This document shows positions 1 to 32,807 of a DNA stretch of 32,807 nucleotides, in pieces. This DNA is from Clostridia bacterium (GTDB lineage Bacteria; Bacillota; Clostridia; HGM11514): contig JAZNAU010000053.1 of the NCBI GenBank assembly GCA_045586685.1, positions 1 through 32,807 of the forward strand, written 5' to 3'. A model generated the notes under the pieces. It was not told the origin of the DNA, ran no database searches, and saw nothing but the letters and a program-made list of their open reading frames with translations. The translations under genes and the position numbers were made by a program. Numbering within the stretch: the first letter of the stretch is position 1; each line of letters starts with the position of its first letter.

Positions 1-1
1 T

Positions 2-529
2 GATAAAGTCCAACCTGAAGATGTAAAAAGTATTTATGAAGGTCATGAAGTGGCAGTGCATACACTGAACCACCCAAATCTGACCGCTATTGAAGACGAT
101 AAAGAAATCATCCGTCAGGTAGAGGAGGACAGAATGAATCTGTCCCGTTTGGTAGGCTATGAAGTTGTGGGAATGGCATATCCTTGCGGTGGCGTGAATA
201 ATGATGACAGGGTTTCGAAATTGATTCGGGAAAATACAGGAGTCAAATATGCCAGAACCATTACCTCTACCTTGACCTTTGACCCTCAATTTAATCTCTA
301 TCTGTTTAATCCCACATGCGGGCATGGCGATTGGACACAGATGTATGAGCTGGCAGAAAAGTTTTTATCAATGAAAGCAGAAACTCCTCAGATTTTTTAT
401 CTTTGGGGACACAGCTATGAATTTGATATTTACGACAGTTGGGATGAATTAGAAGAATTTTATCAATTTATCAGCGGAAAGGCTGATGTGTTCTACGGAA
501 CAAACAAGGAAATTTTATTGCAGAAATGA
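2..529 (+). CDS. Polysaccharide deacetylase (NodB/CE4 family), 5'-truncated by the window edge
   Basis: Frame is open from base 2 (DKVQPEDVKSIYEGHEVAVHTLNHPNL). Motifs GHEVAxHTxxHxxL, AYPxG and WGHSYEF match clostridial CE4 deacetylases. Confidence 0.8.
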   Translation, partial: DKVQPEDVKSIYEGHEVAVHTLNHPNLTAIEDDKEIIRQVEEDRMNLSRLVGYEVVGMAYPCGGVNNDDRVSKLIRENTGVKYARTITSTLTFDPQFNLYLFNPTCGHGDWTQMYELAEKFLSMKAETPQIFYLWGHSYEFDIYDSWDELEEFYQFISGKADVFYGTNKEILLQK

Positions 530-587
530 AGAGACTGTATCAAAATGCAAATGTTGCTGACCTTTACTTTGTCAGCCAAACAAAAAT

Positions 588-625
588 AACCGTCGGAAAA
601 ACAGAAAGTTTTTCCGACGGTTTTG
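588..625. terminator. Probable bidirectional intrinsic terminator
   Basis: Perfect 15-bp inverted repeat AACCGTCGGAAAAAC / GTTTTTCCGACGGTT between convergent genes. Confidence 0.8.
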
Positions 626-677
626 TGTAAGCACTTATGAAAGCTCCTCTCCTTGCTCCGAGGGATAGGCTTTTAAA

Positions 678-1355
678 TTATAGCCCAATAATATCATCCA
701 CAGGCATTGAAAGGACAATGGCACGGCATTCGGTTTCAATCCCTGCCTCTTTTGTAATGGCCTCCATGATTCCTTTACACTGTGACCGTTCTGCTAAAAT
801 TGCAATCACATCCTTTTCAGGCTGAATGGTAAAGCCAAAGAAATTTTCTCCGTCTTCAAAGCCTGCCCGCCTTGCATGGAACAGAGTTCCGCCCCGTGCA
901 CCGGCTCCTTTTGCAGCCTTCATCACAGTATCATAGTTATCACGAGTGCAAATGGCTAAAATCAGTTTGTATTGGGTTTTGTTATCCAAAGTAATCGCCT
1001 CAATTTCTTTCATATTTTCCGGTTTGCAAAGTACCTGAGGAATTCGTGCGCTGACGGAGGAAAGGGGAATGGTAAACATAATTCCATGTCCCGGTTTTTC
1101 CAACTGGAACTGCTGGGAAGCTTTGGTCAGCAACATGGGAATTTTGGAAACAGGTGCCATAGAAATAACAACATCCTTTTCGTTGTTTTCCAAACCCAGA
1201 TAATCCAGCACCTCTGAGGATGCAGTTCCCCGACCCAAAGTAATATAATCATAATACAAATTCTGAGAACGGAACAGATTGACCAATTTACTGCCTTCGT
1301 CACGCTTCAAAATACTGATAATCAGCTTGATCCGATCCAAAGGATAGTTTATCAT
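678..1355 (-). CDS. Tandem P-II-like domain protein (DUF1538-associated)
   Basis: Two P-II-like repeats (GRGTA..EKDVV..PGHGIMFTIP and GARGGT..EKDVI..AIVLSMPV); 4-bp overlap with the upstream membrane protein gene. Confidence 0.75.
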   Translation of the reverse strand: MINYPLDRIKLIISILKRDEGSKLVNLFRSQNLYYDYITLGRGTASSEVLDYLGLENNEKDVVISMAPVSKIPMLLTKASQQFQLEKPGHGIMFTIPLSSVSARIPQVLCKPENMKEIEAITLDNKTQYKLILAICTRDNYDTVMKAAKGAGARGGTLFHARRAGFEDGENFFGFTIQPEKDVIAILAERSQCKGIMEAITKEAGIETECRAIVLSMPVDDIIGL

Positions 1356-2884
1356 AACAGTTCCTCCTCATCATAATCAATAATTTCATCTGTAATAATA
1401 GACATTTCTGCAGGGGTAATGTCGGTTGCGGTTTTTAATTTACGGTTATACAAAAGCCCTAAAAACTGAATAGTAATCAGTGGTGTCATGGCAACCATTG
1501 CAATGATACCGAATGCATCGGTCAGCACATTGCCCCCCGGAATGCTTTCGCAAGCACCCATGGCAAAGGGAAGTAAAAAGGTTGCCGTCATAGGTCCGCT
1601 GGCTACACCGCCTGAGTCAAAGGCGATGGCAGTAAAAACCTTGGGAACAAAAAAGCTCAAACCCAAGGCCAAAGCATATCCGGGAATTAAAAACCAGTAA
1701 ATAGAAATGCCGTAAACAACACGAATCATGGCAAGTCCCAAAGAAAAGCCCACGCCTAAAGATAAACTGGTCATCATTGCTTTTTGGGGAATTGCACCGG
1801 CGGTCAGTTCTTCAACCTGCTTGTTCAGCACATGAACTGCCGGTTCTGCCACAACGATAAAGTATCCCATAATAATGCCTAAAGGAATCAAAAACCAACG
1901 CTGTTCCATGGCACCGATTTGTCCACCCAAAGCATGACCTGCGGGCATAAATCCTACGTTTACTCCGGTTAAAAACAGCACTAATCCAAAATATGTATAA
2001 ACCGTTCCAATTAACACCTTAATTTTACTGCGACGGCTCATGTGTTCTTTTGACATTAGCCGAATAAGTGCAAAAAAGACCATAATGGGAAGAAGTCCCA
2101 TAGCCACATCCTTAATATATTCAGGAAATCCTTCTAAAAACTGATGTCCTGCTTCTCTGGAATCAAACACAACAGGAATAGAAAAGGGTTCGTATACAAT
2201 TTCAGTGGTACTCATCATCAACCCTAAAATCATAATGGCAAGAATAGGACCGATACTGCATAATGCAATCAAACCGAAATTGTTTTCTTCCGAACTGTCT
2301 TTTTTAGTAGAGGCAATACCGATTCCCAGTGCCATAATAAAGGGAACGGTAATGGGACCTGTGGTGACACCGCCTGAATCAAAGGCAACAGCCAAAAATT
2401 CTTTTGGGACAAAAAAGGAGAGCAGAAATACCAAGGGGTAACAAATGAAAAGAAGTTTTTGCAACGAAAATCCGAACATTTCCCGAAGCATAGAAATGAC
2501 CAGAAACAATCCTACTCCTGCCGCAACTGTAAAAATAATCATTTGATCCGGCACTGCGGGGACCTGCTTGGCAAGAACCTGTAAATCCGGCTCAGCAATG
2601 GTAATGGCAGCGCCGATACAAAAGCAGAGAAACAACATAAATGCCGAATTTTTCAGGGCTGACAGGCTTCTGCCGGCTTCGTTTCCCATGGGCATCATTG
2701 CAAGATCTGCTCCCAGAGAAAACAGTCCCATCCCCACAATCAACAGGATAGCACCCAGCAAAAATAATACCATAGTACCGCTGGATAGGGGGGTAACGGT
2801 AAAACTTAGTAACAATACAATAACAGTAATGGGCAGCACGGAGGATAAGGATTCTTTAATTTTTTCTTTTAGCTGAGATTTCAA
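1352..2884 (-). CDS. DUF1538 family integral membrane protein with two repeats
   Basis: Two copies of AEP..VL and AFDSGGV(T/A)(T/S)GP(I/M)T; many hydrophobic segments; TTG start with AGGAGG RBS. Confidence 0.85.
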   Translation of the reverse strand: MKSQLKEKIKESLSSVLPITVIVLLLSFTVTPLSSGTMVLFLLGAILLIVGMGLFSLGADLAMMPMGNEAGRSLSALKNSAFMLFLCFCIGAAITIAEPDLQVLAKQVPAVPDQMIIFTVAAGVGLFLVISMLREMFGFSLQKLLFICYPLVFLLSFFVPKEFLAVAFDSGGVTTGPITVPFIMALGIGIASTKKDSSEENNFGLIALCSIGPILAIMILGLMMSTTEIVYEPFSIPVVFDSREAGHQFLEGFPEYIKDVAMGLLPIMVFFALIRLMSKEHMSRRSKIKVLIGTVYTYFGLVLFLTGVNVGFMPAGHALGGQIGAMEQRWFLIPLGIIMGYFIVVAEPAVHVLNKQVEELTAGAIPQKAMMTSLSLGVGFSLGLAMIRVVYGISIYWFLIPGYALALGLSFFVPKVFTAIAFDSGGVASGPMTATFLLPFAMGACESIPGGNVLTDAFGIIAMVAMTPLITIQFLGLLYNRKLKTATDITPAEMSIITDEIIDYDEEELL

Positions 2885-2907
2885 AACAAAACTCCTCCTT
2901 GCTTTTT

Positions 2908-2941
2908 ATAAAGACAGGGTCGATGTGGGAATCGACCCTGT
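2908..2941 (-). terminator. Hairpin downstream of metK (probable terminator)
   Basis: 11-bp stem ACAGGGTCGAT / ATCGACCCTGT followed by CTTTAT on the minus strand (weak U tract). Confidence 0.6.
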
Positions 2942-2959
2942 TACAGGTTATGAAACAAA

Positions 2960-4117
2960 TTATGGATTCATGACCCAATCTACCTTTTCCCAAGGCAAAT
3001 CAAGGTCTGCACGGCCAAAATGACCGTATGCTGCTGTTTGCTTATAAATAGGACGACGAAGACCGAATCGTTCGATGATAGCAGAGGGACGGAAGTCCAT
3101 ATTTTCTTCTATGGCACGGTAAATGGTTTCCATAGGAACCTGATTGGTACCGAAGGTTTCTACCAGAACAGACACAGGCTTTGCCACACCGATGGCGTAA
3201 GCAAGCTGAATTTCACATTTTTTTGCCAATCCCGCCGCAACAATGTTTTTTGCCGTATAACGGGCAGCATAGCAAGCAGAACGGTCAACCTTTGTGGGGT
3301 CCTTTCCGGAGAAGGCGCCGCCACCGTGACGGGCATATCCGCCATAGGTGTCAACAATAATTTTTCTGCCTGTAAGCCCCGAATCTCCTTGGGGACCGCC
3401 CACAACAAAGCTACCTGTGGGGTTGACATATAATTTTGTTTCCTCATCCATCAAACTTTTCGGAACAATGGGATCGATTACGTGCTTTTTAATGTCTTCA
3501 CGAATTTGCTCCTGAGTGACATCAGGGTTGTGTTGAGTGGAAACAACAATGGTGTCCACTCTTGCAGGAATGCCATCGTGATATTCAATGGTAACCTGTG
3601 TTTTTCCGTCCGGTCTCAGATAGGAAACAGTGTTGTTTTTTCGAACATTGGTAAGCTGTAGCGCAAGCTTGTGAGCCAGAGAAATGGGCAGAGGCATAAG
3701 CTCCGGTGTTTCGTCACAGGCAAATCCAAACATCATACCCTGATCTCCAGCACCCAACTGCTGGGTACCGTCTTCTTTAGATTCCAATGATTTGTTTACA
3801 CCCAGTGCTATATCAGGAGACTGGGCGTCAATGGTGGTAAGCACTGCACAGGTATTTCCGTCAAACCCGAAAGAAGGGTTGTTGTATCCAATTTCGTTAA
3901 TGGTATTTCTTGCAATCTGGGCAATATCAGCATAACAGGAAGTGGAAATTTCGCCCATAACCAGTACCATACCGGTGGTGGCAGTGGTTTCACAGGCAAC
4001 ACGTGCCTGAGGATCTTGTTCTAAAATTGCGTCCAGAACAGCATCAGAAATCTGGTCGCACACTTTATCTGGATGACCTTCGGTCACTGATTCAGAAGTA
4101 AAAAAAGTTTTTGTCAT
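2960..4117 (-). CDS. metK: S-adenosylmethionine synthetase
   Basis: [35 protein letters not shown] signatures. Confidence 0.99.
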
Positions 4118-4162
4118 TGGTCTTTCATCCTTTCTCTTTCCTTTCGGAAATTCTTCTTATTT

Positions 4163-4191
4163 ATTATATCGATTTTTTTGCCATTTGTCAA
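4163..4191 (-). promoter_or_regulatory. sigma-A promoter of metK
   Basis: TTGACA-N17-TATAAT on the minus strand (4191-4186; 4168-4163). Confidence 0.85.
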
Positions 4192-4250
4192 GACGACAGC
4201 ACATTTTTTCGAGATTCTTTTCATACAGATAGAAAAAAGGGGGATTTGAA

Positions 4251-5255
4251 ATGACCTATCTTGTAAAGACAATGAGCGAAACTCTTGAATTTTTCTATGA
4301 TGAAAAGAGGGGGATTTGTTATCGGAATGAATATTCGGATACGGTGCATCTTTTGACGGATGAGGCAGAGGGAGAAATGGATGTATGTTGCGAAGAGAAT
4401 TTGCATCTTGTTTGCCAGAGCAAAAAGGGAGAATTGCTTTATTTTTGTTATCGAATGGGACAGTGGCACAGACGGGTGTTGTTAAACAGCAAACGGGAAG
4501 AACCCTGTTTTTTCAACCTAAGACTGTGGGGAGAGAAAAAGGGGATTCGTCTTTTTTATGGATTGGAGCATCAAGGAGAAAATCTGCTTGTGTGCCAGCC
4601 CTTGGACGGGACTCCGCAACCTCTTGCCAAAATCAGTGAAAAAAGATTTTTACTGCGAAAGGACAGTGCAGGGTGTCTGTATCTGATTTACCGCCAAGGG
4701 GAGGAAAGCTTTTTTCAGTGCTATCGGTACGGGAATTGGACTAATGCCAAATCCTTAGGAAGGGGGCGGATTTCCGACGCTTTGTTTACCCGTCCTCAAA
4801 CGGCACATCTGGCAATTACGGAACATGGGAATCTGTTTTACGCTTCTTTGGTGGAAGGAGAAATCAAAGAAAAAATTCCTGTTACAAGGGGGGAGTTTGA
4901 GCCTGTTCTTTTGTATTATGAAAACAGTCTTTGGATGCTGTACGAAAATCGGGGACGGGTGTTTTACTGGAAAAAAGGAGAAAAAAGTCCGGTTGCCATG
5001 ATAACAGGGAGCAGTCCGGAGCTATTTCATCTGCGGGTGGCAGAAGGCAGAGAGCTTGCCCGCCGTGCTTATGGATGCCGTCGTCAAAATCAAATCAATC
5101 TGTTTTTGTGCTCAAAAATTCCGGAAGAAACCGAACAAAACAGCTTTTCTGATGATTGCATAATTGAACTGACAAAGCTGAAGTTACGGCTGGATTCTTT
5201 GGAGGATACGGTAAGAAAAATGCAAAATAAACTAATAATTCCGCCTGAAAAATGA
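4251..5255 (+). CDS. Hypothetical protein (beta-rich repeats, C-terminal coiled coil)
   Basis: 334-aa ORF with a GGGGG RBS-like tract; no family recognised; C-terminal ELTKLKLRLDSLEDTVRKMQ heptad pattern. Confidence 0.7.
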   Translation: MTYLVKTMSETLEFFYDEKRGICYRNEYSDTVHLLTDEAEGEMDVCCEENLHLVCQSKKGELLYFCYRMGQWHRRVLLNSKREEPCFFNLRLWGEKKGIRLFYGLEHQGENLLVCQPLDGTPQPLAKISEKRFLLRKDSAGCLYLIYRQGEESFFQCYRYGNWTNAKSLGRGRISDALFTRPQTAHLAITEHGNLFYASLVEGEIKEKIPVTRGEFEPVLLYYENSLWMLYENRGRVFYWKKGEKSPVAMITGSSPELFHLRVAEGRELARRAYGCRRQNQINLFLCSKIPEETEQNSFSDDCIIELTKLKLRLDSLEDTVRKMQNKLIIPPEK

Positions 5256-5340
5256 GAGGCTTTATCCGTTGGTATTGAATTTTATATTCTGCATATATTA
5301 CTAAATGAATAAAAATTTTTATGAAAATAAAAAAAGAGGT

Positions 5341-5368
5341 TTGAAAATCCAAAAAAGTATGATATAAT
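5341..5368 (+). promoter_or_regulatory. sigma-A promoter of the yitT-tkt-ruvX operon
   Basis: TTGAAA-N16-TATAAT with TG extension. Confidence 0.7.
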
Positions 5369-5388
5369 AGAAAAAGGATTGATAAGCA

Positions 5389-6237
5389 ATGAATCTGAAG
5401 GGAAACAAGAACAAGACTGTTTTGGAGTATTGTTTCATTACCGCCGGCGTTTTTATTATGGCGTTGGGACTGAACCTGTTTTTGATTCCCCGTAAAATTT
5501 CAACGGGCGGGGTCAGCGGTTTGGCAATGGTACTTCATCATCTGACGGGGTTGGGAACGGGCTGGTTTGTACTGTTGCTGAATATTCCCTTGTTTTTATA
5601 CGGATATGGACGGTTGGGAAGGAACTTTGTGCTTCGTTCCGGATTGGCAACGGCCTTGTTGTCCTTGTTTTTAGAATTAACCGCAACCCTTGCTCCTGCC
5701 ACGGAGGACGGTCTCCTTTCCGCTCTTTACGGAGGGCTGTTGGCAGGAGGTGGTATGGGATTGGTGTTTCGCTGTGATGCATCAACAGGAGGAACCGATT
5801 TAATTGCTATGGGACTTCGCCGAAAAAGTGCGTTTAGCATAGGTACCTTGGTCATGTTGCTTGATGCTTGTATTGTACTGCTGTCAGTTGTGGTTTTTTG
5901 GGATATTTCTCTGGGGCTTTATGCTCTTGTGGCACTGGCAGTAGGAGGCAAGGTGGTGGATTATCTGGAGGAAGGACCCAAACTTGCCCGTGCGGTGTTT
6001 ATTATTTCGGACAAGCAAAAAGAGATTGCTCAAAAATTATTATATGAAATGAAGCGCGGTGTGACGGCGCTTGACGGGGCCGGAATGTTTTCCGGGAACC
6101 AAAAACAGGTTTTGCTTTGCGTGATTCCCAAACGGGAGGTTATGCATATGAAACATATTGTACAACAAACCGATCCAAAAGCCTTTGTGATTATTACCGA
6201 TGCAAAGGAGGTTTTGGGAGAAGGGTTTCAAGAATAA
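5389..6237 (+). CDS. YitT family membrane protein
   Basis: TGGVSG, NIPLF, STGGTD, RGVT, DPKAFV..EVLGEGF motifs. Confidence 0.93.
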   Translation: MNLKGNKNKTVLEYCFITAGVFIMALGLNLFLIPRKISTGGVSGLAMVLHHLTGLGTGWFVLLLNIPLFLYGYGRLGRNFVLRSGLATALLSLFLELTATLAPATEDGLLSALYGGLLAGGGMGLVFRCDASTGGTDLIAMGLRRKSAFSIGTLVMLLDACIVLLSVVVFWDISLGLYALVALAVGGKVVDYLEEGPKLARAVFIISDKQKEIAQKLLYEMKRGVTALDGAGMFSGNQKQVLLCVIPKREVMHMKHIVQQTDPKAFVIITDAKEVLGEGFQE

Positions 6238-6249
6238 GGAGGTATTGTT

Positions 6250-7071
6250 ATGGATTGCAGTAAGATTGCAACCAAAATCCGCAAGCACATAGTAGAAGGG
6301 GTTTATCAGGCAGCATCCGGTCATCCGGGTGGTTCCCTGTCTATTGCTGATATTCTTACGGTGCTGTATTTTGAAGAAATGAAGGTAGATCCAAAAAATC
6401 CAAAATGGGAAGGTCGGGACCGTTTCGTTTTGTCCAAGGGGCATTGTGCACCCGCCCTTTACGGTGCATTGGCAGAGCGGGGATTTTTTCCTGCAGAAGA
6501 TGTGAAAACGCTTCGTAAGACGGGCAGTTACTTACAGGGCCATCCTGATATGAAGGGTGTGCCCGGTGTGGATATGTCCACAGGGTCTTTAGGACAAGGA
6601 ATCTGTGCTGCTAACGGCATGGCATTGGCGGCAAAGCTGGACAATAAAAGCTACCGTGTGTACAGCATTTTAGGGGACGGCGAGCTGGAAGAAGGTCAGG
6701 TATGGGAGGCGGCCATGTTTGCTTCTCACTACAAGCTTGACAATCTTTGTGCGTTTGTAGATTTGAATGGTCTGCAGATTGACGGAAAAACAGAAGATGT
6801 GATGTCGCCCAACCCCGTTGATGAAAAGTTCAAGGCATTTGGTTGGAATGTCATTTGCATTGATGCTCACGATTTTGACCAGATTCGGTCTGCTCTGGCA
6901 GAGGCGAGAGAGGTCAAGGGAAAACCTACCATGATTGTTGCAAAGAGCATCAAGGGAAAAGGTGTTTCCTTTATGGAAAATCAAGTAGGCTGGCATGGTA
7001 CTGCACCCAAGAAGGAAGAATACGAACAGGCGATGAAGGAATTGAATGCCGCCTTGGAAGGAGGAAATTAA
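6250..7071 (+). CDS. tktA: Transketolase, N-terminal (TPP-binding) subunit
   Basis: SGHPGGSLS, RDRFVLSKGH, LQGHP, STGSLGQG, GDGELEEGQVWEA. Confidence 0.96.
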   Translation: MDCSKIATKIRKHIVEGVYQAASGHPGGSLSIADILTVLYFEEMKVDPKNPKWEGRDRFVLSKGHCAPALYGALAERGFFPAEDVKTLRKTGSYLQGHPDMKGVPGVDMSTGSLGQGICAANGMALAAKLDNKSYRVYSILGDGELEEGQVWEAAMFASHYKLDNLCAFVDLNGLQIDGKTEDVMSPNPVDEKFKAFGWNVICIDAHDFDQIRSALAEAREVKGKPTMIVAKSIKGKGVSFMENQVGWHGTAPKKEEYEQAMKELNAALEGGN

Positions 7072-7072
7072 G

Positions 7073-8014
7073 ATGTCCGAAAAAATTGCAACCAGACAAG
7101 CATATGGAAATGCTTTGGCAGAATTCGGTGCTGACCCGAACATTATCGTAATGGATGCGGATCTTTCCAAATCCACCAATACGGCAACCTTCAAAAAACA
7201 GTATCCCGAACGATTTATCAATGCAGGAATTGCAGAAGCAAGTATGATGACGACAGCTGCCGGCTTGGCAGCCAGCGGGAAAACGGTGTTTGCAAGCTCT
7301 TTTGCCATGTTTGCTGCAGGGAGAGCCTTTGAACAGGTGAGAAATTCCATTGCCTATCCGCAGTTAAATGTAAAAATTGGAGCAACTCATGCGGGAATTA
7401 CGATAGGGGAAGACGGCGCAAGCCATCAGTGTTTAGAGGATATCGCTCTTATGCGTGCCCTTCCCGGAATGGTGATTTTAAATCCTGCGGATGCCACGGA
7501 AACCAGAGCGGCAGTCAAAGCAGCAATCGAGCATCAAGGACCTGTTTACTTAAGATTAGGACGTTTGGCCCTTCCCCAACTGTTTGATCAGGACCCCAAC
7601 TACAAATTTGAATTGGGCAAGGGAATTACACTATCCGACGGTTCTGACGTTACCATCATTGCCACCGGTCTTATGGTATTTGAAGCACTACAGGCTGCGG
7701 AATTGTTGAAGGAACAGGGTGTCAGTGCAAGAGTGATTAACATTCATACCATTAAGCCTTTGGATACCGAATTGATTGTAAAAGCGGCAAAGGAAACAGG
7801 CTGTATTGTGACAGCTGAAGAACATAATGTCATTGGCGGATTGGGCAGTGCGGTTGCGGAAGCTTTGTCGGAAAACTTTCCTGTTCCCATGAAACGGATT
7901 GGAGTTCAGGATGAGTTTGGCTGTTCGGGAAAAGCTACGGAACTGTTGGAACTGTATCATATGACAGCCAAGGATATTGCGGCAGCTGCTTTGGATGTGA
8001 AAGCAAAAAAATGA
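7073..8014 (+). CDS. tktB: Transketolase, C-terminal subunit
   Basis: DADLSKST, GIAEA, GEDGASHQ, EEHNVIGGLG; start moved to ATG 7073 after AGGAGG. Confidence 0.95.
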   Translation: MSEKIATRQAYGNALAEFGADPNIIVMDADLSKSTNTATFKKQYPERFINAGIAEASMMTTAAGLAASGKTVFASSFAMFAAGRAFEQVRNSIAYPQLNVKIGATHAGITIGEDGASHQCLEDIALMRALPGMVILNPADATETRAAVKAAIEHQGPVYLRLGRLALPQLFDQDPNYKFELGKGITLSDGSDVTIIATGLMVFEALQAAELLKEQGVSARVINIHTIKPLDTELIVKAAKETGCIVTAEEHNVIGGLGSAVAEALSENFPVPMKRIGVQDEFGCSGKATELLELYHMTAKDIAAAALDVKAKK

Positions 8015-8421
8015 GAATATTAGGAATTGATTATGGTGATGCGAGGGTGGGATTGGCTCTTTCCGATCCCTTTGGTTGGACAGCAAAGCCACTTCCTCAC
8101 CTGAAGGGCGGTAATCCCGTAAAGCTTGTAAAGGAACTGCAAGGACTGATTGGGGAGAATGGTGTGGAAAAAATCGTGTTGGGATTCCCTAAAAACATGA
8201 ACGGCACCATCGGCCCCAGAGGAGAGATGACCAGGGAGTTAGCCACACTTTTGGAAGAAAAAACTCAGTTGCCTGTGGTGTTGTGGGATGAACGGTTGAC
8301 CACGGTCTCTGCCACACAGATTATGAATCAAACCAATGTCCGGGGGAAGAAGAGAAAGGAGCAGATTGACTCTCTTTCTGCGGTTTTGATTCTGGAAACA
8401 TATCTGAGGACACAGGCATAA
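8011..8421 (+). CDS. ruvX: YqgF/RuvX family nuclease
   Basis: RILGIDYG, WDERLTT, IDSLSAVLILETYL; ATGA overlap with the upstream gene. Confidence 0.95.
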   Translation: MRILGIDYGDARVGLALSDPFGWTAKPLPHLKGGNPVKLVKELQGLIGENGVEKIVLGFPKNMNGTIGPRGEMTRELATLLEEKTQLPVVLWDERLTTVSATQIMNQTNVRGKKRKEQIDSLSAVLILETYLRTQA

Positions 8422-8451
8422 AAACGGAACCTTTTTGGGAAGAAATTTCTA

Positions 8452-8480
8452 TTGACTATTTTGCAGATTTGGGGTACAAT
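8452..8480 (+). promoter_or_regulatory. sigma-A promoter of the DUF1292 gene
   Basis: TTGACT-N17-TACAAT. Confidence 0.7.
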
Positions 8481-8499
8481 ATTATAGGAGGTGCAAACC

Positions 8500-8775
8500 A
8501 TGGATGAAGAATTGATTGTATTGTATGATGAAGAAGGCACGGAGCAATCCTTTGCCTACTTGGATACCATTGAAATGAACGGATTTACCTATCTGGCGCT
8601 GACTCCTGTTTATGAAGAAGAGGATGAAAGCGAGGATACAGAGGTGGTCTTTATGAAGTTGACACAGGACGAGGAAAATCCCAACGAGGATTTGCTTCTG
8701 ATTGTGGATGACGACGAGGAACTGGATACTGTATTTGCGGAATTTACCCGCAGAATTGAAGAAGAGGAAGAATAA
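8500..8775 (+). CDS. DUF1292 domain protein (acidic)
   Basis: IVLYDEEG..F..LDTIE...Y..L.P pattern, very acidic, usual position after ruvX; ATG 8500 after AGGAGG. Confidence 0.88.
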   Translation: MDEELIVLYDEEGTEQSFAYLDTIEMNGFTYLALTPVYEEEDESEDTEVVFMKLTQDEENPNEDLLLIVDDDEELDTVFAEFTRRIEEEEE

Positions 8776-8803
8776 AAATCTTCTGACAAAATACATAGTA
8801 GCT

Positions 8804-8986
8804 GACCTGCTGTGTGCGTAAAACATCGGTGTAAAATTTAACCAACAAAAATGATAAGGGAATCTTGACTCCGTCTGCGGCGTAAATGCCCCCCATTATT
8901 GGCCAGGGGACTTATAATGCAGACGGGCGGATACCCACCTGCGAAAGCAGGTTAAATTTTTCCGATATAAAACGGCACGGCGGGTT
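8804..8986 (+). ncRNA. ssrS: 6S RNA
   Basis: ~180-nt rod: closing stem ACCTGCTGTG / CACGGCGGGT, ATCGG / CCGAT, inner CCGTCTGC / GCAGACGG, A-rich central bubble, and the Firmicute-type ACCCACCTGC-GAAA-GCAGGTT element. Confidence 0.85.
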
Positions 8987-9009
8987 TTGTTATTTTTAGG
9001 AGGAATTTC

Positions 9010-10851
9010 ATGAAAGTTTATGATTTTTCAAACAGAGGCGGTATATCTGATGTTTTTACCATGACATGTAATTTCGGTGTTTATGATGGCTATGAGTGTA
9101 AAACAGAACAGAACGGGAATGGGTTTGTTGCAAATTGGGAATCTTTTTGTGTGGAGGCTCACGGTTCCTGTTCAGAAGAGGTGTTTTCCAGATATGACAC
9201 TGTAAAGAACTGTTCTGAAACGGAAATGGTGATTTCTGATTATCAGTATCGTTTTTGTTTACAGGGGGAAGAATATGAAATTTATACCCAACAAAACAAC
9301 TGGCAAAACGAAAGTGCCGGTTGCTGGCAACCCCTGGTTACTTCTGTCAGAACAGGGTGTAGCGAAATTCGTGACAATGAAAGTGCAACGCCTTTTCTTG
9401 CTGTCTGGAACAAGCAGACAAACAAAGGAATTGCTTTTCATGTTTTGCCCAAATACGGCTGGCATATTACCGTTTCCAAACGAAGCAGTGCTAAATATCT
9501 TTATACCGTAATTGAAATTGGTACCAACGGTCATGGATTGAATTGGAAACTTCAGCCCGGGGAGCAGAAGGAATTGTGTGAAGTTTGGTATTATGAATTT
9601 GTAAATAAACTGAATTTCGACTCTCATAAGCTTCACCGACGTTTTTGTAAAGAGTATCCAAGAAGAACAATGCCTGTTCTTTATAATACATGGTTTACCT
9701 TTTTTGACTGTGTAAATTTTGACAGTATCCGCGAGCAAATAAAAGAAGCGGCAGAATTGGGCTGCGAATATTTTTTGCTGGATGCAGGTTGGTTTGGCCA
9801 CGGAACCTGGTGTGATTATATTGGCGATTGGGAAGAGAATTTGGAAGGCGGTTATCGGGGCCATATGAAAGATGTCTCTGATTGGATTCATGAGGCAGGT
9901 ATGAAATTCGGTCTTTGGTTGGAGCCTGAACGTGCTTTGAAACATGTTCCCATTGTGGCAGAGCATCCGGAATACTTCTTTGATAACGGACATGCTTACT
10001 TTTTGAATTTTGCAGACGAGAAGGCAAGAAACTACATCATTGACCTGACCCTTTATTTAATCGAAAAATATAAGATCGATATGATTAAGTTTGATTTTAA
10101 CGAATCCATTTCCTATGATAAAACAGGACAAGCGTTTTATGATTATCACCAAGGGCATCTTCAGTATATCAAAGCTTTGAAAGAGGCATATCCGGATATG
10201 TATCTGGAAAACTGTGCCTCCGGCGGATATCGGATGAATCTGGAACAAATGAAGTATTTTGACAGCTTCTGGTTTACAGATAATCAAAGCCTGTATGACG
10301 GGCTTCGTATTTATAAGGATACCTTGCATCGTCTGCCTCCCTGCGGAGTGGAAAAATGGGCGGCATTGGTCAGCGCAGACGGATTTGTTGCCGAATACGG
10401 TACTGAGGATAAAACTGTTCGTACTTTAGCAACCAATAACGCAACCTGGACTTCTGTCATCAGTGTTACCCCTGAGTATTTGAGAGGGTTTTTGACAGGA
10501 GGAATCCCGGGATTGACCTGTGACCTTACCAAAATTGACCCGAACTATAAAGCGCAGTTAAAGGATTTGATTTCAGATTATAAAAAAGAACGGGAATTCT
10601 GGAAAAATGCAGTTGGAAGAGTTATTTCAGATACTGAACAGCTTTTGGTGATTCAGTATGAAACAGAAGAGCAGATTAAACTTGTAGTCTATACTTATTT
10701 GGTAAAACAACTGACTCTGACTGTATTTCCTCAAATTACTGACGGAGAGTATGAACTGAACGGCGAAATATACAATCCTATTCAAGGAATTGAACTGAAT
10801 GACCCGAAGGATTTTTGCGCTTATTTTATCAATCTCAAGAAAAAAGATTGA
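9010..10851 (+). CDS. Alpha-galactosidase-like glycoside hydrolase (GH36)
   Basis: YNTW, FLLDAGWFG, KFGLWLEPE, IKFDFN (nucleophile Asp), ENCASGG, WFTDN. Confidence 0.9.
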   Translation: MKVYDFSNRGGISDVFTMTCNFGVYDGYECKTEQNGNGFVANWESFCVEAHGSCSEEVFSRYDTVKNCSETEMVISDYQYRFCLQGEEYEIYTQQNNWQNESAGCWQPLVTSVRTGCSEIRDNESATPFLAVWNKQTNKGIAFHVLPKYGWHITVSKRSSAKYLYTVIEIGTNGHGLNWKLQPGEQKELCEVWYYEFVNKLNFDSHKLHRRFCKEYPRRTMPVLYNTWFTFFDCVNFDSIREQIKEAAELGCEYFLLDAGWFGHGTWCDYIGDWEENLEGGYRGHMKDVSDWIHEAGMKFGLWLEPERALKHVPIVAEHPEYFFDNGHAYFLNFADEKARNYIIDLTLYLIEKYKIDMIKFDFNESISYDKTGQAFYDYHQGHLQYIKALKEAYPDMYLENCASGGYRMNLEQMKYFDSFWFTDNQSLYDGLRIYKDTLHRLPPCGVEKWAALVSADGFVAEYGTEDKTVRTLATNNATWTSVISVTPEYLRGFLTGGIPGLTCDLTKIDPNYKAQLKDLISDYKKEREFWKNAVGRVISDTEQLLVIQYETEEQIKLVVYTYLVKQLTLTVFPQITDGEYELNGEIYNPIQGIELNDPKDFCAYFINLKKKD

Positions 10852-10876
10852 CTTATTAAAAATAAAGTGATATAAT
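10848..10876 (+). promoter_or_regulatory. sigma-A promoter overlapping the GH36 stop codon
   Basis: TTGACT-N17-TATAAT with TG extension. Confidence 0.75.
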
Positions 10877-10908
10877 ATAGCTACTTATATAACAAAGAGG
10901 GAACGACT

Positions 10909-11481
10909 ATGAGAGAGAAGAAAAGCAAGCGAAAACGGTGGACGATTTTTCTCCTTGTTGTTTTTGCTTTGATAATCATTGGTGTAGTCTGTGCATTGCT
11001 TTCCGGCGGGTTGGTAAAGTTGGGCAGGGTCGCAATGGACAAAATGAATGTTGTTGAAAAGGTAAACAAAAAAATAGAATCCGGTGAATTACCGGAAAAA
11101 ATTGAGTTGCCCAAAGAAGTGATAGAGGAGTTAACCTCTCTTGAACAGGAATCTGACTCTGAACCAAAATTTGATTTTAAACCCCAGCCCAAAGCAACCA
11201 AGGAACCAACCACCCAAAGCGATGGTGTAATTGATTACAGTCAGGGGATTGATTTGTCTTATGCTTCGGCGATTGCTTCGGTTGCGAGCGGTGCAGATAT
11301 AGCATTGGCGTACAATACAGTGCTGGGGTGTTTGTCCGTGGCGGACAAAGTGCAGATTGCAGCCTACCTAAAAAACGGTCAGGAAGGCTCAGCCTATAAT
11401 TTAGTTGCATCCCGCCTTACAGGGAGCGCTTACGCTACATTGGCTGGACTTTACTATAAATATTTACCAATGGTACAATAA
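10909..11481 (+). CDS. Hypothetical membrane-anchored protein
   Basis: Basic N-terminus plus one hydrophobic helix, Pro/Lys/Glu linker, helical C-terminal part. Confidence 0.75.
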   Translation: MREKKSKRKRWTIFLLVVFALIIIGVVCALLSGGLVKLGRVAMDKMNVVEKVNKKIESGELPEKIELPKEVIEELTSLEQESDSEPKFDFKPQPKATKEPTTQSDGVIDYSQGIDLSYASAIASVASGADIALAYNTVLGCLSVADKVQIAAYLKNGQEGSAYNLVASRLTGSAYATLAGLYYKYLPMVQ

Positions 11482-11499
11482 AATAAAGGAGTCGATATT

Positions 11500-13200
11500 A
11501 TGAACAAAAAAATTTTATGCCTATGGTTAGCGGTAGTTATGGTGTTCCAGCTTGGAACAGCAGCATTTGCAGCAGATTTTTTTGAAAGTGTGGACACAAC
11601 TGCGAAAATGCAAATTGCAACAACCGAGGAAGGAATTAAAGAGTCCACAGGAAGCTCTGTCACTGTTACAAAAAAGGATTCTGATCCATTCCCTAAATTT
11701 GATTATCTTTGTACATTGAATATGGAGAATGTACGGAATAAATTTACAGAGTATTATACCAACTGGCAGAGCTTGTTAGGATATACAAATAACGATCCTG
11801 TGAAACTGGCAGAACTGAATGAAAGATTGGAAAATCTGCAGATTACAGGGGAATTTACCATTGAAATTACATATCCTAAATCCTTTGCTGTTCCAGCAGA
11901 ATTTTTAGAAAACGGTAATATGGCTGGATTTGATGACAATGCCAAGTTGATTTTTGGTAATGATGTCCGTGTTCTTGCGGAAGGAGAAACCGAAAATACC
12001 ATTACCATTACCGTTGATGTGGTTGGTAAGGAAAACGAAGGCACTCGCCCCGGATATGTTGTAGCAAAGGATTTGAATGATAATTTGAGCACCTACTTAA
12101 GTGACTTGACTTTAACCTGTATCGGTGCTCAGAGTTCAGAATACGGTACGTTTATGGTAACCGGTAAAATGACAGGATTTACTCTTGTGGAAAGCGGTTC
12201 TGTTGCGCTGAAGGTGGATTATCAGACAAACCCCGAAAAAGCAGTTGCTTATTGTACCATACTCAGAAAAGGAACTAGTACCGGTAGCGCAGATAAAGAT
12301 TACACCATTACATTTGATGTAGACGGCAATAAAGAAGTGATTGAACCTATTGATAAGGAAGCCAATGGAATCCTTAAAGTGGAAGAGTTGAAGATTCCCT
12401 ATAAAGACGGACACACCTTTGAAGGATGGTATACCGATAAGGAACTGACAAAAAAAGTAACGGATGATATAAAGATTACAAAGGATATTACCTTATATGC
12501 AAAATGGAAAAAAGCAGACAGTGCTGATAAACTGGATGCTGAGAACCACTATGCTTATATTGTAGGGTATCCGGAAGGTGATGTAAGACCGGAAAATCAT
12601 ATTGACCGTGAAGAAATTACAACCGTATTCTTCCGTCTCCTTCTTGATGAAGAAAGAGATCCGATCTACTGTAAAGAAAACAGCTTTACCGATGTTGAAG
12701 CAGGCCGTTGGTCCAATAATGCTATTTCTACCATGCAAAACGGTGGATTTGTATCTGGATATGAGGATGGCACCTTCCGTCCTGATGAATACATCACAAG
12801 AGCAGAGTTTGCTACCATCGCATCTCATATGGATGCCATGAACGAAAATGCAACCCATAACTTTAGTGATGTTGCAGGTCACTGGGCAGAAAAATATATT
12901 GCCGATGCAGTATCCAAGGGCTGGATTGCGGGCTACGAAGATGGTACCTTCCGTCCTGATGACTATATTACAAGAGCAGAAGCGATGACTATTATTAACA
13001 GAATGTTGCTCCGTTTTGTTAATGCAGAAGGCTTACATGCAGATGCAATTAAATGGCCTGATAACTCTGTGAACGAGTGGTATTACTACGCCGTTGAAGA
13101 AGCTACCAACTCTCATAATTACGAAAGACAGGCAGACGGTGTGTACGAAACATGGACTGAACTGACTCCCAACAGAAATTGGTTGGAGTTGGAACGGTAA
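11500..13200 (+). CDS. Secreted S-layer homology (SLH) domain protein with an InlB B-repeat-like domain
   Basis: Signal peptide ending AAFA; FEGWYTD..ITLYAKW repeat; three SLH motifs (GYPEGDVRP, GYEDGTFRPD twice, ITRAE). Confidence 0.9.
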   Translation: MNKKILCLWLAVVMVFQLGTAAFAADFFESVDTTAKMQIATTEEGIKESTGSSVTVTKKDSDPFPKFDYLCTLNMENVRNKFTEYYTNWQSLLGYTNNDPVKLAELNERLENLQITGEFTIEITYPKSFAVPAEFLENGNMAGFDDNAKLIFGNDVRVLAEGETENTITITVDVVGKENEGTRPGYVVAKDLNDNLSTYLSDLTLTCIGAQSSEYGTFMVTGKMTGFTLVESGSVALKVDYQTNPEKAVAYCTILRKGTSTGSADKDYTITFDVDGNKEVIEPIDKEANGILKVEELKIPYKDGHTFEGWYTDKELTKKVTDDIKITKDITLYAKWKKADSADKLDAENHYAYIVGYPEGDVRPENHIDREEITTVFFRLLLDEERDPIYCKENSFTDVEAGRWSNNAISTMQNGGFVSGYEDGTFRPDEYITRAEFATIASHMDAMNENATHNFSDVAGHWAEKYIADAVSKGWIAGYEDGTFRPDDYITRAEAMTIINRMLLRFVNAEGLHADAIKWPDNSVNEWYYYAVEEATNSHNYERQADGVYETWTELTPNRNWLELER

Positions 13201-13236
13201 GGAATCCATATCGAAATACAAACAGGAAATAGTAGC

Positions 13237-13283
13237 AACCGCAAGGAAAACAAAATTGTTTCCTTGCGGTTACTTGCTTTTAT
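13237..13283 (+). terminator. Intrinsic terminator after the SLH gene
   Basis: 13-bp stem AACCGCAAGGAAA / TTTCCTTGCGGTT followed by T-rich sequence. Confidence 0.7.
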
Positions 13284-13308
13284 ATTGAAGAAAAGGGAGT
13301 CGACCTCC

Positions 13309-14262
13309 ATGAATCAAGCATTATTGGATTTGTTGCAGGAATCTGCAGAATTTTGCTCCGGTAAGACAATCAGCAGTTGCTTAAGTATGAGCCAAATGGC
13401 AGTGTGGAAGGAAATTAGAAAACTAAAGAACACGGGCTATGACATTCAGGTCCGCCCCCGCATGGGATACCGTCTGAAAAAAGGATATCTAAATCCTTCT
13501 GTCATTTCCGTTCTTTTAAAGACGAAAAAGAAGATTTTTGCCACCGCCTGTATCTCTTCTACCAATGATTGGGCGGCAAGTATGAGCGGGAAAACGGAGG
13601 AGGGAAGCCTTTTTTTGGCAGAGCGACAAACCAAAGGGCGTGGCAGACAGGGGAGACAATGGGAATCTCCCTTTGGAGAAGGATTGTTTTTGTCTGTTTT
13701 GGAATATCCTGATTTACCTCCTTGTCAGGTGATGAAGCTTACCTTATGTGCGGGAATGGCGGTCTGTAAAGGGATTGAGGATGTGACGGGACTGTCTCCT
13801 CAAATCAAGTGGCCCAATGATATTGTGCTGGAAGGAAAGAAAGTGAGCGGGATTTTAGCGGAAATGAGGACGGATGCAGAACGGATGGTTCATGTGGTGA
13901 TTGGTATTGGAGTGAATGTAAATCAGACCAAATTTTCAAAAGAATTAAATGAAATTGCCACTTCGTTAAAACTTATAACAGGAAAAGAATGGGACAAAAA
14001 TTATCTTGTTGCTGCGATTTGTAATCGAATAGCGGAATATGAAGAAATGTTACGGAACAACTGTTTTCCTATGGAGGAGTATAGGAAACGTTGCGTGACC
14101 TTAGGTTGTGAAGTTCGTGTTATAAGGGTAGATTCGGAATACTCCGCAAAAGCCTTGACGGTTACGGAAGACGGAGGATTGGTGGTGCTATTGCCTGATG
14201 GAACACAGAAAAAGGTTACCTCGGGAGAGGTGTCTGTTCGGGGGTTGTTTGGATATGTATGA
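13309..14262 (+). CDS. birA: Bifunctional biotin-protein ligase/repressor
   Basis: N-terminal HTH (SG..IS..L.MSQMAVWKEI), STND, QTKGRGRQGRQW, KWPND, KVSGIL, SGEVS; start moved to ATG 13309. Confidence 0.95.
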   Translation: MNQALLDLLQESAEFCSGKTISSCLSMSQMAVWKEIRKLKNTGYDIQVRPRMGYRLKKGYLNPSVISVLLKTKKKIFATACISSTNDWAASMSGKTEEGSLFLAERQTKGRGRQGRQWESPFGEGLFLSVLEYPDLPPCQVMKLTLCAGMAVCKGIEDVTGLSPQIKWPNDIVLEGKKVSGILAEMRTDAERMVHVVIGIGVNVNQTKFSKELNEIATSLKLITGKEWDKNYLVAAICNRIAEYEEMLRNNCFPMEEYRKRCVTLGCEVRVIRVDSEYSAKALTVTEDGGLVVLLPDGTQKKVTSGEVSVRGLFGYV

Positions 14263-14289
14263 TTCATTTAGGGTCAGACGTTTTTTGTC

Positions 14290-14318
14290 TTGACAGATGG
14301 AAGAAAAAGGAGTATAAT
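14290..14318 (+). promoter_or_regulatory. Consensus sigma-A promoter of the RAYT-like gene
   Basis: TTGACA(14290)-N17-TATAAT(14313); the ORF-track start codon is actually this -35 box. Confidence 0.85.
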
Positions 14319-14349
14319 AAAGGTAAGTCTTAAAAAAGGAGTGGTTTTT

Positions 14350-15105
14350 TTGAGCAGACCGGTAAGAGAAATCAGCCCTACGGGAATGTATCATATTGTG
14401 GTTCGTGGATTGGACGGATTACAATTATTTGGTGAGCCCATAGAGTTTGATTATTTCCTGAAACAGTTAGAGCAGGTGTCAGAGGGATTTCGGGTGTATG
14501 CCTATTGCTTGCTTTCCAATGAAATTCAGTTGTTTGTTCGGGAATCGGAAGAAGGAATGGTGCCTGAAATGATGCGTCGTTTGTTGACCCGTTATGCGGG
14601 CTGGTATAACAGAAAGCATCAACGTCGCGGAAGTGTGACGGAGGGACGTTACCAATGTGCTCCTGTTGCGGTTGGGGATGAGTCCAGTCTGATTCGATCC
14701 ATTCATCAACTGTCTGGAGATTGCTTTGGCTATGCTTACAGTAGTTTTCATTCTTATCAAGAGGGACAACAACGGTATCTTTCAACTTGGTTTGAAGGGG
14801 ATGTGATTGCCTTTCACCGTCAGTCAGAAAATCGTGATTTTACCATCCGTCCCAGTGGAAAACTGACAGACCATCAGGTGAAGGAACAGGTGGAGCTGTT
14901 TTGTAATGAACGGGGGATTTCGGATTGGAACCGTCTTTCCAAAGAGGACAGAGATTTGGCTTTGCGTGATTTAAGAGAACGGTTTTCTATCGGTCAGTTG
15001 CAGACTGCTACGGGAATATCGAGAGGAATTATTGCCAGATGTACCCGACAAAAGCAGGAGCAGATACGAAACAATCCTCGTCAGATGGAATCCTTCTTGC
15101 TGTAG
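14350..15105 (+). CDS. REP-associated tyrosine transposase (RAYT, Y1 HUH)-like protein with catalytic residues substituted
   Basis: TTG start after AAGGAG. MSRPVR..S.TG.YHI.VRG, AYCLL.N, YA.WYNRKH.R.G and a C-terminal HTH (SI.QL..ATGISRGII) match RAYTs, but NHxH reads NEIQ and RYIHQNP reads RSIHQLS. Confidence 0.8.
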   Translation: MSRPVREISPTGMYHIVVRGLDGLQLFGEPIEFDYFLKQLEQVSEGFRVYAYCLLSNEIQLFVRESEEGMVPEMMRRLLTRYAGWYNRKHQRRGSVTEGRYQCAPVAVGDESSLIRSIHQLSGDCFGYAYSSFHSYQEGQQRYLSTWFEGDVIAFHRQSENRDFTIRPSGKLTDHQVKEQVELFCNERGISDWNRLSKEDRDLALRDLRERFSIGQLQTATGISRGIIARCTRQKQEQIRNNPRQMESFLL

Positions 15106-15159
15106 TTTAATCGGTAAAGGAGGAACGGTTTTTTCACAGCCGACAGAAGGGATGATAAC

Positions 15160-15999
15160 ATGAAGGGGCTGATTTTAGAAGGCGGTGCCATGCGAGGCAT
15201 GTTTACCGCAGGGGTCATTGATGTTATGCTGGAGCATGAAATTGAATATGACGGTGTGGTTGGAGTTTCTGCGGGTGCGGCATTTGGCTGTAACTATAAA
15301 TCCAAGCAGATTGGCAGAGCGATTCGCTACAATAAGCGGTTTTGCAAAGACCCTCGGTATTGCAGTATTCGTTCTTTGATTCGTACGGGAGATTTATATG
15401 GTGCAGATTTTTGTTACCGTGAGCTTCCCGAAAGCTTAGATGTGTTTGACAACGAAACCTTCAATGCCAACCCCTTAAAATTCTATGCCGTATCCACCAA
15501 TGTGGACACGGGGAAACCGTTTTATTATTTATGCGAGGATGGGCAAAAATGCTTACCTTATCTTCGGGGGTCCGCATCTATGCCTTTGGTATCCCGAGTG
15601 GTGGAGATTGATGGTTTGAGACTGTTGGACGGAGGTATTGCAGATCCTGTTCCTTTGACGTTTTTTGAAAGACAGGGATATGAAAAAAATGTCATTGTCC
15701 TGACTCAGCCAAAGGAATACAGAAAAAGAAAAGAAACATTACTTCCGTTGATGAAAGTAACCATGAAACGGTATCCTAAAATAGTAGAGGTTATGGGAAA
15801 ACGGCATGAGGAATATAATAAAGTCGTTGAAGAGATTAACCGCAAAGAAGAAGGGGGCGAGGTTTTTGTGATTCGACCCTTGCAAAAACTGAATGTAGGA
15901 CGGATTGAACACAATCCCCATAAACTCCAGAAGGCGTATGACATGGGCAGAAGCACCATGCTATCACGTATGGAGGAGTTAAAGAGCTATTTGAATTGA
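15160..15999 (+). CDS. Patatin-like phospholipase family protein
   Basis: LEGGAMRG, GVSAGA, SASMP, DGG motifs. Confidence 0.93.
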   Translation: MKGLILEGGAMRGMFTAGVIDVMLEHEIEYDGVVGVSAGAAFGCNYKSKQIGRAIRYNKRFCKDPRYCSIRSLIRTGDLYGADFCYRELPESLDVFDNETFNANPLKFYAVSTNVDTGKPFYYLCEDGQKCLPYLRGSASMPLVSRVVEIDGLRLLDGGIADPVPLTFFERQGYEKNVIVLTQPKEYRKRKETLLPLMKVTMKRYPKIVEVMGKRHEEYNKVVEEINRKEEGGEVFVIRPLQKLNVGRIEHNPHKLQKAYDMGRSTMLSRMEELKSYLN

Positions 16000-16031
16000 A
16001 AAAAAGGCTCCCGATTGAGGGAAGCCTTTTT
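15999..16031. terminator. Bidirectional intrinsic terminator
   Basis: AAAAAGGCTCCC..GGGAAGCCTTTTT between convergent genes. Confidence 0.8.
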
Positions 16032-16035
16032 CTGT

Positions 16036-16239
16036 TTAGTTTCCAGCTAAATAATTGTTGATTTTTGTAATCAACTGGTTAACGTCTGCTCCGTGAATGG
16101 CACAAGCATCCTCGATGCTTTCCCCGCTGGCGGAAGGACAGCCTAAGCAGTGCATTCCGATTTCTAAGAAAAATTCAGCGGTGCCGGGATCCAATGCCAG
16201 AACATCAGCAATAATCATATCTTTTGTTACAGTTGTCAT
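16036..16239 (-). CDS. DUF1858 domain protein
   Basis: VTKDMII, GMHCLGCPSASGESIEDAC..HG; start at ATG 16239 after GAGG. Confidence 0.9.
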   Translation of the reverse strand: MTTVTKDMIIADVLALDPGTAEFFLEIGMHCLGCPSASGESIEDACAIHGADVNQLITKINNYLAGN

Positions 16240-16310
16240 AATAAATACCTCTTTCTGCCCTGAAAGTAAATTGTTTTCCGACAAGGGCAAGCCGGAATTT
16301 GTACAACATT

Positions 16311-16339
16311 ATTATACACTATTTTTTTCTCTTTTGCAA
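16311..16339 (-). promoter_or_regulatory. sigma-A promoter of the DUF1858 gene
   Basis: TTGCAA-N17-TATAAT on the minus strand. Confidence 0.7.
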
Positions 16340-16349
16340 GAAAAATTTA

Positions 16350-17039
16350 TCATTCTAAAAATCCCCGTAGTTTTTCTACCGTTCTGATGGGTGCGTCCTT
16401 GGAGTTTCCCCAGGGAAGGGATTCGTTTTTGTAATCAAATTTTTGAGTAAACCAGTGAATTTCTTCTTTTATTCTTGCCATCTCTCTTTTTTCTATGGTA
16501 ATTATCTGATTGCAAAATTCATTTGCTTCTTTTTTTGATAAGAATTTTGCGGATTCTTTCAATAATCGATTGAAGTGAGGCAGACAAAAGCCTTTGCAGT
16601 TGTTAAATTTCTTGGAAAATTCAGGGTTTTTCTTCCACATATAGAAAATGACATCCATATATTTGTTCATCACAAATTTTATTTTGTCACAAGCAACACA
16701 GGTTTTTTCTGTCTGTTCCAGTTCTTTTTTGATTGTCTCTGTTTGGGGTGATTTGGAAAGTAGGGTGGTTTTGTTTAAAATTTCGTTTAGAGTATCTATG
16801 TGTGTGTCCAAAACCAATGCCAAAGGCAATTTGTTTTGTGCATCAAAAAGCAGTCGGTAATGATGGGCACAAAATCCTTTTTTGTTGGTCTTAATCCGAA
16901 AATCAGGTTCCATCATGGCGGGACCCAACACAAATTCTACGGTGTTTTTTTCCAAATTCCGTTCCAACACACAGACAGGACATTCGCAATCCCGGTCAAA
17001 GGCTTCGTTGACGGGAATTTCATAAATTTTTTCCTTCAT
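16350..17039 (-). CDS. DUF6062 family protein (Cys/His-rich, probable metal binding)
   Basis: MKEKIYEIPVNEAF..CECPVC, GFC.HH, C..C, GFCLPHF; start at ATG 17039 after AAGGA. Confidence 0.8.
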   Translation of the reverse strand: MKEKIYEIPVNEAFDRDCECPVCVLERNLEKNTVEFVLGPAMMEPDFRIKTNKKGFCAHHYRLLFDAQNKLPLALVLDTHIDTLNEILNKTTLLSKSPQTETIKKELEQTEKTCVACDKIKFVMNKYMDVIFYMWKKNPEFSKKFNNCKGFCLPHFNRLLKESAKFLSKKEANEFCNQIITIEKREMARIKEEIHWFTQKFDYKNESLPWGNSKDAPIRTVEKLRGFLE

Positions 17040-17085
17040 GAATTCAGTTCCTTTCTGCCTTTTTCTTGGCGGGAGGGGTAATTTT

Positions 17086-17114
17086 ATTATATCAGAATTC
17101 TCTAAAAAAAACAA
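17086..17114 (-). promoter_or_regulatory. Probable extended -10 sigma-A promoter of the DUF6062 gene
   Basis: TTGTTT-N17-TATAAT with TG extension. Confidence 0.55.
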
Positions 17115-17191
17115 TAGATTTCCCTATATTTGCAAATAAAGAAAGGATTTTAGTGAAAAAAGGAGAAATTTTAACACGGGAGTGAATAATC

Positions 17192-17797
17192 ATGACTGAA
17201 GTCACTATAGCAAATTGCAGTTGTTTTACTAATCAGGAATTATTTTTTAAGGGCATGGAAGTAGTTTCTCATGACCGACAAAAGAAAGTGAACCAAGCCA
17301 AGAGTTTGCAAGGGAAGATTCAACGTCTTGGGGCGGGAGTGTTATTAAATCATGTCCTGAAAAAACAGAATCTTTCTGAACGGGACATGGAATATAGCGT
17401 AGATTCCTTTGGAAAACCGGTTTTTTCCAACTGTTCTGATTTGCATTTTAACCTGTCCCATTCGGGGGATTGGGTGATTTGTGCATTGAGTGACAGGCAG
17501 GTGGGTGCAGATGTGCAAGTGATTTCGGAGTATCAAAAAAGAATTGCGGAACGTTGCTTTTCCCAGCAAGATGTAGCATATTTAATGAAATTGTCAGGGG
17601 AGGTACAGAATAGAGAATTTACAAGACTGTGGGCACGAAAAGAAGCCCGAGTGAAATATTTTGGTACATGGAAGGGGGAGGATCCTTCCCCCCCTGTTGT
17701 TGATTATTTGAAACTTGATGAGGTGAGAATCAGTGTTTGTACTTATGATACTCCCATTTTCCGTTACATTAAGGATATTTCCAATGGTCTTTTTTAA
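17192..17797 (+). CDS. 4'-phosphopantetheinyl transferase (Sfp type)
   Basis: GKP, FNLSHSG, VGADVQ, FTRLWARKEA..K. Confidence 0.88.
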   Translation: MTEVTIANCSCFTNQELFFKGMEVVSHDRQKKVNQAKSLQGKIQRLGAGVLLNHVLKKQNLSERDMEYSVDSFGKPVFSNCSDLHFNLSHSGDWVICALSDRQVGADVQVISEYQKRIAERCFSQQDVAYLMKLSGEVQNREFTRLWARKEARVKYFGTWKGEDPSPPVVDYLKLDEVRISVCTYDTPIFRYIKDISNGLF

Positions 17798-17803
17798 ATG
17801 GTG

Positions 17804-17848
17804 AGGGGTTGTGGCAAAATGGTTTTATTTTGCTACAGCTCTTTTTTA
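17804..17848 (+). terminator. Intrinsic terminator
   Basis: GGGGTTGTGGCAAAAT / ATTTTGCTACAGCTCT stem (several G-U pairs) followed by a T run. Confidence 0.7.
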
Positions 17849-17912
17849 TCGGAAATTGTTGACCACGTTGCTTGAAAAAATGAAAAATTTTCAAGAAATT
17901 CTTAAAAAACCC

Positions 17913-17941
17913 TTGACAAAATGATAAAATCGTGGTATTTT
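17913..17941 (+). promoter_or_regulatory. sigma-A promoter of the hrcA-dnaK operon
   Basis: TTGACA-N17-TATTTT with TG extension, immediately upstream of CIRCE. Confidence 0.75.
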
Positions 17942-17945
17942 TAAA

Positions 17946-17972
17946 TTAGCACTCAAAACAAGAGAGTGCTAA
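17946..17972 (+). promoter_or_regulatory. CIRCE element (HrcA operator)
   Basis: Exact TTAGCACTC-N9-GAGTGCTAA. Confidence 0.98.
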
Positions 17973-17986
17973 TTTGAGAAAAAGCG

Positions 17987-19099
17987 GTGAGAATCATGAA
18001 TCCGGCAGAACGAAAAAAACAGATTCTGCGGGCTGTGGTGGAAGAGTATATCCGAACAGCAGAGCCGGTTGGCTCAGCCGCCATTGTAAAACAGTACTTC
18101 AGCGATGTTTCCTCCGCTACCATCCGTAACGATATGGCGGAGCTGGAACGGGCGGAATACTTATTTCAGCCCCATACCTCTGCTGGAAGAGTGCCTACCC
18201 AAAGCGGTTACCGAGCTTACTTAGATTGGTTAATGGAACGGCGTCGTCCAAAAGCGGAGGATATGATAGCACTGCAAAATGCAATTCAGCGGGGAATGCC
18301 CCATTGGGAGAAAACCATCCGTGAGGTAACAGAATGTCTGGCTCATTTGACGGGCTATGCTGCCATTTCTGCTTCCCCCCGTCTTTCCAAAAGTAAGATA
18401 AAGCAGATTCAGCTGATTCGGTTGGACGGATTGAATCTGGTGCTGATTGTGTTTGCAGACCATGATGTGGTAAAGCATCACCATATTCGTTTGGAATTTC
18501 CTATTGATAAGGAGTTAGCAGATCAAGTTTCTCAGATGTTGAACCGTGAATTTGCCAATATGAGAATGGAGCATATTGATGAGCAAAGTTTTATTCGGAT
18601 GATGTGTCTGTTTGAATCCAATCCTGAGTTGATTGCCAAGGTGCTCAGGCTAATCGTGGGAGCGATTGAGGAAATGACGGATGTGACCGTTTATTTATAC
18701 GGTGTGTCTAATCTGTTTACCTGTCCTGAGTTTGGGGACATTGAACGGGCGAAGGCGCTGTATGATTTTCTGGATGATTCGGCAAAGGTACAGCAGTTGT
18801 TTTTGACAGCTGGGGAACAAGCAGGAACCCAGATGATAATCGGTTCTGAAATCGGAATCCCTGAAATGAGCGATTGCGGACTGGTGCTGGCACGGTATTT
18901 GCCTCAGAGAACAGTATCGGGGATGATTGGGTTGATCGGTCCCAGTCGTATGGATTATAGCAGGTCGGCAGGCCTGATGGATTATTTGATAAAGCATTTG
19001 GACAGAATGATTTGCAAAACCGTTAATGCAGAGGATAATCAGTTGATTCTGCGTTCGGGAGGCTCGTTTTTCCGTCCCTTTGTAAGGAGTGATGAATAA
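17987..19099 (+). CDS. hrcA: Heat-inducible transcription repressor HrcA (start may be ATG 17996)
   Basis: YIRTAEPVGS, SSATIRNDMAELE, QPHTSAGRVPT, IGPSRMDY. Confidence 0.96.
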   Translation: MRIMNPAERKKQILRAVVEEYIRTAEPVGSAAIVKQYFSDVSSATIRNDMAELERAEYLFQPHTSAGRVPTQSGYRAYLDWLMERRRPKAEDMIALQNAIQRGMPHWEKTIREVTECLAHLTGYAAISASPRLSKSKIKQIQLIRLDGLNLVLIVFADHDVVKHHHIRLEFPIDKELADQVSQMLNREFANMRMEHIDEQSFIRMMCLFESNPELIAKVLRLIVGAIEEMTDVTVYLYGVSNLFTCPEFGDIERAKALYDFLDDSAKVQQLFLTAGEQAGTQMIIGSEIGIPEMSDCGLVLARYLPQRTVSGMIGLIGPSRMDYSRSAGLMDYLIKHLDRMICKTVNAEDNQLILRSGGSFFRPFVRSDE

Positions 19100-19618
19100 A
19101 TGGCGAAAAAAAAGGAAACTGTTGAGCAACAGGAAGTAAAAGAGGAAGTAAAAGAGGAAGTAAAGGAAGAGGTTTTAGAAGAAAAAACCGAGGAGCGGGA
19201 TGAACTGGCAGAGTGCAAGGATCAACTACTCCGTACTCTTGCTGAGTATGATAACTACCGGAAACGTACTGTCAAGGAAAAGGAAGCACTGCGGAAGGAA
19301 TGTATTGCAGATTCAGTGGAAAGCTTCTTGCCCGTGATTGACAATCTTCACAGAGCAAAGGAAAGTCTGGCGTCTCAAGAAGGGGTTGACACTCAAGGAG
19401 TTGAACTGGTGTTAAAGCAGTTTGAGGAAATTATGGCATCCTTAGGTGTAGAAGAAATTATTGCAGAGGGTCAGGAATTTGACCCCAATCTTCACAATGC
19501 GGTGATGCATGTGGAGGATGAAAATTTAGGTGAAAACATGGTAGCCGAGGTGTTTTCCAAAGGCTATCGTATTGGTGAACGGGTCATCCGTCACTGTGTT
19601 GTAAAAGTTGCAAATTAA
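19100..19618 (+). CDS. grpE: Nucleotide exchange factor GrpE
   Basis: AEYDNYRKR, FDPNLHNAV, KGY....VIR...V.V. Confidence 0.97.
   Translation: MAKKKETVEQQEVKEEVKEEVKEEVLEEKTEERDELAECKDQLLRTLAEYDNYRKRTVKEKEALRKECIADSVESFLPVIDNLHRAKESLASQEGVDTQGVELVLKQFEEIMASLGVEEIIAEGQEFDPNLHNAVMHVEDENLGENMVAEVFSKGYRIGERVIRHCVVKVAN
19131..19166 (+). repeat. 12-bp tandem repeat (three copies, encoding EEVK) in the grpE N-terminus
   Basis: AGGAAGTAAAAG repeated three times, last copy imperfect. Confidence 0.8.
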
Positions 19619-19635
19619 GTTAGGAGGAAATAAGA

Positions 19636-21465
19636 ATGGCAAAAATTATTGGAATTGATTTAGGAACAACAAACTCTTGTGAAGCAGTAATCGAAGGCGG
19701 TGAGCCTACTGTTATTGCAAATCCGGAAGGAGCCAGAACCACCCCTTCTGTTGTAGCATTTTCTAAAGGAGGAGAACGTCTGGAAGGTCAGGTGGCAAAG
19801 CGTCAGGCAATTACCAATCCTGACAGAACCATTATGTCTATCAAACGTGAAATGGGAACTGATTATACTGTTGCAATCGATGATAAGAAATACACTCCTC
19901 AGGAAATTTCCGCAATGGTTCTACAAAAGCTGAAGGCAGATGCAGAAAGCTACTTAGGAGAAACGGTTTCTCAGGCGGTTATCACTGTTCCTGCTTATTT
20001 TAGTGACGCACAGCGTCAGGCAACCAAGGACGCAGGAAAAATTGCGGGTTTGGAAGTGCTTCGTATTATCAACGAGCCAACTGCTGCAGCTCTTGCTTAT
20101 GGCTTGGATAAGGACGAAGATCAGAAGATTATGGTGTATGATTTAGGCGGAGGTACCTTCGACGTTTCTATTCTGGAAATTGCAGATGATGTATTTGAAG
20201 TGCTGGCAACCAGCGGTAATAACCGTCTGGGCGGTGACGATTTTGATGATAAGATTATCGATTTCTTAGCGGCTGAATTTAAAAAGGAAAACGGCATTGA
20301 CTTAAAGCAGGATAAAATGGCATATCAGCGGTTGAAGGAAGCGGCAGAAAAGGCAAAGATTGAACTGTCCGGTGTAACTTCCACCAACATTAACTTGCCC
20401 TTCATTTCTGCAGATGCAACAGGTCCCAAGCATTTGGATGTGACCTTAACCCGTGCCAAATTTGATGAAATGACCGCAGATTTGGTAGCAGCTACCATTG
20501 ACCCTGCAAAACGGGCACTTTCCGATGCCGGTTTAACTGCGGATCAGGTGGATAAGGTTATCTTGGTAGGGGGTTCTACAAGAATTCCCGCTGTTGTGGA
20601 AGCAGTCAAGAAATTAACAGGAAAAGAACCTCATAAGGGCATCAATCCTGATGAATGTGTTGCAGTAGGTGCTGCATTGCAGGCAGGTGTATTGGTGGGT
20701 GATGTAACAGGGCTTTTACTGTTGGACGTTGCACCTCTTTCTTTGGGAATTGAAACCTACGGCGGTGTGTTTACCAAACTGATTGAAAGAAATACTACTA
20801 TTCCTACCAAGAAGAGTCAGGTGTTCTCTACGGCGGCTGATAATCAGACTAATGTAGAAGTTCATGTGCTCCAAGGGGAACGTGAACTGGCAGCTTACAA
20901 TAAGACTTTAGGACGTTTCACTCTGTCCGATATTCCCATGGCACCCAGAGGAGTACCCCAGATTGAAGTTACCTTTGATATTGATGCAAACGGTATCGTT
21001 CATGTATCTGCAAAGGATTTGGGCACAGGAAATGAACAAAACATTACCATTACCGCAAGCTCCAATTTGAGCGATGAAGAAATCGATAAGGCTGTAAAAG
21101 AAGCAGAAAAGTTTGCGGAAGAGGACAGAAAGAAGAAGGAAGAAGTAGAAATTAAGAATAACGCTGAATCTTTGTGCGGTCAGGTAGAACGGACCATCAA
21201 GGATTTAGGCGATAAGATTTCCGATAGTGAAAAATCTGAGCTGGAAGCAATGGTAAAGGATTTGAAGGAAAAGACTGCAGGAACTGACATTGAAGCAATC
21301 AAGGCGGGCAGCGAAGCACTGACCAATAAATTTAGTGAAATTTCTACCAAGCTGTATCAGGAAGCAGCAGCACAGCAACAGGCAGCACAGGGTCAGCAGT
21401 CCGCAGACGATAATGTGGTGGATGCTGATTATGAGGTTGTGGACGAGGACGGAAACAAGCAATAA
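19636..21465 (+). CDS. dnaK: Chaperone DnaK
   Basis: [46 protein letters not shown]. Confidence 0.99.
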
Positions 21466-21481
21466 AAAGGATTGAGGATTT

Positions 21482-22630
21482 ATGGCGGATAAAAGGGACT
21501 ACTATGAGGTCTTAGGGATTGAGAAGGGTGCCGGTGAGGACCAGATTAAAAAGGCTTACCGTAAAAAAGCAAAGCAGTATCATCCCGACATCAATAAGGA
21601 TAACCCCCAAGCGGAAGAAAAGTTTAAAGAAGTCAACGAGGCGTATGAAGTACTAAGCGACCCCCAGAAAAAACAGGCGTATGACCAATTCGGCCATGCA
21701 GGGGTTGACCCCAATGCAGGCTTTGGCGGCGGAGGTGCCGGTGGTTTTGGCGGATTTGATATGGGAGATATCTTTGAAAGCTTTTTCGGCGGTGGTTTTG
21801 GAGGCGGCTTTGGCGGCGGTGCAAGACGAAACGGCCCCCGAAAGGGCGGGGATATTCACCAGAGCGTGGAACTGACCTTTACCGAAGCGGCATTTGGTAT
21901 AACCAAAGAAATTGTGATTTTAAGGGTGGAGGATTGCGAAACCTGTCAGGGAACGGGAGCGAAAAGCGGTACTTCTCCTGAAGTTTGTCCTACTTGTAAA
22001 GGAACGGGTCAGGTAAAAACTACCCAGAGAACACCTTTGGGGAATTTTGTCAGCACAAGCACTTGTTCTGCTTGTCGAGGAGAAGGAAAAATTGTCAAGG
22101 ACCCATGTACCGTTTGTAACGGTCAGGGGAAGGTGAAACGACGCAGAACCATCTCTGTAAAAATTCCCGCAGGAATTGACAACGGTCAGACCGTTTCTAT
22201 GCGTGGAGAAGGGGATATGGGCTATAAAGGCGGACCCTCCGGTGATTTGCTCATTACCGTCCGAATAAAGAGGCACGACCTGTTTACCCGTGAAGGATAT
22301 CATGTCCATTGTGAAGTGCCCATCACCTTTGTACAGGCAACCTTAGGTTGTGATATTGAGGTTCCCACCATTGACGGAAAAATTCGGTATCATATTCCCG
22401 AAGGAACCCAGACAGATACGGTATTCCGTCTGAAAAATAAGGGTATTCCCTCACTTCGTGGGGGAGGACGGGGCGACCAGTTGGTGAAGGTTGTGGTGGA
22501 AATCCCCAAAAACCTGTCCCAAAAGCAAAAGGAACTACTGATGGAATTTGACAAGGAAACAGGTGGCAGCTATAAGAGAAGCAAAACCTTCTTTGAAAAA
22601 CTAAAAGATTTTTTGGATATTGATAAATAA
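21482..22630 (+). CDS. dnaJ: Chaperone DnaJ
   Basis: J domain with HPD, G/F-rich linker, four CxxCxGxG repeats. Confidence 0.99.
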
Positions 22631-22681
22631 AAAGAAAAGCCCGGGGGTGTTTCGTAAAACATTCTAACAGGTGAGTAAGTT

Positions 22682-22717
22682 GGGTGAACAGCTTAGGCTG
22701 TTCACCCTTTTCCTTTG
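22682..22717 (+). terminator. Intrinsic terminator of the dnaK operon
   Basis: Perfect 11-bp stem GGGTGAACAGC-TTAG-GCTGTTCACCC followed by TTTT. Confidence 0.88.
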
Positions 22718-22741
22718 CCTTAAGAAAGATATGCGGATAAC

Positions 22742-22780
22742 AAAAAAGGAAGCTTGGAGATACATCCAAACTTCCTTTTT
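22742..22780 (-). terminator. Intrinsic terminator of the symporter gene
   Basis: AAAAAGGAAGCTTGGA / TCCAAACTTCCTTTTT near-perfect inverted repeat with A/T runs on both sides. Confidence 0.75.
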
Positions 22781-22794
22781 GTATATTAACTATA

Positions 22795-24321
22795 TTAGCC
22801 CTCGTTGTAACAGGTGAAGATTTCTTCAACTCTTTCGTTATCTTTGTTTTGGGTAAATGCACTAACTAACGGAACAATAACCATAGAAACTGCCATTGCC
22901 GCAACACCCATTTCAGGAGATTTTGCAGCCGCTGCTGCGAAACCACTATTAATAGAAATTACAAGTGTTGAAATTCCTACAACCAAAAGTCCCGAAAGGA
23001 TACCTGAGTATGCACCAATCTTTGTAATCTTCTTTGAGAAAAGTCCCCAAATGTAAGGTCCGATAAAGCAACCGGAAACAATTCCCCAAGAGAAAGACAT
23101 TACGCTTACAATAATCGGAATGTTCTGTGTTGCAAAGATAAAGGAACAAGCAACAAACACAAGGCAAAGAATTCTTGTAAGAAGCATCTGTGTTTCAGGT
23201 TTTGTTTCCTTCTTTCTAACTGAAGGGATGAGGTCTACTGCAACTGCTGACGCTGATATCAAAACAACTGCCTCGAGAGTTGACATTGATGCTGAAAGAA
23301 GAAGGATCATAATAACTGCGAGAAGGATAATTCCTGCTGTTCCGCCACCTAGAACCTCCATCAAAACTGTAGGTATAACAGAGTCAACACCGCCTGCAGG
23401 TAATACATTTCCTAAAATAAGTCTTGATGTTGAACCAATAAGGTAAGCACCGCATCCGATTACGATACAGAAAATTGTTGAAATAATGGTTCCTCTCTTA
23501 ATTGCTGCTGTATCTTTGATAGCATAGAACTTACCAATCATCTGAGGAAGTCCCCAGGTACCAAAGGATGTAAGCATAATATTGAAGCAAAGGAACTTAA
23601 AGGATGAACCACCCCATATATTTGTGAGTTGTGCACCATCTTCCGGAATTGCCGAGAGATTCTGAATAAGTCCTGAAATTCCGCCAACTGCATCGTTATT
23701 TAAAACCGCAACTGCAAGGCAGACAACACCCGCTATCATGATAATACCCTGAATGAGGTCTGTGTAAGCTGTCGCAACATATCCGCCGACAACAAGATAT
23801 ACTGCTGTAAGACAAGCTATAATCAGCATCCATACCCATGTTTCAACACCAGGGAATACTACATTAAAGAGTGAACCAAGTCCTTTGTAAACTGCTGCGG
23901 AATATGGAACAAGGAACACGAAAATAATAACTGCGGATAAAACTTTCATACCTTTTGAAGCATATCTTTTTTCAAAGTAATCAGGCATTGTTCTTGCGTT
24001 AAGCTTTTTCGTCATTTTTCTTGTTCTGTTTGCAAACAAGAGCCAAGAAAGCAAGCAACCTAAAACTGCGTTGCCAATACCAATCCATATGCTGCCAACA
24101 CCAATATTCCAACCGAAGTTTCCGGCATATCCGACGAAAACTACTGCCGAAAAGTATGTAGTACCGTAAGCAAAGGCAGTTACCCATGCACCTATATTTC
24201 TGCCTCCGATAAGGAAACCGTCAAGTGTTTTTGATTTGCCGTAACTGATACAGCCAATCAATGCCATTGCAATTGCATATACGCAAAGAGCAATGATTAT
24301 GTAAGTTTGTGCGTTTGTCAT
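22795..24321 (-). CDS. Sodium:solute symporter family protein
   Basis: FLIGGRNIG.W, FSAVVFVGYAG, GGYVATAYTDLIQG, WGLPQM, ASMST; start moved to ATG 24321 after GGAGG. Confidence 0.92.
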   Translation of the reverse strand: MTNAQTYIIIALCVYAIAMALIGCISYGKSKTLDGFLIGGRNIGAWVTAFAYGTTYFSAVVFVGYAGNFGWNIGVGSIWIGIGNAVLGCLLSWLLFANRTRKMTKKLNARTMPDYFEKRYASKGMKVLSAVIIFVFLVPYSAAVYKGLGSLFNVVFPGVETWVWMLIIACLTAVYLVVGGYVATAYTDLIQGIIMIAGVVCLAVAVLNNDAVGGISGLIQNLSAIPEDGAQLTNIWGGSSFKFLCFNIMLTSFGTWGLPQMIGKFYAIKDTAAIKRGTIISTIFCIVIGCGAYLIGSTSRLILGNVLPAGGVDSVIPTVLMEVLGGGTAGIILLAVIMILLLSASMSTLEAVVLISASAVAVDLIPSVRKKETKPETQMLLTRILCLVFVACSFIFATQNIPIIVSVMSFSWGIVSGCFIGPYIWGLFSKKITKIGAYSGILSGLLVVGISTLVISINSGFAAAAAKSPEMGVAAMAVSMVIVPLVSAFTQNKDNERVEEIFTCYNEG

Positions 24322-24409
24322 TTGTTTTTCCTCCAAGTCTTGATTTTTTCTATAACATAGTATATAATATATTTCGTCATTAGTCAAACGAATAGTTTCA
24401 ATCTTTGCT

Positions 24410-24424
24410 ATCGAAAATTTAGAT
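24410..24424. promoter_or_regulatory. Putative LysR recognition site
   Basis: ATC-N9-GAT dyad (T-N11-A) just upstream of lysR in the divergent intergenic region. Confidence 0.55.
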
Positions 24425-24439
24425 GTTGGAGGATGTATA

Positions 24440-25330
24440 ATGGAATTACGCAATTTAATCACGTTTATTCATGTTGCTGAGCTTGGGAGTTTTACGAAAG
24501 CTGCCGAACAACTTGGTTATTCACAATCTACTGTATCATTTCAGATAAAACAGCTTGAAGATGAGCTTGGCTGTCTTTTGTTTGAAAGAATAAATCATAC
24601 AATTACACTTACCGAGAGAGGTTGTGAGCTTGTTGAATATGCTCACAAGGTTCGTTCTCTTACAGATGAGTTCAAAGATAATCTAGAGGAAGAAAAGAAA
24701 TGCTCAGGACATATTCATATTGTAACACCGGATTCAGTTTGTGATGATATGATAAACAACCGTTACATAGATTTTCATAATAAATATCCTGATATATCTA
24801 TAAAATTCACCAATGCCGATACTGCGATTATGTTTGATATGCTTGATCACAACGAAGCTGATATTGTTATGACACTTGATGCCCATTCATACCGAAAAGA
24901 CTATGTAATTGCAAAAGAGGAATTACTTTCTATGCATTTTGTTGCAAGTAGTCAATCTAAATTTGCAGGAATAAAAAATTTATCCATAAAAGACATTGAC
25001 AACGAACCTTTTATTTTAACTGAGTACGGACAAGGTTACAGAAAAGTTTTTGACAAGGAGCTTGCAAAAATGTCCCTTGAAATAACCCCTATTCTTGAAA
25101 TAGGAAGGACAGATATTATTACTTCTATATTAGCAGACGGTGATATGATTTCGTATCTGCCGGATTTCGTTACAAAAGATATGGTGGATGAAGGAAAGCT
25201 TTGCTATCTTGATGTTTGTGATATGAATATTGAAATTTGGAAACAGCTTATCTATCACAAAAACAAGTGGATGTCTAAGGCACTGAAAACATTTATTAAA
25301 TATGTTAAAGAAAATGAATTTGCAAAGTAA
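24440..25330 (+). CDS. LysR family transcriptional regulator
   Basis: N-terminal HTH SFTKAAEQLGYSQSTVSFQIKQLEDELG..LFER; 296 aa; divergent from the symporter. Confidence 0.95.
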   Translation: MELRNLITFIHVAELGSFTKAAEQLGYSQSTVSFQIKQLEDELGCLLFERINHTITLTERGCELVEYAHKVRSLTDEFKDNLEEEKKCSGHIHIVTPDSVCDDMINNRYIDFHNKYPDISIKFTNADTAIMFDMLDHNEADIVMTLDAHSYRKDYVIAKEELLSMHFVASSQSKFAGIKNLSIKDIDNEPFILTEYGQGYRKVFDKELAKMSLEITPILEIGRTDIITSILADGDMISYLPDFVTKDMVDEGKLCYLDVCDMNIEIWKQLIYHKNKWMSKALKTFIKYVKENEFAK

Positions 25331-25443
25331 AATGTTAAGGAAGAAACCAAGTAACATAAACGAAAAGTCCTTGCCTTGTTAAACCATTTCGGGGTGAAGA
25401 TATTCTTTTAGGAGACACACGGCAAGCATGAAAAGAAACAAGA

Positions 25444-25739
25444 CAGCCCTCTCAGGGTTCGACTCCCAGTTATTTTATTTACCAATAAAAAAACACCTCT
25501 GGCGAGGTGCTGTTTTATTGGTGGAAGCGAGGGGAGACAGTCGCTTTGCGCCTTGCTTGCTTGGCGACCCAAAAGCAATGCTTTTCGGTACCCGCCTTCG
25601 CACCTGCTCGTTAAAAACGATTATCAATCGTTTTCTTAACACTTCGCAGCCCTCTCAGGGTTCGACTCCCAGTTATTTTATTTACCAATAAAAAAACACC
25701 TCTGGCGAGGTGCTGTTTTATTGGTGGAAGCGGGGGGAG
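25444..25739. repeat. Direct repeat (93 bp, one mismatch; period 203 bp) containing the tmRNA 3' end, its terminator and an inverted T-arm copy
   Basis: 25444-25536 versus 25647-25739: 86 identical bases, one A/G difference, then GGGGAG. Confidence 0.93.
25684..25725 (-). terminator. tmRNA terminator (second copy at 25481-25522)
   Basis: Minus strand GCACCTC-GCCA-GAGGTGT-TTTTTT; the stem extends via ACCAATAAAA / TTTTATTGGT. Confidence 0.8.
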
Positions 25740-26084
25740 TCGTACCCCTGTCCGAAAATAAATCCACGCAACTTTCTCCGGGTGCAGCAGAACATTAACG
25801 TTCCCTTACCAATTACCGGTTCTGCACGCTGATTGGTTTGGTAGCTTCATTGTTCATGCCGGGGGCAAAGCTTACCCCGGTCACGTTGACCGCTTCATGA
25901 CATTCTATCCCAAGTCGCGGTAGTCAAGGGTAGAACGTCCGCCTGTAATGAGGCGGAATGCAGCGTTACGCTGCTACTAATTCTCTATTAGCGTTTAAAT
26001 TTAAAAATTCCGGATTGTAAAGTGGCTCCGGACCACTACCCGCTTATCACGCTTCACTATCCCCGTCGAAACCCTTACGCCCCC
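25722..26084 (-). ncRNA. ssrA: tmRNA; tag reading frame 25992-25966 encodes ANRELVAA*
   Basis: 5' GGGGGCGTAAGGGTTTCGACGG, 3' CGCTTCCACCA with G3-U alanine determinant, TTTAAAC-GCT resume context, tag ending VAA, position directly downstream of smpB. Confidence 0.96.
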
Positions 26085-26097
26085 AGGGATTACTTTT

Positions 26098-26126
26098 ATT
26101 ATACCATAAACCAAGGGAAATGACAA
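26098..26126 (-). promoter_or_regulatory. sigma-A promoter of ssrA
   Basis: TTGTCA-N17-TATAAT with TG extension. Confidence 0.8.
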
Positions 26127-26134
26127 GTGGTAAA

Positions 26135-26584
26135 TTATCTATTTTTCAAAGCACGCTCCATTTGCCGTTGTGCATCATGCTTTGCTTGAGTATCTCGTTT
26201 GTCATATAACTTTTTCCCCTTAGCAACGGCTAATTCCACCTTGATACGGGCACCGCTGAAATAGAGGCTTAAAGGGACTAAGGTGTAGCCCTCCTGTTTC
26301 ACAAGACCGAACAACTTGTTGATTTCCCGTTTGTGAAGAAGAAGTTTTCTGGGACGCAACGGGTCACGGTTAAAAATATTTCCTTTTTCATAAGGACTGA
26401 TGTGCATTCCCAGAATAAACGCTTCGCCGTTTTTAATTTCCACATAGGAATCCTTCAGGTTACCGTGAGCGGCGCGAAGGGATTTTACCTCTGTTCCGCA
26501 CAGCTCGATTCCTGCTTCCATGGTTTCCATGATGAAATAATCGTGTCTTGCTTTCTTGTTCTGCAGTATTATTTTTCCACTCAT
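26135..26584 (-). CDS. smpB: SsrA-binding protein SmpB
   Basis: [41 protein letters not shown]. Confidence 0.99.
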
Positions 26585-28673
26585 TGTTTTCCTCTTCCTC
26601 TATTACAAAATCAATTTGCCGAAGGGCAGGTTTTGCATCAACGAGCCGTACCTGAACCGAATCACCAATACGGTAGGTTTTTCCTGTACGACAGCCCAAC
26701 AGCATCATTTGTTCTTCTACATATTGAAATTCGTCTTCCTCCAGAGAAACAAGACGAACCAAGCCTTCTACTGTGTTGTCCAATTCTACAAACATTCCAA
26801 AGGAAGTAATGCCGGAAATGGTTCCTTCAAAGGAATCACCGATAAATTGTTCCATAAATTCGGCTTTTTTCATATCATCAATATCCCGCTCAATTTCTTC
26901 TGCATTCCGTTCGGTAGAACTGCAAATACCAGAGGCTTCGTCAATCAATTTCTTCCAGTATTCTTTTCTCTTTTCACTCATACCGCCCCTTAACAATTCC
27001 TTTAATACCCGATGAACAATCAAATCGGGGTAACGGCGGATGGGGGAGGTGAAATGACAGTAAAATTTAGCGGCAAGACCAAAATGACCTAAATTTTCTC
27101 CTTTGTATTCTGCTTTCATTAAGGAACGGAGCATCATAGTAGATAAAATGCGTTCCTCCCGTTTTCCCTTGCACTCATTTAAAATTTCCTGCAGTGCTCT
27201 TGGATGAGGCTCGGCAGAACCCTTTAAGGAGTAACCGAAATGCTTTGCAAGTTTGGAAAACAACTCCATTTTATCTGTGTTCGGTGCTTCGTGTACCCGA
27301 TACATCAAAGGAACACCAAGCCAGAAAACATGTTCTGCCACCGTTTCGTTTGCCAGTAACATAAATTCTTCAATCATATGGTTAGAGACGGTAATTTCAT
27401 ATTTCTCTATGGAAATGGGTTTTCCCTTTTTATCCAGTAAAATTTTTGCTTCAGGAAAGTCAAAATCCAAACTTCCCCGATTCACTCTTTTTTGATGAAG
27501 AATTTCTGCCAGCTCTTTCATTAACTCGAAATGCTCCCGTAAATGATCATATTCATGGAAGGTAGGGTCTAGGAGTGTTTTTGTTACGTTTTGGTAAGTC
27601 ATTCGGTAATTGGAATGAATCACACCTGGAACAATATTGTACTCCTTGACCTTCCCCTTGCTGTCAATGGTCATTTCAATGGATAAGGTCAGACGATCAA
27701 CATCGGGGCGTAAACTGCATATGCCATTGGAGAGACTTTCTGGAAGCATGGGAATCACCCTGTCTACCAGATATACACTGGTTCCGCGGTTGTATGCTTC
27801 CTTATCCAAAGGACTGCCCGGAGTTACATAATGGCTCACATCCGCTATATGCACGCCTAACACATAGGTGCCGTTTTCTGATTTTTCCAAAGAAATGGCA
27901 TCATCAAAGTCCTTTGCATCATCTCCGTCAATGGTAATCACCAGTTTGTCCCGAAAATCTTTTCTGGCTTTCAAATCCTCATCTGAAACACAGTTGGGAA
28001 CCGAGGAGGATAACACTTCTTCCGGAAAGACATCTCGGATTCCGAATCGACGTAATGCTGAACGTATGAGAGTATCGTGTTCTGCAGGATACCCTAAAAC
28101 TTCTACAATTTTTCCTTCCGGATTTCTTCTTGAATCAGGAAATTCTGTAATTTCCACAACAACCTTCTGACCGTCCTTTGCATCCTGCCATTCGGATTTT
28201 GGGAGATAGATATCCTTAGAGATCCGTTTGTCATCCGGAATGAGAAAACCGTGATTTCTGGATTGCTCAAAGGTGCCGATAACAGTATGATTAGCACGTT
28301 CTAAGATTTTTACAATTTCGCCTTCTTGTTTTTTTCCGCCCTTGGTTATTTTTGCAAGAACCAAATCCCCGTGGAGGGCTCCTATCTGAGCATCAGCGGG
28401 GATGAATAAATCGGAGGGATCGTTTAAGACAAAACCAAAGCCTCGCTCGTGTCCTTGAAAACGGCCTGTAATCAACCCTAAGCTTTCGGCAGGAGCAAAA
28501 CGTTTCTTTTTTGTTTGAACAATTTTTCCTTCCTGGGTCAATTCGTTTAAAATGCCTTCCAGAAGGGGGATATCGGAAACAGGAACATCTAATACTGCAG
28601 CCAGTTCCTCTAATCTCAGAGGGAGATATTCCTTCTGTTTCATAAATTCATAAATTCTTTCTTTTCTTGTCAT
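26460..28673 (-). CDS. rnr: Ribonuclease R
   Basis: GFGFV cold-shock domain, [26 protein letters not shown]1 domain; the ORF overlaps smpB by 125 nt. Confidence 0.97.
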
Positions 28674-28716
28674 AAAATTTCCTCTTTATGATTATGATTG
28701 ATTCAGTGGACATAAT

Positions 28717-28749
28717 AAAAAAATACCACGCACTTAGTATGCGTGGCAT
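28717..28749 (-). terminator. Intrinsic terminator between secG and rnr
   Basis: Minus strand ATGCCACGCA / TGCGTGGTAT followed by TTTTTT. Confidence 0.75.
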
Positions 28750-28764
28750 CCTCATAAATCATAC

Positions 28765-28995
28765 TTACAGAACAAAATGAAGCACAATCGCCAGAATGAC
28801 AAACAGCACAGCACAAACGCTGGTCAACTTTCCTAACATCGCATCCATTGTTCTTGCCTTTGTTTTACCGAAAAAGGTTTCAGCACCGCCGGCAATGCTT
28901 CCGGACAAACCTGCTTGTTTGCTGGACTGCATCAAAACCACAAAAATCAGTGCAACGCATATTACCAAATATACAATATTTAACGCGATACTCAT
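28765..28995 (-). CDS. secG: Preprotein translocase subunit SecG
   Basis: Two TM helices, VLMQSSKQAGLSGSIAGGAETFFGK; conserved position before rnr. Confidence 0.95.
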   Translation of the reverse strand: MSIALNIVYLVICVALIFVVLMQSSKQAGLSGSIAGGAETFFGKTKARTMDAMLGKLTSVCAVLFVILAIVLHFVL

Positions 28996-29048
28996 TTACC
29001 GCACCCTCCTATCAAAAAAATATCTGCATTTTTTACCATGCTTTAATC

Positions 29049-29077
29049 ATTATAGCACACCAAACAGAAAATTGCAA
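29049..29077 (-). promoter_or_regulatory. sigma-A promoter of secG
   Basis: TTGCAA-N17-TATAAT with TG extension. Confidence 0.8.
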
Positions 29078-29168
29078 GCGTTTTTTCCAATTTTCTGAAA
29101 ATTCTTTTCTGTAGCATAAATTTTCCAGAAAAAGAAATACTATGAGAGACGGAAATTTGAAAAAAAGA

Positions 29169-29197
29169 TTGACATTTTTTTGTAAATTTGCTATAAT
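29169..29197 (+). promoter_or_regulatory. sigma-A promoter upstream of the rnj leader
   Basis: TTGACA-N17-TATAAT with TG extension. Confidence 0.85.
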
Positions 29198-29295
29198 AAT
29201 AAAAGATGATGCGCCGATTGGTGGGTTTTGATGAAAAAATTCATCGTCGGGAACGGAAACAAAAACAGAATAATCGGGTGGCACATAGATTGTCA

Positions 29296-29331
29296 GCTCC
29301 CTTTCCTTTTCAAGAGGGAGCGTTTCTTATT
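29296..29331 (+). terminator. Terminator-like hairpin inside the rnj leader
   Basis: GCTCCCT / AGGGAGC stem followed by GTTTCTTATT. Confidence 0.55.
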
Positions 29332-29435
29332 GTGCTTTTGTTTCGATGCGTGAATCTGATATTCAAAATTGTAATGATCGAAAAAATTACAGTTTTAATT
29401 GATAAAAAAATTTTGAAGAAAACGGAGGTTTCTTT

Positions 29436-31103
29436 GTGGCAAAAAAATCAAAATTAAAAATGATTCCCTTAGGCGGATTGCATGAAATCGGGAAGAACAT
29501 GACAGTATTTGAATACGGAAATAACATTATTTTAGTCGATTGCGGTTCCGCCTTTCCGGATGAGGAAATGCCCGGAATTGATTTGGTCATTCCGGATATT
29601 ACCTATCTGCGGAAAAACAGGGAGAAAATCCGCGGTATTGTACTGACCCACGGGCATGAGGATCACATTGGTGCCCTTCCTTATGTATTACAGGAAATCA
29701 ATGTTCCTATTTATGGTACAAGACTGACATTGGGAATTGTAGAACATAAGCTGAAGGAATTTCACTTGCAGGACAGTGCACAGCTTCGTGTGGTTTCTCC
29801 AGGGGACAGAGTGCATCTGGAGTGCTTTGAAATCGAGTTTATCCGTTCCAATCACTCTATTGCAGACGCGGTTGCTTTGGCGATTCACACACCTGTAGGG
29901 GTGGTGATTCACACAGGTGACTTTAAAATTGATTCTACCCCCATTCAAGGCGAAATGATTGATTTGACTCGATTTGGCGAGCTTGGCAGGGAAGGGGTTC
30001 TTGCTCTTTGTATGGATAGCACAAATGTAGAACGTGCAGGATTTACCATGAGTGAACGGACTGTAGGAATGTCTTTTCGTGATATCTTTAAAGATTGTCA
30101 GAAACGAATTATCATTGCTACCTTTGCATCCAATATCCACCGTGTTCAGCAGATTATTGATGCAGCAGCCCAGAATAACAGAAAGGTTGCCATTTCCGGC
30201 CGTAGCATGATAAATGTTATTTCGGTTGCCAACGAGCTGGGATATATTACAATTCCTTCCAATGTATTGATTGACTTGGAGGAGATCAATCGGTATCCCG
30301 CCAATAGAGTGGTACTGATTACAACAGGTAGTCAAGGGGAAGAAATGTCAGCTCTGACCCGTATGGCATTTTCCGACCATAAAAAAGTGGAAATTACGTC
30401 CAATGATTTGGTTGTTATTTCCGCAAATCCCATTCCCGGTAATGAAAAGCTTATATCCAGAGTAGTGAACGAGCTGTTCAAAAAGGGAGCAGAGGTTATT
30501 TATGAATCTTCGTTAGCTGAGGTTCATGTTTCGGGGCACGCCTGTCAGGAAGAACTGAAATTGATTATGGCATTAACAAAGCCTAAATTTTTCATTCCTG
30601 TTCATGGTGAGTACCGTCATCTTTGTATCCATAAAGAATTGTCAGGGCTAATGGGGATTCCTTCCCAAAACAGCTTTATTATGGATATCGGAAAGGTGTT
30701 GGAGTTTACGTCAGATTCTGCCAAGATAAATGGTACTGTTCCCGCAGGAAAAGTTTTGGTAGACGGTTTGGGGGTAGGAGATGTAGGAAATATTGTGTTG
30801 CGTGACAGAAAGCACCTTGCTCAGGACGGGTTGATTGTTGCGGTTATCTCCCTTTCCGGTGACAATGGCGAATTGATTCAGGAACCGGATATTATTACCC
30901 GTGGTTTTGTTTATGTAAGAGAATCGGAAGATTTAATGGAACAAATGCGGGATGTGGTTCGCGAAAGTGTTTTGAGTTCCTCTAATAAGCGGGCGAGAGA
31001 TTGGAACTCGTTAAAATCCTCGGTAAAAAATCAGTTGGGGCAGTTTATTTATGATTCAACCAAACGCAGTCCCATGATATTACCAGTAATAGTAGAAATA
31101 TAA
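29436..31103 (+). CDS. rnj: Ribonuclease J
   Basis: PLGGLHEIGKNM, THGHEDHIG, HTGDFKID, TGSQGE, HVSGHA, PVHGEYRH; GTG start after GGAGG. Confidence 0.98.
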   Translation: MAKKSKLKMIPLGGLHEIGKNMTVFEYGNNIILVDCGSAFPDEEMPGIDLVIPDITYLRKNREKIRGIVLTHGHEDHIGALPYVLQEINVPIYGTRLTLGIVEHKLKEFHLQDSAQLRVVSPGDRVHLECFEIEFIRSNHSIADAVALAIHTPVGVVIHTGDFKIDSTPIQGEMIDLTRFGELGREGVLALCMDSTNVERAGFTMSERTVGMSFRDIFKDCQKRIIIATFASNIHRVQQIIDAAAQNNRKVAISGRSMINVISVANELGYITIPSNVLIDLEEINRYPANRVVLITTGSQGEEMSALTRMAFSDHKKVEITSNDLVVISANPIPGNEKLISRVVNELFKKGAEVIYESSLAEVHVSGHACQEELKLIMALTKPKFFIPVHGEYRHLCIHKELSGLMGIPSQNSFIMDIGKVLEFTSDSAKINGTVPAGKVLVDGLGVGDVGNIVLRDRKHLAQDGLIVAVISLSGDNGELIQEPDIITRGFVYVRESEDLMEQMRDVVRESVLSSSNKRARDWNSLKSSVKNQLGQFIYDSTKRSPMILPVIVEI

Positions 31104-31110
31104 TCACTCA

Positions 31111-31142
31111 TTTCCCTCGGATTTTTCCGAGGGAAAATTTTT
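31111..31142 (+). terminator. Intrinsic terminator after rnj
   Basis: TTTCCCTCGGA / TCCGAGGGAAA followed by ATTTTT. Confidence 0.8.
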
Positions 31143-31163
31143 AAAAATTTTTTTAAAAAAGTA

Positions 31164-31191
31164 TTGACAAATAAAAAAACTATGATATAAT
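31164..31191 (+). promoter_or_regulatory. sigma-A promoter of the Fur-family/rubrerythrin operon
   Basis: TTGACA-N16-TATAAT with TG extension. Confidence 0.8.
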
Positions 31192-31203
31192 ATAATTAAA
31201 AAT

Positions 31204-31222
31204 GATAATGATTACCATTATC
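31204..31222. promoter_or_regulatory. Fur-family operator
   Basis: GATAATGATTACCATTATC: 17/19 match to the classical Fur box GATAATGATAATCATTATC, with perfect 7-bp arms. Confidence 0.8.
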
Positions 31223-31240
31223 GAGAAAAGAGGGGTGACA

Positions 31241-31615
31241 GTGAAAGAAAAGTATAGTGCAAGAAGAGAATTGATTTATGAATATTTGGCAGGAACAAAA
31301 AATCATCCCGATGCAGAGGAAATTTATTTTGCACTGAAAAAGGAAAATCCGTCTCTCAGTCTGGCGACTGTGTATCGGAATTTGTCAAGATTTGTGGCGG
31401 ATGGAAAAGCGATTGAAATTGCGGGCGGGAATCATGTGGTTCATTTTGATGCTTGTGTTTCTCCTCATTATCATTTTTCCTGTGAGCAATGCAACCGAAT
31501 CTATGATGTAGAAATGCCTGCAATGGAGCTGGAATCTGATGCACTCAAAGGAGTGGGGAAGGTTCAACGGCATGAATTGGTCTTTTATGGCATTTGTAAC
31601 CAATGCCAACAATAA
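31241..31615 (+). CDS. Fur family transcriptional regulator (PerR-like)
   Basis: HPDAEEIY, SLATVYRNL, HYHFSCEQC, C-terminal CNQC; GTG start at 31241; adjacent to rubrerythrin. Confidence 0.9.
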   Translation: MKEKYSARRELIYEYLAGTKNHPDAEEIYFALKKENPSLSLATVYRNLSRFVADGKAIEIAGGNHVVHFDACVSPHYHFSCEQCNRIYDVEMPAMELESDALKGVGKVQRHELVFYGICNQCQQ

Positions 31616-31646
31616 TAAATAATTTTATTTTACGGAGGAATTTGTT

Positions 31647-32234
31647 ATGAAAAAATTTGTATGTTCAGTATGTGGTTATGTGCATGAGGGGGATTCTGCT
31701 CCCGAAAAGTGTCCTGTATGTAAGGTTCCCGCTGATAAGTTTAGAGAAATGGAAGAGGGAGCAGCCTTGGCAGCAGAGCACGAATACGGTGTATATGGGA
31801 AAACCGTAAAAAACAACCCTGATATCAGTGAAGAAGATAAGAAATATATCTTTGAACAGCTGATGGCAAACTTCAACGGTGAATGTGCAGAAGTGGGAAT
31901 GTATCTGTGCATGGCAAGGATTGCTCATAGAGAAGGATATCCTGAAGTAGCTCTTTACTGGGAACAAGCAGCATTTGAAGAAGCAGAGCATGCTGCAAAA
32001 TTTGCAGAGCTTTTGGGCGAAGATCTGGAACCCAATATGAAAGCAACCACCAAGGATAATTTGAAATGGAGAGTGGACTGCGAATACGGGGCTACTCAGG
32101 GAAAATTTGATTTGGCAAGCTGTGCTAAGAAAAACGGTTTGGACGCCATCCATGATACGGTCCATGAAATGGCAAAGGACGAAGCTCGTCACGGAAAGGC
32201 TTTTGAAGGCATGCTCCAGCGTTTCTTCAAATAA
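31647..32234 (+). CDS. Reverse rubrerythrin (NADH peroxidase-like)
   Basis: N-terminal rubredoxin-like CSVCGY..CPVC followed by a ferritin-like domain with EAEHA and DEARHG. Confidence 0.93.
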
Positions 32235-32292
32235 TCGGTAAAATGGCTTAAAATGGCGGTTTTTATTCAAATATTAATTTATTAAAAATTGA

Positions 32293-32327
32293 AAAAAGAA
32301 CATCTTTCGGGATGTTCTTTTTGTTTT
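32293..32327 (+). terminator. Intrinsic terminator after rubrerythrin
   Basis: AAAAAGAACATC / GATGTTCTTTTT stem with a TTCG loop. Confidence 0.85.
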
Positions 32328-32376
32328 GTGGTTGTGTTAAATACTGTGTTAATTTTTCAATAAAAGGATTATAAAA

Positions 32377-32408
32377 TAAAAATACTGTGTAATCACACAG
32401 TATTTTTA
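32377..32408. repeat. Perfect 14-bp inverted repeat (terminator or element-end site)
   Basis: TAAAAATACTGTGT-AATC-ACACAGTATTTTTA. Confidence 0.75.
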
Positions 32409-32530
32409 GCCATTATCGTTTCTCGCCTCTCTAATTCTTTCCCTTGTTCTTTACTTTGACAAATTGAGTGAAAGATTTATTCAAGGTGTAGTCTATGACT
32501 ACATTATATATTACTATATACTCTATACAT

Positions 32531-32806
32531 TTATTCCAAGTAAGAGTTTAAATTAATATTTATTTCATTGCTTAGAGATAAAGCCTCATTCCAATCTTTA
32601 ATAGTATATTTGTTTTTAATAGTTAATTCTTTTAATATAGGTCTTAAATCGCAAGTTTTTGTAATTAACATTTTTTCAAAAATTTCCGTTGATTTTATGC
32701 CAGAAAAATCGTTATCTAAACAAAGAAAAGTGTTTTTAATTGTTGGAAACTGATTAATTACCTTATAAACATAATTCCTATTATTTGCTCCGTTTAATGA
32801 TATACA
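32531..32806 (-). CDS. C-terminal part of a TOPRIM-domain protein (primase-like), start outside the window
   Basis: Manual translation, open for 91 codons: CISLNGANNRNYVYKVINQFPTIKNTFLCLDNDFSG...KDWNEAL...YLE*. SLNG, LCLDND.SG and KDWNE are TOPRIM hallmarks. Confidence 0.8.
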   Translation of the reverse strand, partial: CISLNGANNRNYVYKVINQFPTIKNTFLCLDNDFSGIKSTEIFEKMLITKTCDLRPILKELTIKNKYTIKDWNEALSLSNEININLNSYLE

Positions 32807-32807
32807 A

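Follow-up and report, generated by a model that had tools for sequence, protein, structure and literature searches.

A putative DNA-binding protein of a Clostridia bacterium, apparently descended from a TIR-flanked Y1 transposase

We know of domesticated RAYTs only as catalytically competent enzymes. The described proteins that most resemble the one reported here are the TIRYT or 'TIRtron' transposases (PMC3733652), which have been equated with TnpA-Y1 subclass 2.1 (PMC6006769). According to the article text of Di Nocera et al. (2013), the HUH motif and the catalytic Tyr are conserved in all of their TIRYTs (PMC3733652), and the article text of Quentin et al. (2018) describes the removal of sequences without these motifs as presumed non-functional (PMC6006769). 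The Y1 fold, as described in the text on TnpA-REP, binds hairpins both in that protein and in IS608 TnpA (PMC3479197). Among openly accessible articles, supplementary files apart, our literature search found no paper on a conserved HUH-less or Tyr-less RAYT/TIRYT clade.

The protein, P0001, is encoded by a gut or rumen Clostridia bacterium, an uncultured organism of commensal type represented by a MAG, with a 1.55-Mb genome, in a stretch of 32,807 nucleotides that was analyzed as a whole (the window). We estimate a probability of roughly 0.6 that P0001 derives from a Y1 (HUH) transposase of the TIRYT / TnpA-Y1 subclass 2.1 type that was once flanked by TIRs, and that it has been immobilized and exapted as a putative DNA-binding protein which probably regulates itself. 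The features of the locus are collected in Table 1.

Table 1. Features at and around the P0001 gene (positions in the window)
Feature	Position	Strand	Basis or remark
birA, biotin-protein ligase with N-terminal HTH	13264–14262	+	Pfam BPL_LplA_LipB, HTH_11, BPL_C; upstream context
Relic of upstream (left) terminal box	14270–14289	+	AGGGTCAG then ...TTGTC; abuts −35 hexamer; candidate operator
Open frame	14290–15105	+	ORF list
Promoter, sigma-70/sigma-A type	14290–14318	+	TTGACA-17-TATAAT, 12/12 positions matched
Promoter elements of P0001	TTGACA 14290–14295, TATAAT 14313–14318	+	17-nt spacer
Ribosome-binding site AAGGAG	14336–14341	+	8 nt 5' of TTG start; direct sequence reading
Coding sequence P0001, 251 aa and stop	14350–15105	+	Read from TTG 14350; genome single copy
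TnpA-REP-like Y1 fold, residues 1–166	14350–14847	+	AF2 model, VIA, Foldseek
E58-I59-Q60 replacing HUH metal-binding motif	14521–14529	+	Aligned to N-H-[VIF]-H-L of relatives
Ser117 (TCC) replacing nucleophile Tyr	14698–14700	+	Aligned to R-Y-I-H-Q of relatives
Clade-specific invariant block DFTIRPSGKLT, residues 163–173	14836–14868	+	Domain boundary; 13/13 clade members
C-terminal helix-turn-helix region, about residues 196–232	14935–15045	+	Predicted helices 198–209, 214–221, 225–240
Variable linker, residues 233–245	15046–15084	+	Hypervariable in clade alignment; pLDDT ~57–64 from residue 241
Invariant tail M-E-S-F-L-L, residues 246–251	15085–15102	+	13/13 clade members
Patatin-like phospholipase gene	15160–15999	+	Pfam; 54 nt 3' of P0001

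Locus and fold of P0001

The first-pass annotation of the window had described an uninterrupted 251-aa ORF with a perfect promoter and ribosome-binding site between birA and a patatin gene. This was borne out by the sequence and by Pfam matches on both neighbors. Relatives of P0001 start at the same MSRP in the alignment, where L024 has an ATG. In a scan of positions 13200–16400, the P0001 promoter was the sole 12/12 site of four predicted promoters; it is retained in relatives down to 54% identity, and TTGAC and TA.AAT are invariant in 10/10 aligned loci, tail-bearing and HUH-intact alike. In the window, L023 and L025, birA lies immediately 5' of the tail-bearing gene; this adjacency, down to 54% identity, is the kind of conserved synteny that had been proposed as a check. 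In L024, a 168-aa ORF separates the two genes. The patatin gene is directly downstream only in the window and L023, with two ORFs in between in L024. No terminator was predicted in the 54-nt gap between P0001 and the patatin gene, so the two may be co-transcribed. The GC3 of P0001 (0.43) is similar to that of the neighboring genes, which indicates a native base composition. The genome contains one copy of P0001 and no paralogue of its family, its only other Y1 match being a 107-aa ORF of borderline score, and exactly one copy is present in 8 of 12 genomes of the family or order (5/5 of the high-quality ones). Within the genus the gene is thus syntenic, besides having a single copy and a native base composition.

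The AF2 model of P0001 has a pLDDT of 92.1. In VIA, the model matched TnpA-REP (4er8_A) with a Z of 17.1 and an rmsd of 2.6 Å, with 149 of 165 residues aligned over the model range 1–166, and the next fold had a Z of 10.1. The same entry was the best Foldseek match (E 3.6e-6), in answer to the comparison of a predicted structure with TnpA-REP that the first-pass annotation had proposed, and the family profile also matched 4er8 (E 1.2e-5). Taken by itself, P0001 scores below the cut-off of Pfam Y1_Tnp (PF01797; 12.5 bits, E 0.17, cut-off 23), so its identity as a RAYT rests on its homologues, the profile match and the predicted fold. A search of NCBIfam, including NF047646, with P0001 gave no match, and relatives P0014, P0015 and P0027 score 38–68 bits against the NCBIfam cut-off of 80. 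PADLOC returned nothing for P0001, P0016 and P0014, and only weak matches in the HTH region for P0076. The sole phmmer match of P0001 in the PDB, ZntR (E 0.59), was set aside as chance. P0001 is homologous over its full length to PF01797 proteins of ~250 aa that share a C-terminal ...TGISRGxIxR... motif. Judged by these homologues, P0001 belongs to the TIRYT / TnpA-Y1 subclass 2.1 type, with a Y1 core followed by a C-terminal helix-turn-helix.

The invariant block at the domain boundary is not conserved in the other lineages aligned. Pfam matches to the helix-turn-helix in relatives are weak (for P0016, HTH_5 at 24.1 bits against a cut-off of 22), and the C-terminal domain modeled alone reached an AF2 pLDDT of 78. 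Foldseek found nothing for this model at E ≤ 0.001 (best E 1.5). The best VIA matches were non-HTH Pex14-type entries (Z 6.2 and 5.9), followed by DNA-binders with a helix-turn-helix, among them KorB (5.3), Spo0J (5.2) and DnaA domain IV (5.0), and many at Z 4–5. The match to DnaA domain IV (1j1v) extends over 66 residues, and many HTH domains have a similar Z; PF08299 (Bac_DnaA_C) has no match in P0001 and is carried only by longer relatives of 305–335 aa. At the level of models, the structural comparison of the C-terminal domain is therefore compatible with a helix-turn-helix and not diagnostic of one.

Catalytic residues and the C-terminal tail

In alignments with relatives, P0001 reads E-I-Q in place of HUH and Ser in place of the catalytic Tyr, just as had been noticed in the window alone. 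A clade with the HUH substitution, which the first-pass annotation had proposed to look for, exists: E-x-Q is common to all 12 relatives at 54–86% identity, that is, to 13/13 members with the window protein. At the nucleophile position, the 13 members have Y in four, F in two and S in seven (P0001 among the last), next to R116, I118, H119 and Q120, which are invariant in 13/13. In those with F or S, the helix that follows is also shorter by six residues. Tyr is retained in the deeper members (4/13, the L025 type among them) and in the g3 lineage, and in other tail-bearing lineages both His positions are occupied by unrelated residues (S..N, G..Y, D..Y, K..H). The loss of three catalytic residues that had been claimed for P0001 therefore holds for the protein itself, all three being absent, but they were not lost together. 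Parsimony on the tree requires two changes for each His and eight for Tyr; for this reason, independent loss of both histidines in each sub-lineage was dropped, and repeated loss is claimed for Tyr only. The order of events can be read from living intermediates, with loss of the first His placed close to the base of the clade, or right at it, and several losses of Tyr later.

P0001 could also still be an enzyme, in which E58 and Q60 together with H119 and Q120 bind metal, and Ser117, another residue or water acts as the nucleophile in a non-canonical nicking or resolving reaction. E-x-Q could in principle still bind metal, all four candidate ligands are invariant (13/13), the model preserves the fold of the active site with high confidence, and some Rep proteins of the HUH superfamily are active with H-U-Q instead of H-U-H. 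Given the invariance of E and Q within the clade, and the Tyr of four members and of g3, residual or altered chemistry is possible. However, Y, F and S beside invariant neighbors form the pattern of a dispensable side chain; Phe is no possible nucleophile, and the F and S members are those that miss part of the following helix. The unrelated residues at the His positions of the other tail-bearing lineages and the lack of a second element end or target repeat to act on also speak against retained activity, and we regard it as unlikely.

The preferred reading, that of an exapted protein, draws further on the C-terminal tail. A [FWVM]-L-L end was found on 32 of 290 proteins, and the 31 of these that cover the HUH columns all lack the HUH pair, compared with a tail in 0/255 HUH-intact relatives; tail-bearing sequences served as seeds of the similarity searches behind the protein and locus sets, many of whose members are close kin, so these lineage counts are not independent samples. 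One relative search covered the best 150 among 7,317 representatives with E ≤ 0.001. Throughout the lineage, the tail is of an acidic-hydrophobic-Leu-Leu type, of which MESFLL is the window version; the MQVFLL and IWLL sub-lineages entered the comparison as proteins only. In a tree built by a quick search after the last 12 residues had been stripped, and rooted on six longer relatives, the 33 tail rows all fell within one clade of 34 rows, nested among HUH-intact forms of ~250 aa (SH-aLRT 86). The tail-less P0032, on a long branch, was also placed inside this clade. The wider lineage without the HUH pair and with the tail thus appears, with moderate support, to be one clade. This suggests that loss of the HUH pair combined with a Leu-Leu C-terminus may serve as a signature for finding more such proteins. 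The window tail, QMESFLL, loosely resembles the sliding-clamp consensus QL[SD]LF, as quoted in the text of PMC6006769. In the predicted complex of the genome's DnaN with residues 190–251, the ipSAE was 0.01 in both runs, which speaks neither for nor against binding.

Selection and remains of element ends

In the three pairs with unsaturated dS (0.7–1.2), the dN/dS of the gene was 0.11, 0.10 and 0.13, values drawn from five clade loci, of which one is partial, because a scan of metagenome contigs for the close clade gave 11 loci at 28–43% identity and none of the close clade itself. Compared with two relatives, P0001 gave 0.10–0.13. Constraint is strongest in the Y1 domain (residues 1–140; 0.06–0.09), and the helix-turn-helix has 0.07–0.15. 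The neighboring genes gave 0.10–0.12 (birA) and 0.10–0.14 (patatin gene), and the second tail-bearing lineage, genus g3, 0.11–0.12. Purifying selection on P0001 is as strong as on its housekeeping neighbors, and the dN/dS below 1 that the first-pass annotation had asked about is thus observed.

These values bear on a decaying transposase pseudogene that is still open by chance. The missing catalytic residues and the scores below the Pfam and NCBIfam cut-offs are what such a remnant could look like. It is, however, very improbable, given the low dN/dS at this divergence, a reading frame without interruption in each of the five clade loci (one ends at the contig edge), 88 invariant columns across relatives down to 54% identity, the conserved promoter, and a rate of evolution lower than that of birA. 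The neutral decay that the first-pass annotation had set against its own idea was accordingly not seen in the clade, where E-x-Q is shared and the frame stays open. Stops inside the matches of HUH-intact relatives were considered as pseudogene lesions and rejected; they are the natural stop codons of these proteins, which the match crosses since the query continues into the tail. On this comparative evidence, P0001 is best described as exapted rather than decaying, and the exaptation that had been inferred from the window agrees with the shared E-x-Q, the dN/dS, the conserved birA adjacency and promoter, and the TnpA-REP fold.

HUH-intact relatives indicate what the element once looked like. 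In 15/15 of them, a GGGGACG[TG] box lies 49–148 nt upstream of the start and is the positional homologue of the relic box in the window. The pattern GGGAC[AG] is present upstream in 15/15 HUH-intact loci, and downstream in inverted orientation in 9/15 and in direct orientation in 5/15 (one locus has both). G307 contains six copies of such an element; the four copies compared share a 0.9-kb unit at 97–99% identity, with HUH and Tyr intact and ends GGGGACGTGCC / GGCACGTCCC. Among the eight tail-bearing loci, GGGAC[AG] is found upstream in four, or in six with the relaxed GGG[AT]C[AG], and the upstream box is absent from two (L024 and L108). An inverted downstream box was found in 0/8 with either the strict or the relaxed pattern, and the one relaxed downstream match, in direct orientation, lies within the patatin gene of the window. 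In the shuffled-flank control, boxes occurred in 5–9% upstream and 2–4% downstream.

The AGGGTCAG box of the window is degenerate and has drifted from the consensus of active elements; at its position, L023 reads GGGGTCAG and L025 reads GGGGACGG. Its 13-mer occurs nowhere else in the genome, and box variants are not enriched across the genome, with 192 occurrences of GGGGWSAS, for instance, where 213 were expected. Since the box is degenerate, missing in 2/8 loci and not enriched genome-wide, it may be a passive remnant held by the adjacent promoter. When the window was searched for a TIR with GGGGACGTGCCT at ≤3 mismatches, 18 matches were obtained where 13.7 were expected, a number that 17/100 shuffles reached as well. 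Around P0001 we found no REP array, terminal inverted repeats or palindromes beyond chance, and its flanks are not repeated elsewhere in the genome. The earlier statement that the gene lies outside a REP array therefore stands, whereas the accompanying statement that IS ends are missing is only half true: a downstream end and a TIR pair are indeed lacking, but a degenerate upstream terminal box is present.

The retained box, together with an architecture suited to box recognition, would fit an immunity or dominant-negative factor that occupies the ends of incoming active relatives or poisons their transposase. The gene family was found in 106/400 Clostridia genomes, often in several copies. 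The nine tail-bearing genomes each have one family match and no HUH-intact copy, compared with at least one HUH-intact copy in 97/391 others, which would be in agreement with immunity; the nine represent only three lineages, so this absence of active copies is not significant. The box of the window has drifted, and strong long-term purifying selection is hard to explain when no target is present. Inhibition of resident active RAYTs, suggested in the first-pass annotation, is unlikely here, as the genome has no active paralogue to inhibit and its other Y1 match is the borderline ORF. We consider an immunity role no likelier than retained enzymatic activity. Slightly less probable again is that P0001 binds RNA or ssDNA hairpins as a chaperone or regulator through the Y1 hairpin surface, with no role at its own promoter. 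The hairpin binding described for TnpA-REP and IS608 TnpA and the strong constraint on the Y1 domain are consistent with this, but the helix-turn-helix is conserved as well, and no hairpin repeat family was found in the vicinity of the gene or in common with its flanks.

Proposed function and comparison with described systems

We return to P0001 as an exapted, probably self-regulating DNA-binding protein. Since the residues for cutting have been lost and a short conserved tail has been gained, it most likely binds DNA now instead of moving it. In this proposal, P0001 would no longer cut or move DNA and would bind it with the helix-turn-helix, with the dead Y1 domain or with the two together, most likely at the relic box abutting its own −35 hexamer. 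Binding predicted at this site would at least make the protein autoregulatory. The flexible linker and the invariant acidic-hydrophobic-Leu-Leu tail may act as a short motif that a host partner uses for docking or degradation. Members of the lineage have kept the ancestral promoter and, in 6/8 loci, the upstream terminal box only.

More tentatively, the tail-bearing HUH-less proteins may represent an unrecognized Clostridia family of transposase-derived host factors, a TnpA counterpart of the TnpB-derived TldR proteins. Their ancestor would have lost the right end of the element, gained the tail and lost the first His, with the second His and Tyr decaying repeatedly afterwards. Such proteins would bind the left-end box at the promoter of their own gene, possibly along with the ends of relatives that invade, and the tail would recruit, or be read by, a host machine (protease, replisome or RNA polymerase).

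To judge from the sequences compared, three things are new here: the HUH-less tail-bearing lineage, the boxes that flank its HUH-intact relatives, and the upstream-only box of the tail-bearing genes. As this case shows, sequences of the kind set aside for missing motifs can make up a lineage that is old, under selection and passed on vertically, and that has its own characters, here a new terminal peptide, a one-ended element relic and an ancestral promoter. P0001 is a concrete and cheap system for studying how a bacterial transposase turns into a host DNA-binding factor.

As far as the cited articles describe them, TIRYTs resemble P0001 in the TnpA-REP-like Y1 core followed by a C-terminal helix-turn-helix, in the lack of a REP array, and in a G-rich terminal box (GGGGWSAS type) upstream, which the HUH-intact sisters of P0001 have on both sides. 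P0001 differs from them in lacking the HUH pair and Tyr, in having the upstream box only, in being single-copy and syntenic, and in its new invariant tail. TnpA-REP of Escherichia coli, a RAYT (4er8; Messing et al. 2012, PMC3479197), is the best structural match and likewise a single-copy domesticated relative of IS200/IS605. In the account given there, however, its HUH and Tyr are intact and it cleaves REP hairpins in the presence of Mn2+; REPs flank it, a helix-turn-helix domain is missing, and a C-terminal extension plugs the protein's own active site. TnpA proteins of IS200/IS605 elements (IS608, ISDra2) share the Y1 HUH fold (Foldseek E 1e-4 to 1e-3, VIA Z 10.1); in contrast to P0001, they are obligate dimers of ~130–155-aa subunits with intact catalytic residues and no helix-turn-helix, encoded by multi-copy elements with subterminal hairpins. 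The TldR proteins, nuclease-dead transcription factors derived from TnpB (10.1101/2023.11.30.569447), are alike in that a transposon-encoded nuclease gave up catalysis and was retained to regulate by targeting DNA. As presented in that source, they have an unrelated fold, are RNA-guided and were demonstrated experimentally, whereas the case for P0001 comes from sequence evolution.

Family assignment, gene structure and predicted fold

The Y1/RAYT relationship of P0001, the 251-residue protein under study, is settled by its homologues; the evidence from its own sequence is weak. Against Pfam Y1_Tnp it scored 12.5 bits (cut-off 23, E 0.17), an NCBIfam search with it gave no match, and phmmer against PDB sequences returned nothing relevant. 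A word-indexed search retrieved 25 proteins: the window's own, 12 at 54–86% identity that carry no Pfam annotation, and 12 at 25–36%, 11 of which carry PF01797. An exhaustive search of representatives yielded 7,317 matches at E <=0.001, 734 at <=1e-10 and only 4 at <=1e-30, and a profile of 25 family members matched E. coli TnpA-REP (4er8; E 1.2e-5). The structural comparison with TnpA-REP proposed in the first-pass annotation gave 4er8_A as the best match of the AlphaFold2 model (128 aligned sequences, mean pLDDT 92.1), both in Foldseek (E 3.6e-6, TM 0.73 on target), where IS200, ISDra2 and IS608 transposases followed, and in VIA-align (Z 17.1, rmsd 2.6 Å, 149/165 residues, model residues 1–166), where the next fold scored 10.1. 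The alignment behind the model includes HUH-intact relatives (family members that keep the metal-binding His pair), so the fold match confirms homology and is not independent of it.

The TnpA-REP-like core is followed by a helix-turn-helix that ends in ...TGISRGxIxR, and no REPs lie near the gene. When modelled alone (pLDDT 78), the C-terminal domain had no significant Foldseek match; its VIA matches at Z 4–5 were mostly helix-turn-helix DNA-binding domains, including KorB, Spo0J, DnaA domain IV and sigma region 4, and ranked below two non-HTH Pex14-type entries (Z 6.2 and 5.9). The model agrees with a helix-turn-helix without being diagnostic of one.

The TTG codon is the preferred start (features are collected in the table) because AAGGAG lies 8 nt upstream and an M-S-R-P N-terminus is common to relatives at this position, where L024, the locus of an 83%-identical relative, has ATG. 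Alignment with relatives confirmed all coordinates and residues that had been assigned to the replaced HUH and Tyr motifs. The upstream neighbour is a bifunctional-type birA (BPL_LplA_LipB, HTH_11 and BPL_C in Pfam); the downstream one, a patatin-like phospholipase gene (Pfam), starts 54 nt after the studied gene, and a terminator scan predicted no terminator between the two. Between an SLH-domain surface protein gene and birA lies a strong hairpin that overlaps the TTG codon listed as the birA start; it may act as a terminator or as an operator for BirA. The only other Y1_Tnp match in the genome, a 107-aa ORF outside the window, scores 22.4–23.8 bits against the cut-off of 23; its HUH (H-I-H) and Tyr motif (Y-I-D-T-N-P) are intact, its N-terminal strands are missing, and it sits between two unrelated housekeeping-looking genes.

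Features of the window and of related loci (window coordinates unless a locus is named)
Feature	Coordinates	Strand	Details
Open frame (ORF listing)	14290..15105	+	TTG 14350 preferred start, 251 residues
Promoter TTGACA-17-TATAAT	14290-14318		12/12 positions matched
Upstream box copy AGGGTCAG	14270-14277		with ...TTGTC, runs directly into -35 hexamer
E58-I59-Q60	14521-14529		columns reading N-H-U-H-L in relatives
Ser117 (TCC)	14698-14700		column of R-Y-I-H-Q in relatives
SLH-domain protein gene	11500-13200
Hairpin	13234-13274		16-nt arms, 94% complementary, 9-nt loop
107-aa ORF	G000:C13 (L002:1459-1782)	-	Y1_Tnp match
ORF between birA and gene	L024:5480-5986		168 aa
ORFs between gene and patatin	L024:6775-7896		112 and 256 aa
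Tandem units after stop	L025:3754-3873		54%-identical relative
Element of genome G307	L090:1409-2352		ends GGGGACGTGCC left, GGCACGTCCC right; encodes HUH- and Tyr-intact protein
Neighbour genes, sister genus g3	L047:4221-6482, L048:5538-7757, L049:5395-7656		739-753 aa

Selection and the tail-bearing lineage

In the clade formed by P0001 and its 12 relatives at 54–86% identity, all 13 members read E-x-Q in place of HUH, and 88 columns show no variation, among them R116, I118, H119 and Q120. Of the three catalytic losses that the first-pass annotation described for P0001, those of the HUH pair thus hold throughout the clade, but that of the tyrosine does not: the nucleophile position is Y in four members, F in two and S in seven, and the F and S forms are without six residues of the helix that follows it. 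Such free variation of one side chain inside an otherwise invariant helix marks a residue that has become dispensable. P0001 may still keep some residual or altered enzymology, as E58 and Q60 never vary in the clade and might coordinate a metal, and some members of the lineage retain Tyr, but this is made less likely by the Y/F/S series at the nucleophile position and by the unrelated HUH replacements of sister lineages.

The DNA analysis covered five clade loci, of which one is truncated at a contig end. The Nei-Gojobori method was used to calculate dN/dS for the three pairs whose dS was usable (0.74–1.2), deeper pairs being saturated. The values, 0.11, 0.10 and 0.13, establish the clade with a shared HUH substitution and dN/dS below 1 that had been proposed as a check. 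By region, they were 0.06–0.09 for the Y1 fold, 0.10–0.19 for the linker and 0.07–0.15 for the helix-turn-helix; in the same genome pairs, birA gave 0.10–0.12 and patatin 0.10–0.14. Between the window and L024, P0001 changed less than BirA (dN 0.12 and 0.26, respectively). The gene is present as a single copy in its own genome (1.55 Mb, 97% complete), as one copy in four of six other genomes of the genus (completeness is 81% and 87% for the two lacking it), and once in 8 of 12 genomes of the family and order, including all five of high quality. Its GC and GC3 are like those of its neighbours. Synteny is conserved in part: birA is the immediate upstream neighbour in the window, L023 and L025 (54% identity), but ORFs intervene on both sides in L024. 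Conservation, dN/dS, copy number, synteny and composition together therefore exclude neutral decay for practical purposes.

Clade members end in an invariant M-E-S-F-L-L that follows a hypervariable linker, a C-terminal stretch modelled with a pLDDT of about 57–64. Similar acidic-hydrophobic-Leu-Leu tails accompany other HUH replacements: ..MQVFLL with S/G-x-N/T and the Tyr motif NFIHK; ..E[ED]IWLL with G-I-Y or D-V-Y and a varying Tyr motif; ..EAVWLL with E-V-H and VFIHQ; ..EE[MV]VLL or ..AEVVLL with D/F-G-H and Tyr kept, in g3; and ..LSVWLL with K-V-H and Tyr changed to Phe, in a genome of another family (G094). An [FWVMIL]-L-L end occurs on 32 of 290 collected proteins, a sample biased by one search seeded with tail-bearing sequences and by many closely related rows. 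Within it, the association of the tail with loss of the HUH pair is without exception: the pair is absent from 31/31 tail-bearing proteins whose sequence covers these columns, and the tail from all 255 HUH-intact proteins. Three HUH-less proteins are without a tail, P0032 and the truncated P0116 and P0124.

In a maximum-likelihood tree of 103 rows, calculated after each protein had been trimmed of its last 12 residues, 33/33 tail rows fell into one clade of 34 with the long-branch P0032 (SH-aLRT 86, quick search); rooting on six longer relatives placed this clade within the HUH-intact 250-aa forms. Parsimony required one change for the tail, two for each histidine and eight for the tyrosine. 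In the simplest history, loss of the first His would coincide, or nearly so, with the origin of the tail-bearing lineage, and Tyr would have been lost several times later. Four HUH-intact proteins with replaced Tyr and no Leu-Leu tail (P0043, P0044, P0221 and P0223, with F, H, F and H) are separate Tyr losses outside this lineage. The g3 lineage is likewise under purifying selection (dN/dS 0.11–0.12), and its tail-bearing homologue is syntenic in three genomes, after a gene whose product has an N-terminal membrane anchor; the window's genus has a different neighbourhood, with birA.

The retained element end and promoter

Family matches at E <=1e-30 occur in 106 of 400 sampled Clostridia genomes, often in several copies. 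G307 contains six, and the four compared (L090, L109, L110 and L111) share a 0.9-kb unit at 97–99% identity, the first six bases of which fit the GGGGWSAS consensus in the available text of Di Nocera et al. At L090, the right end is tandemly duplicated as a 37-nt repeat. The G-rich terminal box GGGAC[AG] was found within 150 nt upstream of the gene in 15/15 HUH-intact and 4/8 tail-bearing loci (shuffled flanks, 5%), and inverted within 120 nt after the stop in 9/15 and 0/8 (shuffled, 2%); a direct downstream copy occurs in 5/15 HUH-intact loci, one of which has both orientations. With GGG[AT]C[AG], the counts were 15/15 and 6/8 upstream (shuffled, 9%) and 10/15 and 0/8 inverted downstream (shuffled, 4%). 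At two HUH-intact loci, L033 and L035, the boxes that flank the gene form perfect palindromes, GGGGACAGTCCCC and AGGGACAGTCCCT, paired on both of its sides in a REP-like layout rather than as simple terminal inverted repeats.

The view that no IS ends surround the window gene is accurate for the downstream side, where no inverted copy exists, but the upstream side retains a box. L023 and L025 read GGGGTCAG and GGGGACGG at the aligned position; the window's one downstream match to the relaxed pattern is in direct orientation inside the patatin gene, unlike an element end. The tail-bearing loci without a box are L108 and L024, where an ORF is inserted upstream and neither promoter nor box is recognisable. 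The tail-bearing coding region runs about 20 codons past the stop point of relatives. Tail-bearing genes are one-ended remnants that keep the left box, promoter and gene and have lost the right end. After the stop at L025 lie two to three tandem units of ~37 nt (...GCTTCCTGCGGGGCAGAGGAAAGCG[TC]GACGAAAACCC...).

The promoter is as perfect as first described, but TTGAC-17-TA.AAT is invariant in 10/10 aligned loci, both tail-bearing and HUH-intact, which makes it a promoter inherited from the ancestral element and not a new acquisition.

Proposed role and comparison with known systems

The window gene has a conserved fold and has lost its catalytic residues, is under purifying selection in both domains, is immobile, and retains its promoter and left box. 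Exaptation rather than decay is borne out by fold, selection and synteny, and we infer nucleic-acid binding: P0001 would bind DNA but not cleave it. Its simplest target would be its own left box beside the -35 hexamer; like many transposases, which regulate themselves at their own ends, it would then be an autoregulator. A box-variant search found no enrichment of the box elsewhere in the genome. Dominant-negative action on a resident active RAYT, as first suggested, is unlikely here because the only other Y1 gene is the 107-aa ORF, which is of another type. Immunity against invading active relatives fits the architecture of P0001 and the absence of an HUH-intact copy from 9/9 tail-bearing genomes, but these genomes stem from just three lineages, and relative to the consensus of active elements the window's box has drifted. 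The variable linker and invariant terminal peptide of P0001 resemble a short linear motif that may be read by another protein, for which a protease adaptor, a replisome component and RNA polymerase are candidates. The Y1 groove of P0001 itself may instead read the tail; in TnpA-REP, according to the portion of PMC3479197 consulted, a C-terminal extension plugs the active site.

Core plus helix-turn-helix without REPs is also the layout of TnpA-Y1 subclass 2.1, which Quentin et al. (2018), in the sections available, treat as identical to the TIRYTs of Di Nocera et al. (2013). The accessible part of the latter survey describes HUH and Tyr as conserved in all TIRYTs, Quentin et al. report in those sections the removal of motif-less sequences as presumed non-functional, and catalytic loss is not a topic in the passages searched of Bertels et al. 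(2017). The open-access articles searched contained no account of a conserved, catalytically dead RAYT/TIRYT clade. Beside these catalytic systems, the tail-bearing lineage offers a clean, testable bacterial case of a transposase that probably became a non-catalytic host factor, made more interesting by its living intermediates and simple signature.
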